Shown: positions 1-64,000 of the stretch, piece by piece
How the letters are laid out: the number at the start of each line of letters is the position of its first letter
Numbering within the stretch: the stretch's first letter is position 1
Assembly (NCBI GenBank): GCA_002787815.1
Contig: PCUY01000057.1
Span: forward strand, 69,930 to 133,929
Source of the DNA: Bacteroidetes bacterium CG12_big_fil_rev_8_21_14_0_65_60_17
GTDB lineage: Bacteria > Bacteroidota > Rhodothermia > Rhodothermales > UBA10348
DNA length: 64,000 bases
Direction of reading: 5' to 3'
Position numbers and translations under genes: made by a program
Notes under the pieces: generated by a model
The model's database searches: none
The model's input: the letters and a program-made list of their open reading frames with translations, nothing else
Told to the model about the DNA's origin: nothing

Positions 1-992
1 CGGATACGCAGAAGTTCAAGGTCCTTGATGTTGATACCCGACTCGAAAAGCGTGCCGGTAACGGTTACCAGGGCTCCCGGTCGGTCATCAACAGAAACGA
101 ATACGTCGGAAAGGGGCGCCAGGAACCCTTTCCGGGCCTGTGGTACGCGGCTTCTTGTATTCCGGGCAGATTGAAAATAGTATTCAAGATCTTCGGTCTC
201 GCCTCCGGCCAGGTGTTCTTCCATCTCCAGGAGCACCTTCTTGAATGTACGGAGCGCCCGGCGAGCCTCCTCCGCATTCAGGTCGAATATATCCTTCCAC
301 ATGGCGAACGGTGAGCTGGCAATCCGGGTCATATCCCGAAAGCCTCCTGCTGCAAGCTCCAGGGCTGCATCGCGCTTGCCTTCGTATGTCCCGATCGTAT
401 GCATGAGTGCTACGGCCAGTAGCTGGGGCAGGTGACTCACATGGGCAGCGATGGAGTCGTGCACGTCAGCTCCGAGTTCCAGGATACGGGCTCCCGTAGC
501 CTCGATCATGGTGCGCACGGCAGAGAACCGATCCTCCGTGATGGATCCGTCCATGGGCGTGACGACCCACGTGGCGTTCTCAAACAGCAGGGGATCGGCA
601 TACCGGGCTCCCGTGTGCTCTGATCCGGCCATGGGGTGAGAGCCAACGAAGTGCACACCGTGCGGGAGAAACCGTGTCGCCGCATCCATCATGGGACCCT
701 TGACAGAGGCTACATCCACGAGCGTGGTGCCAGGATCGAGAAGGGGAGCCAGTTGCCCAACAAGCTTCACGCACGTACGCAGAGGCGTCGCGAGGACGAC
801 AATGTCGGCGCCGGAGACGGCTTCTTCCATGCTCGATGCGGCCGATGTGAGGGCGCCACGTTCGACCGCTTCCCGGAGTGCGCCGGGGCGGTCGAATCCG
901 ATCACATACGGCGCGTCTTTCCCTGACCGGAGGGCCAGTGCGAGGGAACTTCCTATGAGTCCCGTACCGATAATGGCAATGCGTGGGGGCAT
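1..992 (-). CDS. tyrA: prephenate dehydrogenase with C-terminal ACT-like domain (partial; 3' end runs off the left edge of the window)
   Basis: Absent from the ORF track because the frame has no stop inside the window. My own translation of the minus strand from ATG (cat at 990-992) gives MPPRIAIIGTGLIGSSLALAL (Rossmann GxGxxG), then LPHGVHFVGSHPMAGSEHTGARY (prephenate DH-type HPMAG motif). The frame stays open to nt 1 through VSVDDRPGALVTVTGTLFESGINIKDLELL (ACT-like). Confidence 0.8.
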   Translation of the reverse strand, partial: MPPRIAIIGTGLIGSSLALALRSGKDAPYVIGFDRPGALREAVERGALTSAASSMEEAVSGADIVVLATPLRTCVKLVGQLAPLLDPGTTLVDVASVKGPMMDAATRFLPHGVHFVGSHPMAGSEHTGARYADPLLFENATWVVTPMDGSITEDRFSAVRTMIEATGARILELGADVHDSIAAHVSHLPQLLAVALMHTIGTYEGKRDAALELAAGGFRDMTRIASSPFAMWKDIFDLNAEEARRALRTFKKVLLEMEEHLAGGETEDLEYYFQSARNTRSRVPQARKGFLAPLSDVFVSVDDRPGALVTVTGTLFESGINIKDLELLRI

Positions 993-1144
993 CGGCCTGC
1001 TGTCGAGGATTGGTTCGGTGGGTGGATTCTTCCGGTATGGCGGCAAGGTACACACGGCCCATGGAAATCACGTAAAGCTGGTGGCTCAATCCGGGATACG
1101 TTGTATCTTTTCATGAATCTCCACATCCGTACCGAGTACAATCC

Positions 1145-2353
1145 ATGCCCCAGCCCCCGTTCTCCATCGATGATGCTTTCCACTTTGAATCCATGCTCGG
1201 TGAAGAGGAGCGTCTGATCATGGAAACCGCGCGGGAATACGCGCAGACACGACTTGAGCCACGTGCGCTCGAAGGCAACCAGGAAGGGGTGTTTCACGAT
1301 GAGATTCCCTCGGAGCTGGGTGAACTCGGGCTGCTCGGATCCACAATTCCCGAAAGTTACGGGGGCGTCGGGGCCAGCTATACAGCCTATGGTCTGATTG
1401 CCCGGGAGTTGGAGCGCGTCGACTCCGGATACAGGTCGTTTGCCAGCGTCCAGTCGTCGCTTGTCATGCATCCGATCCATGTCTTCGGGACGGAGGATAT
1501 GCGCAAAAACTACCTGCCCAGGCTGGCATCGGCCGAACTGATCGGGTGTTTCGGCCTGACAGAGCCGGATCACGGTTCGGATCCGGGATCGATGGTCACC
1601 AATGCGGTCCGCGGAGATGGCGGATGGATACTGAATGGTGCGAAAATGTGGATTACGAATTCGCCCGTGGCGGATGTGGCCCTCGTGTGGGCGAAGGCAC
1701 ATGAAGCACCGGGAAAAAAACCCGTGATTCGGGGTTTTCTTGTGGATGCGACGGCCGAGGGATATTCGGCCCCGGTGACCCACAACAAAATGTCACTGAG
1801 AGCGTCGCATACCGGGGAAATCGTGCTGGAGGATGTTTTCGTGCCCGATGACATGATGTTTCCGGATGTCACGGGGCTGAAAGGTCCTTTTTCGTGTCTC
1901 AACAACGCCCGATACGGGATTGTATGGGGCGTAGTGGGCGCTGCCGAAAACTGTTACCAACGCGCCCGGCAGTATGTCATGGAGCGCAAGCAGTTCGGGT
2001 ATCCACTCGGTGCCAATCAGCTGGTGCAGACAAAATTGGCCAACATGCTGACCGAAATTACGCAGATGCAGCTTCTTGCATGGCGCCTCGGGCAGCTCAA
2101 GGATGACGGCCGGGCGGCGCCAGCCATGATTTCGCTGGCCAAGCGGAACAACTGTGGCAAAGCGCTCGAAATTGCCCGTACTGCACGGGATATGCTGGGT
2201 GGAAATGGTATTACGGGTGAATACCGGGTCATTCACCACATGGTGAACCTGGAAAGCGTCAATACCTACGAGGGAACGTATGACATCCATGGCCTGATCC
2301 TGGGGCGCGAAATCACCGGAATCCAGAGTTTCACTCCGAAGGGGAACGACTGA
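1145..2353 (+). CDS. gcdH: glutaryl-CoA dehydrogenase (acyl-CoA dehydrogenase family)
   Basis: 402-aa ORF. Long stretches match GCDH as I remember it: [76 protein letters not shown]. Confidence 0.85.
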
Positions 2354-4293
2354 TGGGGTCGATGCCTTCTGAGATGCTGTCTGCCCGGGAACGCATTCCT
2401 GTTTCTGTCCATGAGGAGCCACATGACGTATCGCGGGCTGTAGCCCGGGAAATAGCCGATCTCATCCGGCAGCGGGAAGGGGATGGACTGCAGTGTGTCC
2501 TGGGACTTGCTACAGGCTCCACTCCGACCGGTGTATATGCAGAGTTGGTGCGTATGCACCAGCAGGAAGGACTCTCGTTCAGGAATGTCGTCACGTTCAA
2601 CCTGGACGAGTACTATCCCATGGACGCCGATGCGGAGCAGAGCTATCGCCGGTTCATGGACGACCATCTGTTCGATCACGTTGATATTCCGGCCGGGCAG
2701 ATACACATGCCCGATGGTACGCTTCCGCTGGAAGAGGTTTCGGCCCACTGTGCGGCATATGAGAAGGCCATCCAAGAGGCCGGAGGACTTGATCTTCAGC
2801 TCCTCGGGATTGGCCGGACGGGGCATATCGGTTTCAATGAACCGGGGTCCGGGCGGCACAGTGTGACGCGACTGATCACACTGGACAATGTGACACGTAC
2901 GGACGCTGCAGGCGACTTCTTCGGAAAGCACAATGTCCCAAGGAGAGCCATAACCATGGGTGTGGCCACCATCCTGGGTGCACGTCGTGTGGTGCTGATG
3001 GCGTTGGGTGAGGGCAAGGCCCCCATTGTGGTGCAGGCCGTGGAAGGAGATGTCAATGACGTGATTGCAGCGTCCTTCCTGCAGGAGCATGACAATGCAG
3101 AGGTGATCCTGGATCGCGCGGCGGCCGATAGACTTACCCGGTACACAAGCCCGTGGGTGCTTGGCTCCGTCGCGTGGGATGAGAGGGTTATCAGGAAGGC
3201 GGTCATATGGTTGGCTCAACGCGTGGACAAGCCCATTCTCAAGCTGACCGATGAGGACTACAATGAAAATCATCTCCAGGATCTACTGGCTGAATACGGT
3301 TCAGCGTATGAGATCAACCTGCGTGTTTTCCACGATCTGAACGGGACCATTACCGGCTGGCCGGGTGGAAAACCCGCGCATTTGAAACTGCCGGGTGACC
3401 GGAAGTGGCCCAGGGATGAAATCCACCCGAAACGGATCCTTGTTTTCTCACCGCACCCTGACGATGACGTCATATCGATGGGCGGTTGTCTCATGCGCCT
3501 GGCCGAGCAGGGCCACGAAGTCCATGTAGCCTACCAGGTGTCGGGATCACTTGCGGTTTTTGACGAGGACGCCGAGCGCTTCCTGGAGTTCGCATCTTCG
3601 TACAATGAACTGTTCGGGATATCACCGGATGTATCGGGTGAGATTCAGGACCGCATTGCCGGGTTCATGGCCGAAAAGAGACCAGGCCAAGAGGACAGTG
3701 ATGACCTGCAGTTGATCAAACGGGAAATCCGGCGCGGGGAGGCCCGGGCGGCCGGCCGGCACTGCGGGATTCCCGTGGATCGGCTGCATTTCCAGGATCT
3801 TCCCTTCTACGATACAGGGACAGTACGCAAAAAACCCCTTTCGGAAGAAGACATCTTGCTGACTGTGGAACTGCTCGACCGGATCAAGCCGCACATGATA
3901 TTTGCCGCCGGAGACCTTTCCGATCCCCACGGTACACACCGGGTGTGTCTGACAGCCATATTTGAGGCATTTGGGCGTCTGGCGGACCATGATTGGTACC
4001 AGGAATGCGTTGTGTGGTTGTACAGGGGTGCCTGGCAGGAATGGGAGCCCGAGCGCATTGATATGTCGGTTCCCCTCAGCCCGGGTGAGTTGGAGCGCAA
4101 GCGGATGGCTATTTTCAAGCACGAATCCCAGAAGGACAAGGCCATGTTCCCCGGATCCGACGCACGTGAGTTCTGGGAACGGGCGGAAGACAGGAATAGG
4201 GCAACGGCACGACTGTTTGACAAGTTGGGACTTGCCGAGTATGAAGCCGTAGAGGCATTCGTACGGTGGCGCGGAACGACGACTTCGCTGTAG
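2353..4293 (+). CDS. nagB: glucosamine-6-phosphate deaminase fused to a LmbE/PIG-L-type N-acetylglucosaminyl deacetylase domain
   Basis: 646-aa ORF. N-terminal half has LGLATGSTPTGVY, FNLDEYYPM and LLGIGRTGHIGFNEPGS (NagB motifs). C-terminal half has ILVFSPHPDDDVISMGG (PIG-L/LmbE PHPDD motif). The start overlaps the gcdH stop (ATGA-type junction at 2353). Confidence 0.85.
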   Translation: MGSMPSEMLSARERIPVSVHEEPHDVSRAVAREIADLIRQREGDGLQCVLGLATGSTPTGVYAELVRMHQQEGLSFRNVVTFNLDEYYPMDADAEQSYRRFMDDHLFDHVDIPAGQIHMPDGTLPLEEVSAHCAAYEKAIQEAGGLDLQLLGIGRTGHIGFNEPGSGRHSVTRLITLDNVTRTDAAGDFFGKHNVPRRAITMGVATILGARRVVLMALGEGKAPIVVQAVEGDVNDVIAASFLQEHDNAEVILDRAAADRLTRYTSPWVLGSVAWDERVIRKAVIWLAQRVDKPILKLTDEDYNENHLQDLLAEYGSAYEINLRVFHDLNGTITGWPGGKPAHLKLPGDRKWPRDEIHPKRILVFSPHPDDDVISMGGCLMRLAEQGHEVHVAYQVSGSLAVFDEDAERFLEFASSYNELFGISPDVSGEIQDRIAGFMAEKRPGQEDSDDLQLIKREIRRGEARAAGRHCGIPVDRLHFQDLPFYDTGTVRKKPLSEEDILLTVELLDRIKPHMIFAAGDLSDPHGTHRVCLTAIFEAFGRLADHDWYQECVVWLYRGAWQEWEPERIDMSVPLSPGELERKRMAIFKHESQKDKAMFPGSDAREFWERAEDRNRATARLFDKLGLAEYEAVEAFVRWRGTTTSL

Positions 4294-4347
4294 CAGCAAC
4301 CTTTGGAAGACGGTATTCGTACCTTTTGAAAAAGCCGACCCAAAAGC

Positions 4348-4668
4348 ATGATTGTTCCCATTGCCATTATTGGAATTGTTTTCGGATCTGCGCTTATGCT
4401 TACGAAAATGATCATGGACTACAAGCGCGACATGTCCAGCAGCGCACTGCCTGCGGAAAAATCCCTGAGCACGAGTGAGCTTCGGGACATGATCAAGGAT
4501 GCCGTTGACTCGGCTACGGCGCAGCTGACAGAGCGCATCGAACACCTCGAAGAGAATGCCACAGGGAGTCCGCGTGCGCTTACATCGGGTAGCGAGGAGC
4601 ACGAGGCCGTGGAATTGCCGCAGGGCGACGCATCCCGCGAAACGACTGCCCGGCGAAAGGCGCGGTGA
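4348..4668 (+). CDS. small single-pass membrane protein, unknown function (PspB-like layout: N-terminal TM helix plus a charged helical tail)
   Basis: 106-aa ORF. The N-terminal hydrophobic helix is MIVPIAIIGIVFGSALMLTKMI, followed by an acidic/helical tail (TSELRDMIKDAVDSATAQLTERIEHLEE). The stop overlaps the GTG start of rsgA (GTGA). No family recognised with certainty. Confidence 0.5.
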   Translation: MIVPIAIIGIVFGSALMLTKMIMDYKRDMSSSALPAEKSLSTSELRDMIKDAVDSATAQLTERIEHLEENATGSPRALTSGSEEHEAVELPQGDASRETTARRKAR

Positions 4669-5627
4669 GAGGGCTCGTTATCCGCTCAACGGGCAGCAGG
4701 TATGAGGTGCAAACGGAACAGGGCGTCATGTCCTGCACGTTACCGGGCCGATTCAGGCAGCAGGTGGCGGTGGCCACCAACCCGGTGGTAATAGGGGATA
4801 TTGTCCATATTGAGCCGGGAGATGAGGAAGGGACGGGGCGGGTCATGGAGATCACGCCCCGGAGGAACAAGTTGTCCCGACGTGCTGCCGGGCGGCGGGT
4901 TGGCGTGGAGCACGTCATCATGGCCAATATCGACGTGGCGTGGATTGTGCAGAGCGTACAGAAGCCCAAGTTCAATGGTGGATTGGTAGACAGATTCCTT
5001 GTCATGGCATCGGTCTATGACATTCCGGCGGGAATAGTCATCAACAAGGCCGACCTGATGGATGAGGACTCGGCAGACGCCATGGATTTCTGGGCCGGTT
5101 TGTACAGGCATCTCGGTTATCCGGTTGTATTCACACGGGCCATGCTGCCAGATGGCGCCTCGGACCTTCGGAACGCGCTTTCCCAGGGGATGCATGTGCT
5201 GGTTGGTGCATCGGGCGTTGGCAAGTCATCCCTGGTGAACGCGCTGATCCCAGGTGCCGAGCAGCGCACCTCGCACGTATCGGAGCGTACGCGCAAGGGG
5301 CGTCATACGACGACGTTCGCGGAACTGATTCGGATCCCGGGGGGAGGATGGCTTGCCGATACGCCCGGGCTTCGCGAGTTCGGGCTCGTCGGCCTGGAAC
5401 CAGCGGAACTGGGACACCATTTTCCCGAGATTGCAGCTGTTCTTCCCGGTTGTCGCTTTCCGAACTGCACGCATGACCATGAGCCGGGATGCCGCGTGAA
5501 AGAGAGCGTACAGGAAATACTCGTCGGTTCGGACGTGGCTGAAGCGCGTATCAGCGCAGAGCGATATGAGAGCTACCTGAGTATGTTGGCGGCCATAAGA
5601 CTGGGCGACGCCGATACCGGACGGTAG
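4665..5627 (+). CDS. rsgA: ribosome small-subunit-dependent GTPase A
   Basis: 320 aa with a circularly permuted GTPase order: NKADL (G4) precedes GASGVGKSSLVNAL (G1) and DTPGLREF (G3). C-terminal zinc knuckle CRFPNCTHDHEPGC. Confidence 0.9.
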   Translation: MRGLVIRSTGSRYEVQTEQGVMSCTLPGRFRQQVAVATNPVVIGDIVHIEPGDEEGTGRVMEITPRRNKLSRRAAGRRVGVEHVIMANIDVAWIVQSVQKPKFNGGLVDRFLVMASVYDIPAGIVINKADLMDEDSADAMDFWAGLYRHLGYPVVFTRAMLPDGASDLRNALSQGMHVLVGASGVGKSSLVNALIPGAEQRTSHVSERTRKGRHTTTFAELIRIPGGGWLADTPGLREFGLVGLEPAELGHHFPEIAAVLPGCRFPNCTHDHEPGCRVKESVQEILVGSDVAEARISAERYESYLSMLAAIRLGDADTGR

Positions 5628-5657
5628 GGTCGCAATCCGACGCAGTGTGGGTGCGCC

Positions 5658-8306
5658 CTATTTTTTCGGTTTGGTTTTCTTTTTCGCGGCCACCTTTTTT
5701 GCTGCCGGCTTTTTTGCTGCCGGCTTTTTGGTGGTCGACTTTTTGACGGCTTTCTTCTTCGAAGATTTCCTGGTTTTGGCCTTGCTGTCGACGAGCGCAA
5801 CCGCTTCCTCAAGGCTGATGGATTCTACCGGGCGGTCCTTCGGAAGGGATGCATTGGTTCTTCCGTGCTTTACATACGGACCGTAGCGTCCCTCGAAGAT
5901 GTCCAGCGGATCGCCCGTTTCGGGATGGACACCGAGGCTTCGGAGAGGTTTGTTCTTGGCCTCTTTCCGGGCAATCAACTCCAGGGCACGATCGAAGTCA
6001 ACCGTCAGGACATCGTCATCCTTGGTCAGTGACGCAAACGTTCGGTTGTGCTGGACATACGGCCCATAGCGTCCAATATGTGCTTTTATGGTTGCACCTG
6101 TTTCCGGGTGCTGGCCGAGTTCCCGGGGCAACTCCAGAAGACGCTGAGCCGCACCGAGGTCGATCGCTGACGGATCCATGTTCCTTGGAACGGAAATGCG
6201 CTTGGGTTTGCCCTCCTGTTCGTCATCGCCCAGCTGCACATAATGGCCGTAGGGACCTTTTTTGACAAAAACCGGCATGTCCAGTTCGCTGTGTATGCCG
6301 AGCACTTCGTCACCCTTCTGCTTTTCATCTATGAAGTGCTGCAGGCTATCACGTGTCAAATCTCCGGGTGCAACATCGGGAGGAATGGAAGCTACCACGC
6401 GTTCACCATCGACCTCCTGTTCGACATATGGCCCATACTTGCCGACGCGAACCACAAAGGGGCTCCACTTTTCGAATTGTATGCCCGAGACTTCGCGTGC
6501 ATCGATACTGTCGAGTCCTTTTTCGACCATGGACTCAAGTCCGTTTTCACCGACATAGAGACTCGTCAGATACGGCACGGATTCCCGCTTTCCAGTGGCA
6601 ATATCATCCAGGATCTGTTCCATCTCAGCCGTGAAACCCGTATCGACATACGGCCCGAACTGCTGCTCGAGCAGATTGGTGGTAGCAAATGCCGTGAATG
6701 TCGGGACGAGTTGACTTCCATTCCGCTGGACGTATCCACGACGGACAATCGTATCTATGATCGATGCATATGTGGATGGCCTGCCGATACCCTCTTCCTC
6801 CAGCAGCTTGATCAGGCTGGCTTCCGTGAAGCGCGCCGGGGGACGCGTTTCATGTCCCTTGGCTTCCAGCTTTTCGACCGGCAGATCAACTCCTTTTGTC
6901 AGCGGCGGGAGGGGGGACTCCCTGTTTTCAAGCGCAGCCTCTGGATCGTCCGATCCTTCCACATACGCCCTGAAAAATCCCGGAAACACAACTTCCCTGC
7001 CACTGGCACGGAAGCGGGCGGTACCGCGCGACGTATTGGCCTCGAGGTGCACCGTCGTCTGCCGAATGACCGCCTCCGCCATCTGCGACGCGAGTGTACG
7101 TTTCCAGATCAGATCATAGACATCATGTTCCTGCCCTGAGAGGCCCAACTCCTGGGCTGTCTTCATGGCCGTACCGGCCGGGCGGATGGCCTCGTGGGCC
7201 TCCTGGGCGTTTCGGACCTTGTTGGCAAATTGCCGGGGAGCATCGGAAAGGTATTCTTTCCCGTAGCGTACCTCGACAGATCGTCTGCTGGCCTTGACCG
7301 CTTCCGAGGAAAGGGCCGTGGAGTCAGTTCGCATGTACGTGATGAGGCCGTTCTCGTACAGCTTCTGGGCAACCCGCATGGTGTCGCGTGCGGAGAGGCG
7401 CAGTTTGCGACTGGCCTCCTGCTGCAGGGATGATGTAATGAATGGGGCGTACGGGTTGCGCTTGCTCGTCCGCTCGTCAATGTTGACTACGTTCAGCGCG
7501 GTTCCCTGCAGCTCTTCCTGAATGCGCCTGGCAACATCTTCCTTCAGAATGACCACGTCTTTACCGTCAACGAGGTTGTCCGAAAGACGACCGGTGTTGT
7601 CGTCAAAATTACGACCGGTCGCGAGTGGAATATCTGCCAGGTGGGTCAGCGTACTTTCAAAGGAGGATGTCCCCGCCCTCAGCGTAGCCAGAAGGTCCCA
7701 GTAGGAGGCCGGTACGAACAGGATGCGCTCTTTCTCACGTACCACGAGCAGTCGCACGGCGACGCTCTGCACACGTCCGGCGCTCAGCTTGGGGGCAATT
7801 TTCTTCCACAGGAGTGGCGAGATACTGTATCCCACCAGGCGGTCGAGTACACGCCGGGTTTCCTGGGCATCGACCAGGTTCCTGTCCATGTCCCGCGTCT
7901 CTTCGAGAGCACCCAGGATGGCCTCTTTTGTGATCTCGTGAAACACCATGCGCCGCACGGGAATCTTTGGATTGAGCACCTCGAGCAGATGCCACCCGAT
8001 CGACTCTCCCTCGCGGTCTTCATCCGTCGCGATGAAGAGTTCGTCGGCCTGCTTCAGCGCGTCCTTGAGCATTTTGACGACTTTTTTCTTGTCCGACGGA
8101 ACGACATATATCGGCTCGAACTCCGAGCCGACATTCACGCCCAGTCGTGCCCACGATTCCTTCTTGTACATCTCGGGAATTTCAGATGCCGATCCAGGCA
8201 GGTCGCGGATATGTCCCATGCTGGCCTCGACCCGATATGAGTCTGGGAGGAATTTTCGGATGGTGCGGGCCTTGGTAGGCGACTCCACGACAACGAGTCG
8301 ATTCAT
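5658..8306 (-). CDS. topA: DNA topoisomerase I with a Lys/Ala/Pro-rich basic C-terminal tail
   Basis: 882 aa. TOPRIM N-terminus MNRLVVVESPTKARTIRKFL..GHIRDL. Active-site region ITYMRTDS. Repeated C-terminal GRYGPYV modules lack Cys. Tail is KKKAVKKSTTKKPAAKKPAAKKVAAKKKTKPKK. Confidence 0.95.
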   Translation of the reverse strand: MNRLVVVESPTKARTIRKFLPDSYRVEASMGHIRDLPGSASEIPEMYKKESWARLGVNVGSEFEPIYVVPSDKKKVVKMLKDALKQADELFIATDEDREGESIGWHLLEVLNPKIPVRRMVFHEITKEAILGALEETRDMDRNLVDAQETRRVLDRLVGYSISPLLWKKIAPKLSAGRVQSVAVRLLVVREKERILFVPASYWDLLATLRAGTSSFESTLTHLADIPLATGRNFDDNTGRLSDNLVDGKDVVILKEDVARRIQEELQGTALNVVNIDERTSKRNPYAPFITSSLQQEASRKLRLSARDTMRVAQKLYENGLITYMRTDSTALSSEAVKASRRSVEVRYGKEYLSDAPRQFANKVRNAQEAHEAIRPAGTAMKTAQELGLSGQEHDVYDLIWKRTLASQMAEAVIRQTTVHLEANTSRGTARFRASGREVVFPGFFRAYVEGSDDPEAALENRESPLPPLTKGVDLPVEKLEAKGHETRPPARFTEASLIKLLEEEGIGRPSTYASIIDTIVRRGYVQRNGSQLVPTFTAFATTNLLEQQFGPYVDTGFTAEMEQILDDIATGKRESVPYLTSLYVGENGLESMVEKGLDSIDAREVSGIQFEKWSPFVVRVGKYGPYVEQEVDGERVVASIPPDVAPGDLTRDSLQHFIDEKQKGDEVLGIHSELDMPVFVKKGPYGHYVQLGDDEQEGKPKRISVPRNMDPSAIDLGAAQRLLELPRELGQHPETGATIKAHIGRYGPYVQHNRTFASLTKDDDVLTVDFDRALELIARKEAKNKPLRSLGVHPETGDPLDIFEGRYGPYVKHGRTNASLPKDRPVESISLEEAVALVDSKAKTRKSSKKKAVKKSTTKKPAAKKPAAKKVAAKKKTKPKK
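5701..5730 (-). repeat. 15-bp tandem direct repeat (x2, one mismatch) inside the topA tail, encoding AAKKP-AAKKP
   Basis: Plus strand reads gctgccggctttttt / gctgccggctttttg at 5701-5715 and 5716-5730. Confidence 0.8.
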
Positions 8307-8496
8307 TCGTACGTACGGTAAAGAGATATGTCATTCATGAATGGGCACTCACACGCTGCCGGAGGGGATCTCGTTCCGCATGACTCTGGAAGGGCTTCCG
8401 GTGATTAATGATTTCTTGGCCGTCTCCGGCTTCAGGGGAGCGATGCCACGGTATATATTGTATGGATTGCATTTTTCCCATTTGACCGTAAACGAC

Positions 8497-11136
8497 ATGA
8501 GCAGCGCACCCGACAAAATGGTATACCACTTCGGTGGTTCACGTACAGATGGCGACAGAAGCCTCAAGGCACTTCTTGGTGGCAAGGGAGCCAATCTCGC
8601 GGAAATGAGCTCTATCGGCCTGCCCGTGCCCCCCGGTTTTACGATCAGTACGGAGGCCTGTAAGTTCTACAGTGACAACCACCATCAGTGGCCCGACGGG
8701 CTTGATGCCCAGGTAGCGGCCGGTGTCAAGCACATCGAAGAAGCCATGGGTGCCGGTTTTGGTGATGCCAGCAGCCCTCTACTCGTTTCGGTTCGATCGG
8801 GTGCGGCTGTTTCCATGCCGGGAATGATGGATACGGTGCTCAACCTTGGCCTCAACGACGAGGCCGTGGATGGACTGGCGAAACACACAGGGAATCCACG
8901 GTTTGCCTACGATGCGTACAGGCGCTTCATCGATATGTTTGGTGACGTGGTCATGGGTGTCGGACACCAGCACTTCGAGGAAGCCATCGAAGAGCTCAAG
9001 GCAGAGCGCGGTGTTCAAAACGACGTGGATCTGTCAACGGACGATCTCATGCTGCTCGTTGATCGCTACAAGGCAATTTACCGGAAGCACACGGGATTCA
9101 TGTTTCCGGATGACCCGCGGGAGCAACTGAAACTGTCCATCAATGCCGTGTTCGGGTCATGGGACAGTGACCGGGCCGTCAAGTATCGGTCCATCAACAA
9201 AATCCAGGGCCTGATCGGTACGGCGGTCAATGTGCAGGCCATGGTTTTCGGCAACATGGGGGATAATTCCGGAACGGGTGTTCTGTTCACCAGGAATCCG
9301 TCCACGGGCGAGAACAAGCTGTATGGCGAGTTTCTTGTCAACGCACAGGGTGAGGACGTGGTCGCCGGTATCAGGACGCCGGAAGACATTTCGCAGATGG
9401 CAGATGAGTTTCCAGCAGCATACAAGCAGTTGGTGCAGGTCACCCACAAGCTGGAGGCTCACTACAAGAACATGCAGGACATTGAGTTCACGGTCCAGGA
9501 CGGCGACCTGTTCATTCTCCAGACCCGGAATGGGAAGCGTACCGGTGCGGCAGCGGTGAAGATCGCCGTGGACCTGGTGGAGGAGAAGGTTGTCTCACCA
9601 ACGGATGCTGTCCGCGATCTCGTGGAACCTGGTCATCTTGACCAGCTCCTGCATCCGGGATTCAAGGACCCGAGTGCCTACCGCGATTCGGTCATCGCCA
9701 AAGGCTTGCCCGCATCGCCCGGGGCGGCCGTCGGCAGAGTGGTTTTCTCGGCGGAGGCGGCGGAAGCTGCGGCAGAAAAAGGTGAAGATGTCCTGCTTGT
9801 TCGAATTGAAACGAGTCCTGAAGATGTGGGTGGAATGAATGCCGCCAAGGGAATTCTGACGTCCCGTGGAGGCATGACATCCCACGCTGCCGTCGTCGCC
9901 CGTGGGTGGGGAAAGCCGTGTGTTGCTGGTTGTGGGGAGATCGTGATCAACTACAAAGCGCAAACATTCACCAACGGCCAGGTGACCGTGAAAGAGAGGG
10001 ACTGGATCTCGATCAATGGGACGACAGGTGAAGTCGTTCTTGGAGCCCAGGACCTGGTGGAACCCGAGTTGACAGGCGACTTCGCCCGATTCATGAAATG
10101 GGTCGACGCCGAGCGCACCATGAAGGTCCGAACGAACGCAGATTCCCCGGCTGACGCTGCAAAAGCCATAGAGTTCGGTGCTGAAGGCATTGGCCTGTGT
10201 CGGACAGAACACATGTTCTTCGAGGGGGAGCGGATTGACCGCATGCGTGAGATGATACTTGCCGAAACGGAGGAGGAGCGTCGCAAGGCACTTTCAAAGC
10301 TCCTTCCCTACCAGAAAGAGGACTTCATCGGGATTTTCCGGGCCATGGCTGGCAAACCTGTAACAGTGCGCCTGCTCGACCCGCCACTGCATGAGTTCCT
10401 GCCGCACGGCGAAGAGGAAGCAAAGGAAATGGCGACCAAGATGGGCGTGTCCCTGGATGTCGTCAAGGCGAAAATTGCGTTTCTTTCGGAGTTCAACCCC
10501 ATGCTGGGCCATCGTGGCTGCAGGCTGGGTGTCACCTACCCGGAAATTACCGAAATGCAGACGCGTGCCATTCTGGAAGCAGCTGTGGAGCTCGATCAGG
10601 AGGGTGTCAACGTGTTGCCGGAAATCATGGTACCCCTTATTGGTACAGTGGAGGAATTTGCCCACCAGAAAGCTGTTATCACGCGAACGGCCAATGATGT
10701 ATTCGCGGAAAAGAAGCACACGGTAGCCTATCTGGTTGGCACGATGATTGAAATTCCACGGGCCGCCCTGACCGCGCATGAAATTGCAGTGGAGGCGGAG
10801 TTTTTCTCGTTCGGCACCAACGACCTGACTCAGATGACATTTGGTTACTCCCGCGATGATGCGGGCAAATTCCTTCCGACGTACGTGGACCGCAAAATCC
10901 TCCAGGAAGATCCTTTCCAGTCCCTGGATGTCTCTGGTGTCGGCCAACTTGTCGAGATGGGTACGAAGCGGGGTCGGGAGGGACGCCCCGGCCTCAAGGT
11001 GGGTATCTGTGGCGAACACGGTGGTGATCCGCGTTCCGTACATTTCTGCCATGCCGTAGGTATGGACTATGTCTCCTGTTCGCCGTTCCGGGTGCCGATT
11101 GCCCGGCTGGCTGCAGCCCAGGCTGCCCTTTCGTAA
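8497..11136 (+). CDS. ppdK: pyruvate, phosphate dikinase
   Basis: The ORF is open from 8341, but the conserved N-terminus [19 protein letters not shown] begins just after the ATG at 8497 (MSSAPDK). Phosphohistidine region [20 protein letters not shown]-terminal PEP-utiliser motifs are GLCRTEHMF and [10 protein letters not shown]. Confidence 0.95.
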
Positions 11137-11168
11137 GATCAGGGCGTAATCACTCAACGCCCGGGTTC

Positions 11169-11202
11169 GGGGCCGCGCCGTGAAACTCCACGGCGCGGCC
11201 CC
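11169..11202 (+). terminator. GC-rich perfect hairpin downstream of ppdK (14-bp stem, 6-nt loop); putative terminator without a clear U-tract
   Basis: ggggccgcgccgtg-aaactc-cacggcgcggcccc read directly, beginning 33 nt after the ppdK stop. Confidence 0.6.
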
Positions 11203-11247
11203 CGTCTACACTGAGTGAATCCTATACACCCCAGGGCACGAGCAACC

Positions 11248-11478
11248 ATGAGTGAAAATACCCGAAGTGACGCGTTCGAAGAGGCCTGCAATGCATTCCG
11301 GCAGCTGTCGACAGAAGAGAAGGCAACATTTCTTGTTGAAACGGTAACGGGCGCCGTGGTGTCGGGCCTCGAAGAGGCCTCGGAGGCTGTTCTGGACGCG
11401 CTGCGCCGCGCGTGCGAGCCCTGCCGCGCGCAGGAACAGGAGCGGGATGCAGAGGATCCTCGAGACAAGGAATCCTGA
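11248..11478 (+). CDS. small acidic hypothetical protein (76 aa)
   Basis: ATG at 11248 lies downstream of the ppdK hairpin. Codon usage looks coding (G/C-rich third positions). The stop overlaps the next start (TGATG at 11476-11480). No family recognised. Competing antisense ORFs exist. Confidence 0.4.
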   Translation: MSENTRSDAFEEACNAFRQLSTEEKATFLVETVTGAVVSGLEEASEAVLDALRRACEPCRAQEQERDAEDPRDKES

Positions 11479-11747
11479 TGCCAGCCACAGACGACGGGCA
11501 TGCGTCGCGCAATGCAGCGTCCCCACGCGAACCGCAGCGCGTTGTCCTGCCCGGTGAACTGAATCTACTGGGGAGGGCAGTCTATCTGGCAGGGTCCATC
11601 ATCGGATTGGCAACCCGCACGGCAGGCGCCGCGTTGGACAGCGCCCAGACGATCTGGCATGCGTCCGAACGGGCCTTCCATGCCGGGCTGGACGAGGGCG
11701 TGGAAGATGCCCGCATTGTGGAGGAAGTGGACCGGGATCAGTCCTGA
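11478..11747 (+). CDS. small hypothetical protein (89 aa) with one hydrophobic segment (LLGRAVYLAGSIIGLATRTAGAAL)
   Basis: ATG at 11478 is coupled to the upstream ORF. The 3' end overlaps the lon stop region by 10 nt (convergent). No family recognised. Confidence 0.4.
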   Translation: MPATDDGHASRNAASPREPQRVVLPGELNLLGRAVYLAGSIIGLATRTAGAALDSAQTIWHASERAFHAGLDEGVEDARIVEEVDRDQS

Positions 11748-14200
11748 TTCTTCTTCTCGTCTGGTACCTTGAAACAGGTTTGCGGATTCCTGACCGGACG
11801 TTTGAGGAGTGTATGTTCGAGGACGTCATCCATCCGGTGAACGTACTCCACCTTGAGTCCGCGCAATGAGGAGGGCTTGATCTCGTCTACATCTTTCCTG
11901 TTCTTATCAGGCAAAATGACCATCTTTATGCCTGCCCGTTTGGCCGCGAGGACCTTCTCCTTGATTCCACCCACCGGAAGCACCAGACCCCGGAGGGTTA
12001 TTTCACCCGTCATGGCCACATTGTGTCTCACGCGCCTCTGTGTATAGATGGAAATGATGGCTGTCATCATGGCAACACCCGCGGACGGCCCGTCTTTTGG
12101 AATGGCCCCTGCAGGTACGTGGATATGCAGATCCCAGTGCTTGAACGCATCGGGAGGAATGGACCAATCCTCTGCATTGCTTTTGACGTAGGAGAGGGCT
12201 GCCTGCGCTGATTCTTTCATGACTTCTCCAAGCTGACCGGTGAGGATCATGCGACCCGTACCCCGGGACACCGATGCTTCAATGAACAGGATGTCCCCAC
12301 CGACGGGTGTCCACGCCAGACCCGTGGAGACACCCGGAACTTCAGTTCGTTCGGCTGTGTCCGAGAAATGTTTACGTGCCTGGAGGTAAGTTTCAATATC
12401 GGCTTCGTCGACGGTTTCACCCTTGGATTCCTCCGTTGCGACCCGCTTTGCCACGCCCCTGGCCACGGAACCGATGGTCCGCTCCAGCTGGCGTACTCCT
12501 GACTCCCGGGTATACCCGTCAATGACCAGTTTCAGAGCCTTATCGGTAATCTTGAACTGGCCATTGGCCAAGCCGTTACGTTCCCGTTGCCGCGGTACCA
12601 GATACTGTTTGGCAATGGCGAGCTTTTCTTCCTGGGTGTATCCGGTGATTTCTATCATTTCCATCCTGTCACGTAGCGGTGCAGGAATCATTTCCAGATA
12701 GTTTGCCGTGGCAATGAAGAGCACGTTGGACAGGTCATAGTCCAACTCGAGATAATGGTCGTTGAAGGCGAAGTTCTGCTCGGGATCGAGTACTTCGAGC
12801 AGGGCAGACGAGGGGTCTCCCCGGAAATCATTGCCCAGCTTGTCGACTTCGTCCAGCATGAACACAGGATTGGCCGTGCCGGCCTTTTTCATCCCCTGGA
12901 TGATGCGACCCGGAAGGGCGCCGACGTATGTCCGTCGGTGACCTCGAATTTCGGCTTCGTCGCGTACACCTCCCAGACTCATCCGGACGAACTCCCGTCC
13001 GAGCGCCCGGGCAATGCTTTTTCCCAGGCTGGTTTTGCCAACACCGGGAGGACCGTGAAAGCACAGGATGGGAGCCTTCATGTCTCCCTTCAGCTTCAAT
13101 ACCGCCAAGTGCTCCAGGATGCGCCTCTTTACCTGCTCCAGACCGTAATGATCTTCGTCCAGGACAGTCGTGGCACGCTTTATATCGAGCTTGTCCTTGG
13201 AGTAATGCTGCCAAGGGATGTCCAGAATCCAGTCAATGTAGTTTCGCGTTACCGCGTAATCGGGTGAAGCCGGATTGGACCGGGCCAGCCGCTCCAATTC
13301 CTTTTCAGCTGCGGCGCGGACATGTTCAGGTATCTCTTTTTCCTCAAGGCGTTGCCGCAGCTCCGACACCTCACCGGCGGTGCCCTCGCCTTCTCCGAGT
13401 TCGTCCTGGATGGCTTTCATCTGCTGGCGCAGCAGGTACTCGCGCTGCTGCTGGTCGACGTCTGTCTTGACTCGTGTCCTGATTTCCTCGGACAGCTGGA
13501 GGACCTGTAATTCCTGGTTGAGGTGGTCCATGACAAGCTCAGCCCGCTCAATGAGGGGTACGGTCTCAAGCAGCTCCTGCTTGTCTTCCACTTCAATCTG
13601 CAGATTCGATGCGATGAAATGGATCAGGAAGGTGGGCGAATCGATGTTCTGGATGGCGTAGGCAGCTTCGCTGGGCAGATTGGGAGACAGGTTCACAATC
13701 TGGATTGCCAATTCCTTGATGGAACGGATTCGTGCCTCCAGTTCCACGTTGCCATCCAGAGTGTCTTCCGGCACGGCGGATACCCGGGCCGTGAAGTACG
13801 GATCTTCCTGTATATACTCCGTCACACGGAATCTCCGTTTGCCCTGGATTACGATGGACTTGCTGCCATCCGGCATCTTGATGAGTTTCAGGATACTCGC
13901 AACGGTCCCGAAATTGAAGAGGTCGGAGGGAGCCGGGTTCTCCGTCTCTGTGCTTCGCTGGGCTACGACCCCGATGAGACGATCATCGCCGAACGCATCT
14001 TTGACCAGTTTCAGCGATGTGTCCCGACCCACGGTGATGGGAAGAACCACGCCTGGAAAGAGTACCGTATTTCGGAGCGTCAAGATGGGAAGCACATCCG
14101 GAATCTCGGATGTGCTCATCTCTTTTTCTTCATCTGCCGTCGGCAGTGGAATGCTCTGTTCGGGATCGTCGCCGACAACAAGTATGAGGTCCTGGGGCAT
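11738..14200 (-). CDS. lon: ATP-dependent Lon protease
   Basis: Lon N-domain [23 protein letters not shown], Walker [19 protein letters not shown], catalytic-serine region [18 protein letters not shown] place the start at ATG 14200 (MPQDL...). The ORF is open to 14281. Confidence 0.93.
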
Positions 14201-14294
14201 GTACTCTCGCGGTTCTCTGAAGGATGTAGGTTGGGTCGGGGTGAGGGCAAAAACCACGCCAAACCCGGTAACCTGACACAATGGCGGATGCGGT

Positions 14295-15722
14295 TCAGAC
14301 CAGGTCCACGATGGTGTCTATGAGTTCGTCAATTTTGAAAGGCTTGGTAAGTACGCGTCGGATGACGTGCTGGTCCACAGACAGGTCGGTATCGCCAGTG
14401 AGCAGGACGATAACAGTGTCGGGCCACCTGTTGTGAGCCTGTTCCGCAAAATCCCGGCCAGACATTTCCGGCATTCCCTGGTCGGTGAAGATCAGGTCCA
14501 CGGAGTGCGTCTCCAGAATCCGAATTGCCTCATGCCCCGAGGAAGCCGTGTACACGTTATATCCACGAAGCTGTAACAGTTGCGACACGACGTTTCGGAT
14601 CATGGCTTCATCGTCCACGATCAGAATGGACACGGCATCAGCGCCCGGTGCGGCCTGGGCCCGCGCGCGGCGACGTGGTTCAGGCTCTTCGTCATTTTTT
14701 CCCGATGTGGCTACAGGGAAGGAAAGCGTAAACGTGGATCCTGCTCCGGGGGCGGAAGCAACAGAAATGGAACCGTCATGCTCCCGGACAATGCCGGCCG
14801 CAATGGAGAGTCCCATCCCTGTTCCACGCTCTCCTTTCGTGGAATAAAGTGGTTCGAAGATGCGCGTACGCACATCTTCTGTCATGCCCGTGCCAGAGTC
14901 CTCGACGTCCACACGGATATGCTTCCCGCTGGACGCGCCCCGGATGGACAGCCGACCGCCATCCGGCATGGCATGGACCGCATTCAGGATCAGGTTTACG
15001 AACACGTCACGCAACTCGGACGCCGAACCACGTATGGATGGCAATTCGGGGACCAGCATATCGAAGGATATGGAGATACCCTGACGGCGGGGTTCGTTGT
15101 ACCAGTAAGGCCGGGTAAACGTCATGCAATCCACAAGGAGGGCCCGCATGTCGACCGTGCCGAATGTACTTCGTGACTCCTGCCGGATGTACTTCTGGAC
15201 CTTGTTGATCAGGTCTGCTCCGTCGGAAGCCGCACGTTCTATGGTATTCAGGTGCATGTCGGCTCGTTTCGCACCGTCCGGATCCTCCTGTCGCCACAAC
15301 TCAAGGTGACCGAGAATACCACTGAGCAGATTGTTGAAGTCATGTGCCATTCCCATGGTCATGCGTCCCAGCGTTTCCATTCGGTGGCGTTCGGTATGGC
15401 TCTCTGTCCACGTCGTGGGTTCAACAAGGAGCTCCCCGGTTATGGAGACGGCGTGTCCCTGTCCGGACATTACTGGCACAAAATGAAGAAGGAGGGGTAG
15501 GGGTTGATCCCGGTCGGGCCGATCGACCAGGAACAGTGCGTGCGTAACCAACGTGCCACTGGCCGCCTCCTGGATATTCCGGGCGGCTGTTTCCCTATCG
15601 TCCGCCTGAAGGTGGATCCATGGGTCGTCACTGGCGCCGAGGATCTCCTTCCAGGCCCGGTTCCGGAAGTTGATCTGCCCGTGGTCATTGGCCGTAGCTA
15701 CAAGAAGTTCCGGTTCTATCAT
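14295..15722 (-). CDS. cytoplasmic hybrid sensor histidine kinase / response regulator (PAS - HisKA - HATPase_c - REC)
   Basis: H-box MGMAHDFNNLLSGILGHLEL, N/G boxes NLILNAVHAMPDGG and DSGTGM..GTGMGLS, C-terminal receiver ILIVDDE...DLIFTDQGMPEMSG...TKPF. No TM segment seen. The track ORF starts at a TTG at 15791, sharing a base with the divergent CBS start. ATG 15722 leaves a 68-nt divergent promoter region and is my preferred start. Confidence 0.8.
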   Translation of the reverse strand: MIEPELLVATANDHGQINFRNRAWKEILGASDDPWIHLQADDRETAARNIQEAASGTLVTHALFLVDRPDRDQPLPLLLHFVPVMSGQGHAVSITGELLVEPTTWTESHTERHRMETLGRMTMGMAHDFNNLLSGILGHLELWRQEDPDGAKRADMHLNTIERAASDGADLINKVQKYIRQESRSTFGTVDMRALLVDCMTFTRPYWYNEPRRQGISISFDMLVPELPSIRGSASELRDVFVNLILNAVHAMPDGGRLSIRGASSGKHIRVDVEDSGTGMTEDVRTRIFEPLYSTKGERGTGMGLSIAAGIVREHDGSISVASAPGAGSTFTLSFPVATSGKNDEEPEPRRRARAQAAPGADAVSILIVDDEAMIRNVVSQLLQLRGYNVYTASSGHEAIRILETHSVDLIFTDQGMPEMSGRDFAEQAHNRWPDTVIVLLTGDTDLSVDQHVIRRVLTKPFKIDELIDTIVDLV

Positions 15723-15790
15723 GCCGTTGGCATCCAATCTGCATTCAAAAGTCTGTACCTTCCGGGTACCTGTAACAGCTCGAAAATACA

Positions 15791-17173
15791 ATGTGGCACG
15801 ACAGTATCCTTGAGACCATTGGAAACACGCCTCTGGTACGGCTGAACCGGGTCGTGGCGGGTAGTCCCTGCACGGTTCTGGCCAAGGTGGAATATTTCAA
15901 TCCCGGATTATCGGTGAAAGACAGGATTGGTCTGTCCATGATCAAGGCAGCGGAAGAGGCAGGTGAGCTGAAGCCGGGGGGGACGATTGTGGAGGGCACC
16001 AGCGGCAATACGGGCACAGGGTTGGCACTGGTGGCGATAGCCAAGGGATACCGGTGTATTTTTACGACAACGGACAAGCAAAGTCAGGAGAAAGTTGACG
16101 TTCTCCGGGCCATGGGTGCCGAGGTTCTGGTCTGTCCAACGAATGTGGCACCCGACGACCCGCGCTCCTACTACAGTACGGCGCGCCGTCTTGCAGACGA
16201 AATTCCCGGAGCTGTGTATCTCAATCAGTACGACAATCCGGCCAATGCCAAGGCTCACTATGAATCGACGGGACCTGAGCTGTGGGAACAGACAGAGGGG
16301 AAAATTACACATTTCATTGCCACGGCAGGTACGGGTGGTACTATTTCGGGGACAGCCAGATATCTGAAGGAGAAAAACCCCGACATCAAGGTGATTGGTG
16401 TGGACACATACGGATCTGTATACCACAAATACTTTTTCACCCGCGAATTCGATGAGTCGGAAATCTACCCATATGTCACCGAAGGTGTTGGCGAGGACAT
16501 TCTGGCAGGCAACATGGACTTCGATGCCATAGACGATTTTATGCGCGCCACGGACAAGGAAAACATGCTGATGACCCGTCGGCTGGCGCGGGAAGAAGGA
16601 CTGTTTGTGGGTCAGTCATGTGGCCTGGCGGTAGCCGGGACACTCAAATGGATTGAGGCGAACCGCGCGTCCCTCTCTGAAAACGATCTGATTGTTGTGT
16701 TGCTGCCAGATTCCGGCTTTCGCTACCTGTCCAAGACGTACAACGACACCTGGATGCGTAACAACGGGTTTCTGGCGGAACGACCCGAACTCAGGGCATC
16801 CCAGATTGGTATGCGCGCGGCGCTGCAGTCCGTGGGACCCGGGGAAACACTGGGCACGGCGGCAGACATGATGGTTGAGGGCGGGGTATCCCAGATACCT
16901 GTACTCGAGGGCGATGAGGTGGTGGGAAGCCTGACGGATAATGACGTCCTGAGTCGACTTATTCGCGAGCCTGATGCCCGTGATCACCTGATCGGAGAGA
17001 ACATGGGGCCCCCTCTGCCCGTAGTGGGCCCGGAAACCCCGTTGGAAGGACTGACGAGGCATCTGAGCACGCCCCCCGGCGCTGTATTGGTCCGGCACGA
17101 CGCTTCCTGGCAGATCATCACAAGAAGTGACGTAATTGAGGCGCTTTCACAACAAACAACGTCAAACGCATGA
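15791..17173 (+). CDS. cystathionine beta-synthase (PLP-dependent CysK/CBS fold plus a C-terminal CBS-domain pair)
   Basis: 460 aa. PLP-lysine motif NPGLSVKDRIG, GTSGNTGTGLA. The C-terminal ~120 aa has the CBS-pair look (VSQIPVLEGDEVVGSLTDNDVL ... AVLVRHDASWQIITRSDV). Confidence 0.88.
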   Translation: MWHDSILETIGNTPLVRLNRVVAGSPCTVLAKVEYFNPGLSVKDRIGLSMIKAAEEAGELKPGGTIVEGTSGNTGTGLALVAIAKGYRCIFTTTDKQSQEKVDVLRAMGAEVLVCPTNVAPDDPRSYYSTARRLADEIPGAVYLNQYDNPANAKAHYESTGPELWEQTEGKITHFIATAGTGGTISGTARYLKEKNPDIKVIGVDTYGSVYHKYFFTREFDESEIYPYVTEGVGEDILAGNMDFDAIDDFMRATDKENMLMTRRLAREEGLFVGQSCGLAVAGTLKWIEANRASLSENDLIVVLLPDSGFRYLSKTYNDTWMRNNGFLAERPELRASQIGMRAALQSVGPGETLGTAADMMVEGGVSQIPVLEGDEVVGSLTDNDVLSRLIREPDARDHLIGENMGPPLPVVGPETPLEGLTRHLSTPPGAVLVRHDASWQIITRSDVIEALSQQTTSNA

Positions 17174-17499
17174 GTAAAGGCAATCAGGAAGAAACAGCAC
17201 CGTCGGGCAAGCAGATCAACATTGAATTGTCGGAGGACACGGCCGAGGGCATTTATTCCAATCTTGTGATGCTGGCACACTCCTCGGAAGAATTCATCCT
17301 GGACTTCATCCGTGTCATGCCGGGTGTACCCAAGGCCAGGGTAAAGAGCAGGATTATTGTGACACCCCAACATGCCAAGCGGCTCCTGCACGCACTGGCG
17401 GAGAATATCGACAGGTTCGAGCAGTCACACGGAGAAATCGACGAATCTCGAGCCCAGAGCCCCGCTGTCCACTTTGGCGTACCCGGTGGCGAGGCCTGA
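17170..17499 (+). CDS. DUF3467-family small protein
   Basis: 109 aa. INIELSEDTAEGIYSNLVMLAHSSEEFILDFIRVMPG...ARVKSRIIVTPQHAKRLLHAL matches my memory of DUF3467. ATGA overlap with the CBS stop. Confidence 0.65.
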   Translation: MSKGNQEETAPSGKQINIELSEDTAEGIYSNLVMLAHSSEEFILDFIRVMPGVPKARVKSRIIVTPQHAKRLLHALAENIDRFEQSHGEIDESRAQSPAVHFGVPGGEA

Positions 17500-17534
17500 T
17501 CCGGCAGCGGCCTTCCAGGGTCTGGTCGCCGTTC

Positions 17535-18653
17535 CTATTTTCGCGTTCTGAAAAGCACCGTCAGCCCAAACACCAGAAACAATGCGTGTGGAATGAGTGC
17601 GGTCATGAATGGTGACAGGGTTCCAGCATAGCCGAATGGCTCCGTCAATTTCATTGCCGACAGATAGGAGAAGGCGATAAACAGGGCCATGCCAACGCGA
17701 ACCGCCTGTCCTCCACGTCGCCGTACCGATGCAATCGGTACGGCCATAAGGAGCAGTATCAGGTGTGCGAACGGGTAGAAAATGCGTGCATGGTAAGCGA
17801 CAAGTGGTCGCTCGAGCCCATTCGCTCCGGTACGGCGCAGCGTGTCGATGTAATGAGCGGCATCGGTCAGCGTCATGGCATCGACGTCGCCCGTTGCCCG
17901 CGCCAGGTCACGGGGCGTAAGTGAGAGTACGGTGTCAATCCGGGCGCGACGGGTGCGGCTTTGCATACCCGACGCATCGAACGTGAAAACAACAGGGTCA
18001 CTCAGTCTCCATGCCGAGAGGGAGTCGACCCACGTCATACGGGGAGCCTCTATGCGGCGAGAGAGGTGTGACCAGGAGGAATAGTCCTCAAGCGTGACAT
18101 TCGTGGCCGTGCGGGAGCGGCGGTCGTAGAAGGACACGCTCATCATGCTCGACGGGCCGGTCTGGCGGTGTATGAACGAGCTTTCCACGCGGCTGGCAGC
18201 GTCGCGTGTGTATTCGAGTTCGAAGGCGAGTCGTGTGCGGTTTGATTCCGGTACGACCCAGCCGCCCAGGTAGAAAAGGGCGCCGGTGAGCACGGCGCCC
18301 AAGGCCAGGTAGGGCACCATGATCCGGTATATGGATACGCCGGAGGTCTGCAGGGATGAAATCTCCAGGTGTTGGGCCAGACGACCGGTCAGGAATATGG
18401 CGGACAGAAAGAGAGCCAGGGGAGACGTGAGACGGATGATCTCAGGTATATAACTTGGGTAATACACCAGGAAAACGTCCCGCATGCTGGCACCCCGATC
18501 CATGAAGTCGTCCACATATTCCACGTAATGCAGGACGATGAAAAACACAATGAGGCCTCCGACAAGTGTCAGATACCCCATGACAAGACGTTTGATGATG
18601 TGCAGGTCGTAGGTCAATGCGAAACGGAATGAAAGAAACGGCGAATAAGGCAC
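17535..18653 (-). CDS. LPS export ABC transporter permease, LptF/LptG (YjgP/YjgQ) family
   Basis: 372 aa. Three N-terminal TM helices, then a ~130-aa periplasmic beta-jellyroll-like insert, then three C-terminal TM helices. The N-terminal YDLHIIKRLVMGYL pattern is typical of the family. Confidence 0.78.
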   Translation of the reverse strand: MPYSPFLSFRFALTYDLHIIKRLVMGYLTLVGGLIVFFIVLHYVEYVDDFMDRGASMRDVFLVYYPSYIPEIIRLTSPLALFLSAIFLTGRLAQHLEISSLQTSGVSIYRIMVPYLALGAVLTGALFYLGGWVVPESNRTRLAFELEYTRDAASRVESSFIHRQTGPSSMMSVSFYDRRSRTATNVTLEDYSSWSHLSRRIEAPRMTWVDSLSAWRLSDPVVFTFDASGMQSRTRRARIDTVLSLTPRDLARATGDVDAMTLTDAAHYIDTLRRTGANGLERPLVAYHARIFYPFAHLILLLMAVPIASVRRRGGQAVRVGMALFIAFSYLSAMKLTEPFGYAGTLSPFMTALIPHALFLVFGLTVLFRTRK

Positions 18654-18743
18654 CAGCCCGGGGACAGCTTGTGCACCATGACGTCACAGGATGTAGTTTC
18701 TTGTGCATCCAATAATTGCATCAAAGTACGAAATCCGGAATCC

Positions 18744-19916
18744 ATGAAAGTTCACGAGTATCAGGCGAAGGAGATTCTTGCGAGGTACGGTGTGGCCGTG
18801 CAGCCCGGCCAGACAGCCACGACGGTGGAGGAGGCCGTTGCTGCCGCGGAGACCATGAAAAAAGAACGTGGAAGCACACTGTTTGTCGTCAAGGCTCAGA
18901 TTCACGCCGGAGGCCGTGGCAAGGGTGGGGGCGTGAAGTTGGCACGCGGCGTGGACGAGGTGCGTGAAAAGGCGGAAGCCATTCTTGGCATGCAGTTGGT
19001 CACGCATCAGACGGGCCCGGAGGGCCAGAAGGTGCGTACGGTACTTATCGCTGACGCCGTCGATATCAAGAAGGAATTCTACCTCGGCGTGACGCTCGAC
19101 CGCCAGCGCTGCATGCCGGTTATCATGGCATCCACCGAAGGCGGTGTCGAGATTGAAACCGTTGCCGAAGAGACGCCCGACAAGATCCTGAAGGAGTGGA
19201 TTGATCCGGTGATAGGCCTGCAGCCCTTCCAGGCCCGCAAAATCGCATTTGGCTTGGGCTTCGAAGGCACCGCCTTCAAGCAGGCGGTCAAGTTTGTGAC
19301 GCAGCTTTTCACGGCATACCAAGATGCAGACTGCACGCTGGCTGAGATCAATCCGCTTACGTTGACGGAGCAGGGAGACGTCATCGCTGTCGATGCCAAG
19401 ATGGACATTGATGACAATGCACTCTTCCGTCACAAAGATCTTGCTGCGTTGCGTGACGAGAATGAGGAAGATCCGCTGGAAGTGGAAGCCGGCACCCACA
19501 ACCTGAATTATATCAAATTGGATGGGAATGTGGGTTGCATGGTAAACGGGGCTGGATTGGCCATGGGAACGATGGATATCATCAAGTTGGCCGGGGGGGA
19601 GCCTGCCAACTTCCTTGACGTGGGAGGGAACGCGAATCCTGAAACCGTAGAAGCCGGCTTTCGCATCATACTGCGCGATCCGAATGTGAAAGCCATTCTC
19701 GTGAACATTTTCGGAGGTATTGTGCGCTGCGACCGCGTAGCCAGAGGGATTGTCCAGGCGGCACGGAATGTGGATATCCATGTCCCGCTCATTGTGCGAC
19801 TCCAGGGTACGAACGCCAAGGAGGCCCGTGAAATCCTGGACGGCAGTGGATTGAAGGTCGAGACGGCCACGCTCTTCCAGGAGGCGTCGGACAAGGTCAC
19901 GCAGGCACTTTCCTGA
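18744..19916 (+). CDS. sucC: succinyl-CoA synthetase (ADP-forming) beta subunit
   Basis: The conserved N-terminus MKVHEYQAKEILARYGV starts at ATG 18744; the ORF is open from 18669. VVKAQIHAGGRGKGGGVK, GNVGCMVNGAGLAMGTMD, NIFGGIVRCD. No sucD follows. Confidence 0.95.
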   Translation: MKVHEYQAKEILARYGVAVQPGQTATTVEEAVAAAETMKKERGSTLFVVKAQIHAGGRGKGGGVKLARGVDEVREKAEAILGMQLVTHQTGPEGQKVRTVLIADAVDIKKEFYLGVTLDRQRCMPVIMASTEGGVEIETVAEETPDKILKEWIDPVIGLQPFQARKIAFGLGFEGTAFKQAVKFVTQLFTAYQDADCTLAEINPLTLTEQGDVIAVDAKMDIDDNALFRHKDLAALRDENEEDPLEVEAGTHNLNYIKLDGNVGCMVNGAGLAMGTMDIIKLAGGEPANFLDVGGNANPETVEAGFRIILRDPNVKAILVNIFGGIVRCDRVARGIVQAARNVDIHVPLIVRLQGTNAKEAREILDGSGLKVETATLFQEASDKVTQALS

Positions 19917-19920
19917 TCAG

Positions 19921-20916
19921 GTGTCACTGCACGGCGAATCGGTAACGTTGCAGGGTGTCAGGAAGTCTTTCGATGACCTGACCGCGGTGGACAATGTGAC
20001 GATCGAGGTGCCAGCAGGCTCGTTCTTCTCATTGCTCGGTCCGAGCGGTTGCGGTAAATCGACCACATTGCGCATGATTGCCGGCTTCGAGTCGCCGGAT
20101 GAAGGGGACATCCTGATAGGAGGCCGAAGTGTGGTCAACCTTCCAGCCTCCAGACGGCCAACGGCCATGGTGTTCCAGAACTATGCGCTGTTTCCGCACA
20201 TGACCGTTGGCCAAAACGTCGCCTACGGCCTGAACGTAAGGCGTGTAAAAAAAGACCAGGTTCGGAGGCGTGTCCGCGAGGTGCTTGAGCGGGTCGACAT
20301 GTCCACCTATGAAAACACCCCGGTTCCGTCACTTTCCGGCGGACAGCAGCAGCGCGTGGCACTTGCCCGGGCGGTCGCCGTGGAGCCACAGGTCATTCTG
20401 TTTGATGAACCCCTTTCCAATCTGGATGTCGCGCTGCGCCAACAGACTCGCAAGGAGTTGAAAAACATCCAGAAGGACATTGGCCTTACGAGCCTGTATG
20501 TGACACACGATCAGGAGGAAGCCATGGCCATGTCTGATCAGGTGGCCGTCATGCGAGCCGGGAGGGTGGTTCAAATTGGCCGGCCTGAGACCTTGTACAT
20601 GCACCCCGATACGGCGTTTGTGGCCTCTTTCCTGGGAGGAGCGAATATCATTGTGGATGCATCGCACTGCGTCTCACTCACAGGCGTCGATCCGGGAGAT
20701 GGTCACGTCTTGTCGGTCCGGGCAGAGGACATCATACTCAAGGATGACGGCCATTTGGCACATGTCGTCGGCCGCCAGTTCCTGGGGCACATCACAGAAC
20801 TTGACCTGGAGGTGGACGGGATATCCCTGCGGGCACGGGTGCCCGGTATGGCTCCCGATTCGACTGAAATCCGTATTGCCATGACCTCATTCAGGACGGT
20901 CCCGAACGACCTGTGA
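19921..20916 (+). CDS. ABC transporter ATP-binding protein (PotA/FbpC/CysA-like importer ATPase with a C-terminal regulatory domain); no cognate permease or binding protein adjacent
   Basis: 331 aa, GTG start. Walker A LLGPSGCGKSTTL, signature LSGGQQQRVALARA, Walker B ILFDEPLSNLD, H-loop YVTHDQEEA. Confidence 0.85.
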   Translation: MSLHGESVTLQGVRKSFDDLTAVDNVTIEVPAGSFFSLLGPSGCGKSTTLRMIAGFESPDEGDILIGGRSVVNLPASRRPTAMVFQNYALFPHMTVGQNVAYGLNVRRVKKDQVRRRVREVLERVDMSTYENTPVPSLSGGQQQRVALARAVAVEPQVILFDEPLSNLDVALRQQTRKELKNIQKDIGLTSLYVTHDQEEAMAMSDQVAVMRAGRVVQIGRPETLYMHPDTAFVASFLGGANIIVDASHCVSLTGVDPGDGHVLSVRAEDIILKDDGHLAHVVGRQFLGHITELDLEVDGISLRARVPGMAPDSTEIRIAMTSFRTVPNDL

Positions 20917-20925
20917 CAGGTCTGT

Positions 20926-23505
20926 TCAGAGCAGGGAACGGAATCGGTCGTTTATATCCGATTTGGGTTGTCTGATGCGCAGGAGATCCCTGAGATGGCC
21001 GCTTTTGACATGCAAGTCAAAGCCCCACGACTGGAAGGAGCCGAACGGAATCCAGTTGAACGACATCTGCCAGCAGTCGAAATCGTGGGCCAACGCAATG
21101 TTGGTGGTAACGAGTTCACGCTGTTCCACGTCATAGCCCGTGCGACCCGCCACTTTCCAGTTGGGGGTCAGACTGAAGTCGAATGATGTGTTCAGAATGG
21201 CACGTCGTATGGTCGCAAGTCCGGGTTTTGTGATACCGTACGTAAAGTCAATGGACGTGGACCAGGGTATGGAAAAGTCGGTATCCGGAGAACGAAGGGA
21301 CGTCTGCAGGATCTGCGCAGAGCCACTTGGATCGGCAAGGCCTCCAGGCAGGAAGCCCCCACGGGGTGACGTCATGGGGCGGTCTCCGGCACCTGTCCGA
21401 CTTCGAAGCGATGTTCGGATGGTGACGTTCAGGGAGGTCATGCGGCCCAGCGGTGTGGCCAGTGAAAACGCACTCGCACGCGTGAGTCCGCCTGACGGGG
21501 ACAGGTCATAGGGCGAAAACGTGCTGCGCGCGTCGACATCTATCTTTCCTGCAACCCGTGTGCGGGCAGTCAGGCGAAGATCTGCCAGTTTGAGTGAGTC
21601 AGCGGCAAAATTATAACTCGATGCGGCCGACAGGTCGAACAACTTCACAATGGTGCCGCCGCTGGCCCCCGGATCACCTGCGGGCGAATCCTGCTTTTTG
21701 GCCTCGAATGTGTTATTCACGGAGAATGTCATCGCACGCTGTTCTCCCCGGGACACACCGGGTACGACGGCGAACCGGGTTTCTTCTCCGGATGGAGTGG
21801 TTACGGTACGCGTGTATCCCCACTTCTCGTCAAAAAAGTCAGGCCGGTACGAAAAGCCGACATTGGGCCGGACCGTATGTCGAATTCGACTCAGGCCGGC
21901 AAATCGGGCAGGGAACTGACCATAGAACACCGTACTTGAGTTGACAGATGAACTGAACTGCCTGAGGGCAAAAAACTCATCCCGCGAACTTGTCTCGACG
22001 GTACTGGAGTCAGCCGAGATCTGTCTCTCCTCCGTTCGGAGGAACCAGTCTTCCGTATACGTGACATCAGGCGAGAGGTTGAGCCGAACGTTTCCGAGTA
22101 CGGGCAGGGATTGGACAGAAAAGGGTGCTGATACCGGGATGCGGTGCGATGCGCGGAACGAGAATGGGTCTTCTTTTCCGGTTGCCCTGCGGAAGTCGGA
22201 AGGAGACCTCAATGCATCCCACCAGGAGATATCGGCGGCCGCCGGGTCTCCGGCGGCCTGAAGTTGGGCATCTGACAATGGCGTGAAGTCGAACCGGTTA
22301 TCGACATTGAGTGTGTACCCGGCTGTGACGGTATTACGAACCTTGATATTGTTCTGTGAGAACCGAAATGCAGGAAGAACCATGTTCACCTGGCCATTGG
22401 CGAGCGATTGTCGCTGACTTGCCTGGACCGACATGCTGCGAGAGGACCAACGCTGCGTGTAACGTAGTGATGATTGCAGATCCTGCCGGACGCGGTCATC
22501 ATACTGCTGGGAAACCGCCCTCAGGAAGGAGGTCGACGACAGATTCACATTCGTGTTGAATGTTGCGGTTTGACCAATGGTTTGATTGTGGGTCCATCGA
22601 AAGGCGCTCGTTTGCCGAATGGCAAAGAGGGGATCTCCCCTGACACCGTTACGGAATCGGGCATAATCCATTTGCAACTGGCCATCGAACGCGTAGCGCT
22701 TGCGGTACCTGTACAACCCCCGCGTTTCCCAGCTGCCCTGCGTCCAGAACCCTGATTGCAGCTGGAGGTCCATGAACTCATTCATGGCAAAGTACCATCC
22801 AAAATCCCGCAGATAAAAACCGAATTCATCTTCGCCGTAGGTAGGAGGAAGGGGACCGGACCGTCGTGTATCCCTGGCGGGCAGAAATCCGAATGGAAGC
22901 CAGAGGGGGGTCGGTATATTGAACAGGAACAGTTGGATCGGTCCTGTATAGATCCAGTCGTCGCCGACCATTTTCATTTTTTTGGACCGGAGCGAGTACG
23001 ATGGGTTCGTGGTGCAATTGCACGTGGTATAGACGCCGTCCCGAATGAAGAGCGTATTGTCCTCGATGGCCTTCACAACGCCGGCCCGGATAAAGCCATC
23101 CTCGATCTGTGTCTCTGCGGCGACTATACGACCGCGTCGCGTGTTCAGGTTGAACGCCAGTGACGTGCCGCTGAATTCCTCTCCCGCCTGTATGATGGTT
23201 GGCCGGTCAGCGGCCCCCTCGCCGGTTTGGCGTCCCCGGGCCCGAAGCTCGTCGATGTCGAAGAAAATATCGATGGTCCACGCGGTGAGCTTCACATCCT
23301 CGTAAACCACCGATGCATTTCCGATCAGGGACGCGGTTCGATCAGAGGCGGCCAAAGCTATGCGCAGTGAATCCGAGGCAACGAATTCGACAGGCCGGGA
23401 AAGCTCCCCTCCGGATTGGGCTGCAGCTCGGCGACACGTGACCATGCAAAGAAGCGCTATCAGCAGAAAACACAGGCGCACGGAATCAGCGGTGCTCGTC
23501 GACAT
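20926..23505 (-). CDS. lptD: LptD/OstA-like LPS-assembly outer-membrane protein
   Basis: The ORF is open to 23667. ATG 23505 gives a good signal peptide (MSTSTADSVRLCFLLIALLCMVTCRRAAAQ). It has an OstA-like N-domain (LIGNASVVYEDVKLTAWTIDIF), a large beta-barrel-like C-terminal portion, and a size typical of Bacteroidota LptD. The start overlaps the glucokinase stop by 20 nt. Confidence 0.75.
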   Translation of the reverse strand: MSTSTADSVRLCFLLIALLCMVTCRRAAAQSGGELSRPVEFVASDSLRIALAASDRTASLIGNASVVYEDVKLTAWTIDIFFDIDELRARGRQTGEGAADRPTIIQAGEEFSGTSLAFNLNTRRGRIVAAETQIEDGFIRAGVVKAIEDNTLFIRDGVYTTCNCTTNPSYSLRSKKMKMVGDDWIYTGPIQLFLFNIPTPLWLPFGFLPARDTRRSGPLPPTYGEDEFGFYLRDFGWYFAMNEFMDLQLQSGFWTQGSWETRGLYRYRKRYAFDGQLQMDYARFRNGVRGDPLFAIRQTSAFRWTHNQTIGQTATFNTNVNLSSTSFLRAVSQQYDDRVRQDLQSSLRYTQRWSSRSMSVQASQRQSLANGQVNMVLPAFRFSQNNIKVRNTVTAGYTLNVDNRFDFTPLSDAQLQAAGDPAAADISWWDALRSPSDFRRATGKEDPFSFRASHRIPVSAPFSVQSLPVLGNVRLNLSPDVTYTEDWFLRTEERQISADSSTVETSSRDEFFALRQFSSSVNSSTVFYGQFPARFAGLSRIRHTVRPNVGFSYRPDFFDEKWGYTRTVTTPSGEETRFAVVPGVSRGEQRAMTFSVNNTFEAKKQDSPAGDPGASGGTIVKLFDLSAASSYNFAADSLKLADLRLTARTRVAGKIDVDARSTFSPYDLSPSGGLTRASAFSLATPLGRMTSLNVTIRTSLRSRTGAGDRPMTSPRGGFLPGGLADPSGSAQILQTSLRSPDTDFSIPWSTSIDFTYGITKPGLATIRRAILNTSFDFSLTPNWKVAGRTGYDVEQRELVTTNIALAHDFDCWQMSFNWIPFGSFQSWGFDLHVKSGHLRDLLRIRQPKSDINDRFRSLL

Positions 23506-24472
23506 GTTGGAAGACCATGTGCGCAGCACCCAGCATTCCCACGTCATTGCCTCCTGTTTCCTGTACAATTTCGAGTCCTTCCGAGAGGGCCGGTAACACC
23601 GATCGTTCCAACGATCGTCGGGCAGGTTCAAGGATATAATCTCCGGCACCGGAGAGTCCACCTCCAACTACGAATTTCCGGATATCCAGAAGGTTCACGA
23701 TGGATCCAAGCACACGACCGAGTTTGTGGCCTGCCCACTCGAGGACTTCCCGGGCACCACGGTCACCGGAGACTGCAGCATCATACAACATTCGCGGTGT
23801 GATTCCTTTGAGGTCAGGTTGCGCAACTTGGTGGATGAGGCTGTCACGACGATTGAGCAGCATGTAACGCGCCTGCCTGGAAAGAAACCGTTGCCCAAGA
23901 TAGGCTTCAATGGCGCCGGAAACACCACTGCGGGCTATAGGGCCTTCGTAGTCAATGGACATGTGTCCGATTTCACCAGCGGCCCCGGTACTACCCCGGA
24001 AAATCCTGTTCTCGTATATGATGGCACCGCCAACTCCTGTTCCCAGCGTTACCATGATGAACGACGAAAAGTCTCTTCCTGCTCCGTAATGGGCAGAACC
24101 CAGTCCGGCGGCATTGGCATCATTTTCGACGAGTGTAAAAAGTGGTGTATCAAGCCGCTTGGCGAGTTCATCGCCTACGTTGACCACCTCCCATCCAGGA
24201 AGGTTTGGTGGGCGGGATACGGTTGTGCGCTCCCAGTTTATGGCTCCCGGGGAGCCGATACCGACACCCAGTACATCACCAGCCTCCCCGGTAAACGAGC
24301 GAACGAGGTGCGAAATGGTATCGAGTACGTGAACAGGCCCCTTATCGGCCTCCGTATGCGCCGTTTTTTGTTTGACGAGCCCGTCTTGGCGGCTGACGAG
24401 GGCTGCCTTGATGGATGTGCCCCCCAGATCAATACCGACGGCGAGCTCAGTCGTGCCCATTCGGTCCATCAT
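23486..24472 (-). CDS. ROK-family glucokinase (the zinc-binding Cys motif is absent)
   Basis: 328 aa. AVGIDLGGTSIKAALV (phosphate-1), GIGSPGAINW, VENDANAAGLGS, GAAGEIGHMS. The canonical CxCGxxGCxE is replaced by ARSGVSGAIE. Confidence 0.85.
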   Translation of the reverse strand: MMDRMGTTELAVGIDLGGTSIKAALVSRQDGLVKQKTAHTEADKGPVHVLDTISHLVRSFTGEAGDVLGVGIGSPGAINWERTTVSRPPNLPGWEVVNVGDELAKRLDTPLFTLVENDANAAGLGSAHYGAGRDFSSFIMVTLGTGVGGAIIYENRIFRGSTGAAGEIGHMSIDYEGPIARSGVSGAIEAYLGQRFLSRQARYMLLNRRDSLIHQVAQPDLKGITPRMLYDAAVSGDRGAREVLEWAGHKLGRVLGSIVNLLDIRKFVVGGGLSGAGDYILEPARRSLERSVLPALSEGLEIVQETGGNDVGMLGAAHMVFQHVDEHR

Positions 24473-24768
24473 GGGTCTACCAACGGGTAAACCAACTCAC
24501 CAGGGCGTTGCATACTGTATTTTTCGCGCGCAATCCTTTCAATGTCCGCGGCGTTCAGCGGTCGCTCCATGAGTGTTTTCACACGGTCGATATCAGCTGA
24601 CAGCAGAGCGTTTTCTGCCCGGAGTACACGCTGCTCCGCGCGGAGTGCGAACCGCGTCCAGAGACTGTGTGTGTCAAGAAGGAGTATCCAGACCAACAGG
24701 AGAAGTGCAGCCGTCGCCAGGAGCCTCTTCTTGTGGCGCACCAGGAATTTCTGTTCGCGTTTCGGCAT
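24469..24768 (-). CDS. ftsB: septum formation initiator FtsB/DivIC-like protein
   Basis: 99 aa. It has one N-terminal TM helix and a coiled coil (LRAEQRVLRAENALLSADIDRV), ends in IERIAREKYSMQRPGE, and sits in the classic position downstream of eno. Confidence 0.7.
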   Translation of the reverse strand: MPKREQKFLVRHKKRLLATAALLLLVWILLLDTHSLWTRFALRAEQRVLRAENALLSADIDRVKTLMERPLNAADIERIAREKYSMQRPGELVYPLVDP

Positions 24769-24824
24769 GGATTCAGCAGACAGTGTCCAGACACGAGGGA
24801 GGAAATACCGCTCTCGTACTCAAT

Positions 24825-27536
<2,712 letters not shown>

Positions 27537-27540
<4 letters not shown>

Positions 27541-28835
27541 CCGAGAGGGATGCGGTCGAACCAGCGCTCGCCAAAGTTGATATTCAAACCGAATCTGAAG
27601 TATCGGTCTTCGACGAGTCCATTCGATGTCGTTCCTCTGCGGCCAACGTCTATGTTCAAGTCAATAGTCGTGCCAGGGATGGCAGTGGGAATACTGAGCC
27701 CGGCGGTGACACCCACGGACCGGATACGCTCCGATGGGTCCGGTGATACATACGATGCATCGGTATATATGCCTGCTCTGTACGCCATTCGGACAAAATA
27801 CGACCCAAAAGGTTGCCGGGAACCGGGCCAGAATTCGAGTCCGGCAGACAGCCTTGAGCGGTTCTCGAGCGTATTCACGTTGTCGTTGATACCGGGAAGC
27901 GGAAAGTCCGAAGAAAAGGACGTCCAGTCCTCAAACTGTACGTCAGCGACTACAGTAAGGCTGGGTGTAGGGCGGTACATGACGCCCGCAACGACTTGAA
28001 TAGGGAGGTCGACGCTCCCCGATTCGGCTGCGCGAAGAGTGTCCGATGTCGCGCTCCTGTCGAGACTGAGCGTCCTTGCGCCTGTCAGTGATGTTGGTAT
28101 CGTGACGGCAAGTCCCGCCCCGAACGGACGCTCTCCCAGAAAACTGCTCTGATCAGAAAAGCGGATTCCGAGGGTTGGAGAGAATCCTCCGAGTCGCGTG
28201 GATGTCACGACGTTGGAGTCAGTGAAGTTGATGTCATCGAACGTAGTTCGCTGCGTATCCTCAAGAATACCGAATATGTACGCTGCCGTCGCTCCAATAC
28301 TCAGCTTTTCGTTCAGTGCCAACCCAGCCGATGCGGATAATTTGTGCAAGCCACCATTTCCTTTGTACGAGGTGACAATGGGGGCCTGTGTGCCGGATTC
28401 CGGATCGACCACCAGCACGGAACTCTGATCGACCCGGTAATTCATACGTGTGAACGGGGAAAAGCCGAGTGCCACGCCCAGCTTGCGAGACAGGATGGGA
28501 AAGCTGCCGTGAACGGCGTTGAACTGTCCGGAGGTCAACTTGGAGTCGTCAACACCGTCCTCGGACGCGATCAATCGATCTATCACCATACCGCCGTTGA
28601 CGCGCGTAAAGAATTGATCCGAGAGTCCGGCCGGGTTGGCCAGGTTGGCATATCGAAAGGAGCCCAGGGCAAACCCACCACCTCCCATGGCCTGGGATTG
28701 TGACGACACGAATGACTCCCTCTGGCCGAGACCAAATCGGGAGTAGATGGACCCATCCGACAGGCTCTGTGCCATGGTGTCCACCGTGCATCCCCATAGC
28801 ATCAGGATCAGGATCGTAACAAACGGTCGGCGCAT
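27537..28835 (-). CDS. FadL/OMPP1-like outer-membrane beta-barrel protein
   Basis: Start chosen at ATG 28835 (MRRPFVTILILMLWGCTVDTMAQ signal peptide). YSRFGLGQ..MGGGGFALG..ANLANPAGL resembles the FadL-family N-terminal pattern. The rest has alternating beta-strand character. Confidence 0.55.
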
Positions 28836-28839
28836 GGGA

Positions 28840-29988
28840 TCAGTCCATTGGTGAATACGTGAGCAGAAGACGCGGTGAATTATCTTCATCCCGGCGAAGC
28901 CGGTGGTGCCCGATCGAAGTGCTGGAGACGGGGATATACAACTCAAAACGATCGAAATTGGACGTGCCCAGTGAGGCCTGCTGGATGATATTTGTGATCA
29001 ACGAGCTGCGGAACGTGGCCCGCCCTGTAGCATCAACGGCAACCGTCTCGACGTTGAGGGTGGATGAGCCATCCTCTGTAACTGCGCGCAGGGCCAGCGT
29101 GCTGAAGGGGGGGCGTACGAACGAGGAGCCATCTTCCTGGGGGCGCTGTGACATATCAATGCGCAGCTCTGCACGATGTACGGAGACGGTGTCAGGGATG
29201 GGAAATTTCAGGGAGAGAGAGGAAAGGCCGGTGTCAAGCAGTACGTTTTCCGGCAGGGGGTCAGTGGCACCGGGCACCGAATCGTCGACAACGGTCAGGA
29301 ATCGGGAAAGAGGGAAGTCCACCCGTTCACCGGAAGCCAACAGGACCTGCAACCTGGAGCCGAAAAGGCTGCTGCCGATGACAGCATTACCGCTTGTGGC
29401 GCGGAGGCGAAAACCGTTGAAAAGGGTCTGCATGTCGGCCGAAAGCAGGAGCTGGGCATTGCTTGACACCCATTCTGCCGGCATCGTAATGCGCAGCGTA
29501 TCGGTAGTGACCGGCACGTCAACCTCAGTGACAAGCGCACCGGTCGTCAACGTCGTGTCGGCCCGACGACCTTCAGCTGTCCATTCTTCCGTCATGGCGT
29601 GAATCTGGAGCGACAAGGTGGAGAGCGTATCTCCCAGAACGTAGTTGACCGGGAATCTGAGCTCCACGGATTGGACAACCTCTCCGGCCCGTCGGCCGGG
29701 AGTGGTCGCAGGAGCAAAATCCACGAAAGCATTGCGGGCAATCATACCGACAGCCGGGTCGAAAACACGTCCTGTCAAAAAACCACTGGCCCCTCCGGCG
29801 AGCGTACCACCGGTAATGTCAGCGGGACCGTCCGGCTGGATGCCGACTACGGGCAGGAATTCAGTCGTTGTACGCCCGGACTGCGCATCTACCAGACCAA
29901 TACCCACTTCAGAGGGTTCATCGCCACAGGCAGCAGCGAAAAGAAGGAACAGGATGACAGGGAGGGGCCCCAACCTGATTGGTGACAT
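28840..29988 (-). CDS. DUF4270-like lipoprotein
   Basis: Start ATG 29988 gives MSPIRLGPLPVILFLLFAAAC (lipobox FAAAC). LTGRVFDPAVGMIARNAFVDF resembles the DUF4270 N-terminal pattern. From memory, its position next to the short GT5 'glycogen synthase' is conserved in Bacteroidota. Confidence 0.55.
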   Translation of the reverse strand: MSPIRLGPLPVILFLLFAAACGDEPSEVGIGLVDAQSGRTTTEFLPVVGIQPDGPADITGGTLAGGASGFLTGRVFDPAVGMIARNAFVDFAPATTPGRRAGEVVQSVELRFPVNYVLGDTLSTLSLQIHAMTEEWTAEGRRADTTLTTGALVTEVDVPVTTDTLRITMPAEWVSSNAQLLLSADMQTLFNGFRLRATSGNAVIGSSLFGSRLQVLLASGERVDFPLSRFLTVVDDSVPGATDPLPENVLLDTGLSSLSLKFPIPDTVSVHRAELRIDMSQRPQEDGSSFVRPPFSTLALRAVTEDGSSTLNVETVAVDATGRATFRSSLITNIIQQASLGTSNFDRFELYIPVSSTSIGHHRLRRDEDNSPRLLLTYSPMD

Positions 29989-30167
29989 GCGGATCGGTAT
30001 GAAGCTGGAGCTGGGCTCCACGGCGGATTAACTTGACTTCAAACGGAAAACCCCAAAGACCGAGGCCGATGGGGTTCCCTGTTCGGAAGCGTACTATGCC
30101 AGCATGGTGGTGTATGTTTCACTCCGCAAAGTGCAAAATGGCGTCACCACGCTGACACTTTACCCGA

Positions 30168-30944
30168 TCAGGCTGGGACGGCTGGAGATATGGCGTTGTA
30201 CAGGTCCATGGCCTGGTCCCGTTGCGATTCGGTGTCGTCAGAAAAAACGGGGTGCCCCTCCGCATATTCCGCGATTTCAGCGGGAAAGATGACGCCGTCG
30301 GCAAAGTGCATACCGACCCTGTTGGGGCTCATGCCCTTGAGGTTGTCTTTCGAGGCCAGCTTGAGGGAGACAATGTCTTCGGCCGACATGGCATCCTCAA
30401 AGTCTACCATCTGTGGTGTATACGCAATTTTTGCGTCCCTGAACAGTGGGTCGTCTGCGAACTCGGTTCGCAGGACGTAAGGCACGTAGCCACTCATCCA
30501 ACCGAATGCGTGGACCAGGTCCGGCTGCCATCCGAGATTCCTGATGGTACGAATGACACTCCGGGAAAAAAACGCTGCCCGTTCGAGGTTGTCGGTGAAC
30601 ATCTTGCCCGAACGATCAGCAAAAATTCCTTTTCGTTTGAAATAGTGGCCGTTGTCCATGAAGTAGACTTGGAGGCGAATGCCCGGGATTGACGCCACTT
30701 TCACGCGCAGGGTCTCCGTGCGGTCGCCGAGTGTGATCTCACTGCCGGAGAGGCGAATAACCTCATGGAGTCGGTTCCGGCGTTCACTCACCGTGGCGTA
30801 GCGTGGCATCATGATGCGGGTTTCATACTCGCCGGTTTCGTGCAGGGCTTCTGGGAGGTGCCGTGCCAGGGAGGCGATGTACGACGTATCGGAAAATGGC
30901 GCTACTTCTCCGGATATGATCAGAATCCTTTTCGGGTTTGCCAT
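30168..30944 (-). CDS. short glycogen-synthase-like protein (GT5 N-terminal domain only, degenerate KTGGL motif)
   Basis: 258 aa. RILIISGEVAPFSDTSYIASLARHLPEAL aligns to GlgA E-x-APF-x-KTGGLADV, but KTGGL is replaced by DTSYI. There is no C-terminal GT-B half. Confidence 0.7.
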   Translation of the reverse strand: MANPKRILIISGEVAPFSDTSYIASLARHLPEALHETGEYETRIMMPRYATVSERRNRLHEVIRLSGSEITLGDRTETLRVKVASIPGIRLQVYFMDNGHYFKRKGIFADRSGKMFTDNLERAAFFSRSVIRTIRNLGWQPDLVHAFGWMSGYVPYVLRTEFADDPLFRDAKIAYTPQMVDFEDAMSAEDIVSLKLASKDNLKGMSPNRVGMHFADGVIFPAEIAEYAEGHPVFSDDTESQRDQAMDLYNAISPAVPA

Positions 30945-31063
30945 GCCTGCTTCATTTGGTGTGAAATAGACCAGAAAATACGAAATAGCGAATGTTTTTA
31001 CAAGATTGGCAAAGCGCTTCCAGGTGCGGGAAAGAAAAAGGAAAGCGGGAGTACAAGGCCCAC

Positions 31064-31480
31064 ATGGAGAAGCATCCGGTCATATTGTTCGACGGTGTCT
31101 GTAATCTGTGCAACGCCAGCGTCAACTTCGTGATTGACCGTGATGACGATGCCATATTCCGCTTTGGAGCCCTGCAGTCTGATAGCGGTGCCAGGATGTT
31201 GGCGGAACATGGTCTGGAGCCGGGAAGACTGGAAAGTATCGTACTGATAGATGACGGGGCTGTGTACGTGGCCTCGGATGCGGCACTGCGTATTGCCCGC
31301 AGACTCGGAGGGGCATTGAAACTGCTCTGGCCGTTTCGATTCGTCCCGCGCTTCTTGCGGGATGCTGTTTACAATTGGATTGCCCGGAATCGGTATCGTT
31401 GGTTCGGCAGGCAGGAGAGTTGCCGATTACCGACACCGGACCTGACGGAGCGCTTCATAGGCGGCACATTACGCCACTGA
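31064..31480 (+). CDS. thiol-disulfide oxidoreductase DCC family (DUF393)
   Basis: ATG 31064 gives MEKHPVILFDGVCNLCNASVNFVIDRD (the DCC-family CxxC signature context), with WIARNRYRWFG near the C-terminus. Confidence 0.8.
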   Translation: MEKHPVILFDGVCNLCNASVNFVIDRDDDAIFRFGALQSDSGARMLAEHGLEPGRLESIVLIDDGAVYVASDAALRIARRLGGALKLLWPFRFVPRFLRDAVYNWIARNRYRWFGRQESCRLPTPDLTERFIGGTLRH

Positions 31481-31501
31481 CCGCCGGGAACGGCTCGGCG
31501 G
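31481..31501. terminator. short inverted repeat between convergent genes (6-bp stem ccgccg/cggcgg, 9-nt loop); possible bidirectional terminator
   Basis: Read directly. It begins immediately after the DCC-family stop and lies 4 nt before the stop of the 1147-aa gene. Confidence 0.3.
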
Positions 31502-31504
31502 TGA

Positions 31505-34500
31505 TCACTCCGGTACGGATCCGGATTCCTGGAGCAGCTCGAAATAGCGGCGGATCAATTGCTGGTAGTCGTCCGCGTAACCTGATTCGAGGGCACGGAT
31601 CAGATCCCGGCGTAGCCGTTCGGCCTGTTCCGAGGGTGACAGCTCGGCCGGACTGTCGCGAAGGATATCGTCGGCCGAACGTCCCTGTCGCTTGTTCTCA
31701 CGGCCTCTTTCCTGAAGCGACTGGGACGCCTGCAGAAGTCGCGTGAGGATCTCATTCTGTCGCTCAATGGTCCGCCGGTTGGCCCGGTTTTCTGACAGCT
31801 CCTCGATGGATTCCTGCATCTGTTCGGCAATGCGGTTCAGATCACCCAGCGCTTTGTTCCGGAGTTCACGGTTTCGGCTGAGCTGTCGCAACTGTTGTCG
31901 CATCTGTTCCTGTTGGGCGCCCAGCTGCCGCAGACGCTCCGTCATGTCCTGGGTGAGACGATTGCCCTGCATGTCGTTGAGCAGTTGCTGGATCTGCTCG
32001 TTGAGTTGTTGTTGCTGTTGTCCCATGTTCTGGAGTTGCTCCATCATCTGCTCCATGGACATATTGCTCTGACCCGCCCCGGACGCATTGTTCATCTGGT
32101 TCAGCAGATCACTGAGCAGTAGTGCCAGCTCGTTGAGGTGGGACATGGCTCCCTGTTGTCCGGTCGTGGCTCGTCTGGCTGTTCTCTCCGTCAGGGCATC
32201 GGTCGACTCACCCATGAGACGCAAAGCATTACCCGTTTCTTCCTGGATTACGCGCGACATCTGGGGGATTTCCCGGGAGAGCCGCTGCAGCGTATCGGCA
32301 ACAACCCCGAGGTTGTCGCTCAACTGAGCCTGCTGTCTGGCGGCGTCCCGCAACTTCGGAGAATCAGTGGCAAAGCCGTCGACGTCCTGCCGCAGGGCCT
32401 CCTGATCACGGGACAGTGTCAACACATCCTCCAGGACGGAGCGCACGCCGGCCAGGTTGATCTGCTGCTGTTGTCCGGCTGTATTCATCTGCAGCTGGGA
32501 AAGATCGCCTGAGAGTTGCTGCAGTTGCTGGGACATGTCCTGCTGCTCCTGCTGCGCTTTCTGTGGGTTGCCCGAACGCGTCTCTTCCGCATTCTCTCTC
32601 ATCTTTTCCGGCATTTTCTGGTCTTCGGTGTCCTCCACAAGATCCTGCATTTCCTGCTTGGGCTGGTTGCGCAACTCCTCCATGCGCTCCTGGATTTCCT
32701 GAAGCTTTTCCTGCAGGTTTTCCATTTCGTCTGCGGCCTGCTCCTGCTCATCGGCCAGCTGATCTTTACGGGCACTCTGCTCGTCGGTGGACTCCTCTTC
32801 CTTCAGCTTTCCTGTTTCCTCTGCCAACTGTTCTTCCGTCCTGGCCAGGTCATCGGCCCGTTTCTGAACCTCTTCCATGTCCTGTTGCACCCGGAAATTC
32901 TTGAACAGATCGAGCGTCCGTTCCAGTCGCTGCTGGTACTGGGTTTCAGAAAACTCGAACTTTTCCAGGGCTTCCTGCATCTGATTCGGGTTCATCTGCT
33001 TCAGGGATTCCTCCAGGTTCCTGAGCGATTCCATGAGTTCAGGAGAGCGGATTTCCTCAACGACCTCCTGTAGTTCCTTGAACGATTGCAGCGTTTCTTC
33101 CGAGACCAGGTCTTCACTGGCCATATCGTCTGCCATTTCCTGCATTTTTTCGGCCACATCGTCGATGGCCTTTTCCATTTCACGCTGTTGCTCCTGCAGT
33201 TTTTCCACGGCGCGCTCATCCTGGAAGTCAACTTCCGGATCACGGAGAAGCTCTTTACGCAGGGCATCAAAATCTTCCCTCGCTTTCCTGGCGCGCTCCA
33301 TGAGCTCGTCGAGACCTTCCTCTGCTTCGTCCTCCTTGGCATCGAGCGTTTCGTACCGCTCGGCGGCCGATGGTAGTCTCAATCGGTGTACACGGGACTG
33401 TGCAGCCTTGAAACCGGCCACCGAGTCGTTGTCCCGGACCTCGACATAGTATTCCACGACGTCGCCAGGGACCAGGTCCAGACCCGTCGTTTCAGCCACG
33501 TCCCAGTCGAAGGGTATTTCTTGGTCGAGTTGCAGTGTGCTGCCAAGCGGCAGCGAACGTACATCGAAGGTATCCGACACCTCTCCAAACCGACTCTCAG
33601 CGAGACGTGTGTGAAGGGTCAGGTCGTGGAATCCGTAATCGTCCGTAATGCCAATGAGCAGGAATGTTCTGAGATCGCCCGGAAGGTCAGACGTCAACTC
33701 GGGTTCAAGTATGGTCACATCTGGCACGAGATCCCGCGCGGCCGATATTCGGTATTCAATGGGTGAATTGTTCGGAATACCATCGGGAGACAACAGTTCG
33801 ATGTGCCACGTATCGTTTTTGGTTATCCTGAAACGGGCCGACAGAAGGGATCCGTCGATTTCGGCTTCAACACGACGGCTGGACTCGAACACCAGACTGG
33901 CCTGCTCCACCCGGACGCCGGCCGTCCGTACACGAACACGCACCTCCGTTCCCGTCAGCGCGGACACATCGCCTACGTTGTTGTCGAGGGAGCGCTGTGG
34001 CAGTCGGGTATACCGGGGATGAACAAGGTCAACGTTGAGTTGGGACACGATGGGGCGATTCAGCAACGACACGGTATACCAGGGACTTGAAACGCTCCCG
34101 GCAACAATGCGATACCGAAATTCCCGCTTTACATCGGTGATGGATACATACCACGAACCGGGATCGGCCGCGGCGGACATGTCGGACATCTGGGCACGGT
34201 TTTCACCGGTTTGCATGGTCTCCAACCCGGGACGTACACCGTCTGGTGCTCCCGACAATACGGCCCTTGCTTCGAACGTGGCACCAGCAATCAATTCCGT
34301 GGAACCCGGCTCAACCGCTATCTGAAACGGTGCAGGTCGCGAAAACGATGTAGCTGGCCGTGCAAGTCGCTCTCCCGCGTCGGTTATCCAGCCGGGAGCC
34401 GCAAATGCCAGTATGGCAAGAACGACGACGGGCAGTGACAATAACCGTGCGGGGAGCACTACGACCCGCCACGGGGCGATACGTGCCACGGCTGTTTCCG

Positions 34501-34948
34501 GGATAGGTTCAGCCAGGCTTGCCACCGCGCGGTCCATGACATCCGGTGGCGCATCCGAATGGCGTCCCGTAACGAGATGCAGCAGGTTGATGAGCCGATC
34601 GGAGATGCTTTCGTTGGCACGACCGAGCAGGCGCGCCACATCCTGGTCGCTCAGTCCCGGGAGCCACCCCAGTCCCTGAAGGAGGGGGCGAACAAGCCAC
34701 CAGATGGCGGCGGCAACAAGTACCACAAAGAACATCGTGGCGAGTACCATCCGCACGCCGGGCGGCGTCCACAACCATGCCTCGAGTGCAACAAAAACGA
34801 GGGCCAGCGACAGGACGATGGTCAATGTCAAAAGCCCACCCCGGGTCAGGTTCACAGCCACCATGCGTCGGCGGGCGCGCGCGAGGCTGTGACGGATGTT
34901 TTCTACGAGTTGGCGTGTCTGATTGCTCATGAAACCGGTGTACCCCAT
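31505..34948 (-). CDS. large membrane-anchored protein with a Gln/Glu-rich coiled-coil C-terminal half (DUF4175-like architecture)
   Basis: 1147 aa. It has 2-3 N-terminal TM helices (LLTLTIVLSLALVFVALEAWLW, MVLATMFFVVLVAAAIWWLV, LLSLPVVVLAILAFAAPGWI), a beta-rich middle, and ~600 aa of E/Q/L/R-rich heptad-like sequence. The C-terminus is YADDYQQLIRRYFELL. Confidence 0.7.
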   Translation of the reverse strand: MGYTGFMSNQTRQLVENIRHSLARARRRMVAVNLTRGGLLTLTIVLSLALVFVALEAWLWTPPGVRMVLATMFFVVLVAAAIWWLVRPLLQGLGWLPGLSDQDVARLLGRANESISDRLINLLHLVTGRHSDAPPDVMDRAVASLAEPIPETAVARIAPWRVVVLPARLLSLPVVVLAILAFAAPGWITDAGERLARPATSFSRPAPFQIAVEPGSTELIAGATFEARAVLSGAPDGVRPGLETMQTGENRAQMSDMSAAADPGSWYVSITDVKREFRYRIVAGSVSSPWYTVSLLNRPIVSQLNVDLVHPRYTRLPQRSLDNNVGDVSALTGTEVRVRVRTAGVRVEQASLVFESSRRVEAEIDGSLLSARFRITKNDTWHIELLSPDGIPNNSPIEYRISAARDLVPDVTILEPELTSDLPGDLRTFLLIGITDDYGFHDLTLHTRLAESRFGEVSDTFDVRSLPLGSTLQLDQEIPFDWDVAETTGLDLVPGDVVEYYVEVRDNDSVAGFKAAQSRVHRLRLPSAAERYETLDAKEDEAEEGLDELMERARKAREDFDALRKELLRDPEVDFQDERAVEKLQEQQREMEKAIDDVAEKMQEMADDMASEDLVSEETLQSFKELQEVVEEIRSPELMESLRNLEESLKQMNPNQMQEALEKFEFSETQYQQRLERTLDLFKNFRVQQDMEEVQKRADDLARTEEQLAEETGKLKEEESTDEQSARKDQLADEQEQAADEMENLQEKLQEIQERMEELRNQPKQEMQDLVEDTEDQKMPEKMRENAEETRSGNPQKAQQEQQDMSQQLQQLSGDLSQLQMNTAGQQQQINLAGVRSVLEDVLTLSRDQEALRQDVDGFATDSPKLRDAARQQAQLSDNLGVVADTLQRLSREIPQMSRVIQEETGNALRLMGESTDALTERTARRATTGQQGAMSHLNELALLLSDLLNQMNNASGAGQSNMSMEQMMEQLQNMGQQQQQLNEQIQQLLNDMQGNRLTQDMTERLRQLGAQQEQMRQQLRQLSRNRELRNKALGDLNRIAEQMQESIEELSENRANRRTIERQNEILTRLLQASQSLQERGRENKRQGRSADDILRDSPAELSPSEQAERLRRDLIRALESGYADDYQQLIRRYFELLQESGSVPE

Positions 34949-35028
34949 GGGTAATCATGGTGTTTCAACGTTTCATTATTTGCACGGCTTCTCCGGGAGC
35001 AGTAGGTTGATCAAAACTCCGGAGGAAC

Positions 35029-36309
35029 ATGCCCTACAACCCCAAAAAAACAATTGCCATGGTGCTCGGTGGAGGTGCAGGTACGCGCCTTTTTCCGCTG
35101 ACCAATCGCCGCTCAAAGCCCGCTGTACCTCTGGCCGGGAAGTACAGGCTCATAGATATACCGGTATCGAACTGTATCAACTCGGACATCAACAAGATTT
35201 TTGTCCTTACGCAATACAATTCCGCGAGTCTGAACCGGCATCTGACGCAGACCTACCGATTCGATGCATTCCGGGACGGGTTCGTGAACATCCTGGCCGC
35301 GGAGCAGACTCCGGAGTCGAAGGAATGGTTCCAGGGAACGGCCGATGCCGTGCGTCAGAGTGTCAAGCACCTGGAATCCTATCAGTATGAGCACATCCTT
35401 ATTCTGTCCGGAGACCAGTTGTATTCCATGGATTATCGGGACATTCTGTCGGCGCACGTCAGGAAAAATGCCGATATCAGCATTGCCACCATACCTGTGC
35501 ACGCCGATCATGCTCCTGGCCTCGGTATTCTGAAAACCGACAAAGACGAACGGATTACCCATTTCCATGAGAAGCCGGGTGCAGATGAGCTGGAAGGAAA
35601 GGAAAGCCCGGTGAGTCCGGAGATGGAACGATCCGGTCGCACATTCCTGGCGTCCATGGGAATCTATGTATTCTCCCGTGGAGTGCTCCTTGACCTTCTC
35701 GATGAGTCTCCCGGAGCGCACGATTTCGGAAAGGAGATTATTCCTGGTGCCCTTTCAGGAAGAATTGTCGTTTCGTATCCATTCGAAGGATACTGGAGCG
35801 ACATCGGGACCATCCGTTCCTTCTTCGATGCCAATCTGATGCTTGCGCACAGCAAGCCGGAGTTCGACATGTACAATCCGGAGATGCCGCTGTATACGAA
35901 TGCGCGTATGCTGCCACCGGCCAAGATCCAGAACTCGTTCGTGGAGAACTCACTCATTGCGGAAGCATCGGTCGTTCTGAACGCAAAAATCTCCAACTGC
36001 GTGATCGGTCTGAGGTCCTATGTCGGAAACAACGTGTCCCTGATGAATACCGTCATGTTGGGCTCGGACTATTACCACTGGCAGGATGCGTCGTATCGCC
36101 CATTGAAAAAAGGGCCTGAAAAACCTGGAATAGGAAACGACACAGTTGTGGAAGGTGCCATCATAGATCGAAACGCGTGCATAGGCGAGCGGTGTGTTAT
36201 CCGTAACAGCGAGGGACGTGAGACGGTAGATGCAGAGAATTACTATATCCGGGAGGGAATCATCGTGATTCCGAAGGATGCCCACATTCCGGATGGCACG
36301 ATCATCTGA
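35029..36309 (+). CDS. glgC: glucose-1-phosphate adenylyltransferase
   Basis: 426 aa. LGGGAGTRLFPLTNRRSKPAVPLAGKYRLIDIPVSNCINS, WFQGTADAV, ILSGDQLYSMDY, and a C-terminal left-handed beta-helix region. Confidence 0.9.
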   Translation: MPYNPKKTIAMVLGGGAGTRLFPLTNRRSKPAVPLAGKYRLIDIPVSNCINSDINKIFVLTQYNSASLNRHLTQTYRFDAFRDGFVNILAAEQTPESKEWFQGTADAVRQSVKHLESYQYEHILILSGDQLYSMDYRDILSAHVRKNADISIATIPVHADHAPGLGILKTDKDERITHFHEKPGADELEGKESPVSPEMERSGRTFLASMGIYVFSRGVLLDLLDESPGAHDFGKEIIPGALSGRIVVSYPFEGYWSDIGTIRSFFDANLMLAHSKPEFDMYNPEMPLYTNARMLPPAKIQNSFVENSLIAEASVVLNAKISNCVIGLRSYVGNNVSLMNTVMLGSDYYHWQDASYRPLKKGPEKPGIGNDTVVEGAIIDRNACIGERCVIRNSEGRETVDAENYYIREGIIVIPKDAHIPDGTII

Positions 36310-37477
36310 CGCTGTCCCTCTGCGACCTGTAGCTGTTGGCAACGGGTCTTTCGCTGAAAAGGGGGCGCGTCTTCGACCACGTGGCCTTGAAAAAACCGGA
36401 TGCCCTGTAGGCTTCCAGGGCGCTATCCGATGTCCAGGTCGAGAGCGTTGTAAATACGTTGGGCTGTTCCACGTCTTCCAGTAGCAGAAGGGTCTCACAT
36501 CCCGGGAAGGACTCAATGTGGGGTCTGGCGTCCTCGAACAGGCGAAGGAATGTGTCCACATGCTCACTTTTGAAGCTCATTCGGACCGTGCGGTAAAGTC
36601 GATGAGACGCCGCGACCGGGGCCGATGGGGAAGTCGGTGTCCGTCCCGGTTCGGGGGCCCGTTCCCGGACGGCCGGCCTCAGCTGCGCGGCCAGCTCCGA
36701 TGCAACGCGTGCTGCTGCCTCGACGAAATCTTCTCCGTGTGACGCATAGAGAATGGAGCGGCTGCTGTTGACAAGAACAGGTCCTCCCGCCGCCGCAGCC
36801 ATGACGTCCCGGGCATTTCCGCCCTGCTGACCCACGCCGGGGACAAGGAAAGGAATGGATGGATGCGCGGCACGCAGCCTGGTCATTGCGCTGAGGTCGG
36901 TAGCGCCCACAACAAATCCGGTTTCCGCCGGCAGGGACTCGCCCCATGACACGACCTGCCTGGCGACCTGTTCAAAAAGCGGTACTCCGTTCGCATTGAG
37001 CAGCTGCAGATCGTTGCCTCCCGGGTTGCTCGTGCGCACGAGCACAAAGGCACACGTTCCCGGCCGCGTCAGAAATGGTTGTACGGCATCCCGACCCATA
37101 TAGGGCGCGACCGTGACAGCATCGAAATGGAGATGATCGAATATGGATTGCGCATAGAAGGATGCAGAATTGCCAATGTCACCTCGCTTTGCGTCTGCAA
37201 TGGTCAGTGCATGTTTTTGTGCGAAGGGGACGAGTTCGCCGAGCAACTGTATGCCTGCACTTCCGAGTGCTTCGAAAAAGGCAAAATTGAACTTGTAGGC
37301 ACACGCGGAGGAGGCTGTAGAGTCGATTATGCCAGTGCAGAAAGCGCGCGTGGCCGAGATCCGGTTGTCGCCGAGGTGAGGCGGGAGTCGGTTGAAATCG
37401 GGATCAATCCCGACACACAGATGGGACTGCTTCTGGTTCTGGACGGCGGCAAGCCGCTGGGAAAAGGAGGTGTTCAC
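36302..37477 (-). CDS. pyrF: orotidine-5'-phosphate decarboxylase (type 2) fused to a C-terminal ABM (antibiotic-biosynthesis-monooxygenase-like) domain
   Basis: 391 aa. LCVGIDPD, ADAKRGDIGNSA and VAPYMG are type-2 PyrF motifs within aa 1-265. A Pro/Ala-rich linker spans aa 266-291. Then LYRTVRMSFKSEHVDTFLRLFE...VFTTLSTWTSDSALEAYRAS (ABM ferredoxin-like pattern). The 3' end overlaps the glgC 3' end by 8 nt. Confidence 0.85.
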   Translation of the reverse strand: MNTSFSQRLAAVQNQKQSHLCVGIDPDFNRLPPHLGDNRISATRAFCTGIIDSTASSACAYKFNFAFFEALGSAGIQLLGELVPFAQKHALTIADAKRGDIGNSASFYAQSIFDHLHFDAVTVAPYMGRDAVQPFLTRPGTCAFVLVRTSNPGGNDLQLLNANGVPLFEQVARQVVSWGESLPAETGFVVGATDLSAMTRLRAAHPSIPFLVPGVGQQGGNARDVMAAAAGGPVLVNSSRSILYASHGEDFVEAAARVASELAAQLRPAVRERAPEPGRTPTSPSAPVAASHRLYRTVRMSFKSEHVDTFLRLFEDARPHIESFPGCETLLLLEDVEQPNVFTTLSTWTSDSALEAYRASGFFKATWSKTRPLFSERPVANSYRSQRDSVR

Positions 37478-37646
37478 AGAGAATTAATGTCTGGATGCGG
37501 TGCCCATAAACGGGCTGGAATTGCTCGTGGCAACGGAAAATACTCGTCAGAAACTTAACGGTGTACACCAGCCTCCATTTGCTACAGGAACCGTTTTTGT
37601 CTGTCGGGTATTGGACGTGATGTACTGTCGCACTTAGCATTGGAGA

Positions 37647-39647
37647 ATGACCATGGGCCTCGACACGATGAAACTCAAGAACGTTTCGGAAAAAGACCAG
37701 AAGATGATTCAGGACATCGACCGTATGCTCGGTCCGGAACCTGATGAACTGGGTTTTGCGAAGAATCTCTTCTGGGGCCGGTTCCGCTCCGACTCGGTTT
37801 TCCCGTATCCCATGGAATCGGAAGAGGAGCGCAAGCGCTGCGACACGCTGCTCGTCGAACTGGAGGACTACCTCAAGAATGAACACCCCGCTGTTGAAAT
37901 AGACCAGAAGCAGTACATCCCGGAGTGGGTCATTCGGAAGCTGTTCGACATGGGGGTCATGGGACTGACCGTACCCACGGAATACGGTGGTCTGGGAATG
38001 GGAATTACGAGCTATAACCGGGTCCTGGAAAAAATAGGCTCCTATTGCGGTTCGACGGGTGTCATGGTGTCCGCACATCAGTCCATCGGGTGCAAGGCGA
38101 TCATGCTCTTCGGTTCAAAGGAGCAGAAAGATATGTATCTGCCAAAGGTGGCCAGTGAATACCTGTCGGCGTTCTGCCTGTCGGAACCGAATGTCGGCTC
38201 CGATGCCGCCAACCAGGAAACGCGGTGCGAGCTTACAGATGACGGCAAATACTTCATACTGAACGGTGAGAAGAAGTGGAGCACCTCGGGCGCGCTGTCC
38301 GGTGTGTTCACCGTCATGGCGAAGCAGCGTCTGGTGATCAAGGGCAAAGAGCGTGATGCGGTAACGGCCCTGATTCTGACACCGGACCAGGAAGGTGTGG
38401 ATATTTTTGAGAAAAATCGCTCCAAGACGGGAATTCGCGGTACGTGGCAGGCGCGCATCCGCTTCACGGACGTTCGCGTGCCACGAGAGAACGTATTGCA
38501 CGAAGAGGGCCGGGGCCTCCAGGTGGCCCTTACCTGTCTGAATTTCGGTAGATGCACACTGTCTGCCGGGATCACGGGGGCTGCCCGTCGGGGCGCAGAG
38601 CAGGCCACCAAGTGGGTGCAGACCCGGTATCAGTTTGATCGTCCGTTGATCGAATTTGAGCTTGTCCGGCAACGTGTTGCGCGAATGCATGCGTATGTCT
38701 ACGCGGCCGATGCCGTGTTGTATATGATGACCGGTATGTTGGACCGGGGTGACAAGGATATCATGGTGGAGACGGCCATGACCAAGGTATTCTGTTCACA
38801 ACTTGGTTGGGAAGTCCTTGACGATGCCATGGAAATCATGGGTGGTGAAGGGTACATGACCGAAAATGAACTCGAGCGCGCTTGGCGCGACAACCGGATC
38901 CACCGCATTGTGGAGGGCTCCAACGAGGTCATGCAACCGTTCATTTTCGCCTACGGAGGCAAACAGCTTGCCGAACATATGTTGGGCATCCGGGAGGCCT
39001 TGGGCTGGGATGCCGACGCAGGCATGTTCTCCAACGTCGCGCGGTTCATGCGCAATGCCGCAAACCCCCGAATCGTCTCACGGGCCATTCCACTCGCGGC
39101 AGAGCTTTTCCTCGGCTGGAAACGATCGGCTCCTGATGTGTCAGACGTGGACGACCGACTGAAGCCCTACGCGGATCGACTTGGACAACTTGTTGCCGAC
39201 CATGCCCGCATGTTCAAGTTGGCCAGTAAATGGCATGAAAATGACATTGTAACCCACCAGGCAACGCAGGCCCGGCTCGCGGACTCCGGAATCTACCTGT
39301 TCGTCATGTCGTCCGTGTTGTCCAAACGGGACCTGCAGCTCAGAACGATGACCGGAGCCGACCTGGAGCGCCAGGGCAAGCTCTTTGAACACGCCGTGGA
39401 CCTGCTGGAACTCCGCGTCAAGAATGCGCTGCACGCCGTGCGAGCGAACGCTGATCCGTCCATGCGCAGGGCGGCAACCGCCGCGGCGGAGATCGTGGAT
39501 GAGCTTCCGAACAGCGACTACTACATTCACCAGGCGTCTCCTACGGCTGCTGGTCAGGGCCGGAAGCTCAGACTGGAGCACATTGAGCAGTTTCCCGGTG
39601 ACGGCCAGGCCGTTGAGCAGGAAATCGAGGAAATTACGGGCCTATAG
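37647..39647 (+). CDS. long acyl-CoA dehydrogenase with a C-terminal helical extension (VLCAD/ACAD9-like layout)
   Basis: 666 aa. FCLSEPNVGSDAANQET, GEKKWSTSG, IMGGEGYMTENELERAWRDNRIHRIVEGSNEVM. About 220 aa follow the ACAD core. Confidence 0.85.
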   Translation: MTMGLDTMKLKNVSEKDQKMIQDIDRMLGPEPDELGFAKNLFWGRFRSDSVFPYPMESEEERKRCDTLLVELEDYLKNEHPAVEIDQKQYIPEWVIRKLFDMGVMGLTVPTEYGGLGMGITSYNRVLEKIGSYCGSTGVMVSAHQSIGCKAIMLFGSKEQKDMYLPKVASEYLSAFCLSEPNVGSDAANQETRCELTDDGKYFILNGEKKWSTSGALSGVFTVMAKQRLVIKGKERDAVTALILTPDQEGVDIFEKNRSKTGIRGTWQARIRFTDVRVPRENVLHEEGRGLQVALTCLNFGRCTLSAGITGAARRGAEQATKWVQTRYQFDRPLIEFELVRQRVARMHAYVYAADAVLYMMTGMLDRGDKDIMVETAMTKVFCSQLGWEVLDDAMEIMGGEGYMTENELERAWRDNRIHRIVEGSNEVMQPFIFAYGGKQLAEHMLGIREALGWDADAGMFSNVARFMRNAANPRIVSRAIPLAAELFLGWKRSAPDVSDVDDRLKPYADRLGQLVADHARMFKLASKWHENDIVTHQATQARLADSGIYLFVMSSVLSKRDLQLRTMTGADLERQGKLFEHAVDLLELRVKNALHAVRANADPSMRRAATAAAEIVDELPNSDYYIHQASPTAAGQGRKLRLEHIEQFPGDGQAVEQEIEEITGL

Positions 39648-40914
39648 TGTCAAATCCGGTCCACGGATGAAGCGCGGCCGGCAGAACGATGGAGCCATCG
39701 GCCTGTTGACCGTGCTCCAGGAGTGCTGCCACAATGCGGGGAAGTGCGAGGCCACTTCCATTGAGCGTATGCAGGACCACGGGTTTTCCGCCGCCATCCG
39801 GCCTGTACCGGATGTTCATGCGTCGAGCCTGGAAGGATTCGAAATTGGAAATGCTCGATACTTCGAGCCACTGCTCCTGGCCCGGGCTCCAGACTTCCAG
39901 GTCGTATTTCTTGGCCTGTGTGAAGCCCATGTCTCCCGTTGACATGAGCAGCCGCCGGTATGGAAGTTCCAGGGCGACCAGCAGCGCTTCGGCGTCCTCA
40001 CGAAGCGCCTCCAGTGCGTCGTAACTCCGTTCGGGATGAACGAATTGCACCAGTTCGACCTTGTCGAACTGGTGCAATCTGTTCAACCCCCTTACAATTT
40101 TCCCGTGTGACCCCGCCTCGCGTCGAAAACACGGGGTGTACGCGCAGTACTTCAGTGGTAACTCCTCTTCGGGGATTATTTCATCCCGGTGAAGATTCGT
40201 AACGGGTACCTCAGCCGTCGGAATCAGATACAGACCGTCCCGTTTGGCCTCATACATGAGGTCCTCCTTGTCGGGTAGCTGGCCTGTACCCCGTGCGGAA
40301 TCTTCGTTGATGACAAGAGGGGGCTGGATTTCCGTGTAGCCGCGCCTGGTCGCCGTGTCCAGGAAAAACTGGACCAGGCTCCGCTGTAGCCGTGCGCCCT
40401 GGCCGCGATAGAATGGAAATCCGGCGCCTGATACTTTGGCTCCGCGGTCAAAATCAACGAGTGCATGTTGTTCGATCAAGTCCCAGTGGGCGCGGGGAGT
40501 GAAAGAAAAAGAGGGGTGCTTTCCCCACTCATGTACCACCTGGTTGTCTTCTTCCGTCCTGCCCACCGGGACTGTTGGGTGGGGGATATTTGGTATCTCA
40601 TATAGGAGCCCGTTAAGATTTGCGTGCAGGGAGCGTTCTCTGCTCTCAAGTTCCGCCAGGCGCGATTTCATCTCTGTATTGCGGGCAATCAGTTTCTGTG
40701 CAGCATCACGCTGGCCGGACTTCATGAGAGCACCAATCTGCTGCGCCGACGCATTCGCCTCGGTTTTCAGTTCCTGGTGTTCGGTTACAGCCTGTCGCCA
40801 TGAGTGGTCGAGCTCCAGGATGCGGTCGACGAGATCGGGAGATCCCGTGCGCTTCTTGTCGATGGCTTCCTTGACGACGGCAGGGTTATCGCGTATGAAT
40901 TGGATGTCAAGCAT
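39634..40914 (-). CDS. serS: seryl-tRNA synthetase
   Basis: 426 aa. MLDIQFIRDNPAVVKEAI begins an N-terminal coiled-coil arm. Class II motifs FRREAGSHG..RGLNRLHQFDKVE and TLNGSGLALPR. Confidence 0.95.
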   Translation of the reverse strand: MLDIQFIRDNPAVVKEAIDKKRTGSPDLVDRILELDHSWRQAVTEHQELKTEANASAQQIGALMKSGQRDAAQKLIARNTEMKSRLAELESRERSLHANLNGLLYEIPNIPHPTVPVGRTEEDNQVVHEWGKHPSFSFTPRAHWDLIEQHALVDFDRGAKVSGAGFPFYRGQGARLQRSLVQFFLDTATRRGYTEIQPPLVINEDSARGTGQLPDKEDLMYEAKRDGLYLIPTAEVPVTNLHRDEIIPEEELPLKYCAYTPCFRREAGSHGKIVRGLNRLHQFDKVELVQFVHPERSYDALEALREDAEALLVALELPYRRLLMSTGDMGFTQAKKYDLEVWSPGQEQWLEVSSISNFESFQARRMNIRYRPDGGGKPVVLHTLNGSGLALPRIVAALLEHGQQADGSIVLPAALHPWTGFDTIGP

Positions 40915-40929
40915 GTAGAAAGGGAGATT

Positions 40930-41871
40930 TCAGGCGGTAGTGGGTAAACCGAGTGTTACACCCAGGTGGTTCAGGCCCCGGACCAACATTCGGGGCTGCC
41001 ATCCGAGTTCCGACTGTGCTTTGAGTATGATGAAGCCGGACCGGGGGGGGCGAGCAGCAGCTTGCGTGAATGCGTGGCTGTCCGTGGGTTGGACAAGGTC
41101 GGTGCTGTAGCCGAAAACACGTGCGGTCACACGTGCCATCTCGTATACGGACATCAGCTCTCCGCCAGAGAGATTGTAAACTCCGTTTTTTCTGAAACGG
41201 ATGAGCCGCTCAACGGCGTCGGCCAGGTCTACAACGTATGTCGGTGTGCGGATGTGGTCCGTCACCATGCGAACGGTTTCACCGCGTGCGAATTTGTCAA
41301 GCAACCACAGCACGATGTTGGATCGATTCAGGTTTTCTGCTACACCGTAAACGAGTACCGTACGGGCAATTGCCCAATTCGGAAGACCCGATTTTCTGAC
41401 GTGATTCTCCGCTGCCAACTTTGATTTTCCGTAATACGATATCGGGTGTGGACGGTCGTTTTCGGTGTACGGCCCCGATTTACCATCGAACACAAAATCC
41501 GTTGACATCTGTATCAGCCGCGTGCCCTGGGCCCTGCACAGACGCGCCATGATCTCGACGGCGTCCACATTGACTTTCCAGCAGGCGTCACGGTCCGACT
41601 CGCAGGTGTCCACAGCGGTCATGGCCGCCGCGTTGACTACGACATCGGGCGTGAAATCCTCGAACACGGCACGTACCTGTTTGGCATCGGTAATATCGAG
41701 CGGGGTATAGCCGCACGATCCCCCGGAGTAGCGAGGTTCGGCCTGCAGACCCGTCGCGAGCACATCGTTACCAGGTGCCTGCCCCAGCTTGTGAACCAGG
41801 TGTTGCCCCAGAAGTCCGTTTGCCCCTGTGATAAGTATTCTTTGGAAGAGCACGTCTTGTGATAAATTCAT
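40930..41871 (-). CDS. RmlD-type NAD(P)-dependent reductase (dTDP-4-dehydrorhamnose reductase family)
   Basis: 313 aa. ILITGANGLLGQHLVHKL (Rossmann), YGKSKLAAE (YxxxK), STDFVFDG. Confidence 0.75.
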   Translation of the reverse strand: MNLSQDVLFQRILITGANGLLGQHLVHKLGQAPGNDVLATGLQAEPRYSGGSCGYTPLDITDAKQVRAVFEDFTPDVVVNAAAMTAVDTCESDRDACWKVNVDAVEIMARLCRAQGTRLIQMSTDFVFDGKSGPYTENDRPHPISYYGKSKLAAENHVRKSGLPNWAIARTVLVYGVAENLNRSNIVLWLLDKFARGETVRMVTDHIRTPTYVVDLADAVERLIRFRKNGVYNLSGGELMSVYEMARVTARVFGYSTDLVQPTDSHAFTQAAARPPRSGFIILKAQSELGWQPRMLVRGLNHLGVTLGLPTTA

Positions 41872-42338
41872 CAGAGGAAAATCCGTAGCCCGACACCGGC
41901 CAGAATACGGCCTTCAAGGTGTGGAATGACCTCCATTTCCGGCATGAGTTGCAGAACAATCCGATAGTGTTCAATTTTGAAAAATACGCCTGCCTCAGCA
42001 GCTGGGCCGAGAAAAACTGCAGAATCAGACACGCCGCCCAGAACACCGGGACCGAGATAGAATGTGAGCGGTGAGTTGTCAACGGCAGACTGGGAGAGCG
42101 AATGAATGCGCATGCCCACGAATCCGTCCGCATTGAAGCTCGAGTGGAAATCCCATGCCTTCCTGCTGGATGTTTCGTATTTGATGCTCAGTCCGGAAAA
42201 CGGTCCTACAACAGCGCCTATTTCCAGCGTCGGAAACGTTCGCGCCTTTTCAGCCGGCGTTCCGTCATCCTGTGCCTGCAGCGGCTCTGCAGACAGCAGA
42301 CCCACAAGCAGTAGACCAGAGAGGTAGGCGCGGATCAC
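41871..42338 (-). CDS. small secreted protein, probably a small outer-membrane beta-barrel
   Basis: 155 aa. Signal peptide MIRAYLSGLLLVGLLSAEPLQAQ, alternating hydrophobic strands, C-terminal GVGLRIFL. No family recognised. Confidence 0.5.
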   Translation of the reverse strand: MIRAYLSGLLLVGLLSAEPLQAQDDGTPAEKARTFPTLEIGAVVGPFSGLSIKYETSSRKAWDFHSSFNADGFVGMRIHSLSQSAVDNSPLTFYLGPGVLGGVSDSAVFLGPAAEAGVFFKIEHYRIVLQLMPEMEVIPHLEGRILAGVGLRIFL

Positions 42339-42353
42339 GGATCGAGAAGTGAT

Positions 42354-42890
42354 TCAGGCCTTGAAAGAGGCGAGGTAGTCCTGGACGTGGACGGCATCCC
42401 GGGGCTCCATGCGCCCGGACAGAAGGAGACGGAATTCACGGCGCCGTGCGGCGGCTTCATACCGTTCGTGCTCCTTCTCCGTCCCGGGAAGCAACCTGGG
42501 TACAGGTACGGGTTTGCCATCCTTTCCGACCGCAACGAATGTATAGAAAGCCCGGTTGCAGTGACGCTTTTCCGAACTCCTCGGGTTTTCCGCATACACG
42601 TTGATTTCTATTTCCATGGAGGAGCGGAATGCCCGGTTGACATGGCTCTCAAGAACAATGATTTCGGATTGGAGAATGGGTTCGTGGAATTCCACGGAGT
42701 CCACGCTGGCTGTAACACATACCATGCCTGCATGTCGCTGCGAAGAAATGGCGGCACAGACATCCATCCAATGCAATAGTCTGCCGCCCATGAGGTTACC
42801 GATACCGTTCGTGTCGTTGGGAAGAACGAGCTCACTCATGGTGCAGAGGGAACTGGACACCGGACGGCCAGCGGGTAAGGAGCCAGTCAT
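42354..42890 (-). CDS. acyl-CoA thioesterase (hotdog fold, YciA/BFIT-like)
   Basis: LVLPNDTNGIGNLMGGRLLHWMDVCAAISSQRH...VTASVDSVEFHEPI is the classic family pattern. ATGA overlap with the upstream gene (alternative start ATG 42839). Confidence 0.85.
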   Translation of the reverse strand: MTGSLPAGRPVSSSLCTMSELVLPNDTNGIGNLMGGRLLHWMDVCAAISSQRHAGMVCVTASVDSVEFHEPILQSEIIVLESHVNRAFRSSMEIEINVYAENPRSSEKRHCNRAFYTFVAVGKDGKPVPVPRLLPGTEKEHERYEAAARRREFRLLLSGRMEPRDAVHVQDYLASFKA

Positions 42891-44155
42891 GTTTTCTGCT
42901 TCTTTTTTTTGGCCGCGGGGAAGAGGATGTTGTTCAGGATGAGCCTGTAGCCCGGGGAATGCTTGTGGAGACTCAGGTCGGTGGGTTCCTCGCCCACGAA
43001 ATGCTGGTAATCTTCCGGGTCGTGCCCACCGTAAAACGTGAAGGTCCCCTGTCCATAGGTACCGTTGAGATACCGTACTTCGTCCCGTCCAGGCGCTTCC
43101 GCGAGGATCACGACATTGGGCTTGATCACGGATTTCCTGAAATTGGTTGTCTGTCCAATGAACCCTTTGATTGTAGCCACATGGTTTTGCGTCAACATCG
43201 TGGGCACCGGATCATACTTCGCGCTGAATTCGAACAACGTGAAGTAGTCTACAGCGGGGTTCCGGAGTTGAGGTGGAGGGGGCCCGGAGTCGATGTTGGA
43301 ATGCTCGTATTCCCGCGCGTTGAAAATGGGACGGAAATTCTCGAATGCCAGAGTTTTCGAGAAATCGAGATTACTGAGGGCGTCCGGGTCAATGGGGTCA
43401 TTGTCGTATTCTGCCGGAACAATATCCGTTCCGGAAGCAGCCAGGGCTATGTCAAACGTATCTGTACCGGAACACATGGCAAACAGGAATCCGCCCTCGC
43501 CGACATAGGCTTTGATTTCCTCCGCCACGGCGGCTTTCATGTCGGGGACTTTCCTGAACCCCGCGCGCCGCGCCGCTAATTCGGCTTCCCGTTGCTGCTC
43601 TATGTACCATGCGGTAGACCGATAGTTGAAAAATTTGCCGTACTGTCCCGTGAAGTCCTCATGGTGAAGATGAAGCCAATCGTAACGTCCGAGATCACCG
43701 GCCAGGACCTCTTCGTCGTAGATCATTTCGTAGGGGACTTCAGCATAGGTCAAGGCCAACAGGACAGCATCGTCCCAAGGTAATGTCTGGTCCGGGGCAT
43801 ACACAGCGATTTCAGGCGGTTTCTCAAGCCGGACCACGGATGTATTTGCGTCCTCTGATTGTACCTCAGCCATTGTCCGGGCAGCAGCGGAAGCCGAAAG
43901 GGACTCATACGAAACACCCCGGACACGCAACTCCGAGATGACCTCTCCAGACGACGGCATAAGGAACGAGCCCCCCCGGTAATTGAGGAGCCAATCTACT
44001 TCGACCGTGCGTTCGAGTGCCCAATACACGATCCCATATGCCTTCAGATGATCGGTCTGTGAGTTGTCCATGGGTACCAGAAGATCCTGGGACGAAGCGA
44101 TCCTCGGGACGGACAGAACCACGGAAAGTGTAATCCAGGTTACCAATGCTCTCAT
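42887..44155 (-). CDS. conserved secreted hypothetical protein with a poly-Lys C-terminus
   Basis: 422 aa. Signal peptide MRALVTWITLSVVLSVPRIASSQ. GGFLFAMCSGTD is reminiscent of a class-I glutamine-amidotransferase-like nucleophile elbow. Ends in FPAAKKKKQKT. Coupled (ATGA) to both neighbours. Confidence 0.6.
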   Translation of the reverse strand: MRALVTWITLSVVLSVPRIASSQDLLVPMDNSQTDHLKAYGIVYWALERTVEVDWLLNYRGGSFLMPSSGEVISELRVRGVSYESLSASAAARTMAEVQSEDANTSVVRLEKPPEIAVYAPDQTLPWDDAVLLALTYAEVPYEMIYDEEVLAGDLGRYDWLHLHHEDFTGQYGKFFNYRSTAWYIEQQREAELAARRAGFRKVPDMKAAVAEEIKAYVGEGGFLFAMCSGTDTFDIALAASGTDIVPAEYDNDPIDPDALSNLDFSKTLAFENFRPIFNAREYEHSNIDSGPPPPQLRNPAVDYFTLFEFSAKYDPVPTMLTQNHVATIKGFIGQTTNFRKSVIKPNVVILAEAPGRDEVRYLNGTYGQGTFTFYGGHDPEDYQHFVGEEPTDLSLHKHSPGYRLILNNILFPAAKKKKQKT

Positions 44156-45990
44156 ACCTGTTCTCCCCTGAGTACTCTGATGGCCATCCGGGCGTCGCTG
44201 GTCAACAGCGAGCGTGGATAGTCTGTTAAAAGACGCTCGAAAAGCTCAATGGCGCGATCTGGATCGCCCACATGGTCCCTGGCCAGTACAGCAGCCTGGA
44301 AAAGACTCCTGTCACCGAAAAAAGACATGGGGTGGATCAGCGGAATTTCGAGGTAGGCCTGCATGGCGTCATCCGTTTGACCAAGGTCGGCGAGTAATCC
44401 TGCCCGCAGGAATCGCGCATTGTCAATGATGGGATGATCCCCGAACTCGTCAATCAGGAAATTCAAGGTCATGACCGCATGATCCGTATTGCGCTGACGA
44501 CGCTCAAGCTCGGCGCGCGCGAAACGGCGCAGTGCTGTGTTCAGGGAATCCGGTCCTTTGCTCTCGTTGATGAGGACTTTGAGGCCAATGGCATCGTTCG
44601 AAACATCTGAAAAGGAGTTTTCCTGCATGGCCTCCGCCAGGGCTACTGCGGCGTCGAATTGGCCCTGATAAAAGTGAAGCTGCGCCAACTCAAGGCGGGA
44701 CGCATCGGCAAGGTCACCGGTTCTGAGACGCGTCACGAGGCGGGTAAAGCGGATACGGGCATCAGTAAGCCGATCTGTCATGATGGCAAGCTTTCCCAAC
44801 GAAAAGGCCGCTTCGTCAGCGGCACGGGTACCGGGGTACCGGGCCGTCACTTCCGACAGGATCCTTTCCGCAGACTCAAGATCTCCGAGAACGTCCTGTT
44901 GCAGGCGGCCCATACGGGTCAACACGTCCGGTACGTGAGTATGCTGGGGATAATCGATCATGAAACGTTCATATGTGGCCAGCGCTGCCGAATAGTGAAT
45001 GCGGCTGCTGTCGGGCTTCATCCTCTCATCAAGTTCGGTGGCCCACATCTCTTGCATGACACCAAGACCACGGAGGGCATCGGGAGAGGCAGGGGAGGAT
45101 GGATAGCGCCTCAGTACCTCCTCGAATGCGTTGACTGCTACATTCCAGGCCCCCCCATCGGCTGCCGTCTGGGCGAATGAAAACAGCATGGCCCCCTCTT
45201 CCTTCTCCAGACGGTCTATGGCCTGCACGACCTGGTATGCGTCCTCATATCGTTCCAGTTCCACATAGAGCATACTCAAAAGCTCTCGGTAGGAACGGTT
45301 CAGCGGATCGCGGGCAACCGCACTCTCCACCGGGGGTACAGCCGACTGAATGGACGAGGAGTCCGTCATGTATGGCCCCAAACGGCTTTTCACGAAGCTG
45401 AGTTGTCCGGGATTGCCTTCCAGTAGTCCCAGGTACTCCTCGACCGCCTTGTCAAGACGCGACGTGAGTGCATACAATTGGGCCAGGTCGGTCTGAAAAA
45501 GGTCAGCATTACCAATTTTGCGACGTCCTTTCTCCAAGACCTCAATCGCGATATCGAACAGCCGAACCTGGAGCAGCGATCGGTACACCATGAGGTAGAC
45601 CGAAGGCGATGCAGGCTGTCTGGCCAGGACCGAATCCCAGGTGGCGCGCGCGTTTGTCTCCATTCCGGCCAGAAACTGAAGTCGGCCCTTCTCTACAAGG
45701 AATACTTCAGGAGAACTGGCGCGCGACATCTGATCTTCAACCAGTGCAATGGCTTCATCGTAGCGCTTGACCTCTTCGTAAGCCTGCCTGAGCCGCTCGT
45801 AGAACACGTGAGTGCCCGGGCTGGACGCCAGAAGCTCCTTCAGCATGGGAATGGCACGGTCAAACTGACCGGCCTGCAGAAGCGATTCAGCCAATTGAAA
45901 TCGCTCTACCTCCGAATTGTCGACATCCTGGGCGGTGATCGAATGCGTGGGACATGCCAGAAGGAATATGAAAATCAGCACATGGCGCAT
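44152..45990 (-). CDS. secreted tetratricopeptide-repeat protein
   Basis: 612 aa. Signal peptide MRHVLIFIFLLACPTHSITAQ, with TPR-like repeats throughout. Confidence 0.75.
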   Translation of the reverse strand: MRHVLIFIFLLACPTHSITAQDVDNSEVERFQLAESLLQAGQFDRAIPMLKELLASSPGTHVFYERLRQAYEEVKRYDEAIALVEDQMSRASSPEVFLVEKGRLQFLAGMETNARATWDSVLARQPASPSVYLMVYRSLLQVRLFDIAIEVLEKGRRKIGNADLFQTDLAQLYALTSRLDKAVEEYLGLLEGNPGQLSFVKSRLGPYMTDSSSIQSAVPPVESAVARDPLNRSYRELLSMLYVELERYEDAYQVVQAIDRLEKEEGAMLFSFAQTAADGGAWNVAVNAFEEVLRRYPSSPASPDALRGLGVMQEMWATELDERMKPDSSRIHYSAALATYERFMIDYPQHTHVPDVLTRMGRLQQDVLGDLESAERILSEVTARYPGTRAADEAAFSLGKLAIMTDRLTDARIRFTRLVTRLRTGDLADASRLELAQLHFYQGQFDAAVALAEAMQENSFSDVSNDAIGLKVLINESKGPDSLNTALRRFARAELERRQRNTDHAVMTLNFLIDEFGDHPIIDNARFLRAGLLADLGQTDDAMQAYLEIPLIHPMSFFGDRSLFQAAVLARDHVGDPDRAIELFERLLTDYPRSLLTSDARMAIRVLRGEQV

Positions 45991-46088
45991 GTGAAGAGGC
46001 GTGTTCGGCGTGATGGGAAGCGCGCTTTAATATCGCCGGCACGGGCTGTATGTTTCCCCGACCACGCCTCCTGCCACAATTGATTGAT

Positions 46089-47249
46089 ATGCCTACCCTT
46101 GCAATTTTTGGTTCAACCGGCTCCATCGGCCGTCAGGCATTGGAGGTCCTGCGCGCATCTCCCGATACATATAGCGTACGGGTGCTCTCGGCATGGACGA
46201 ATGTGGAGCTGCTGGCCGCGCAGGCGAAGGAATTCATGCCCGAGGTCGTGGTCGTGGGGACGCCAGAGGCGGCTCGGCGTTACAGATCCTGTCGTGATGA
46301 TCTCCGTGAACATGTGCTTGTCGGGGAGGAAGGGCTGGAGGAAGCGGCGGCCTGGCCTGGTGTGGATACTATACTGTCGGCCGTGGTCGGGGCGGCGGGA
46401 CTCAGGTTGACACTCCGTGCGGTGACTCTTGGACGGCGTATTGCGTTGGCGAACAAGGAGAGTCTGGTTGTCGCCGGCGACCTGGTCATGGAAGCTGCCA
46501 AGACGTCGGGAGCAGAGATCATTCCGGTCGATTCCGAGCATGCGGCTATTTTCCAGTGCCTCGTGGGGACCTCTCCAGATGACGTGGAGCGGCTTGTGCT
46601 GACGGCGTCAGGTGGCCCGTTCCTGGGTCGCACGCGCGAGGATCTGGTTTATGTGGGGGTGGATGAAGCGATGGATCATCCCAACTGGTCCATGGGCGCC
46701 AAGATCACTGTTGACTCCGCTACACTCATGAACAAGGGTCTGGAAGTCATTGAGGCACACTGGCTTTTTGGTATTGATCCGGACCATATACATGTTGTGG
46801 TCCATCCGCAGTCCATTGTCCACTCCATGGTTGAATTCGTGGACGGTTCAACGCTTGCTCAACTGGGTCCTCCGGACATGCGCCTTCCCATCCAGTATGC
46901 CCTTGATTATCCTGTCCGGAACCGCTCGGCGTGGCCGCGGATGGACTGGACTGAATCTCATCAACTGTCTTTCATGCCGCCCGACGTGCAGGCCTTTCCG
47001 TGTCTGGCGCTGGCATTCGATGCGCTCCGAGCGGGGCCATCGGCTACCGCAGTCCTGAATGCGGCCAACGAGGTCGCTGTTGCGGCATTTCTCGATGGCC
47101 GTATTGCTTTCAATGGTATTCCTGAAGTGAACGCGAAAGTCCTTGGTCGGATGGGCCGTATCCAGGTCCATGCGCTCGAAGATCGCCTTGCGCTTGATAC
47201 GGAGGCGCGCGTGCTCACAGAGGAACTCATTGGTAAGGAAGGGAATTAG
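46089..47249 (+). CDS. dxr: 1-deoxy-D-xylulose-5-phosphate reductoisomerase
   Basis: ATG 46089 gives MPTLAIFGSTGSIGRQAL. LANKESLV, DSEHAAIFQCL, LTASGGPF, HPNWSMGAKITVDSATLMNKGLE. Confidence 0.95.
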   Translation: MPTLAIFGSTGSIGRQALEVLRASPDTYSVRVLSAWTNVELLAAQAKEFMPEVVVVGTPEAARRYRSCRDDLREHVLVGEEGLEEAAAWPGVDTILSAVVGAAGLRLTLRAVTLGRRIALANKESLVVAGDLVMEAAKTSGAEIIPVDSEHAAIFQCLVGTSPDDVERLVLTASGGPFLGRTREDLVYVGVDEAMDHPNWSMGAKITVDSATLMNKGLEVIEAHWLFGIDPDHIHVVVHPQSIVHSMVEFVDGSTLAQLGPPDMRLPIQYALDYPVRNRSAWPRMDWTESHQLSFMPPDVQAFPCLALAFDALRAGPSATAVLNAANEVAVAAFLDGRIAFNGIPEVNAKVLGRMGRIQVHALEDRLALDTEARVLTEELIGKEGN

Positions 47250-47288
47250 ACCGGGCTGCCAGTCCACATCAACCGAACGGAACCCGGA

Positions 47289-48632
47289 ATGTCGTTCATT
47301 GCCAACATGCTGTCCTACGTCGGCTGGGTTCTGCTCGCCATCATGATCCTCGTGTTCGTACATGAACTGGGTCACTTCCTCTTTGCCAAGCTTTTCAAGA
47401 TGAGGGTGGACAAATTTTCGGTGGGGTTTCCGCCGAAGGTTCTGGGTTTCACACGGGGAGATACGGAGTATGTGCTCGGTCTGACGCCACTCGGAGGGTA
47501 TGTCAAGATTGCCGGCATGGTGGATGAGAGTCTGGATACGGACAGTCTGACGTCCGAGCCGCAGGAGCATGAGTTTCGAGCCAAGCCCGTCTGGCAACGT
47601 ATTCTGGTCATTACGGGTGGGGTCCTGTTCAACATCATCCTGGCGGCCGTCATCTTTGCGGGGCTGAAGGCGACATACGGAGAAATGTATGTACCCTCGA
47701 TGGGGCCTGTGCGTGTCGATTCGGCCTCGATTGCCTACGATATCGGCATTCGGTCAGGGGACAGGATACGAGCTGTCAACGGGACTGTGGTGTCTGGAAA
47801 CCGCGCATTTTTCGGTATTCAGGAAATGCTGCTTTCCAATCCACTGCGCCTCGAGCTGGAGCGGGATGGTACATCCATCGATGTTGCAGGTCCGGCTGAC
47901 ATGATGACACGGTTGAACCGGACGGAAGGACGGTTTGGCATTTCTTTCGACCCGGCCGTTGTGGGCTCGGTCGTGGATGACTCCCCGGCTGCCAGGGCCG
48001 GAATCGTGGAGGGTGACCGGATAGTCCGCATCGACAGTACCGTGATTCGGTTCTGGAGTGACATCAGTGCGGCCGTGGCTGCGGCGGGTGGTGATGCTGT
48101 CCGTGTAGCCGTCATCCGCTCGGACGATCCGTACGCTACGGGTGCAGAGCGGAATACGATTGACATCATGGTGTCCCCGGACGAGACCAATGGGACGTGG
48201 TTGTTGGGTATAAGTCAGGTACTGGACTTCCGTGACTTCGGCCCTGTTGAAGCCGTTGGAGCAGGAATTGCGGACACCTGGGTCAATACCAGGCTGATTG
48301 CAACCAGCCTCAAGCGGGTGTTCTCGGGCCAGGACAATTTCCGGGAAAACATCGGAGGCCCTGTCATGATTGCCCGAGCCACGAAGGAAGCTGCGGACCG
48401 GGGTGCTCCCTTTTTCTGGAATATTGTGGCTGTGCTGTCGATTACGCTTGCCATCATCAATATCCTGCCGATTCCTGCGCTCGATGGTGGCCACCTGATG
48501 TTTCTCATCTACGAAGGTATTGTGCGCAAGGAACCGTCATTGAAAGTCCGTATGGTCATGCAGCAGATCGGGATGGTGATTCTGCTCCTGTTCATGGTTT
48601 TCGTCATTTTCAATGATTTCCTGAAACTGTGA
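47289..48632 (+). CDS. rseP: RIP site-2 metalloprotease RseP
   Basis: 447 aa. HELGHFLFAK (HExxH within TM1), PDZ-like middle (GDRIRAVNG, GDRIVRID), C-terminal NILPIPALDGGH. Confidence 0.9.
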   Translation: MSFIANMLSYVGWVLLAIMILVFVHELGHFLFAKLFKMRVDKFSVGFPPKVLGFTRGDTEYVLGLTPLGGYVKIAGMVDESLDTDSLTSEPQEHEFRAKPVWQRILVITGGVLFNIILAAVIFAGLKATYGEMYVPSMGPVRVDSASIAYDIGIRSGDRIRAVNGTVVSGNRAFFGIQEMLLSNPLRLELERDGTSIDVAGPADMMTRLNRTEGRFGISFDPAVVGSVVDDSPAARAGIVEGDRIVRIDSTVIRFWSDISAAVAAAGGDAVRVAVIRSDDPYATGAERNTIDIMVSPDETNGTWLLGISQVLDFRDFGPVEAVGAGIADTWVNTRLIATSLKRVFSGQDNFRENIGGPVMIARATKEAADRGAPFFWNIVAVLSITLAIINILPIPALDGGHLMFLIYEGIVRKEPSLKVRMVMQQIGMVILLLFMVFVIFNDFLKL

Positions 48633-49390
48633 GCCAGCCCGTGACTGATCTCGAGAAACAGGAGGAGATCCGGCAGAGGGGGGAGCTCCCGAGCCATGTT
48701 GCCATCATCATGGATGGTAACGGGCGCTGGGCCAGGCAGAAGGGGAAACCACGGGCACTCGGGCACCGGGCAGGCGTGGATTCCGTACGGGATGTGACGG
48801 AGGCATGTGCCGAACTGGGTATCCGGTATCTGACACTCTATACGTTCAGTACGGAGAACTGGAATCGTCCATCGCACGAAGTGGATGCCCTCATGAGCCT
48901 TCTTATCAAATCCCTCGAGAGGGAGGCTGCAACACTCCATGACAATGACATCCGATTGGTATCCATCGGTGACCGGGATGCTCTTCCCCCGGCGGCCCGG
49001 GAGCGATTGGACTCTGTTTGCGATGCAACGAAAGAGAATGCGGCCATGACACTTGTGCTCGCACTGTCGTATTCCGGACGGTGGGAAATTCTTCAGGCGG
49101 CCCGCAGCTTTGCATTCGAAGTGGAGGCAGGACGGAAAAACGCCACCAACCTTGACCAGGCCATGTTTCAGTCCTGTCTGTCCGATCCTGGCCTTCCGGA
49201 CCCGGATCTGCTCATCAGGACGGGTGGTGAGAAAAGAGTATCCAATTTTCTGTTATGGCAGTTGGCGTATACCGAATTGTACTTCTCCGATGCGTTTTGG
49301 CCTGACTTCAGGCGCACACACCTCTACGAAGCCATAGAGGACTTCCAGGACCGGGACCGCCGGTTTGGGCGTGTGGAAAACGCCGGATAG
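48629..49390 (+). CDS. uppS: undecaprenyl diphosphate synthase (cis-isoprenyl transferase)
   Basis: 253 aa, GTG start overlapping the rseP stop (GTGA). HVAIIMDGNGRWA, TLYTFSTENWNRP, IRTGGEKRVSNFLLWQLAYTELYF. Confidence 0.9.
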   Translation: MSQPVTDLEKQEEIRQRGELPSHVAIIMDGNGRWARQKGKPRALGHRAGVDSVRDVTEACAELGIRYLTLYTFSTENWNRPSHEVDALMSLLIKSLEREAATLHDNDIRLVSIGDRDALPPAARERLDSVCDATKENAAMTLVLALSYSGRWEILQAARSFAFEVEAGRKNATNLDQAMFQSCLSDPGLPDPDLLIRTGGEKRVSNFLLWQLAYTELYFSDAFWPDFRRTHLYEAIEDFQDRDRRFGRVENAG

Positions 49391-49499
49391 GGACGTCGAT
49401 TGGCACTCCAATAAAGGAAACCCACCCGGCTCGCCTGCCGTTAGGCCCATTCACTGATCACCTTAACTGCTTCGCCTCATCATCCAGTCTGTTCACTAC

Positions 49500-51965
49500 A
49501 TGCATATCCTTCGTCTCTCGACGTTTCTGGGAATGATCTTGCTGGCCTGGACGCCGGCAAGCACCCTTGCACAGGTGCAACCAGACGCCTACACGCGCCC
49601 CGAAGTACTTGATGTTCTCGGACTCAGCGTGGAAGGTGATGTTGATGAATTCAGTCGCAGCTTCGTTCAACAAACCAGTCAATTGGCCATTGGTCAGAAA
49701 CTCTCCATTCCAGGCGACCCCGCCTTGAGCGATGCCATCCGATCCATCTATCGTCTGGGGACGTACGAAAATGTGCAGATTGTCGAGGAGCGGCGGGTCG
49801 GGTCCGGTGTTTTTCTGGCAATCCACGTACGGCGCGCGCCAACGCTGGGCGAGTACACCTTCTCGAATGTCAAGAAGGGACATGCAAAAGATATCAGAAA
49901 GGAAGTTCCTCTTGTTGCACGTGGTCCCGTCCAGGAAAGTGCTGTAGCCCGCTCCGTACAGATCATCAAGGATTTTTATGCAGATAAGGGACATCCGCTG
50001 GCCGAAGTCGAGATCGTTCGTGACCGGGTGGATGAGCGGACCCTCAATCTGGATTTCCGTATTGACAAAGGGCCGAAGGTCAAAGTCGAGGAAATCCGTT
50101 TCACAGGCAACGAGCAGGTATCTGACCGTCGGTTGCGGAAGGCCATGAAAACCAACAAAAACTCGTTCTGGAAATTCTGGAAGAACGGCAAGCTCAACCG
50201 GGAAGAATATGCCAAGGACATGGATCGGATTGTCCGCGCGTACAATGAGCGTGGGCACTATGATGCCCGTGTCCTGGAGGACACGGTCTATATAGCCGGC
50301 CTTGATGGGGGAGACCCGGAAATCCATGTGGAGGTCAAGGTGGAGGAAGGCCCGAAGTATCATATCCGCCGTATCCGGTGGGAGGGCAATACGCTGTTTT
50401 CCGATGCGCAGTTGACAGAGCGGCTGTCCCTGTTTCCGGGTGACGTGTACAATGTCAAGATGCTCGAGGAGAACCTGTTTGGTGTCGGCAAGAACAACGA
50501 CGTCTCGAGTCTCTACATGAATGCAGGGTACATGCGTTTCGGGGTTGAACCGGAGGTCCGCGTGCGGGGGGATTCCCTCGACCTTGTCATGAATGTGTTT
50601 GAGGGCGACGTGTTTGAATACGGAAACATCCGTATTGCGGGCAACACCACTACCAAAGAGCATGTCATTCGACGCGAACTGTCAACCATTCCGGGTTCGA
50701 CGTTCAGGCGGGATCAGATCCAGGAATCGGTACGCCGCCTCATGCAGTTGAATTACTTCACGCAGGAGTCCGTAGGAGCAGGCCCGGAAATTGACATCAA
50801 TGACGGCAGCAAGACGGTTGATCTTCAGTACAATCTCGAGGAAACCGGCACGAGCCATCTGGAACTCTCGGGTACGTGGGGGCAGTTCGGTCTCGTCCTG
50901 CAACTCCGGTTCAATTTCAACAACTTCTCCGCTCAGAACCTGTTCGATGGTAAAGCTTGGTCCCCGTTGCCTTCAGGCGATGGGCAACAGTTCAGTATAG
51001 GTGTTCAGACCAACGGGTCGCGGTTTCAACAGTATCAGCTGTCGTTCACGGAGCCGTGGTTTCGCGGAAAACCCAAACCGCTTGGGTTTTCCACTTCATT
51101 CTCAAGAATCCGGGGACTGACCATTCTTGACACGGGGACGGCTGGAAACGGACGTCTGCTCACGTTCTCGCAGAGTGTGTTCTATCAGCAGCGCCTTCGG
51201 TGGCCCGACAACTGGTTTCGAACATCGACCCGCATCGGATACCAGTACTTCCTGAACGAGGACTGGATATCCACGCTCCCGCAGGGCGTATCACAGCAAC
51301 TTACCATCACCCAGGACTTCACCCGGGACAACACGAATCATCCTCTCTTTCCCAGCCAGGGATCGAGCTTTCTGCTCTCTGCACAGATCGCTCCTCCCGT
51401 TGGGGATCTGATTCAGTTCCACAAGTGGAGACTGAATACGTCGTGGTATGCACCCATTACGCGAAAAATTTCCCTGTCGTTCAGTTCGGATTTCGGCTTC
51501 ATCGGCACGCTCAACGGGGAAGAGGTGGAATTCGAGCGCTTTGTTGTCGGCGGTTCTCCCTTCGAGACGCAGGGGTTTCTGAGCTTTTTCGGCAAGGATG
51601 TGATTTACATGAGGGGCTTCCCCCTGGCAGCTGTCGGACCGAGAAATGCGGACAATGAACCGGTTGGTGGTCGTATCCTGAACAAATATGGTGCTCAACT
51701 GACCTGGATGGCGGTCCAGTCCCAGTCGTTGCAGGCCGCGCCATATCTATTCATGGATGCAGCCAATGCATGGGACCAGTTCCGCGCGTACAATCCGACG
51801 GACGTCTTCCGGAGTGCCGGGTTTGGAGCGAAGGTATTTCTTCCTATTCTGGGTATGGTCGAGATGGCGTATGGATACAACTTTGATGAATTCACGCAGT
51901 TGACCAGTGGCCACAACGGATCCAAAAAGTGGACCTTTCAGTTCAGCCTCGGACAGGGCTTCTGA
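49500..51965 (+). CDS. bamA: outer membrane protein assembly factor BamA
   Basis: 821 aa. It has a signal peptide, POTRA-like repeats (e.g. VEEIRFTGNEQVSDRRLRKAM, IRRIRWEGNTLFSDAQL), and a C-terminal barrel ending in WTFQFSLGQGF. Confidence 0.9.
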   Translation: MHILRLSTFLGMILLAWTPASTLAQVQPDAYTRPEVLDVLGLSVEGDVDEFSRSFVQQTSQLAIGQKLSIPGDPALSDAIRSIYRLGTYENVQIVEERRVGSGVFLAIHVRRAPTLGEYTFSNVKKGHAKDIRKEVPLVARGPVQESAVARSVQIIKDFYADKGHPLAEVEIVRDRVDERTLNLDFRIDKGPKVKVEEIRFTGNEQVSDRRLRKAMKTNKNSFWKFWKNGKLNREEYAKDMDRIVRAYNERGHYDARVLEDTVYIAGLDGGDPEIHVEVKVEEGPKYHIRRIRWEGNTLFSDAQLTERLSLFPGDVYNVKMLEENLFGVGKNNDVSSLYMNAGYMRFGVEPEVRVRGDSLDLVMNVFEGDVFEYGNIRIAGNTTTKEHVIRRELSTIPGSTFRRDQIQESVRRLMQLNYFTQESVGAGPEIDINDGSKTVDLQYNLEETGTSHLELSGTWGQFGLVLQLRFNFNNFSAQNLFDGKAWSPLPSGDGQQFSIGVQTNGSRFQQYQLSFTEPWFRGKPKPLGFSTSFSRIRGLTILDTGTAGNGRLLTFSQSVFYQQRLRWPDNWFRTSTRIGYQYFLNEDWISTLPQGVSQQLTITQDFTRDNTNHPLFPSQGSSFLLSAQIAPPVGDLIQFHKWRLNTSWYAPITRKISLSFSSDFGFIGTLNGEEVEFERFVVGGSPFETQGFLSFFGKDVIYMRGFPLAAVGPRNADNEPVGGRILNKYGAQLTWMAVQSQSLQAAPYLFMDAANAWDQFRAYNPTDVFRSAGFGAKVFLPILGMVEMAYGYNFDEFTQLTSGHNGSKKWTFQFSLGQGF

Positions 51966-51986
51966 CGCCGTCCGGCGTACCGGAGA

Positions 51987-52547
51987 ATGTCCTCCAATTC
52001 AGACAGTAACCCCATGAGAGTGTCAACAATAGTATCGGGTCTCCTGCTGGTGCTGTCGGTGCAGACCGCTTCAGCCCAGCAGAATATTGCGTACATGGAT
52101 TCAGAGTACATTCTGGGCCGATTACCGGAATATGCCACCGTACAGCAGCAACTGGACCGTTTATCGGGTGATTGGCAGAAGGAACTGGACGCCATGAAGC
52201 GGGAACTGGACACCCGGTTTCGTGAATACCAGTCCCGGGAACTGCTCTACACACCCGAAGAGAGACAGAGGAAGCGCCAGGAAATTGTGCGTGCTGAGAA
52301 TGAGTTGGAGCAATTGCGAACGCGGTATTTCGGCCCGGAAGGCGAGATATTCACGCGGCAGGAACAGCTCATGAGACCACTGCAGGAGCGTATCCTGGAA
52401 GCCGTCGAGCAAGTGGCCACGGCGGAAGGATATGACTACGTGTTTGACATTTCAGGCGACTTTCTGTTCATGTTCCGACGCCAACAGTACAACGTCTCTG
52501 ATCTCGTGCTGAGAGAACTCGGCATAGACCTTGATATGAATCAGTAA
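51987..52547 (+). CDS. skp: OmpH/Skp-family periplasmic chaperone (copy 1)
   Basis: 186 aa. Signal peptide, IAYMDSEYILGRLPEY, a long charged coiled arm, and a position directly after bamA. Confidence 0.8.
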   Translation: MSSNSDSNPMRVSTIVSGLLLVLSVQTASAQQNIAYMDSEYILGRLPEYATVQQQLDRLSGDWQKELDAMKRELDTRFREYQSRELLYTPEERQRKRQEIVRAENELEQLRTRYFGPEGEIFTRQEQLMRPLQERILEAVEQVATAEGYDYVFDISGDFLFMFRRQQYNVSDLVLRELGIDLDMNQ

Positions 52548-52580
52548 CCACATTCAGTGAACACATAAGAACTCAAATCC

Positions 52581-53138
52581 ATGTACAAGCATTCACTCAC
52601 GCTACTCGCTCTTCTTCTGCTGGGCTCCAGCGCCATGGCGCAGTCTGCGGACAACTCCATTCGCATTGGCTATGCCGATCCGGAACTGATTATCCAGTAT
52701 ATGCCGGATTACCGATCCATACAGGAGGAAATTCAACGCGAGGTTGCAACGGGACAGCAGGCGCTTCAGGCCCTTGCGGAAGATTTCCAGGAACGTGTTG
52801 AGCGCTACGAGAAACAGCGTCCGCTGTTGACGCCCGAGCGCCAGCAGGAGCGTGAGTCCGAGCTGGCCCAACTCCAGAATGAAATCAGACAATCGGCCGA
52901 ATCCAAGGATGAGGAAATTGCCCAGAGGGAACAGGAGCTGATGGCACCGCTTCTGGATCGCGTTCAAACGGTTATTGATCGTATTGCGACGGCCAATAAT
53001 CTGGACGTTGTCATGCGTTCACCAGCCCTGCTTTATGTCAATGAAGACCGTGTCATGAATCTGAACCTGGATATCGCCCGGGAACTCGGTATTGAAATCG
53101 ACGAAGATTCCGAAGCGGTCCAATCGGTTGGAAACTGA
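52581..53138 (+). CDS. skp: OmpH/Skp-family periplasmic chaperone (copy 2)
   Basis: 185 aa. Signal peptide MYKHSLTLLALLLLGSSAMAQ, IGYADPELIIQYMPDY, coiled arm. Paralogue of the upstream gene. Confidence 0.8.
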   Translation: MYKHSLTLLALLLLGSSAMAQSADNSIRIGYADPELIIQYMPDYRSIQEEIQREVATGQQALQALAEDFQERVERYEKQRPLLTPERQQERESELAQLQNEIRQSAESKDEEIAQREQELMAPLLDRVQTVIDRIATANNLDVVMRSPALLYVNEDRVMNLNLDIARELGIEIDEDSEAVQSVGN

Positions 53139-53168
53139 TACGATAAAACGGACGGGAGTCCAAGCGCT

Positions 53169-54002
53169 TTGAGTACTGCGCATTCGGAATTTGACCCTGA
53201 AGCAGTGCGTCGTGTCACGACGCAGACATTACAGGAAATGAAGTCGGCTGGAACACCGATTGCCATGCTGACGGCATACGACTATACGTCCGCACGCATT
53301 CTGGATGGTGCTGGCATTGATGTCATCCTGGTGGGCGACTCTGCCTCCAATGTGATGGCAGGTCACGAAACGACCTTGCCAATCACGCTGGACCAGATGA
53401 TTTACCATGCCCAGTGTGTCGTGCGTGGTGTTGAGCGCGCTCTAGTAGTGGTGGATTTACCATTTGGATCGTATCAGGGAAACAGCCGGGAGGCACTGGT
53501 TTCGGCCATCCGCGTCATGAAGGAGTCGGGGGCGCACGCGGTCAAGCTCGAAGGAGGACGGGCCATTTGCCCAACCGTTGAGCGCCTTATTGATGCCGGT
53601 ATTCCGGTCATGGGACACCTTGGCCTCACCCCGCAGTCCATTTACCGATTTGGTACATATAAAGTCCGGGCACGGGGGGAGGAAGAGGCACGTATCCTCG
53701 AAGAGGACACGGCCATGCTGCAGGAGGCGGGTGTTTTTGCACTCGTTCTGGAGAAAATTCCTTCCAGCCTCGGCGGCCGTGTAAGCCATGTACTCGAGAT
53801 TCCAACCATCGGGATCGGTGCAGGGCCATCCTGTGACGGACAGGTACTTGTGACCCACGACGCACTTGGTCTCACGACAGACTTCAATCCCAGATTCGTA
53901 CGGCGATACGCGCAGCTCGATACGCTCATTGCGGGTTCCGTAAAGACGTTCGTCGAGGATGTCCGTTCACACAGGTTCCCTTCGGATGACGAAAGCTACT
54001 GA
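53169..54002 (+). CDS. panB: 3-methyl-2-oxobutanoate hydroxymethyltransferase
   Basis: 277 aa, TTG start in the track. [49 protein letters not shown]. Confidence 0.9.
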
Positions 54003-54786
54003 TCGCCCTTTGATTCTCGTCGCCAATGACGATGGAATAGATGCACCCGGTATCCTGTCGCTGGTGTCGGGACTGGATGGGCTGGGAGATATCATGGTAT
54101 GTGCTCCGATGGAGGAACAGAGTGCTGTTGGCCATGCCATAACCATGCGGGATCCCGTGCGGGCACGTGCCTGGCCCTTCCGTGGCCCCTCCGGACCGGT
54201 AGATGCCTGGGCCGTCAAGGGGACACCGGCGGATTGCGTCAAGTTGGCTCTGAACAAACTGGTACCCCGGCGACCCGATCTGGTCGTCTCGGGCATCAAT
54301 CACGGTCCCAATACAGCGGTCAATGTCCTCTATTCGGGTACCGTGAGTGCTGCCACGGAAGCATCCATCCTGGGTATACCCTCCATTGCATTCTCACATT
54401 GCAAGTGGGGTATCGGGGATTATGAGGCGGCAGCCCGAATAGCCCGGCAGATTGCAGAACATGTGTTGACACATGGAATGTCGACGGGAATTCTTCTCAA
54501 CGTGAACATACCCGATCTGCCGTACGAAGAAATACGGGGCATTATGACAACACGACAGGCCCGTTCCATGTGGGAGGAATCGTTCAGTGAGCGCAAGGAC
54601 CCGTTTGACAAGTCATACTACTGGTTGTCCGGGACGTTCGTGAACCTGGACAGTGGAAAGAATACAGATTTGCAAGCTGTTGAGGACGGTTATGTTTCTG
54701 TGACACCGATCATGCATGACCTCACGGCGCACGCGGCTCTTCGTGATCTTGAATCCTGGGATATCATGGGTGCACTCCATGGGTGA
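53986..54786 (+). CDS. surE: 5'/3'-nucleotidase SurE
   Basis: ATG 53986 gives [47 protein letters not shown]. Overlaps the panB end by 17 nt. Confidence 0.9.
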
Positions 54787-55258
54787 GTTGCGAGCCACGC
54801 TTGAAAAACAGGCCTCATCCTTTCACTTCACCGCCCGGACGGGCCGGGGGGCTACGGTCCAGATCGATGATCCGTCCTCGCACGCGGACGGCAAGGGTCA
54901 TGGCGCAAGCCCCATGGAACTGTTGCTGGTAGCCGTGGGTGGATGCAGCGCAATAGATATCGTATCCATCCTGGAGAAAGGAAGACACGTGGTGGATGCG
55001 CTGGATATAGACGTGCGCGGGGAAAAGCCGGACGATGCCGTACCGTCATTATTCCAGAAAATACACATCCGCTATGGATTCCGCGGAAATGTCCCGGTAG
55101 ACCGTGCCCGGCGGGCCATCGAGTTGAGTATCGGCACCTACTGTTCTGTAGCGCATACGCTGATGCCAACGGCACAGATCACATGGGATTTCACCATAGA
55201 TGGGAAGATCTTTGGCCCCGTCAACACTGCGCCGGGATTTACCGGCGAACCCAGATAA
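54779..55258 (+). CDS. OsmC/Ohr-family peroxiredoxin-like protein
   Basis: ATG 54779 (overlaps the surE stop). [25 protein letters not shown] and CSVAHTL carry the two conserved Cys contexts of OsmC. Confidence 0.8.
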
Positions 55259-57572
55259 GCGCCGTCTGCGCCGGCACGGTTACACGGCCCGATGCAGGGT
55301 CATGGACGGACGCTGCAATCCCGTCAGAATGTATCTGGTGGCCATCTGAGATCTGGATCCAATCTGCACCGGGAATAGAAAGCCCTTCGAATGTGCCTTC
55401 CGCCCTGCCGGAGTTGATGAGGACGAGTACGGTCCTGTCGACCAGATACCCGAGCATATCAGTGCGCTGAGGCTCGAAGAATCGGTAGTAATCAGCCGCC
55501 GGTTCATGACCGCCGACACGGAATACAGCACCGACGTTGGACGACCTGAAGTCCAACAGGCCTTTCCAGTATGCCAGCATGGCGTCGTAGTCCATGGGAC
55601 TGTCAGCTCCGACGGTATCCCACAGGTATTGGTTGGCGCGCCGCAGGTTGTATGTATCCCGTTTTCCGTGGATGTATATGGGACCAGAGTCCGTTTTTTT
55701 GACCAGTTCGACGAGTGGGGCTATGCCTTTGGAGCGCATGATTTCCGTACCACCGTGAAGCACAATGGGGCCAAGTGATGTCGTGAGCAGTGTCGCCGCA
55801 ATTCGGAACGCCGCTTCATCCACGTGCTTGAGCCCATTCCAGTCCATATCGGAAAAACGGTCAGCCAGCGTCCAGTTATCGTGGATGTCGAGGTAATTGA
55901 TGCCCCGGTTCGGGTCCATTTCCTCCGGGAAGGAATTGGTCAAACCGCGCTTTGTCTGCTCACGAACCGAACCGTCACCTCCGGCAAAACCACGATCCGT
56001 ACGTGGGTCCACCGGATTGGACACCGGTCCCTTGAATGCATTCCTTGCATCGTCCTGGAAGTAGGTGATGGGCGCATCTGCCTTGTACCATCCGAAATCC
56101 GGATCCGAGGCTACTCTAACGTCCGTAGGGGGAATCCAGGCTTCACCGTAAATAATCAGATCTTCCGGCAATTGATCCTTGACCCAGCGCAGCGTCTGCT
56201 CATCAATCTGACCAGCAAGATCAATCCGGAATCCATCGACGCCAAGCGCATTGACCCAGTGGCTGAGTTGGTCCAGGATCCAGCGTTGGACCATGGGACG
56301 CTCTTCCGACTTTATTTCATTACCGAACGGGCCAATATGGCGCAGCGAGTCATCGGTTCTGTGATAGAAGGGGAGATCGATGGCATTGAAATTGAACAGT
56401 AGGTGTCTTCCGTCCATGTTTTCACCGGTATGGTTCGGGACCACGTCAATAATGACAGACAGCCCCTGATCATGGAACGCCTCGACAAGCGCCTTGAACT
56501 GTTCGCGCTCCGCGCCGGGCTCGGTTCGCGGGTCGCGAAACCGGGATTCGACCGCAAAAGCATGCGTGGTTCTGTAGCCCCATTGATAATTTTCTTCCGA
56601 AATGCCCTGTTCTATCATGTACGGGTCGTCCCGGAATGCACGTTGCCATTCATCGTCAGGATAGTGCAGATACTCCTGGACGGGCATGAGGTGGACTACG
56701 TTGATGCCCAGGTCGACCAGATAGTCGAAACCAATGGCTCGCCCCCGGCTGTTCGTCAAACCAGGCATGGCCATGGCACGGAATGTGCCCCGGAGGGCTT
56801 CATCTACCGGCAACCTGTCGGTGAAGTCCTGGACGTGTACCTCATAGGCGATGACATCTTCCATACGAGGCCGGCCTCCGGTTACGGGTGAAGGTGGAGG
56901 CGTGTCCCGCCAGACGCGTGCCTTTCCGAACGAGTCATCGCTGACCAGTGCATATGGGTCTGTGATATAGGCTGGATGCGTGCCGTAGAAGTAGTTGCCC
57001 GGCTCGTCAGGCCCATGAATGGTGTATGTGTAGTACACACCGTGGTGGTTTCCGGGCTCGGTGGCTTCCCACACACCGTCGTTGTCGACACTCATGATCA
57101 CCGTTCGGTCGGGTACTTCTGCAGGTGTGTCCCGATCCGAGTAGAGATGCAATTCAACACCGAATGCCCGCGGGGCGAAGAGCCTGAAGGTTGTTTCGCT
57201 CCCGTCGACCGCAATGGATGCCCCCAAGGTCTTATCGGAATACAGTGTGGAAAACCATGCATCCCGTCGGATGAAGTGCTCTTCCCCTGTGGGGAGATAG
57301 ATGAGCGTATGCAGCCTGCGAACGTCAAGAGGTGTTTTGGGGACGAGGAGGTAGGACTGTGCCCGTTTGGGAAGGACGTTGCTGACCTGAACGTCCCCGG
57401 ATGCAGCAGTCCGTATCCGGAATTCGGACGCGTCGGGCTGGACGTCAGGATCCGAGACATGGACTGTGATCAATGATTTGTTCACGATCTGGGCACGTGA
57501 GATGTGCTGTCTCGCGGATGTCGGCGTTGAGATCAGCAGCAGGACGCAGAAAGGCAGGATTACGCGGAGCAT
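55239..57572 (-). CDS. secreted GH13 pullulanase-type alpha-glucan debranching enzyme
   Basis: 777 aa. Signal peptide MLRVILPFCVLLLISTPTSARQ. YQWGYRTTH (YNWGYDP-like), DVVPNHT, GFRIDLAGQ, YGEAW, NYLDIHDN (GH13 regions I-IV). The 3' end overlaps the osmC 3' end by 20 nt. Confidence 0.85.
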   Translation of the reverse strand: MLRVILPFCVLLLISTPTSARQHISRAQIVNKSLITVHVSDPDVQPDASEFRIRTAASGDVQVSNVLPKRAQSYLLVPKTPLDVRRLHTLIYLPTGEEHFIRRDAWFSTLYSDKTLGASIAVDGSETTFRLFAPRAFGVELHLYSDRDTPAEVPDRTVIMSVDNDGVWEATEPGNHHGVYYTYTIHGPDEPGNYFYGTHPAYITDPYALVSDDSFGKARVWRDTPPPSPVTGGRPRMEDVIAYEVHVQDFTDRLPVDEALRGTFRAMAMPGLTNSRGRAIGFDYLVDLGINVVHLMPVQEYLHYPDDEWQRAFRDDPYMIEQGISEENYQWGYRTTHAFAVESRFRDPRTEPGAEREQFKALVEAFHDQGLSVIIDVVPNHTGENMDGRHLLFNFNAIDLPFYHRTDDSLRHIGPFGNEIKSEERPMVQRWILDQLSHWVNALGVDGFRIDLAGQIDEQTLRWVKDQLPEDLIIYGEAWIPPTDVRVASDPDFGWYKADAPITYFQDDARNAFKGPVSNPVDPRTDRGFAGGDGSVREQTKRGLTNSFPEEMDPNRGINYLDIHDNWTLADRFSDMDWNGLKHVDEAAFRIAATLLTTSLGPIVLHGGTEIMRSKGIAPLVELVKKTDSGPIYIHGKRDTYNLRRANQYLWDTVGADSPMDYDAMLAYWKGLLDFRSSNVGAVFRVGGHEPAADYYRFFEPQRTDMLGYLVDRTVLVLINSGRAEGTFEGLSIPGADWIQISDGHQIHSDGIAASVHDPASGRVTVPAQTALIWVRR

Positions 57573-57610
57573 GGTGGCGTGGGTGCGTGTGACGGATGAC
57601 CGTAATATAT

Positions 57611-60600
57611 TCAGGCGGCGCGTCCGGGAAAATGGAATATTCTGGCGACGTTATTCTCCTGGTGAGGTGCCATGAGTCCGGTCACCTGACGAAGGAGTTG
57701 TACTTGGGACACGGCACGATCTGTGACTGCCGACACGTGTACATTCGTGGTTTCCGAATCGACATCCTCCCAGAATATGTGAAGGCTGTCCTGGGCACCA
57801 TCATGCAGGTGTTCACGCATGAAGGTGGTCAGTTCGTCACGGATTGTCGCCAGGTTGGCAGAGCGCGATACGGGAACGCACAAACTGACGGCCTGTGCGT
57901 TGTCCAGGAACGTGACGGCGGGACCCAGCATAGCCGCTGGATTCAGTACGACCGACTCGCCTGTCGTGAGGTCTAATCTGACGGTGCTCCTGCTGAGCTT
58001 GATGTCCCGGGCCCTGACTCCATGGAAGAGAACAACAAACCGATTTGCTGCACGTAACTTCCATCGCCACGACGTCATGGCCACAACAAGTTGTATGGCC
58101 GACGAGGATTCGATGGCGATGGAAACGGCACACAGGGCAAGCGCAGTTGAAATTCCCGCAAGCGGCCCCAGAACGGTCACAACCCCTGCCAGAAGGAGTG
58201 CATACAGCAGACACTGGCGTACATACCACAGCAGATGGGAATCGCGGAGATGCGAAATATTGCCAAGTTCAGTGTGGCGAGTGCGTACGACATGTCGAAT
58301 AACAAGATCAGCGGCAATTACATAGGACAGGAACGAAAGAATCCAGAGGAGTACGGCTACGGGAGTGACGGGGGGTAGTGGCACGACAAATCCGGGTGAG
58401 GCCGCGGAATGGTCACGGGAACGGCCCCTGGAAAGATCGTATTCCTGAGCCGGCACAGCGCTTTCATCAGGATGTGCGGTGTCCTCCACGGGTGGGATCA
58501 CCGGCATGAGCACTGCCGATGCAGCCAACGTGTCTGCATCATGTTGAATCGGTCGTGGGGATGACGTCGACCCGCGGAATTGTGATGGAGATGGTGACGG
58601 TGACGAATCCGGGGCCGGTGCAGGAGGAGGGGATGGAGATCCAAGTTGAAGCGATCCGGACGATCCTGTGTCCTGGAACCGGATGGTGCGTTTTACCGGA
58701 ACGGCTTCGAAATACCGTGTCGTGACGGCGCCACCGGTGACGGTAATGCTGTATTCCTGCTCTGCAAAGGTGTGGTAGGCGGGAAGACGATCAGCGGATA
58801 AGAGCCGCAGCACATAGGAGCCGGCGGGAACGCCCCGGACTGTAAAAGAGCCGTTTCTGTCGGTTCGTACCCGCCAGGAACGCGCATCGGACCGAAGTTC
58901 AATCACGGCACCAACTATGCGTTCCTTCTCGACCATTCCGGATCCTACATCGCGGTGCAGAAGACCCGCTTCTCCGGGTGGGCCGAGCCGGGCTACATGA
59001 CCGGAAACACTGCCGGCAGAGACGACCGGGATATCGATCGTACCTGCGTCAGCTCCGACGAGGTACGGCATTTCCGTCAGTGTAACCATCCCATTCGGGA
59101 GGGATACTTGATTGACTTCCAGGTATTCCGAATGGCCCATCGACTTGGGAATGCGAAATTTTCCGTGGGCGTCACTGATAACCAGGTGTGAACCGTAACG
59201 AAGAAGAACACCTTCTATGGGAATACCGGTATCACCATGGTAGACATGGCCATGTAACACATCCAAGGACGCATCACTGGACCGGGGCACGGGTATTCCC
59301 AGAGGCACGGTCACACCCATACGGAATTCCATTTTCCTGTCACTGGATCGTCCGTCCGACATACTTGTCTGGCTCTGGACGAACGCACGACTGCCCGACT
59401 CGAACTGTTTTGACGCCTGGAAAGTGAGGCTGCGGTATGTCTGGGTTTCCCGACCAGTGACCCGATTCTGGATGCCACCCACGGACACGTGCAATTGAGC
59501 AGGAAGTTGGACTCCGGCACGGATGCCATATTGCTCGTACTGCTGTCGGATGCGGGACGAGATCAGGAAATCCGAGTAACGGTCTCCACTGGCCGATATG
59601 CTGAGCCAACGGGTGGGGCTGATCCGCGCTTGGAGGCGGGTTCTGTGGGTGGGCGAAGCCCTGTTGTCCTGGTCAATCCGTTGACCGAAATCCCGGGTTG
59701 CGGTGATGCCCATGCGCGAGCGCTGCAGACCTGTTGTTGCGCGCAGGACGCGTGATTCCGATGAAAGACGGTGGTCCGGCGTGCGGAGCACAATACGGTC
59801 GCGTGTGGCCCGGGCGGATGTGGTCCATGTTGTGGCATGAATGCGGCGGGAATAGGTAACTCCCAGCTTTGCAACGTGCAGCACTCGGTTGGAACCCAGG
59901 TCAGAATTCCTGTACTGGACCTGGAAGGACTCCTCCAACTGAAGTCCGGGCAGCAGTTTGAGGCGAACAGATTCGGAAAAAGACCGGGTGCCGGATTGTG
60001 AGCCCGGAAGTGACGTGGCAGCGCTCAGCGCCTCCATGCGGCTTTGAACTGGACCCCTGGTATACGCCGTCTCGACGCGACACGAGGGGTCTGAAAGGCG
60101 ACCACTGCCCGACAGGCCACATTCAGCCCCGATCAGCGACCGTGACCCGGCCGGTGTCCAGTCGTAGGCAAGCGTTGCAATCGATCCGGAGTAGAGCCCC
60201 TTTCGCGTCAAGAGGTTTGCCGAAAAAAATGAAGATGTGTTCAGGTGTCGGCGTACCGAGACGCCCGCAAGTGCGTCGTCGGGTGCGTAGGAGCGACTTC
60301 GGCTTCCAAGCAACGTTACGTCCCATGCGTTGAAGAGCATTCGGGATGATGCTCCCAGTCGGTAGACACCCCATGTCGTAAGTCGCGACATATTCTGTGC
60401 ATGATCTCCGACGACGACTTCCACCTTTTCAGACGTGTAGGAGATGCGGAATTCATCTCGTGCACCCAAGAGTCCCTGGGACGAGTTACCGGCAAGGGTA
60501 CCAACGACTTCCACGTCTCCATTGAAGGCATCGAATGCAGTCGAAATGTGGGCGACGGGTTGTGTGCCTCGTTCGTTTCCGATGGCTTCCATCGTGAGGG

Positions 60601-61372
60601 CAAGAGGCACGGGCTGGCCACGCGTTGCCATCTTTTCATACAGCGGAATGATGTCCGTTCGAATGGAGACATGGTCTTCGATCCCGGGGGAGTCGACAAT
60701 GCGAGCTGTGATGGTGTATGACGCCGCCGTGACGGCTTCCGTGTCGCTGTTGGTTGTGAGGGAGATGGGGACCACCGCGGATTCACCCGATTCAAGCTCC
60801 AGACTGTGGGCACCAAGGTGTAATTGTCCGGCATCGGATCCATCCCAGGAGAGCGCCATGCTGGCACGTGCGTTCCCGTCGTTGAATACGGTCAGTGCGG
60901 CCTGGACGGTCTTCCCGGCTGCAACAAAGGGCGGCGTTGATTCCATGTGCATTGACAGACCGTACTGCGTATCGACGGAAACGCTGACCGTTTCGGAGGC
61001 AGATAATTCCGTTTGACCAGGGGCAGAGACAGAGAACGTGACGTCATACGAACCGGCCAGGAACAGGTCAGGGACGTGGACGCTGACCAGGCGGACAACA
61101 GGATTTTCAGGACGGACTGTCATTTCCGACTGCGGGCGGAGACTTCTCCAGCCCGCCGGCATGTCAATACGGGGTGTCAGTGTGGCCAAGCCGGATCCGG
61201 AGAGTTCGACCCTGAATGCCAGTGTCATGACGTCGCCAGGTGCAACGCGGATGGGTGACTGGCCGACAAGGGAAACGAAAACAGAGTCGGGTCCTGAAAC
61301 GATTTCAGCCGCCCCCTGTGGGGGGACGGCTAAAAACATGATAAACAACACTATGTGTCGAAGCAGAGGCAC
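57611..61372 (-). CDS. 1253-aa multidomain envelope protein: signal peptide, two Ig-like (NEW3/CARDB-like) domains, ~440-aa beta-barrel-like region, two CarboxypepD_reg-like domains, Pro/Ser-rich linker, 3-TM MscS-like C-terminal module
   Basis: Single uninterrupted ORF. The GTG start (cac 61370-61372) directly abuts the TAA of the upstream gene. Domain calls come from motif reading: PAGWRSL..VHVPDLFLAGSYDV (NEW3-like); alternating strands LHVAKLGVTYS / WLSISASGDRY / TYRSLTFQASKQF / MEFRMGVTVPLG; GHVYHGDTGIPIEGVLL..SDAHGKFRI and TDRNGSFTVRGVPAGSYVLRLL (CarboxypepD_reg-like); SPSPPPAPAPDSSPSPSPS; TM helices at aa ~1003-1100; TGESVVLNPAAMLGPAVTFLDNA (MscS beta-domain-like). Confidence 0.85.
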   Translation of the reverse strand: MPLLRHIVLFIMFLAVPPQGAAEIVSGPDSVFVSLVGQSPIRVAPGDVMTLAFRVELSGSGLATLTPRIDMPAGWRSLRPQSEMTVRPENPVVRLVSVHVPDLFLAGSYDVTFSVSAPGQTELSASETVSVSVDTQYGLSMHMESTPPFVAAGKTVQAALTVFNDGNARASMALSWDGSDAGQLHLGAHSLELESGESAVVPISLTTNSDTEAVTAASYTITARIVDSPGIEDHVSIRTDIIPLYEKMATRGQPVPLALTMEAIGNERGTQPVAHISTAFDAFNGDVEVVGTLAGNSSQGLLGARDEFRISYTSEKVEVVVGDHAQNMSRLTTWGVYRLGASSRMLFNAWDVTLLGSRSRSYAPDDALAGVSVRRHLNTSSFFSANLLTRKGLYSGSIATLAYDWTPAGSRSLIGAECGLSGSGRLSDPSCRVETAYTRGPVQSRMEALSAATSLPGSQSGTRSFSESVRLKLLPGLQLEESFQVQYRNSDLGSNRVLHVAKLGVTYSRRIHATTWTTSARATRDRIVLRTPDHRLSSESRVLRATTGLQRSRMGITATRDFGQRIDQDNRASPTHRTRLQARISPTRWLSISASGDRYSDFLISSRIRQQYEQYGIRAGVQLPAQLHVSVGGIQNRVTGRETQTYRSLTFQASKQFESGSRAFVQSQTSMSDGRSSDRKMEFRMGVTVPLGIPVPRSSDASLDVLHGHVYHGDTGIPIEGVLLRYGSHLVISDAHGKFRIPKSMGHSEYLEVNQVSLPNGMVTLTEMPYLVGADAGTIDIPVVSAGSVSGHVARLGPPGEAGLLHRDVGSGMVEKERIVGAVIELRSDARSWRVRTDRNGSFTVRGVPAGSYVLRLLSADRLPAYHTFAEQEYSITVTGGAVTTRYFEAVPVKRTIRFQDTGSSGSLQLGSPSPPPAPAPDSSPSPSPSQFRGSTSSPRPIQHDADTLAASAVLMPVIPPVEDTAHPDESAVPAQEYDLSRGRSRDHSAASPGFVVPLPPVTPVAVLLWILSFLSYVIAADLVIRHVVRTRHTELGNISHLRDSHLLWYVRQCLLYALLLAGVVTVLGPLAGISTALALCAVSIAIESSSAIQLVVAMTSWRWKLRAANRFVVLFHGVRARDIKLSRSTVRLDLTTGESVVLNPAAMLGPAVTFLDNAQAVSLCVPVSRSANLATIRDELTTFMREHLHDGAQDSLHIFWEDVDSETTNVHVSAVTDRAVSQVQLLRQVTGLMAPHQENNVARIFHFPGRAA
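58373..58660 (-). other. Pro/Ser/Ala-rich low-complexity linker (aa ~905-1000) inside the 1253-aa ORF
   Basis: Translation: GSSGSLQLGSPSPPPAPAPDSSPSPSPSQFRGSTSSPRP...PVIPPVEDTAHPDESAVPAQ...SPGFVVPLPP. Confidence 0.8.
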
Positions 61373-62185
61373 TTAGTTGATGGCAAGAGTGTATTCGGCT
61401 CCGAAGACTTCGTTCATTCCAGCGTCCATGATTACAAGGGCCTTGTACTCACCTTGAGGTAGCGATCCGAGTACGATTTTCTGTTTTACGGATGTCCCCG
61501 GATAGATCCTGTTTTTGAATCCATCCCGTTTTCCGACCGGATTGCCCATGGCATCGTAGAGTTCGATCCAGATATCGGGCTGTGCCAATCGGTTTCCGTT
61601 GTTCACGATGGAAACATCCAATTGGGCGTGACCTTGTTCGTTTTTTACAAGTGTGCTTTCCATGATGTTCAGGAGACTTGATCCGGTTCCTGTGATATGG
61701 GTAGCAACTTGTATGCCATACCGGGTAATCTGTCGAATACCGAATTCTGCCTTCGTAGAGTCTGCATTGGTACGCGACTCCGGTGAATCCACGGGGATAC
61801 CCTCGACCATTATCATGCTCCACCAGGAACCGGAAAGGGTATCAGAGTCGGGAACGTGTACCGCGTACGGGATGGAAACAGTCTGAAGGGGTGGAACGCT
61901 TGTGGAGGAGAGACCGAGATCAATCCAGCGTGCATTGGATCGGGCCAGGGCTCCCGGTGCGCCGAAGAAGTTGGATCCATCGAAATGGAACGAATAATCG
62001 GTCTGGTAAATCCGGATTTCCTCCATCACGTTCGAGTCGTTCCGGACCGAAATCGTGCCGTGGTATGTGGTGCCGGGTTCGGCAACCTGGTCATGACTCA
62101 GTTGGCTCCGTACGGAAATCTGCGCTTCGGCGACAGATGTGCCGCATAGTGCAAGTAAAAGTGTAGGTAAAACAAGACGTGTCAT
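61373..62185 (-). CDS. 270-aa secreted two-beta-sandwich protein, DUF916/DUF3324 (CscA-like) architecture; candidate periplasmic chaperone/assembly factor
   Basis: Signal peptide MTRLVLPTLLLALCGTSVAEAQ. Domain 1: EPGTTYHGTISVRNDSNVMEEIRIYQTDY...VPPLQTVSIPYAVHVPDSDTLSGSWWSMIMVE...RYGIQVATHI. Domain 2: AQLDVSIVNNGNRLAQPDIWIELYD...IYPGTSVKQKIVLGSLPQGEYKALVIMD...FGAEYTLAIN. ATGA overlap with the upstream gene. No C-terminal TM anchor. Confidence 0.8.
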   Translation of the reverse strand: MTRLVLPTLLLALCGTSVAEAQISVRSQLSHDQVAEPGTTYHGTISVRNDSNVMEEIRIYQTDYSFHFDGSNFFGAPGALARSNARWIDLGLSSTSVPPLQTVSIPYAVHVPDSDTLSGSWWSMIMVEGIPVDSPESRTNADSTKAEFGIRQITRYGIQVATHITGTGSSLLNIMESTLVKNEQGHAQLDVSIVNNGNRLAQPDIWIELYDAMGNPVGKRDGFKNRIYPGTSVKQKIVLGSLPQGEYKALVIMDAGMNEVFGAEYTLAIN

Positions 62186-62667
62186 TGTGCCAGAAGGGTA
62201 TAGGTTACTGTGTGCGTATCGTCTCCGTGTGTTTGACTGTTGCCGTCCGCAACACGTGCTGAGGCCCGGTATCGAAGCAGTCCGGTACCCTGTTGGGATC
62301 GGGATCCGGGCAGGATATTCGTGAGGATGTCTTCATCGAACATGCCATCGACGAGTTCGACCTCGGGGTGCATATCGACCATGCTTCCGGTTCCATAACT
62401 GGTTACCTGCAATTCCACGAACAACCGAAAGTGCTGTGAGGTAGCCATGGTTGAGACCACGAGTTTGGCGGGAACGCCGAGATTGGCGTCCCAGAATATT
62501 CGCGTACCGGCATCCGTGGCATCGACAGGCTCTCCGCCGGGCGGAGCTTCCGATATCTCGAGTGTAATGGGGCCACCACCGGTCAGGAATTCAAGCCTCT
62601 GCGCATCGACACTTGTCGCAGAGGTACCCATTATAATGACTGCTAATATGTAGCGTAACAACGACAT
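62182..62667 (-). CDS. small secreted beta-rich protein, divergent member of the local three-gene family (candidate minor subunit)
   Basis: 161 aa. Signal peptide MSLLRYILAVIIMGTSATSVDAQ. Shares the family layout and the C-terminal HTVTYTL motif with the two upstream paralogues. Starts 8 nt after the upstream stop. Confidence 0.75.
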   Translation of the reverse strand: MSLLRYILAVIIMGTSATSVDAQRLEFLTGGGPITLEISEAPPGGEPVDATDAGTRIFWDANLGVPAKLVVSTMATSQHFRLFVELQVTSYGTGSMVDMHPEVELVDGMFDEDILTNILPGSRSQQGTGLLRYRASARVADGNSQTHGDDTHTVTYTLLAQ

Positions 62668-62675
62668 GTGCCCAG

Positions 62676-63248
62676 TCAGTTGGATGTCAACGTGAAGGTT
62701 ACTCGGCGCGATATGCCTGCAGTGCCAGTTGGTGCGACCGTGATATCGGCATGGCCTGTGTAGGTTATCCCGAGGTTGGTCGCAGCAATCAGGTTGACAC
62801 CTTTGACGAGGTCGACCGGATCGCTGCTGAGTATTCGACGGGTGGCCGTTGCGCCCGGAGGAGGCGTGAGTTCGACCGACAGTTCCATACCGGCAGGAAA
62901 TTCCGTATCGAGTGACCCCACGATTTTCTTGTCACTTCCGTTGACCGTGAGTGCATAGGTCGACCCGGAGTGGGTGACCGGTGAGAGCGGCGTTCCTGCT
63001 TCCGCCTCGGCAATGGGGATCAGTACGTCACCGCTTATTGCGATCCGGTTTATTTCCAGCACGCGAACCGTGACTGTCTGGGAGAGCGATACCTGGTTTC
63101 CGGCAAGTGGAATGGCGTCCGGAAGGGGAGGTGGAGTCTGGGCCCACGCAGACGGGGACAGCCCAAGCAGCGCCACAACACACGCCGAAAAGAGAGAAAG
63201 GGCCCATGCCGCGAGTCCAACAGTCTTATAACGCTGTGGATGCACCAT
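62676..63248 (-). CDS. small secreted beta-rich protein, paralogue 2 (has an extra Pro-rich N-terminal extension after the signal peptide)
   Basis: 190 aa. Signal peptide ending SPSAWA-QTPPPLPDAIPLAG. Clear by-eye paralogy to 63289-63774. AAGGAG lies ~8 nt upstream of the ATG. Confidence 0.8.
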   Translation of the reverse strand: MVHPQRYKTVGLAAWALSLFSACVVALLGLSPSAWAQTPPPLPDAIPLAGNQVSLSQTVTVRVLEINRIAISGDVLIPIAEAEAGTPLSPVTHSGSTYALTVNGSDKKIVGSLDTEFPAGMELSVELTPPPGATATRRILSSDPVDLVKGVNLIAATNLGITYTGHADITVAPTGTAGISRRVTFTLTSN

Positions 63249-63288
63249 GGACCCTTCTCCTTTTCTGCTTGATCAACAACGACAGCGG

Positions 63289-63774
63289 TCAGTTGGTAAT
63301 CGTGTACGTGACGGTGTAACCGGTCGACACCAGTTTGCCAGCTGCGGCCGTTGCCGAGAACGTGTAGTTCAAGGCCAGTCCGGACGCGGCTATGGTAGAC
63401 ATGCCGGTCACGACATCGGATGCAGTTTCCGTCAATGCAACGTCCGTGCTGCCCGTTGCACCGAGGGGTGCAGCCGCATCCACGACCAGTGACATGTTCG
63501 CCGGAAGGTTGGTATCAATCTCCGCCGTGATCTTCTTGGCCGACTCGTTCGTCGTGACGGCATACGAGGCTGAACCGGATACCGGATCCGGATCGGAACC
63601 CGGCGTCGCCTGGTCGATGGTCAGTGTGACGTCGCCCGTGATGGCCAGGACATTGATGGCCGCCACCTCCATGGTGACGGTATGGCCTTCGGTATCTGTC
63701 TGGGCAAATGCGACATGCGACACACCGAGTGCGACGAACATGGCGAGCGCAAATGCACGTAGTGTTCTATTCAT
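63289..63774 (-). CDS. small secreted beta-rich protein, paralogue 1 (first gene of the operon; candidate major subunit)
   Basis: ATG 63774 (ORF open to 63879) gives MNRTLRAFALAMFVALGVSHVAFA-QTDTEG. A perfect AAGGAGGT lies 8 nt upstream. 161 aa, Thr/Ala/Val/Ser-rich, no Cys. Confidence 0.8.
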   Translation of the reverse strand: MNRTLRAFALAMFVALGVSHVAFAQTDTEGHTVTMEVAAINVLAITGDVTLTIDQATPGSDPDPVSGSASYAVTTNESAKKITAEIDTNLPANMSLVVDAAAPLGATGSTDVALTETASDVVTGMSTIAASGLALNYTFSATAAAGKLVSTGYTVTYTITN

Positions 63775-63782
63775 GGTATTGT

Positions 63783-63790
63783 ACCTCCTT
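63783..63790 (-). promoter_or_regulatory. Shine-Dalgarno sequence AAGGAGGT, 8-nt spacer to the ATG of the first small-subunit gene
   Basis: Plus strand acctcctt at 63783-63790. This is the strongest SD I noticed in the window. Confidence 0.6.
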
Positions 63791-63809
63791 GTACAGACTG
63801 TGAGTGAAA

Positions 63810-63828
63810 TCGGAGGCCTGTCCTCCGA
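63810..63828 (-). promoter_or_regulatory. 7-bp stem / 5-nt loop hairpin in the leader of the operon (tcggagg-cctgt-cctccga); role unknown (5'-UTR structure or terminator of an upstream gene)
   Basis: Read directly. On the minus strand it is followed by TTTCAC and lies 36-54 nt upstream of the ATG. Confidence 0.3.
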
Positions 63829-64000
63829 CTCAAACCGGGTATCGTCTGCTTTCCGGGTTCCTGAAGCCATGAATTGCATGACGACGTTACCGTTTCAAGA
63901 ACGACAAGGTCTTGGTAACACTAAGCCCGCCAACACGTAATCGGTATGCGTAAAGGCCTGATGTGACGCCCTGGGGACGCCACATGACATCGTGCCAACC

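What the first reader, a model, noticed from the sequence alone, without database searches (positions are those of the whole stretch)
57611..63790. Five-gene coupled operon with chaperone-usher-like logic but non-canonical parts: candidate undescribed surface-fibre / cell-surface-complex assembly system
SEEN: Five minus-strand ORFs run 63774->57611. Their junctions are 40 nt (63289/63248), 8 nt (62676/62667), an ATGA overlap (62185/62182), and a TAA directly abutting GTG (61373/61372). Only the first gene has a perfect AAGGAGGT SD. Every product starts with a signal-peptide-like N-terminus. The order is three paralogous ~160-190-aa Cys-free beta-rich proteins, then a 270-aa protein made of two beta-sandwich-like halves, then a 1253-aa protein ordered Ig-like x2 / barrel-like / beta-sandwich x2. 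ESTABLISHED: This order (several small subunits, chaperone, usher) is that of chaperone-usher operons, especially the archaic Csu type. Usher proteins are likewise built as periplasmic N-domain, barrel, then two C-terminal beta-sandwich domains. INFERENCE: I cannot see PapD, FimD or SCPU hallmark motifs. The 270-aa protein instead looks like the DUF916+DUF3324 architecture of CscA from Gram-positive WxL/Csc surface-complex clusters. As I recall, those clusters were proposed to serve carbohydrate utilisation. The small proteins end in a [VT][YF]T[LI] strand reminiscent of the terminal motif of WxL-type or DUF4402-type subunits. A diderm version of such a system, with its own outer-membrane component, would be new.
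Basis: partly seen in the sequence, partly recalled or inferred. Interest (0 to 1): 0.8.

Follow-up and report, generated by a model that had tools for sequence, protein, structure and literature searches.

The report
Uncharacterised chaperone-usher-like surface fibre operon
This is a conserved, so far unannotated gene cluster of Rhodothermales/Ignavibacteria-type bacteria that looks built to assemble a surface fibre as chaperone-usher pili are, but from parts with no detectable sequence relationship to the known pilus families.

Summary
The five minus-strand genes and their junctions are as described. None of the three small proteins or the 270-aa protein matches a Pfam or NCBIfam family. An AlphaFold model of the 270-aa protein (pLDDT 93) is a two-Ig-domain protein. 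Its best PDB matches are Enterococcus WxLIP (E 9e-14), then pilus chaperones CfaA, CsuC and FimC. A model of residues 1-905 of the 1253-aa protein (pLDDT 91) shows two Ig domains, about 26 consecutive barrel strands with no inserted plug, and two beta-sandwiches. Its best PDB matches are the ushers FimD and PapC (E 2e-11). The order small subunits, 270-aa protein, large protein holds in 81 of 82 loci from Rhodothermales, Ignavibacteriota, Bacteroidota and others. The subunit type encoded just before the chaperone-like gene lacks the N-terminal strand that the others carry, as expected of a tip subunit in donor-strand exchange. Residues ~986-1253 form an MscS-like inner-membrane module found only in this clade; most relatives end in a SPOR domain instead. 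Donor-strand exchange itself was not tested. Verdict: a new, deeply divergent chaperone-usher-like system. It belongs neither to the classical usher/PapD families nor to WxL clusters.

The parts
63887..64000 (-). 3' end of an upstream same-strand gene, cut by the window edge. It encodes the C-terminal sorting domain of a type-9-secretion cargo protein ('...GWHDVMWRPQGVTSGLYAYRLRVGGLSVTKTLSFLKR*').
   Evidence: Translation aligns with the end of L004:5330-8308. A homologous 977-2423-aa protein (ORF lengths as called) lies directly upstream of the subunit genes in all 13 Rhodothermales-clade loci. The homologues give weak Por_Secre_tail hits.
63812..63826 (-). Leader hairpin GGAGG-ACAGG-CCUCC in the 113-nt spacer before A1.
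   Evidence: RNA fold of 63850-63765 gives -25.5 kcal/mol, z -2.25. The stem is partly kept in L004 through G-U pairs. Its function is unknown.
63783..63790 (-). Shine-Dalgarno sequence AAGGAGGT of A1.
   Evidence: Read in the sequence. Identical in L004.
63289..63774 (-). A1: small subunit (161 aa) with signal peptide, an N-terminal strand (HTVTMEVAAIN) and a C-terminal TVTYTIT strand. It is the candidate major fibre subunit.
   Evidence: Family of at least 94 proteins, none annotated. No Pfam or PDB sequence match.
62676..63248 (-). A2: paralogous small subunit (190 aa). It has an extra N-terminal 'QTPPPLPDAIPL' segment before the N-terminal strand. It is a candidate minor, adaptor or terminating subunit.
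   Evidence: 37% identical to A1. The PPPLP segment is conserved in the clade.
62182..62667 (-). A3: divergent small subunit (161 aa) that lacks the N-terminal strand. It is the candidate tip (first-incorporated) subunit. Its stop overlaps the start of C (ATGA).
   Evidence: hhalign against the A1/A2 type gives 99.3%, E 2e-20, starting at A1 residue 42. 74 A3-type proteins align from HMM position about 39, against about 6 for 172 A1/A2-type proteins. This type lies directly upstream of C in most loci.
61373..62185 (-). C: periplasmic two-Ig-domain chaperone-like protein (270 aa) with no membrane anchor. A long, lower-confidence loop spans residues 131-154, between the last two strands of domain 1.
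   Evidence: AlphaFold pLDDT 93. Foldseek hits: WxLIP 9i25_C E 9e-14, then CfaA, CsuC, FaeE, FimC, Caf1M at E 1e-9 to 1e-7. More than 215 homologues were found, and 274 species genomes encode a relative.
60647..61285 (-). U residues 30-242: two N-terminal Ig-like domains, probably a remote paralogue of C. Candidate periplasmic docking module.
   Evidence: AlphaFold. NPCBM_assoc and Ig_VWA7 hits. hhalign of the C family against the U family gives 87.8%, E 3.4e-6, with C 21-234 aligned to U 29-200.
59294..60610 (-). U residues 255-693: about 26 consecutive beta-strands joined by hairpins. This is an outer-membrane barrel with no inserted plug domain.
   Evidence: DSSP of the AlphaFold model, pLDDT mostly above 90; the longest inter-strand gap is 13 residues. 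Foldseek top hits are FimD and PapC ushers, then LptD and porins. No sequence match in the PDB.
58697..59260 (-). U residues 705-892: two transthyretin-like (CarboxypepD_reg) beta-sandwich domains, in the position of usher CTD1 and CTD2.
   Evidence: Pfam PF13620 E 7.6e-10. AlphaFold. Profile hits to NOMO and SdrD domains.
58418..58696 (-). U residues 893-985: Pro/Ser-rich linker of about 90 residues, low complexity.
   Evidence: Sequence. Not alignable outside the clade.
57611..58417 (-). U residues 986-1253 plus stop: MscS-like module (three hydrophobic helices, beta domain, alpha/beta domain). It ends in an invariant Ala-Ala.
   Evidence: Hydropathy. Profile of 7 clade members against the PDB: YnaI/MscS chimera E 2.7e-5, MscS E 1e-3. 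Present in P0216, P0217 and six loci, L004-L008 and L011. Absent from all other lineages examined.

Best explanation
The cluster encodes a chaperone-usher-type assembly line for a thin surface fibre, built from parts that are only structurally, not recognisably by sequence, related to the known pilus machinery.

Proposed mechanism:
1. All products are exported by Sec (inferred from their signal peptides).
2. The soluble two-Ig-domain protein C binds newly exported small subunits in the periplasm by beta-strand complementation and keeps them assembly-competent. This is inferred from its fold, which is shared with WxLIP and PapD-like chaperones.
3. C-subunit complexes dock on U. U is an outer-membrane barrel of about 26 strands, flanked on the periplasmic side by an N-terminal C-like tandem Ig module and two C-terminal beta-sandwich domains. 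The architecture is shown by the model. The periplasmic location of the C-terminus is supported by the SPOR tails of relatives.
4. At U, the N-terminal strand (consensus TQTVTxxVxA) of each incoming A1/A2-type subunit replaces the chaperone strand in the previous subunit. This is donor-strand exchange (inferred), and the chain is extruded through the barrel.
5. A3-type subunits keep the body and the C-terminal TVT[YF]T strand but lack the N-terminal strand. They can only accept a strand, so they would enter first and sit at the distal tip (inferred).
6. A1 is the first gene and has the strongest ribosome-binding site, so it is the likely major subunit. A2, with its extra PPPLP segment, is a likely minor or base subunit (speculative).
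7. U is tied to the cell wall by a SPOR tail in most lineages. In the window's clade it is instead tied to the inner membrane by an MscS-like module on a long Pro-rich linker.
For: Anatomy.

Protein C:
- AlphaFold pLDDT 93, two beta-sandwich domains.
- Foldseek hits over the full length to WxLIP and to CU chaperones of the alternate, archaic and classical classes.
- No C-terminal membrane helix.

Protein U:
- AlphaFold pLDDT 90.8: Ig, Ig, 26 strands, two sandwiches.
- FimD and PapC are the best PDB matches over 750-820 columns, 4-5 orders of magnitude better in E-value than LptD or porins.
- 29 of 54 relatives end in a peptidoglycan-binding SPOR domain. This places the C-terminus, and with an even strand number the N-terminus too, in the periplasm.

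Subunits:
- Several paralogues per operon, 1-7 plus often one after U.
- The A3 type is homologous to the A1/A2 type but is missing exactly the N-terminal strand in 74 sequences.

Synteny and spread:
- C-U adjacency in 81 of 82 loci, with small or overlapping junctions.
- The system occurs across Rhodothermales, Ignavibacteriota, Bacteroidota, Gemmatimonadota and scattered other phyla.
- The U family has more than 1371 50%-identity clusters at E<1e-30.
Against: - No model of a small subunit and no complex prediction was made. An incomplete Ig fold and strand exchange are inferred only from the missing strand in A3.
- There is no sequence-level link to Usher, PapD, Fimbrial or SCPU families.
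- Foldseek TM-scores to ushers are low (0.2-0.43), and the barrel differs: about 26 strands and no plug.
- The best structural match of C is WxLIP. In the literature WxLIP is proposed to be a stable surface scaffold, not a transient chaperone (PMC10599100).
- Every genome record shown for the fetched loci is a MAG, and there is no experimental observation of any fibre.
Confidence: 0.6

Rival explanations
1. A diderm counterpart of the Gram-positive WxL/Csc surface complex. C would be a true WxLIP homologue that stays bound to the small proteins as a structural scaffold. The products would form a static envelope-associated complex (adhesion or polysaccharide binding) rather than a polymer. U would serve as its outer-membrane anchor or exit pore.
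For: WxLIP is the top Foldseek match of C (E 9e-14, against 1e-9 for CU chaperones). 13 of 40 C-family members give weak PF06030 (WxLIP_PGBD) hits. WxL clusters likewise pair one WxLIP with two or more small secreted proteins (PMC10599100). A pullulanase gene follows the operon in the window.
Against: - The small proteins lack both WxL motifs (A1 has no Trp) and hit no WxL model.
- C lacks the WxLIP transmembrane helix.
- The C profile finds no WxLIP chain in the PDB by sequence.
- The pullulanase neighbour occurs in only 3 of 82 loci.
- A static complex does not explain a conserved subunit type that lacks the N-terminal strand, or an usher-like barrel.
Confidence: 0.15
2. A dedicated outer-membrane export or transport system without polymerisation. 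U would be a large gated translocon, LptD-like or porin-like, for folded small surface proteins or for a non-protein cargo. C and the small proteins would be periplasmic or surface accessory binding proteins.
For: The barrel has 26 strands like LptD, and LptD and porins are also significant Foldseek hits (E 1e-6 to 1e-5). It has no usher plug. In the window's clade U is fused to an MscS-like channel module, which hints at solute or tension-related function.
Against: - Ushers outrank LptD by 4-5 orders of magnitude, and they align across the flanking domains too.
- U has no LptD-type jellyroll domain.
- The multiplicity of paralogous subunits with conserved terminal strands, and the chaperone-like C, are typical of fibre systems.
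- The MscS module is restricted to one clade.
Confidence: 0.15
3. In the Rhodothermales clade the small proteins, C and U serve the upstream type-9-secretion cargo protein. For example, they could build a stalk or anchor that displays this large adhesin, so the functional unit would be the six-gene cluster.
For: A homologous 977-2423-aa protein with a T9SS sorting domain lies directly upstream, on the same strand, in all 13 loci of the clade. Its 3' end is at window 63887-64000.
Against: The gene is absent from the corresponding position in Ignavibacteriota, Bacteroidota and other loci that keep the subunit-C-U core. A 113-nt spacer with a stable hairpin separates it from A1.
Confidence: 0.1

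Closest known systems
Chaperone-usher pili, especially the archaic (sigma; Csu, CupE) and alternate (alpha; CFA/I) classes
   Same: - Gene order: several small subunits, then a periplasmic two-Ig-domain protein, then a large outer-membrane protein.
- C superposes on CfaA, CsuC, FaeE, FimC and Caf1M.
- U has periplasmic N-terminal domain(s), a large barrel and two C-terminal beta-sandwiches, and its best PDB matches are FimD and PapC.
- One subunit class lacks the N-terminal strand, as tip subunits do.
- Subunits end in a conserved aromatic-containing beta-strand.
   Different: - No match to Pfam Usher, PapD_N/C, Fimbrial or SCPU. hhalign against FimD, FimC and FimA finds nothing.
- The barrel has about 26 strands rather than 24, with no plug inserted in it.
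- The N-terminal module is a tandem Ig pair that looks like a paralogue of the chaperone itself.
- The C-terminal domains are transthyretin-like and are followed by a SPOR or MscS-like tail.
- Hosts are mainly FCB-group bacteria and Gemmatimonadota rather than Proteobacteria.
WxL / Csc cell-surface clusters of Firmicutes, with WxLIP (DUF916+DUF3324; PDB 9i25, 9i1y)
   Same: C is structurally closest to WxLIP, with two perpendicular Ig-like domains over the full length, plus weak recurrent PF06030 hits. WxLIP is predicted to insert a beta-hairpin strand into its WxL partner (PMC10599100), which is also a strand-complementation interaction. Both kinds of cluster combine one such protein with several small secreted proteins.
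   Different: - C has no transmembrane helix.
- The small proteins have no WxL motifs and no LPXTG partner.
- The hosts are diderms, and the cluster has its own outer-membrane barrel.
- No hit reaches the Pfam threshold, and the C profile finds no PDB sequence hit to WxLIP.
MscS-family mechanosensitive channels (for U residues ~986-1253 only)
   Same: The profile of the extension matches the pore helix, beta domain and alpha/beta domain of YnaI/MscS (E 2.7e-5 to 1e-3). Three hydrophobic helices precede it. With the N-terminus outside the membrane, that topology would fit a periplasmic linker.
   Different: The module is fused to the C-terminus of an outer-membrane barrel protein through a Pro-rich linker of about 90 residues. 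The window protein itself does not reach any Pfam MS_channel threshold. It ends in an invariant Ala-Ala.
Environmental donor-strand-exchange fibrils TLP-1a/b (PDB 9IKJ, 9IKK; CryoSeek, PMC11494351)
   Same: These are orphan Ig-like fibre subunits of about the same kind: signal peptide, N-terminal donor strand, and a closest predicted model from a Flavobacteriales MAG. They show that uncharacterised strand-exchange pili exist in freshwater bacteria of this broad group.
   Different: No sequence link was found. The A1-type and A3-type profiles find nothing relevant in the PDB sequences at E<=10.

Membership tests
Chaperone-usher pathway: usher (Pfam Usher PF00577; FimD/PapC/CsuD) | Sequence membership in the usher family | tested here: not met
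   No Usher hit for U or for 5 homologues in Pfam. The U profile against PDB sequences finds only transthyretin-like domains. hhalign of the U family against FimD gives 1.9% probability.
Chaperone-usher pathway: usher | 24-stranded barrel with a plug domain inserted between strands 6 and 7 | tested here: not met
   The AlphaFold model has 26 consecutive strands (255-693). The longest inter-strand gap is 13 residues, so there is no inserted domain.
Chaperone-usher pathway: usher | Barrel flanked by a periplasmic N-terminal domain and two C-terminal beta-sandwich domains, with overall fold similarity | tested here: met
   Domain order Ig-Ig-barrel-sandwich-sandwich. FimD and PapC are the top Foldseek hits (E 2e-11 to 2e-9) over 750-820 columns, though TM-scores are only 0.2-0.43.
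Chaperone-usher pathway: chaperone (PapD_N PF00345 / PapD_C PF02753) | Sequence membership in the PapD family | tested here: not met
   No PapD hit in C or in 40 family members. hhalign against FimC gives 0.2%. The C profile against PDB sequences finds nothing.
Chaperone-usher pathway: chaperone | Soluble periplasmic protein made of two Ig-like domains | tested here: met
   AlphaFold pLDDT 93. Full-length Foldseek matches to CfaA, CsuC, FaeE, FimC, Caf1M, DraB and CupB2. Signal peptide present, no membrane helix.
Chaperone-usher pathway: subunits | Ig-like fold lacking its last strand, completed by the chaperone and then by the N-terminal strand of the next subunit | tested here: inconclusive
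   There is no structure model of a small subunit. Indirect evidence: A3-type subunits lack exactly the N-terminal strand that A1/A2-type subunits carry. A covariation analysis failed.
Chaperone-usher pathway: subunits | Membership in the Fimbrial, SCPU or DUF4402 subunit families | tested here: not met
   No such hit in 39 members at E<=1. hhalign against FimA gives 0.5%.
Chaperone-usher pathway: operon | Subunit genes, chaperone gene and usher gene clustered and co-inherited | tested here: met
   Pattern a(n)-C-U in 81 of 82 loci, with short or overlapping junctions.
WxL / Csc cluster | WxLIP: DUF916 (PF06030) + DUF3324 + C-terminal transmembrane helix | tested here: not met
   The fold matches (9i25_C, E 9e-14). 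Only sub-threshold PF06030 hits are found, in 13 of 40 members (best E 0.003). There is no DUF3324 hit and no transmembrane helix.
WxL / Csc cluster | [quoted passage not shown] | tested here: not met
   A1 contains no Trp. A3 has a single W-D-A. No WxL hit in 39 members.
MscS family (U residues ~986-1253) | Pore-lining helix followed by the MscS beta domain and alpha/beta domain | tested here: inconclusive
   The clade profile matches YnaI/MscS over these parts (E 2.7e-5; MscS 1e-3). No Pfam MS_channel hit is found in the window protein, and only a weak MS_channel_2nd hit (E 0.01) in L005. No structure model was made.
Type-9-secretion cargo (upstream gene, window 63887-64000) | C-terminal sorting domain (Por_Secre_tail PF18962) | tested here: inconclusive
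   Homologues in L001 and L003 score just below threshold (25.3 and 21.1 bits against a cut-off of 27). The window holds only the last 37 residues, which align with them.

The most novel reading that the evidence does not exclude
This would be a fourth, independently diverged branch of strand-exchange pilus machinery that is native to FCB-group bacteria. Its chaperone would be the diderm relative of Gram-positive WxLIP, which would link WxL surface clusters and chaperone-usher pili as one ancient family. Its usher would carry a built-in copy of the chaperone as its docking module and would have no plug. In one Rhodothermales clade the usher would be a single polypeptide reaching from the outer membrane to an MscS-type channel in the inner membrane. 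That would physically couple a surface fibre to an inner-membrane tension-gated pore.
Probability: 0.3. Interest if true: 0.85.

Novelty: new variant of a known kind. Interest (0 to 1): 0.72.

Why it matters
Chaperone-usher pili are studied almost only in Proteobacteria and are defined by the Usher and PapD sequence families. A system with the same logic but unrecognisable parts would have several consequences.
- It is present in at least 274 species-level genomes, and the large protein has more than 1300 sequence clusters. This would extend this type of surface-fibre assembly to abundant environmental lineages: Rhodothermales, Ignavibacteriota, Bacteroidota and Gemmatimonadota.
- It gives names to three sizeable families of 'hypothetical proteins'.
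- It offers a structural bridge between pilus chaperones and the Gram-positive WxLIP proteins.
- It provides a natural case of a plug-less, larger usher-like pore.
- The fusion to an MscS-like module raises a concrete question: how is one polypeptide inserted into both membranes, and is fibre tension sensed?

Tried and rejected
- Sequence searches of all five proteins and of family members against Pfam and NCBIfam gave no usable family for A1-A3 or C.
- Single-sequence and profile searches against PDB sequences gave nothing for C, the A1 type or the A3 type. For U they gave only transthyretin-like domains.
- hhalign against E. coli FimD, FimC and FimA was negative. These were single-sequence templates, so sensitivity was limited.
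It succeeded with proteins from the representative search.
- Mean-field covariation on 258 small subunits (Neff 170), meant to recover strand pairing, was dominated by indel columns and discarded.
- A functional link to the downstream pullulanase was rejected, because that gene is adjacent in only 3 of 82 loci.
- An assembly artefact or gene-fusion error as the origin of the long U was rejected. The extension is conserved at 22-51% identity in P0216, P0217 and six loci from different assemblies.
- A link to the orphan TLP-1 fibrils was considered, but no sequence similarity was found.
- Consensus promoter and terminator scans were uninformative.

Full report
**Observation**

The ORF list and the sequence confirm five consecutive minus-strand genes:
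- A1, 63774-63289, 161 aa
- A2, 63248-62676, 190 aa
- A3, 62667-62182, 161 aa
- C, 62185-61373, 270 aa
- U, 61372-57611, GTG start, 1253 aa

The junctions are exactly as reported: 40 nt, 8 nt, an ATGA overlap, and TAA directly followed by GTG. AAGGAGGT sits 8 nt before the A1 ATG.

Every product begins with a signal-peptide-like segment. A1, A2, A3 and C read AxA|Q at the probable cleavage site.

There are minor corrections:
- A2 also has a GGAG-type ribosome-binding site.
- A2 has one Cys, in its signal peptide.
- A3 is only marginally similar to A1 by BLAST.

The window comes from the MAG 'Bacteroidetes bacterium CG12_big_fil_rev_8_21_14_0_65_60', since P0001 is 100% identical to C. GC content is even across the region.

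**No known family by sequence**

Pfam and NCBIfam give nothing for A1, A2, A3 or C.

For U they give only generic Ig-like hits (NPCBM_assoc/NEW3, Ig_VWA7) at residues 62-229 and CarboxypepD_reg at 817-885.

Scanning 39 small-subunit homologues and 40 C homologues one by one again gives no Fimbrial, SCPU, DUF4402, WxL or PapD hit. The only recurrent signals for C are weak and sub-threshold: PF06030 (WxLIP_PGBD = DUF916) in 13 of 40 members and fn3_5 in 22 of 40.

Profiles of C, the A1 type, the A3 type and U find no relevant chain among PDB sequences. hhalign against E. coli FimD, FimC and FimA is negative.

**Structure of C**

With a 40-sequence alignment, AlphaFold gives a confident model (pLDDT 93). 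It has two beta-sandwich domains, residues 23-164 and 172-269. A lower-confidence loop of about 24 residues (131-154) lies between the last two strands of domain 1. There is no membrane helix.

Foldseek against the PDB ranks Enterococcus faecium WxLIP first (9i25_C E 9e-14; 9i1y). Pilus chaperones of all classes follow at E 1e-9 to 1e-7, over essentially the full length: CfaA, CsuC, FaeE, YadV, FimC, Caf1M, DraB and CupB2.

C is equally a PapD-like two-domain protein.

In the literature, WxLIP is membrane-anchored and is predicted to insert a beta-hairpin strand into its WxL partner (PMC10599100).

**Structure of U**

The word-indexed search found only five relatives. Two of them, at 55-56% identity, cover the whole 1253 aa.

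A profile search of the representative library found 1371 clusters at E<1e-30. An 80-sequence alignment built from it gave a confident model of residues 1-905 (pLDDT 90.8, pTM 0.58). Its parts are:
- Ig-like domains at 30-133 and 139-242;
- 26 consecutive hairpin-connected strands from 255 to 693, with no gap longer than 13 residues, so no inserted plug domain;
- two beta-sandwiches at 705-797 and 814-892.

Foldseek ranks the ushers first: FimD 9fy9_D and 3rfz_B at E 2e-11, and PapC 7lhg_C at 2e-9, over 750-820 aligned columns. LptD comes next (7.5e-7), then porins.

TM-scores are low (0.2-0.43). This is similarity of architecture, not proof of homology.

Profile comparison suggests that the N-terminal tandem Ig module of U is a remote paralogue of C (87.8%, E 3.4e-6; C 21-234 aligned to U 29-200).

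**Conservation**

A pattern scan of one genome per GTDB species with the C profile found 274 genomes that encode a relative. 79 loci were fetched.

Judged from the record titles:
- most are Ignavibacteriota, Rhodothermales and unclassified Bacteroidota;
- a few are labelled Deltaproteobacteria, Syntrophales, Bacteriovoracaceae, Phycisphaerae, Pirellulales, Zixiibacteriota, Thiodiazotropha or Troglogloeales.

Small-subunit relatives also occur in Gemmatimonadota, including Longimicrobium.

These loci were added to three found through exact-protein look-ups. phmmer with the window proteins then classifies the same-strand ORFs as follows:
- C is present in 82 of 82 loci.
- U lies directly downstream of C in 81.
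- An A3-type gene lies directly upstream of C in most, often with the same 4-nt overlap.
- One to seven A1/A2-type genes lie further upstream.
- In about 33 cases another small-subunit gene follows U.
- Further, more divergent subunit paralogues fill the apparent gaps.

The pullulanase that follows U in the window is adjacent in only three close relatives. It is not part of the system.

**The small subunits**

The A1/A2-type family has about 135 mature residues and is rich in Thr, Ala and Ser. Two segments are conserved:
- an N-terminal stretch of alternating hydrophobic residues right after the signal peptide (consensus TQTVTxxVxAINxIAxxG);
- a C-terminal RTVTYTIT strand.

The A3-type family is homologous to it (hhalign 99.3%, E 2e-20). 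However, that alignment starts at A1 residue 42 and at the very beginning of mature A3.

An HMM of the A1 type shows the same thing. 172 A1/A2-type proteins align from model position about 6. 74 A3-type proteins align from position about 39, immediately after their signal peptides. A3-type subunits therefore lack precisely the first strand.

In chaperone-usher pili the subunit without a donor strand is the one incorporated first, at the tip (established knowledge of Fim, Pap and Csu systems). The same logic makes A3 the candidate tip and the N-terminal strand the candidate donor strand.

This is inference.

**C-terminal tail of U**

Typical U proteins are 900-1040 aa. Their last 130 residues contain a SPOR peptidoglycan-binding domain in 29 of 54 cases (best E 1.3e-12). 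This places the C-terminus in the periplasm, as in ushers.

Only the window's Rhodothermales clade has longer proteins (P0216, P0217, L004-L008, L011). Hydropathy shows three membrane-helix-like segments at about 993-1100.

A profile of seven clade members matches the pore helix, beta domain and alpha/beta domain of YnaI/MscS (E 2.7e-5; MscS about 1e-3). L005 gives a weak MS_channel_2nd hit.

The module follows a Pro/Ser-rich linker of about 90 residues and ends in an invariant Ala-Ala.

With the N-terminus of an MscS-type module on the periplasmic side, a single polypeptide could span from the outer-membrane barrel to the inner membrane. Whether it stays uncleaved is unknown.

**Upstream gene**

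The last 114 nt of the window (63887-64000, minus strand) encode the end of a type-9-secretion sorting domain. The homologous 977-2423-aa protein lies directly upstream of the subunit genes in all 13 Rhodothermales-clade loci but not elsewhere.

The 113-nt spacer before A1 folds into a stable hairpin, GGAGG/CCUCC (-25.5 kcal/mol, z -2.25). The hairpin is partly conserved in L004.

**Interpretation**

The best-supported reading is a chaperone-usher-like fibre assembly pathway. Its steps are:
1. Sec export of all components.
2. Capture of the subunits by C through strand complementation.
3. Delivery to U.
4. Strand exchange with the N-terminal strand of the next subunit.
5. Extrusion through the barrel, with A3 at the tip.
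6. Anchoring of the machine to the wall (SPOR) or, in this clade, to the inner membrane (MscS-like module).

What is shown: the folds of C and U, the conserved gene order, the paralogy of the subunits, and the missing strand in A3. What is inferred: the interactions, the polymer and the location.

Rival readings are less well supported. They are a static WxL-like surface complex, a non-polymerising export or transport system, and service to the upstream type-9 cargo.

**Comparison with known systems**

The system works like a chaperone-usher pathway but fails the sequence-family tests for usher, chaperone and subunit. It also fails the structural test for a plug-bearing 24-strand barrel.

It shares the WxLIP fold but fails the defining WxL tests: two WxL motifs, a membrane-anchored WxLIP and a monoderm context (PMC9772566).

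Full-text searches found no description of such a system. Orphan strand-exchange fibrils from pond water (TLP-1, PMC11494351) show that such undiscovered pili exist, but no sequence link to them was found.

I therefore class it as a new variant of a known kind. All evidence is computational, and every genome record shown for the fetched loci is a MAG.

Noticed in passing
window 63887-64000 (- strand): The window edge cuts a same-strand gene whose last 37 residues are the end of a type-9-secretion C-terminal sorting domain. A homologous 977-2423-aa protein precedes the subunit genes in all 13 Rhodothermales-clade loci (L001-L013). The cluster there has six conserved genes, not five.
   Followed up: partly
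window 57611-58417 (- strand; U residues ~986-1253): An MscS-like inner-membrane channel module is fused, through a Pro/Ser-rich linker of about 90 residues, to the C-terminus of an outer-membrane barrel protein. The fusion is conserved only in this clade. One polypeptide predicted to sit in both membranes is unusual.
   Followed up: partly
window 57614-57619 (- strand) and the ends of U in L004-L009 and L011: The extended U proteins all end in Ala-Ala (RAA, DAA, KAA). So does the L009 protein, which has only one membrane helix. This resembles a C-terminal degradation or processing tag. Its meaning is unknown.
   Followed up: no
window 63812-63826 (- strand): A stable leader hairpin, GGAGG-ACAGG-CCUCC, lies 22 nt upstream of the A1 Shine-Dalgarno sequence (fold -25.5 kcal/mol, z -2.25). 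Its CCUCC arm could in principle also pair with the real Shine-Dalgarno sequence. The stem is partly kept in L004 through G-U pairs.
   Followed up: partly
U homologues in L018, L060, L033, L030 and 25 others (last 130 residues): More than half of the ordinary-length U proteins (29 of 54) end in a SPOR peptidoglycan-binding domain. Others end in Lys/Pro-rich low-complexity tails.
   Followed up: yes
window 61285-60647 compared with 62185-61373: The two N-terminal Ig domains of U align in order with the two domains of C (hhalign 87.8%, E 3.4e-6). This suggests that the outer-membrane protein carries a built-in copy of the chaperone-like module.
   Followed up: partly
window 63170-63130 (- strand; A2 residues ~36-47) and A2-type genes of L004-L008: In this clade, A2-type subunits carry a conserved 'AQxPPPLPxA(I/L)' segment ahead of the N-terminal strand. 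It is absent from the A1 type.
   Followed up: no
L018:9007-9510, L015:469-1167, L016:7934-8641, L017:461-1000: Many Ignavibacteriota and Bacteroidota operons hold a further, more divergent class of small-subunit paralogue that phmmer with the window proteins missed. It has the same HTVTV N-terminal and HTITFTV C-terminal strands.
   Followed up: partly
window A1, A2, A3, C signal-peptide cleavage sites: All four mature proteins would start with Gln after AxA. This fits the Bacteroidetes 'Q-rule' (N-terminal pyroglutamate). That rule is from my own knowledge and was not tested here.
   Followed up: no
window 55239-57572 (- strand): A 777-aa secreted type I pullulanase-like GH13 enzyme (CBM48 plus an alpha-amylase domain) lies 38 nt downstream of U. 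It is adjacent to the operon only in the three closest relatives.
   Followed up: yes

Follow-up and report, generated by a model that had tools for sequence, protein, structure and literature searches.

In chaperone-usher (CU) systems the ushers FimD and PapC (Usher PF00577, PapC_N, PapC_C) comprise a signal peptide, a single N-terminal beta domain, a large 24-strand barrel with an inserted plug domain and two C-terminal sandwiches, and share their operons with genes for a periplasmic protein of two Ig domains and for several small secreted subunits that are paralogues of each other. The former is a PapD-like chaperone (FimC, CfaA, CsuC, Caf1M), a secreted protein of ~250 aa with two Ig-like domains whose gene lies directly 5' of the barrel gene. 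The WxLIP protein (DUF916-DUF3324), from the WxL clusters of monoderms, which have no outer-membrane barrel, has a flexible loop, predicted to turn into a strand that completes the beta sandwich of its WxL partner (PMC10599100). We have analysed a window of 64,000 nt from a Rhodothermales genome (contig PCUY01000057.1) and describe from it a gene cluster that seems to represent, in Rhodothermales, Ignavibacteria and Bacteroidota, a hitherto undescribed equivalent of the machinery for chaperone-usher pili; our literature search found no paper describing such a system. The domain architecture, predicted fold, structural neighbours, synteny and family distribution are established here in silico.

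The central protein of the cluster, referred to here as the platform, is encoded by an ORF of 1253 aa (57611..61372; this and all other features lie on the (-) strand) whose GTG start directly follows the TAA that ends the upstream gene (TAAGTG junction). It consists of a signal peptide, two Ig domains, an all-beta middle region of ~440 aa and two transthyretin-like domains, and our finding concerns its first 895 residues, the linker and C-terminal helices that follow falling outside. The signal peptide (MPLLRHIVLFIMFLAVPPQGAA; aa 1-22, 61307..61372) is supported by a hydrophobic segment at aa 7-25, by AF2 pLDDT below 50 for aa 1-28 and by relatives, in which the corresponding position clearly holds a signal peptide. 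In place of the single usher N-domain there are two CARDB/NEW3 Ig domains, both beta sandwiches in AF2 and both inferred to be periplasmic: Ig domain 1 (aa 30-135, 60968..61285) matches NPCBM_assoc/NEW3 in Pfam (aa 62-116, E 1.2e-6) and Ig domain 2 (aa 139-242, 60647..60958) matches Ig_VWA7/FixG_C/CARDB (aa 145-232), and the two are repeats of one another (hhalign Prob 96%). The C-terminal domains, likewise inferred to be periplasmic, differ from those of ushers in being of transthyretin/CarboxypepD_reg type. The second (CTD2, aa 814-892, 58697..58933) was found by Pfam (CarboxypepD_reg PF13620, aa 817-885, E 7.6e-10), and the first (CTD1, aa 705-797, 58982..59260) was added by the AF2 model; all 46 relatives searched have a CarboxypepD_reg match, the two are mutual repeats (hhalign Prob 97%), and family profile positions 706-879 match the tandem transthyretin-like domains of NOMO2. 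The layout proposed in the original prediction, from the ORF through the two Ig modules and the middle region to the CarboxypepD_reg-like modules, was thus confirmed throughout, with boundaries accurate to within ~10 residues.

Neither Pfam nor NCBIfam yields a match to the middle region even at E<=10, yet the region occupies the same position (~aa 240-710) in 66 cluster representatives. Modelling of platform aa 1-900 with AF2 on a 67-sequence family alignment gave a mean pLDDT of 91.7 and resolved aa 255-693 (59294..60610) into 26 consecutive antiparallel strands, each pairing with its next neighbour, mostly at pLDDT >90. All 26 carry a conserved alternating hydrophobic (dyad) run of ~4-5 alternate positions, which is of membrane-spanning length. 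Short turns (average 2.9 aa) on one side alternate with longer loops (average 6.0 aa) on the other, the longest inter-strand loop being 12 aa. The most strongly conserved barrel motif is GD...LSPLT..G.YG.G (aa 322-345, strands 5-6), and the final strand has the family consensus Y.L.Y..PL. Such a consensus looks like the beta-signal recognized by BAM. We predict on these grounds, together with the Foldseek matches below, that this region is an outer-membrane beta-barrel of ~26 strands; its membrane location remains inferred, and so does its closure, as the model coordinates were not inspected and the contents of the lumen are unverified. The original prediction of a ~440-aa barrel is to this extent supported in silico, with a strand count nearer 26 than the 24 of ushers. 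A plug was looked for in the model and across the family and none was present, no member carrying an insertion longer than 14 aa. The composition of the region is atypical, aromatic residues being scarce (6.8%, vs 16.3% in this genome's BamA barrel) and Arg abundant (11.2%).

When the whole platform model was compared with the PDB using Foldseek, the top matches were ushers, over 750-800 aligned columns: FimD (9fy9_D, E 2.3e-12; 3rfz_B, E 4.3e-12, 804 columns) and PapC (7lhg_C, E 5.8e-10). The predicted order of N-terminal domain, barrel and two C-terminal domains is accordingly supported. Below these ranked LptD (8h1s_C, E 2.3e-7) and porins (~1e-5). The neighbours aligned over approximately the length of the middle region were all membrane barrels, among them the PapC pore (2vqi, 1.4e-6) and OccK, OccD, MOMP and chitoporin (~1e-5). 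TM-scores against FimD were low (0.28/0.31, rmsd ~19 A). Large barrels resemble one another generically in Foldseek comparisons. LptD, the second-best match class and a 26-strand LPS transporter barrel, has a similar strand count, but the platform has neither an LptD Pfam match nor the N-terminal beta-jellyroll, its locus contains no LptE-like lipoprotein partner, and its flanking domains and operon are different.

No detectable sequence homology accompanies these structural matches. Usher, PapC_N and PapC_C gave no Pfam signal in the platform or in 46 relatives, PDB profile searches were equally negative for ushers, PapD chaperones and pilins, and so were hhalign comparisons with five E. coli ushers (P 0.02-0.06) and, for the 270-aa neighbour described below, with five chaperones (P 0.013). 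The proposal that an usher-like order is built here from different domain families therefore held, and the proposed chaperone-usher-like system escapes detection by sequence methods.

Support of a kind that the original prediction could not reach comes from the neighbouring genes. Directly upstream of the platform gene lies a gene (61373..62185) for a secreted protein of 270 aa, which AF2 models as two Ig domains (pLDDT 92.9, pTM 0.84) and which, from its fold, its Foldseek matches and its synteny, is a candidate periplasmic chaperone; it has 215 homologues. Its best structural match is not a CU chaperone but WxLIP (9i25_C, E 2e-13, TM 0.51/0.54), followed by CfaA, CsuC, FimC, FaeE and Caf1M (E 1e-9 to 1e-7 and TMt ~0.5-0.57 for CfaA, CsuC, FimC and Caf1M). 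It matches neither PapD_N and PapD_C nor DUF916 and DUF3324 in Pfam, and it differs from WxLIP in lacking a C-terminal TM helix and in having partners that are not WxL-domain proteins. It differs from PapD-like chaperones in a low-confidence loop of 24 residues between its domains (aa 131-154), which by analogy parallels the flexible loop of WxLIP (PMC10599100), and in its first domain, which is of CARDB/NEW3 type. Ig2 of the platform aligns with the family of the 270-aa protein (hhalign Prob 93%, E 3.7e-7), so that these two domains belong to one CARDB/NEW3-type family.

Further upstream are three genes for small secreted subunits: one of type B (161 aa, 62182..62667, ending ...HTVTYTLLAQ) and two of type A (190 aa, 62676..63248, ending ...RRVTFTLTSN; and 161 aa from M36 of a 196-aa ORF, as in the public call, 63289..63774, ending ...GYTVTYTITN). 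The two types are homologous (hhalign Prob 99.2%), type B occurs in 73 loci, none of the subunits matches WxL in Pfam, and the subunits begin with signal peptides and end in conserved strands (e.g. TVTLTLTN). Such strands resemble the C-terminal F strand of CU pilins. The window ends within a gene for a surface protein of 993 aa that carries a C-terminal T9SS sorting domain (Por_Secre_tail, E 3e-5; full gene L001:1960-4941), of which the last 37 codons and stop are present (63887..64000); this gene heads the cluster in Rhodothermales-type loci and is kept upstream in 12 loci. The synteny is near-obligate: the 270-aa gene is immediately followed by the barrel gene in 64/67 loci with enough sequence (77/79 overall), all 55 loci with upstream sequence contain between one and seven paralogous subunit genes, and one further subunit gene is often found 3' of the barrel gene. 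That the chaperone-like and the usher-like gene are translationally coupled is suggested by their stop-start junction (TAAGTG). The taxonomic range of the platform family, centred on Ignavibacteriota (Ignavibacteria), Bacteroidota and Rhodothermales, is another difference from FimD/PapC. The genes bamA and two ompH/skp are located in the same region as the platform gene.

The platform family also differs from ushers in carrying an additional C-terminal module, which among 124 relatives is SPOR in 49, LysM in 13 and an inner-membrane-helix tail, always with an -AA ending, in 16; the majority thus have no inner-membrane helices, with peptidoglycan-binding modules in their place. In the protein of the window, a Pro/Ser-rich unconserved linker (aa 900-1003, 58364..58675; S 19%, P 19%, family top-residue frequency 0.09) precedes three hydrophobic helices (~aa 1007-1029, 1047-1072 and 1080-1098) and a tail of ~155 aa ending -RAA (57614..58363), putatively, judging from hydropathy, an anchor in the inner membrane followed by a cytoplasmic domain; the tail has no Pfam match and no homologues were found beyond family members sharing it. 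Because SPOR, LysM or inner-membrane-helix modules follow the barrel, its C-terminus is placed in the periplasm, and from the even strand count the N-terminal Ig domains are inferred to lie there along with the C-terminal transthyretin-like domains.

Our working hypothesis, to which we assign a probability of ~0.55 on computational evidence alone, is that platform aa 1-895 forms the outer-membrane platform for assembly and secretion in a fibre system of chaperone-usher-like kind. The platform would be exported by Sec, and BAM would insert its barrel into the outer membrane, the two Ig and two transthyretin-like domains remaining periplasmic. Once exported, likewise by Sec, the three subunits would associate in the periplasm with the 270-aa protein, a strand from whose long flexible loop would probably complete the subunit fold, as for PapD chaperones and WxLIP, although the subunit fold was not predicted. 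The resulting complex may dock on the platform's periplasmic domains, the subunits then being polymerised or moved out via the barrel. The C-terminus, whose architecture is shown but whose role is inferred, would tie the platform to the rest of the envelope, through SPOR or LysM in the majority of relatives and here through the Pro/Ser linker and three inner-membrane helices. Membrane location, polymerisation, donor-strand chemistry and gating are all inferred, with no experimental data or cultured-organism phenotype behind them. Against this reading stand the absence of detectable homology to ushers, PapD chaperones and pilins, the low TM-scores to FimD and generic matching of large barrels, the missing plug, which leaves the closing of a ~26-strand pore unexplained, the low aromatic and high Arg content, and the fact that the 270-aa protein is closest in structure to WxLIP, a partner that stays stably at the surface and not a transient chaperone.

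It is possible, alternatively, that the barrel serves as an export pore and the surface complex does not polymerise, the system being a diderm equivalent of the WxL/WxLIP cluster of Gram-positive bacteria: the small proteins would reach the surface and stay as discrete complexes, perhaps bound to the 270-aa protein, without a donor-strand-exchange pilus. The ranking of WxLIP above all CU chaperones, the occurrence of small and large partner proteins in WxL clusters also, and the membership of the 993-aa protein in Rhodothermales-type loci favour this; the absence from the 270-aa protein of a TM helix and DUF916/DUF3324 and from the subunits of WxL, the lack of a barrel partner in WxL clusters, and the several paralogous subunits sharing a conserved terminal strand, more typical of fibres, do not. 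Less likely is a large porin or an envelope tether like those of OmpA or OmpM type, stapling the outer membrane to peptidoglycan or, in the window's protein, to the inner membrane, with its neighbours being unrelated cargo or accessory proteins. The C-terminal anchors, the very short, length-invariant loops, which would fit a structural role, and the nearby bamA and ompH/skp genes are consistent with this, but not the near-obligate operon linkage, the stop-start junction, or the usher-like periplasmic domains and FimD/PapC matches, and a tether would need far less than a 26-strand barrel. A soluble periplasmic beta-rich domain in an inner-membrane-anchored protein, the alternative raised in the original prediction, is not excluded, given the three C-terminal helices, the low aromatic and high Arg/Ser content, the unusually short loops on both sides and the uninspected coordinates, but is made very unlikely by the high-confidence strand meander, the exclusively membrane-barrel neighbours over its length, the dyad run in every strand and the absence of the helices from most relatives.

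With regard to the gene start, the public call for the platform begins at M12 (1242 aa) and for this reason lacks the signal peptide, whereas in the relative P0020 the start equivalent to the GTG is followed by a complete signal peptide.

The ORF at window positions 57611–61372 (minus strand), from the MAG ‘Bacteroidetes bacterium CG12_big_fil_rev_8_21_14_0_65_60_17’, encodes a protein of 1253 aa, here called the platform, when counted from a GTG start that abuts the TAA stop of the preceding gene in a TAAGTG junction (61360–61400, minus strand); the public gene call begins at the internal M12, with loss of the signal peptide. The original prediction had described the first 895 aa as two Ig-like modules, a putative outer-membrane barrel and two CarboxypepD_reg-like modules, following the domain order of ushers, and this observation was confirmed. 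The flanking modules held, since Pfam gave NEW3 (aa 62–116), Ig_VWA7/FixG_C/CARDB (aa 145–232) and CarboxypepD_reg (aa 817–885) at these places, and AF2 modelling gave sandwich domains at aa 30–135 and 139–242 on the N-terminal side and at aa 705–797 and 814–892 on the C-terminal side, the latter two being repeats of each other of the CarboxypepD_reg/transthyretin type. Pfam and NCBIfam coverage of aa 250–700 was zero, even at E≤10.

A word-indexed protein search with the barrel region returned no matches, and neither did phmmer with the whole protein against the PDB. When 1.84 billion representatives were searched exhaustively with HMMER, 66 relatives of about 900–1300 aa were recovered, the closest of 64% identity, and all of them contain the middle region at about aa 240–710. 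The zeros obtained by word-indexed search, both for this region and for the C-terminal tail, therefore say nothing about rarity, and it is likely that such a search does not serve the platform family. The architecture is constant across the relatives (two Ig domains, a region of ~470 aa, CarboxypepD_reg domains and a variable C-terminus), and the length of the barrel is almost invariant, strikingly so in a family whose identity, outside the closest relative, is 20–30%.

When aa 1–900 were modelled by AF2 from an alignment of 67 sequences (mean pLDDT 91.7, pTM 0.64), about 26 consecutive strands were found at aa 255–693, between the sandwich domains. Inter-strand segments averaged 2.9 aa on one side of the sheet and 6.0 aa on the other, as expected for periplasmic turns and external loops, and in a 124-member alignment every strand carries a conserved alternating hydrophobic run of ~9 residues. 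We read this as a predicted outer-membrane barrel of ~26 strands, of which closure, exact strand count and lumen contents are inferred. There is no counterpart of the usher plug domain (~85 aa, between strands 6 and 7), as the longest inter-strand segment in the model is 12 aa and no barrel insertion exceeds 14 aa across the 124 family members. The most conserved barrel motif, GD...LSPLT..G.YG.G in strands 5–6, and the flanking domains are possible candidates for a pore gate. The middle region is lower in aromatic residues and higher in Arg than the same genome's BamA barrel; a simple beta-moment amphipathicity score was dropped as a barrel test because it did not separate that BamA barrel from soluble domains.

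The variable C-terminus bears on the orientation of the barrel. Among the 124 family members it ends in a SPOR module in 49 and in LysM in 13, is short or truncated in 37, consists of a three-helix tail like that of the window's platform in 16, and carries other modules in nine. SPOR and LysM bind peptidoglycan, which places the platform C-terminus in the periplasm. An even number of strands puts both ends of a barrel on the same side, so that the N-terminal Ig pair is inferred to be periplasmic as well.

When the whole platform model was compared with the PDB by Foldseek, the top match was the usher FimD (9fy9_D, E 2.3e-12; also 3rfz_B, E 4.3e-12, over 804 aligned columns), followed by PapC (7lhg_C, E 5.8e-10), LptD (E about 2e-7) and 18-strand porins (E about 1e-5). 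TM-scores to FimD and PapC reached only about 0.3, a low value that is to be expected when models have several domains and barrels differ in size. We read this ranking as a model-based prediction of usher-like architecture and not as proof of homology. Neither the platform (at E≤1) nor 46 relatives had a Pfam match to Usher (PF00577), PapC_N (PF13954) or PapC_C (PF13953), the platform family profile found no usher in the PDB, and hhalign against the Escherichia coli ushers FimD, HtrE, SfmD, YraJ and YehB was not significant (P 0.02–0.06), the weak alignments being co-linear. The platform differs from ushers in having ~26 predicted strands rather than 24 and in belonging to a family without the plug. 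Like ushers, it has two periplasmic C-terminal beta-sandwich domains, but of the CarboxypepD_reg/transthyretin type, and it is encoded together with a chaperone-shaped two-Ig gene and subunit genes, a likeness of structure and synteny and not of sequence family. LptD (PF04453) is a poorer comparison: the platform has no LptD match in Pfam or NCBIfam, its N-terminus consists of two Ig domains where LptD has a beta-jellyroll, and its neighbours are chaperone-like and subunit genes in place of the LptD partner LptE.

The gene directly upstream (61373–62185, minus strand) encodes a 270-aa protein with a signal peptide. It has 215 well-conserved homologues of 43–80% identity, all annotated as hypothetical, and across phyla is much better kept than the platform with its 20–30%. 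A lipoprotein reading was rejected, as LALC is a poor lipobox and its Cys is not conserved. The AF2 model (pLDDT 92.9, pTM 0.84) shows two Ig-like domains and a low-confidence connecting loop of 24 residues; the boomerang arrangement of the domains and the predicted periplasmic location are those of PapD-like chaperones. The best Foldseek match in the PDB was WxLIP of Enterococcus faecium (E 2e-13), and the next were the chaperones CfaA, CsuC, FimC, FaeE and Caf1M (E 3e-9 to 1e-7, TMt about 0.5–0.57). Pfam gave no match to PapD_N or PapD_C (PF00345/PF02753), the family profile had no matches in the PDB, and hhalign against five E. coli chaperones was not significant (P 0.013). WxLIP is predicted to contribute a strand, drawn from a flexible loop, that completes the sandwich of its partner (PMC10599100), by analogy the same principle as donor-strand complementation.

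The second N-terminal Ig domain of the platform (Ig2; 60647–60958, minus strand, aa 139–242) and domain 1 of the 270-aa protein are homologous (hhalign Prob 93%, E 3.7e-7) and share the CARDB/NEW3-type signature ‘AG..y...i.V.N.GN’. The system is thus built from its own domain stock, and the suggestion in the original prediction that an usher-like order had been constructed from different domain families held in this respect. It is possible that the platform bears, in Ig2, a chaperone-like module in cis.

When one genome was scanned for each GTDB species, the 270-aa gene turned up in 191 of the species. The 79 retained loci comprise, by label, about 29 from Ignavibacteriota, 23 from Bacteroidota, 11 from Rhodothermales and 16 from other MAG bins. 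A barrel-family gene lies downstream of the 270-aa gene in 77 of them, and among the 67 whose sequence extends 2.5 kb or more downstream it does so within 1.5 kb and on the same strand in 64. In every one of the 55 loci whose upstream sequence is long enough, one to seven small subunit genes lie there, belonging to two mutually homologous families. In the window these genes lie at 62182–62667, 62676–63248 and 63289–63774; all three products have signal peptides and conserved alternating strands at their C-terminal ends (HTVTYTLLAQ, RRVTFTLTSN and GYTVTYTITN). The subunit family profile found no pilins in the PDB, and hhalign against E. coli pilins was not significant.

Locus organization varies. 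The window's locus has its three subunit genes upstream of the platform gene and none downstream; the number upstream reaches seven in loci of the Ignavibacteriota/Bacteroidota type (our loci L021–L085), most of which also have an extra subunit gene directly after the platform gene. The cluster in the window is headed by a gene whose 993-aa product is secreted and carries a T9SS C-terminal sorting domain (63887–64000, minus strand, continuing outside the window at L001:1960–4941 in our locus numbering); in 12 loci of the Rhodothermales type this gene is kept immediately upstream of those for the subunits. Its product could serve the system as a surface partner or adhesin, or simply happen to be encoded next to it.

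We favour, with moderate confidence (probability about 0.55), the reading that the platform is an usher-like outer-membrane platform for fibre assembly in an undescribed system, in which outer-membrane location, donor-strand exchange and secretion of a polymer are all inferred. The usher analogy drawn in the original prediction is supported by structure and context, and not by sequence: none of the sequence methods used tied a component of the system to ushers, to PapD chaperones or to pilins. Gene context, which is new relative to that prediction, is the strongest argument; the relationship to chaperone-usher pili is a prediction from structural models. We found no description of such a system in the literature searched (usher-like systems in Bacteroidetes, Ignavibacteria and Rhodothermus, and WxL with usher), although coverage was incomplete.

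The alternative that survives best, and remains possible, is that the platform is an export pore for a non-polymerizing, WxL-like surface complex. The WxLIP match of the 270-aa protein can be cited for it. Against this stand the differences from WxLIP, which has DUF916 and DUF3324 (neither matched by the 270-aa protein in Pfam) and a C-terminal TM helix (where the 270-aa protein ends with domain 2), and whose partners carry a WxL domain for which the subunits here show no match. A structural envelope tether or a porin, to which the peptidoglycan-binding modules might point, is unlikely in view of the conserved chaperone-like and subunit genes. A soluble periplasmic domain, allowed for in the original prediction, is very unlikely beside the predicted barrel.

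Chaperone-usher pili are regarded as mainly an invention of Proteobacteria, and the pili for which Bacteroidota are known, those of type V, need no usher. If the usher-like reading is true, the chaperone-usher assembly principle would reach into bacterial lineages new to it, by way of an operon that Pfam and NCBIfam do not reveal and that is present in 191 or more species-level genomes, among them those of Ignavibacteriota, Bacteroidota and Rhodothermales. About five gene families now called ‘hypothetical’ would gain a function, usher design could be studied in a natural experiment (a platform that is plug-less, has ~26 strands and is tethered to peptidoglycan or the inner membrane), and a relationship between Gram-negative chaperones and Gram-positive WxLIP would be suggested.

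Beyond the part covered by the original prediction, the window's platform continues with a Pro/Ser-rich linker (aa 900–1003), three hydrophobic helices (about aa 1007–1098) and a 155-aa tail (helices and tail together aa 1004–1253; 57614–58363, minus strand). The C-terminal tail had no Pfam matches, and no homologues were found by the word-indexed search, which also missed known barrel relatives; an MscS-like reading of the three-TM tail, made by eye, was dropped for lack of Pfam support. All 16 relatives with the three-helix tail end in -AA (RAA, KAA, DAA or EAA), as do two one-helix variants (the relative P0022 and that of locus L017), and in tail-bearing relatives an LRLV-like motif precedes this end. 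The terminal -AA could be a cytoplasmic degron resembling the ClpXP type, a possibility inferred from sequence alone.

These features permit a bolder reading which, taken whole, we think more likely to fail than to hold. In it, platforms of the Rhodothermales type, the window's included, would span the whole envelope as one polypeptide, the usher-like outer-membrane barrel being joined covalently through the linker of ~100 residues to three inner-membrane helices, with the ~155-aa domain beyond them in the cytoplasm, which would then have a means to sense, regulate or degrade a fibre-assembly pore in the outer membrane. The chaperone-usher principle would have been invented independently, by convergence or with extreme divergence, in a system of CARDB-type Ig and transthyretin domains that would form an evolutionary bridge to Gram-positive WxL/WxLIP clusters. 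We know of no well-established case in which a beta-barrel protein is anchored in the inner membrane as well, and the envelope-spanning form, its cytoplasmic -AA tail being inferred, would be the newest aspect of the system.

Downstream of the platform gene lies a GH13 gene, type I pullulanase-like, on the same strand (55239–57572), followed on the other strand (49500–55258) by osmC, surE, panB, two ompH/skp genes and bamA. This order (49500–57572) is also kept in a related locus, L007, and likely reflects general synteny rather than functional linkage.

What the first reader, a model, noticed from the sequence alone, without database searches (positions are those of the whole stretch)
57611..58660. 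Usher-like protein continues through a ~95-aa Pro/Ser linker into a 3-TM MscS-like channel module: possible trans-envelope fusion
SEEN: With no stop codon, the ORF continues from the second CarboxypepD_reg-like domain into low-complexity SPSPPPAPAPDSSPSPSPS...PVIPPVEDTAHPDE (aa ~905-1000, nt 58373-58660). Three hydrophobic helices follow (TPVAVLLWILSFLSYVIAADLVI; LLWYVRQCLLYALLLAGVVTVLG; ISTALALCAVSIAIESSSAIQLVVAMTSW). Next come RFVVLFHGVRARDIKLSRSTVRLDLTTGESVVLNPAAMLGPAVTFLDNAQAVSLCVPVS and an alpha/beta-looking tail. ESTABLISHED: The MscS core is a pore-lining TM3 followed by a beta-domain with the pattern G-x-V-x-x-I...T...dG..v.iPN..l....v.N.s. The topology is N-out/C-in with 3 TMs. Large MscS relatives (MscK type) carry big periplasmic N-terminal domains behind a signal peptide. 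TonB uses a Pro-rich spacer to cross the periplasm. INFERENCE: One reading is a giant MscK-like channel with a novel periplasmic domain stack. The other is a single chain anchored in the inner membrane whose N-terminal part reaches or inserts into the outer membrane; the ~95-residue linker, if extended, is long enough in principle. I know of no usher-like or fibre-assembly protein fused to an MscS module. An in-frame ATG at 58507 (aa 956) would give a 298-aa stand-alone MscS-sized protein, but I see no SD in front of it.
Basis: partly seen in the sequence, partly recalled or inferred. Interest (0 to 1): 0.65.

Follow-up and report, generated by a model that had tools for sequence, protein, structure and literature searches.

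The report
Usher-like pore fused to MscS channel
One conserved 1253-residue gene joins a predicted outer-membrane, pilus-usher-like pore, through a floppy ~100-residue spacer, to a very divergent inner-membrane MscS-type mechanosensitive-channel module. No tool or paper searched here turned up this architecture, and it could place a single protein chain in both membranes of a Gram-negative cell.

Summary
ORF 57611-61372 (minus strand, 1253 aa) runs without a stop from the second CarboxypepD_reg-like domain, through a Pro/Ser-rich spacer (aa 899-1003), into three hydrophobic helices and a ~150-aa tail.

The tail module is a real but very divergent MscS homologue. A 14-sequence family profile hits MscS chains in the PDB (E 2e-7). 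hhalign against E. coli MscS gives 96% probability over residues 98-268. The top 50 Foldseek hits of the AlphaFold model are all MscS-family structures. The window protein alone gets no Pfam MS_channel hit.

The N-terminal 900 aa model well (pLDDT 84): two Ig-like domains, a run of ~26 β-strands, and two prealbumin-like domains. The best fold matches are the ushers FimD and PapC, then LptD and porins. There is no sequence-level usher membership.

The fusion is not an artefact. Nine other proteins, eight of them at 25-57% identity and one near-identical, carry it; those traced come from separate assemblies. The linker is the only poorly conserved region. Two distant usher-like relatives lack the module. 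Two relatives at the same chromosomal locus lack the pilus genes but keep the module in frame behind a secretory N-terminus.

Best reading: an MscS-type inner-membrane channel or anchor covalently tethered to a fibre-secretion pore. Whether the chain stays intact across the envelope, and whether it conducts, is untested. It is a new variant of known kinds.

The parts
57611..61372 (-). Whole fusion ORF, 1253 aa, GTG start directly after the stop of the upstream 270-aa ORF; stop codon at 57611-57613
   Evidence: Full-length homologues P0001 (99%), P0002 (56%) and P0003 (55%). More distant fused homologues P0007, P0008, P0009, P0011, P0013 and P0017.
61307..61372 (-). Sec-type signal peptide (aa 1-22, MPLLRHIVLFIMFLAVPPQGAA)
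   Evidence: Hydropathy peak at aa 7-25. An equivalent N-terminus is present in P0003. The cleavage site is inferred.
60653..61285 (-). Two Ig-like beta-sandwich domains (aa ~30-240)
   Evidence: Pfam NPCBM_assoc, Ig_VWA7, FixG_C and CARDB. NCBIfam choice_anch_T, sub-threshold. AlphaFold model with pLDDT 82-92 in this region.
59294..60610 (-). Run of ~26 consecutive antiparallel beta-strands (aa ~255-693): predicted outer-membrane beta-barrel, usher-like
   Evidence: AlphaFold secondary-structure string and pLDDT. Foldseek top hits are FimD and PapC, then LptD, Occ porins, Wzi and MOMP. No Pfam hit. hhalign against FimD is negative.
58679..59260 (-). Two prealbumin-like (CarboxypepD_reg-type) domains (aa ~705-898), placed where usher C-terminal domains sit
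   Evidence: Pfam PF13620, E 7.6e-10, at aa 817-885. AlphaFold model.
58364..58678 (-). Pro/Ser-rich, poorly conserved spacer (aa 899-1003), presumed disordered and periplasmic
   Evidence: Composition: 19% P, 18% S. Identity to homologues is 9-32%, against 25-63% in the flanking domains. Linker length is 76-108 aa in the five proteins measured.
58295..58363 (-). TM1 (aa 1004-1026), with conserved acidic D1022 and R1026 at its cytoplasmic end
   Evidence: Hydropathy 2.33. Conservation in A3.
58157..58234 (-). TM2 (aa 1047-1072), starting with the conserved W-x-V-R-Q...Y motif. The preceding loop, aa 1027-1046, carries 3 Arg.
58043..58153 (-). TM3 pore-helix equivalent (aa 1074-1110). LALCAVSIAIE aligns to MscS L100-A110: V1083=L105, I1087=L109, and invariant E1088=A110.
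   Evidence: hmmsearch alignment to PDB MscS chains. hhalign against E. coli MscS. Residues checked.
57902..58042 (-). MscS beta-domain equivalent (aa ~1111-1157)
   Evidence: hhalign and hmmsearch alignments to MscS residues 132-177. Five predicted strands. PF00924 is hit by 3 of 14 family members, best E 5e-4. Weak Sm-fold hits.
57659..57901 (-). MscS alpha/beta-domain equivalent (aa ~1158-1238)
   Evidence: Aligned to MscS residues 178-268. Predicted beta-alpha-beta-beta-alpha with pLDDT ~80-87.
57614..57658 (-). C-terminal strand plus conserved -[KR]AA tail (ENNVARIFHFPGRAA), resembling E. coli MscS ...MDVNFKRVKEDKAA
   Evidence: A3 alignment. E. coli mscS translated from MG1655.
61373..62185 (-). 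Upstream 270-aa secreted protein in the position of a chaperone; context only, no detectable homology
62182..63879 (-). Three small secreted proteins (161, 190 and ~161-196 aa) sharing a C-terminal strand motif; putative fibre subunits (context)
   Evidence: The same gene order is seen in L001, L009 and L003.

Best explanation
**What the sequence and comparisons show**

- The ORF is a genuine, anciently fixed gene fusion.
- Its last ~250 residues are a highly divergent member of the MscS superfamily: TM1, TM2, a pore-type TM3, a beta domain, an alpha/beta domain, and a C-terminal strand ending in -RAA.
- Its first ~900 residues are predicted to fold as two Ig-like domains, a large beta-barrel, and two prealbumin-like domains. 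The closest solved folds are the pilus ushers FimD and PapC.
- It is the last gene of an operon laid out like a chaperone-usher fibre operon.

**What is inferred about topology**

- The N-terminal signal peptide sends the first ~1000 residues through Sec.
- TM1 acts as a stop-transfer signal, leaving the N-terminal side outside.
- The Arg-rich TM1-TM2 loop and the beta and alpha/beta domains stay in the cytoplasm. This is exactly the MscS topology.
- The barrel is inserted into the outer membrane.
- The 76-108-residue Pro/Ser/Thr-rich spacer, together with the two prealbumin-like domains, crosses the periplasm.

**What is inferred about function**

- The module probably oligomerises like MscS, as a heptamer. 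It would then serve as an inner-membrane hub and tension-gated valve physically tethered to the fibre-secretion pores.
- This would couple the mechanical or assembly state of the outer-membrane machine to an inner-membrane channel. At minimum it would cluster and anchor the pores.
- The module probably also has a function of its own. Two relatives at the same locus lack the pilus genes yet keep it in frame behind a secretory N-terminus.
For: **Fusion is real**
- One uninterrupted ORF.
- Nine other fused proteins, 25-99% identical and aligned end to end.
- Module conservation (TM1-3 57-60%, tail 47-48% against P0002 and P0003) is similar to the barrel (63%). The linker is only 26-32%.

**MscS homology**
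- The PDB profile search returns only MscS-family chains at significant E-values: 4hw9 at E 2e-7 and E. coli MscS at about 5e-5, aligned from TM3 to the alpha/beta domain.
- hhalign gives 96% probability, E 4.5e-9, over 169 columns.
- The Foldseek top 50 are all MscS-family structures, E down to 2.4e-7.
- PF00924 is the top Pfam family across members, hit by 3 of 14.
- The TM3 consensus LGLxGISVAIE aligns to MscS LGAAGLAVGLA, with hydrophobic residues at L105 and L109.
- The C-terminal tail resembles E. coli MscS.

**Usher-like N-terminal part**
- pLDDT 84.3 with ~26 consecutive strands.
- FimD and PapC are the best fold hits, E 2e-12 to 1e-9, followed by LptD and porins.
- The operon of 3 small secreted proteins plus a 270-aa protein is conserved in L001, L009 and L003.

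**Topology**
- Signal peptide, three hydrophobic helices, and 3 Arg in the TM1-TM2 loop.

**Independent value of the module**
- P0010 and P0012 retain it at the syntenic FolD...pullulanase/OsmC slot without the usher.
Against: - The window protein alone does not hit any Pfam or NCBIfam MscS model, nor any PDB sequence.
- The C-terminal AlphaFold model has only moderate confidence (pLDDT 65; 51-58 in the TM helices). TM-scores to MscS are ~0.3.
- The MscS hinge glycines G113 and G121 are not conserved.
- There is no sequence-level link to ushers or PapD-like chaperones. No plug insertion is visible in the barrel.
- The hydrophobic face of the barrel strands is only moderately hydrophobic, so that test is not decisive.
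- Heptamer formation, conduction, outer-membrane insertion and an intact linker in vivo are all untested.
- Distant usher-like relatives lack the module, so if they are functional it is dispensable for the core machine.
Confidence: 0.6

Rival explanations
1. The fusion is a precursor. After export, the exposed Pro/Ser-rich spacer is cut by a periplasmic protease. This would yield an independent outer-membrane usher-like pore and an independent MscS-like inner-membrane channel. The fusion would then serve only co-expression and stoichiometry.
For: - The linker is long, poorly conserved and presumably disordered, so it is a good protease substrate.
- Both halves occur alone in nature. Unfused usher-like relatives are P0004 and P0005. 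Module-only or re-fused forms are P0010 and P0012.
Against: - No conserved cleavage motif is seen in the linker.
- The fusion is kept in every full-length protein found that carries the module, down to 25% identity. That is unnecessary if only operon-level co-expression were needed.
- Distant members keep short conserved motifs next to TM1, which suggests a structured periplasmic junction.
Confidence: 0.2
2. It is a giant MscK-type channel. The whole N-terminal 1000 residues would be a periplasmic domain stack of an inner-membrane MscS paralogue. The beta-rich middle region would not be inserted into the outer membrane.
For: - MscK, MscM and YbiO combine a signal peptide and a large periplasmic domain with the MscS core (established knowledge). 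MscK is among the fold hits.
- The lipid-facing hydrophobicity of the barrel strands is only moderate.
Against: - The middle region is predicted, at pLDDT ~85-93, as ~26 consecutive meander strands.
- Every barrel-region fold match is an outer-membrane barrel: FimD, PapC, LptD, OccD, Wzi and MOMP.
- Only 3 hydrophobic helices are present, against 11 in MscK.
- The operon context of small secreted subunit-like proteins fits a secretion pore.
Confidence: 0.1
3. The MscS-like module is a non-conducting relic. It would be used only as an inner-membrane anchor and oligomerisation scaffold that clusters the outer-membrane pores, with no valve or sensing function.
For: - Extreme divergence from canonical MscS: no Pfam hit for the window protein and the hinge glycines are lost.
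- An invariant Glu lies beside the position equivalent to the L109 seal, which is unusual for MscS.
Against: - The pore-helix small-residue pattern and both hydrophobic seal positions are kept. The whole cytoplasmic vestibule (beta domain, alpha/beta domain and C-terminal strand) is conserved at rates similar to the rest of the protein.
- The module is retained in frame in P0010 and P0012, which have no pore left to anchor.
Confidence: 0.2
4. Assembly or frameshift artefact, or two genes. The channel module would really be translated separately, for example from ATG 58507.
For: - An in-frame ATG exists at aa 956.
- A stand-alone 377-aa form exists elsewhere.
Against: - The same continuous frame occurs in nine other proteins, and the five traced come from different records.
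- The Met is not conserved and linkers differ in length.
- No sigma-70-like or Bacteroidetes-type promoter motif lies in the linker DNA.
- The stand-alone form has its own signal-peptide-like N-terminus rather than starting in the linker.
- An additional internal start cannot be excluded by sequence alone.
Confidence: 0.04

Closest known systems
MscS (E. coli YggB; Pfam MS_channel_1st/2nd/3rd; TCDB 1.A.23)
   Same: - Three TM helices with the N-terminus outside and the C-terminus inside.
- A TM3 small-residue pattern with two hydrophobic seal positions.
- A beta domain, an alpha/beta domain, and a C-terminal strand with a -KAA/-RAA tail.
- Profile and fold matches.
   Different: - About 10% identity, with no Pfam hit for the window protein itself.
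- Hinge glycines G113 and G121 are absent.
- An invariant Glu sits next to the L109 equivalent.
- A ~1000-residue secreted N-terminal extension.
MscK / MscM / YbiO (large MscS paralogues with signal peptide and periplasmic domain)
   Same: Signal peptide, a large extracytoplasmic N-terminal region, and a C-terminal MscS core. MscK and YbiO are among the fold hits.
   Different: From established knowledge, those proteins have 8 extra TM helices and a helical periplasmic domain. Here there are only 3 hydrophobic helices, a disordered spacer, and an all-beta region with a predicted outer-membrane barrel.
Chaperone-usher pilus ushers FimD / PapC (Pfam Usher PF00577)
   Same: - A large beta-barrel flanked N- and C-terminally by beta-sandwich domains; these are the best Foldseek matches.
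- The gene sits at the end of an operon with small secreted subunit-like proteins and a ~270-aa secreted protein.
   Different: - No sequence or profile similarity.
- About 26 strands rather than 24, and no inserted plug domain seen.
- The flanking domains are Ig-like (NPCBM_assoc/CARDB) and prealbumin-like.
- It carries an inner-membrane module, which no known usher has.
PelB (Pel exopolysaccharide exporter), proposed to bridge both membranes
   Same: A single chain proposed to combine an inner-membrane helix, a periplasm-spanning segment, and an outer-membrane beta-barrel (PMC12141448).
   Different: PelB has one N-terminal uncleaved anchor helix, a rigid TPR scaffold and a C-terminal barrel. 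Here the order is reversed, the spacer is disordered, and the inner-membrane part is a multi-pass channel-family module.
TonB / TolA Pro-rich periplasmic spacers
   Same: A Pro-rich low-complexity segment linking an inner-membrane anchor to the outer-membrane layer (established knowledge).
   Different: TonB and TolA contact outer-membrane partners non-covalently and are energised by ExbBD or TolQR. Here the link to the outer-membrane part is covalent, and no motor genes are seen nearby.

Membership tests
MscS superfamily | Pore-lining TM3 with a Gly/Ala packing pattern and two hydrophobic seal residues (L105, L109) | tested here: met
   hhalign and hmmsearch align LALCAVSIAIE (family consensus LGLxGISVAIE) to MscS L100-A110. 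V1083=L105 and I1087=L109. Small residues sit at G101, G104, A106 and G108.
MscS superfamily | Beta (Sm-like) domain directly after TM3b (Pfam PF00924) | tested here: met
   Aligned to MscS residues 132-177. Five strands predicted. PF00924 is hit by 3 of 14 family members, best E 5e-4.
MscS superfamily | C-terminal alpha/beta domain and terminal strand forming the vestibule base | tested here: met
   Aligned to MscS residues 178-268. Predicted beta-alpha-beta-beta-alpha at pLDDT ~80-87. The terminal hydrophobic strand plus [KR]AA tail resembles E. coli MscS.
MscS superfamily | The protein itself reaches a curated Pfam/NCBIfam MscS model threshold | tested here: not met
   No MS_channel hit for the window protein at E<=10. 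phmmer against the PDB finds nothing.
MscS superfamily | N-out / C-in topology | tested here: met
   Prediction only: a signal peptide, three hydrophobic helices, 3 Arg in the TM1-TM2 loop, and RWKLRAANR after TM3.
MscS superfamily | Homo-heptameric assembly | not testable with these tools
   Only monomer prediction was available.
MscS superfamily | Tension-gated conductance | not testable with these tools
   Needs patch clamp or a down-shock assay.
Chaperone-usher usher (PF00577) | Large outer-membrane beta-barrel flanked by periplasmic beta-sandwich domains | tested here: met
   Fold level only: the pLDDT-84 model has ~26 strands plus flanking domains, and FimD and PapC are the top Foldseek hits. 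TM-scores are 0.26-0.42.
Chaperone-usher usher (PF00577) | Sequence or profile membership | tested here: not met
   No Pfam Usher hit. hhalign of the family profile against FimD gives 3% probability.
Chaperone-usher usher (PF00577) | Plug domain inserted within the barrel | tested here: not met
   No inserted domain between barrel strands in the model's secondary-structure string; the longest gap is ~13 residues. Coordinates could not be inspected.
Chaperone-usher usher (PF00577) | Cognate PapD-like chaperone and donor-strand pilins in the operon | tested here: inconclusive
   The operon layout fits. The 270-aa protein has no similarity to FimC, and neither it nor the small proteins hit Pfam or the PDB.
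MscK/MscM-type large MscS paralogues | Additional N-terminal TM helices (11 TM in total) before the MscS core | tested here: not met
   Only the signal peptide and three hydrophobic segments are found in 1253 aa.

The most novel reading that the evidence does not exclude
The chain stays intact. Seven copies would assemble through the MscS-like ring into a trans-envelope complex, with an inner-membrane mechanosensitive channel covalently tethered to outer-membrane fibre pores. Displacement of the outer membrane or pulling on the fibre would tension the spacer and gate the channel. This would be a bacterial 'force-from-tether' MscS, and a direct mechanical line from a surface appendage to the cytoplasmic membrane.
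Probability: 0.12. Interest if true: 0.9.

Novelty: new variant of a known kind. Interest (0 to 1): 0.68.

Why it matters
**Mechanosensation.** MscS is the textbook channel gated purely by lipid-bilayer tension. A natural MscS homologue covalently joined to an outer-membrane pore raises a new question: can bacterial channels also be gated or positioned by a protein tether? Truncation and linker-length experiments would make this directly testable.

**Envelope biogenesis.** The protein would also be a rare case of one polypeptide carrying both a BAM-type beta-barrel and Sec-inserted alpha-helical TM segments. That is relevant to how envelope biogenesis copes with such substrates. PelB is the only proposed precedent I found (PMC12141448).

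**Annotation and the wider system.**
- Current annotations of this family miss the channel module entirely. The precomputed Pfam domains list only CarboxypepD_reg and NPCBM_assoc-type domains.
- The gene marks an uncharacterised chaperone-usher-like fibre operon, traced here to a Bacteroidota MAG.

Tried and rejected
**Searches that found nothing**
- Single-sequence searches of the C-terminal part against Pfam, NCBIfam and the PDB. Homology appeared only with a 14-sequence profile.
- An exhaustive HMMER search of 1.84 billion representatives with a 3-sequence profile. It found only 13 relatives and no canonical MscS. The family is rare and isolated.
- A genome-contig scan. It failed with A3 because the alignment was too diverse. 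With A2 it found only the already known Bacteroidota MAG.
- hhalign of the N-terminal profile against FimD, and of the 270-aa protein against FimC: both negative.
- Pfam scans and PDB profile searches for the 270-aa protein and the small proteins returned nothing meaningful.
- Promoter and terminator scans, and a search for the Bacteroidetes -7 motif, in the linker DNA: nothing there.
- Literature searches for an usher-MscS or tethered-MscS architecture: nothing relevant.

**Tests that were inconclusive**
- Alternating-hydrophobicity analysis of the barrel strands.

**Ideas rejected**
- The gene downstream of the unfused relative P0004 is not a split-off channel. It is a Gly-rich secreted protein.
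- P0016, P0014, P0015 and P0006 cannot be used as evidence of stand-alone modules. P0016 lies on a 1.2-kb contig. The other three start inside the module and their contigs were not checked.
Full report
**1. Observation**

The window contains one uninterrupted ORF on the minus strand, 57611..61372, of 1253 aa. Its start abuts the stop of an upstream 270-aa ORF. Residue mapping gives this layout:

| Segment | Residues |
|---|---|
| Signal peptide | aa 1-22 |
| Two Ig-like domains | aa ~30-240 |
| Beta-rich region | aa ~255-693 |
| Two prealbumin-like domains | aa ~705-898 |
| Pro/Ser-rich spacer | aa 899-1003 (nt 58364-58678) |
| Hydrophobic helix 1 | aa 1004-1026 |
| Hydrophobic helix 2 | aa 1047-1072 |
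| Hydrophobic helix 3 | aa 1074-1100 |
| Tail | ~150 aa |

- Pfam supports CarboxypepD_reg at aa 817-885 (E 7.6e-10).
- The spacer is 19% Pro and 18% Ser.

**2. Is the fusion real?**

Yes.

- A word-indexed search found three full-length relatives: P0001 (99%), P0002 (56%) and P0003 (55%), of 1220-1242 aa. All have the spacer and the C-terminal module.
- An exhaustive HMMER search of 1.84 billion representative proteins with the C-terminal profile found only 13 proteins. Seven are 1220-1328-aa proteins with the module at the very C-terminus.
- These align with the window protein over their whole length at 25-30% identity.
- The five fused proteins whose contigs were traced come from separate records: ENA, NCBI and Logan.
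- Per-region identity to P0002 and P0003:

| Region | Identity |
|---|---|
| Barrel | 63% |
| Prealbumin-like domains | 59% |
| TM1-3 | 57-60% |
| Cytoplasmic tail | 47-48% |
| Linker | 26-32% (9-21% in distant members) |

- Linker lengths are 76-108 aa in the five proteins measured.
- This is the signature of a long-standing fusion of two constrained parts joined by an unconstrained tether. It is not an assembly frameshift.

**3. What is the C-terminal module?**

- The window sequence alone hits nothing in Pfam, NCBIfam or the PDB.
- A 14-sequence family alignment (A3), used as a profile against all PDB sequences, returns only MscS-family chains at significant E-values. These include H. pylori MscS (4hw9, E 2e-7), E. 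coli MscS (~5e-5) and YnaI-MscS chimeras. The alignment runs from TM3 to the end of the alpha/beta domain.
- hhalign of A3 against E. coli MscS gives 96% probability and E 4.5e-9. Family columns 75-243 match MscS residues 98-268. The MscS sequence was verified from MG1655.
- An AlphaFold model has pLDDT 65 overall: ~80-87 in the cytoplasmic part and 51-58 in the helices. It shows three long helices, five strands, then a beta-alpha-beta-beta-alpha unit.
- All 50 top Foldseek hits of that model are MscS-family structures: MscS, MscK, YnaI, YbiO, MSL1, MSL10 and Flycatcher1. E-values reach 2.4e-7, but TM-scores are only ~0.3.
- Scanning every family member against Pfam puts PF00924 (MscS beta domain) first, hit by 3 of 14 members, best E 5e-4.
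- At residue level, LALCAVSIAIE aligns with MscS L100-A110:
  - V1083 and I1087 occupy the L105 and L109 seal positions.
  - Small residues occupy G101, G104, A106 and G108.
  - The family consensus LGLxGISVAIE retains both glycines.
- Differences from MscS:
  - The hinge glycines G113 and G121 are not kept.
  - An invariant Glu (E1088) follows the L109 equivalent.
  - Conserved charged or polar residues mark TM1 (D1022, R1026) and TM2 (R1052, Q1053, Y1057).
- Twelve of the 14 members end in -AA, typically [KR]AA, after a short hydrophobic strand. Examples are ARIFHFPGRAA and YPPLRLVQGNRNKAA. E. coli MscS ends ...MDVNFKRVKEDKAA.
- Conclusion: a genuine but extremely divergent MscS-superfamily module. 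Heptamer formation and conductance could not be tested.

**4. What is the N-terminal part?**

- An AlphaFold model of aa 23-908, built with 11 sequences, reached pLDDT 84.3. It shows two Ig-like domains, then ~26 consecutive antiparallel strands (protein aa ~255-693), then two beta-sandwich domains.
- Foldseek against the PDB puts the ushers FimD and PapC first (9fy9_D at E 2e-12; 6e14, 3rfz, 7lhg), aligned over ~750 columns. LptD, Occ porins, Wzi and MOMP follow. The FimD translocation domain alone gives a target-normalised TM-score of 0.42.
- There is no sequence-level membership. Pfam Usher gives no hit, and hhalign against FimD gives 3% probability.
- The strand string shows no inserted plug domain.
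- A simple alternation test of strand hydrophobicity was not decisive.
- 'Usher-like' therefore holds as architecture, not as family membership.

**5. Genomic context**

- The gene closes a five-gene, same-strand cluster. Three small secreted proteins share a C-terminal strand motif (…YTVTYTITN). A 270-aa secreted protein follows, then the fusion.
- The order FolD – 993-aa protein – three small – 270 aa – fusion – pullulanase-like – OsmC – SurE – PanB – 2x OmpH – BamA is conserved in L009 and L001. L001 is from a Bacteroidota MAG.
- The unfused relatives have the same upstream layout. P0005 has five small proteins, a 293-aa protein and a 936-aa protein. P0004 has 191-aa, 313-aa and 1020-aa proteins. 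No MscS-like gene is seen next to either.
- The accessory proteins have no detectable similarity to FimC, to pilins, or to any Pfam or PDB entry. The 'chaperone' and 'subunit' roles are inferred from layout only.

**6. Natural dissection experiments**

Two relatives sit in the same chromosomal slot but lack the pilus genes.

- **P0010** (377 aa) lies between FolD and the pullulanase-like gene. It has its own signal-peptide-like N-terminus, ~60 residues of linker remnant, and the complete module.
- **P0012** (915 aa) lies between FolD and OsmC/SurE. Its N-terminal half matches the N-terminal half of the 992-aa protein that sits just upstream of the operon in L001 (33% identity, E 1e-66). That half is joined in frame to the end of the second prealbumin-like domain, the linker and the module.
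- Both keep the module behind a secretory N-terminus. This suggests, by inference, that the module has value independent of the pore and needs its N-terminus outside.

**7. Mechanism**

*Shown:*
- Domain order.
- MscS homology.
- A predicted barrel with usher-like fold.
- Conservation of the fusion.

*Inferred:*
- Sec export of the first ~1000 residues.
- TM1 acting as a stop-transfer signal.
- MscS topology. The TM1-TM2 loop HVVRTRHTELGNISHLRDSH and the post-TM3 segment RWKLRAANR are positive on the cytoplasmic side.
- BAM insertion of the barrel.
- A spacer that, with the two prealbumin-like domains, can span the periplasm. Its contour length is ~30 nm at 0.3-0.36 nm per residue (my arithmetic).
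- MscS-like oligomerisation giving an inner-membrane hub and valve tethered to several pores.

I put ~0.9 on 'real fusion with an MscS-superfamily module', ~0.8 on 'outer-membrane barrel', and ~0.5 on 'chain remains intact across the envelope'. For the composite explanation I give 0.6.

*Rivals:*
- Cleavage in the linker (0.2).
- A wholly inner-membrane MscK-like protein (0.1).
- A non-conducting anchor (0.2; this overlaps the main reading).
- An artefact or separately translated gene (0.04).

**8. Comparison and novelty**

- The closest families are MscS and MscK for the C-terminal module and FimD/PapC ushers for the N-terminal architecture.
- PelB is the only proposed single chain bridging both membranes that I could document (PMC12141448). 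It uses one anchor helix and a TPR scaffold, in the opposite order.
- No paper in the held library links ushers, or any outer-membrane barrel, with an MscS module.
- The precomputed Pfam domains listed for P0001-P0003 do not include the channel module.
- I rate the finding a new variant of known kinds: an unprecedented domain combination whose parts are individually recognisable.
- Interest is 0.68. A specialist in mechanosensitive channels or envelope biogenesis would be surprised, and the tether hypothesis is experimentally tractable. However, everything beyond sequence and fold inference is untested.

Noticed in passing
window 61373-63879 (- strand); also L001:7603-10001, L009:5054-7455, L003:4217-7973: An uncharacterised fibre-type operon. 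Three to five small secreted proteins share a C-terminal strand motif (…YTVTYTITN, RRVTFTLTSN, HTVTYTLLAQ). A 270-293-aa secreted protein follows, directly ahead of the usher-like gene. None has any Pfam, PDB or hhalign similarity to known pilins or PapD-like chaperones. This may be a new chaperone-usher-like system, traced here to a Bacteroidota MAG.
   Followed up: partly
window 57614-57658 (aa 1239-1253) and the C-termini of the sequences in A3: Twelve of the 14 MscS-like modules end in -AA, typically [KR]AA, after a short hydrophobic strand. E. coli MscS likewise ends ...NFKRVKEDKAA. The meaning of this conserved tail is unknown; it could relate to assembly of the C-terminal barrel, or act as a degradation or sorting tag.
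   Followed up: partly
L004:1130-2263 (P0010) and L008:8001-10748 (P0012): Two relatives in the same FolD...OsmC/SurE chromosomal slot lack the pilus genes but keep the MscS-like module in frame. One sits behind a new signal-peptide-like N-terminus. The other is fused to the N-terminal half of a homologue of the large secreted protein (T9SS Por_Secre_tail hit) that lies upstream of the operon in L001.
   Followed up: yes
window aa 1022, 1026, 1052-1053, 1057, 1088 (nt ~58109-58309): Charged or polar residues lie inside or at the ends of the three TM helices: D1022, R1026, R1052, Q1053, Y1057 and E1088. E1088 is invariant across the family, and R1052 and Y1057 nearly so. E1088 sits beside the position equivalent to the MscS L109 pore seal. 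A ring of seven Glu there could affect ion selectivity or gating.
   Followed up: no
linkers of P0007, P0008, P0009, P0011, P0012, P0013, P0017: The linkers are otherwise unconserved, but distant fused homologues share two short motifs just before TM1. One is W-x-x-[ML]-[LM]-x-D-[ST]-A, possibly an amphipathic helix. The other is [IL]P[FY][YW][VL]. The window protein has only weak counterparts (DTLAASA; PGFVVPL).
   Followed up: no
window 55239-57572 (- strand): A pullulanase/isoamylase-like gene (CBM_48 plus an alpha-amylase catalytic domain, with a signal peptide) starts 38 nt downstream of the fusion ORF on the same strand. It keeps this position in four of the five related loci that show this slot. 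No terminator-like site lies between the two genes, so co-transcription is possible.
   Followed up: partly
window 53169-55258 and beyond (L009 and L001 context): The surrounding block encodes envelope-biogenesis genes in conserved order, as seen in L009 and L001: OsmC, SurE, PanB, two OmpH/Skp-like chaperones, BamA, UppS and RseP. OsmC, SurE and PanB are visible in the part of the window examined. The usher-MscS gene therefore sits next to the machinery that would insert its barrel.
   Followed up: no
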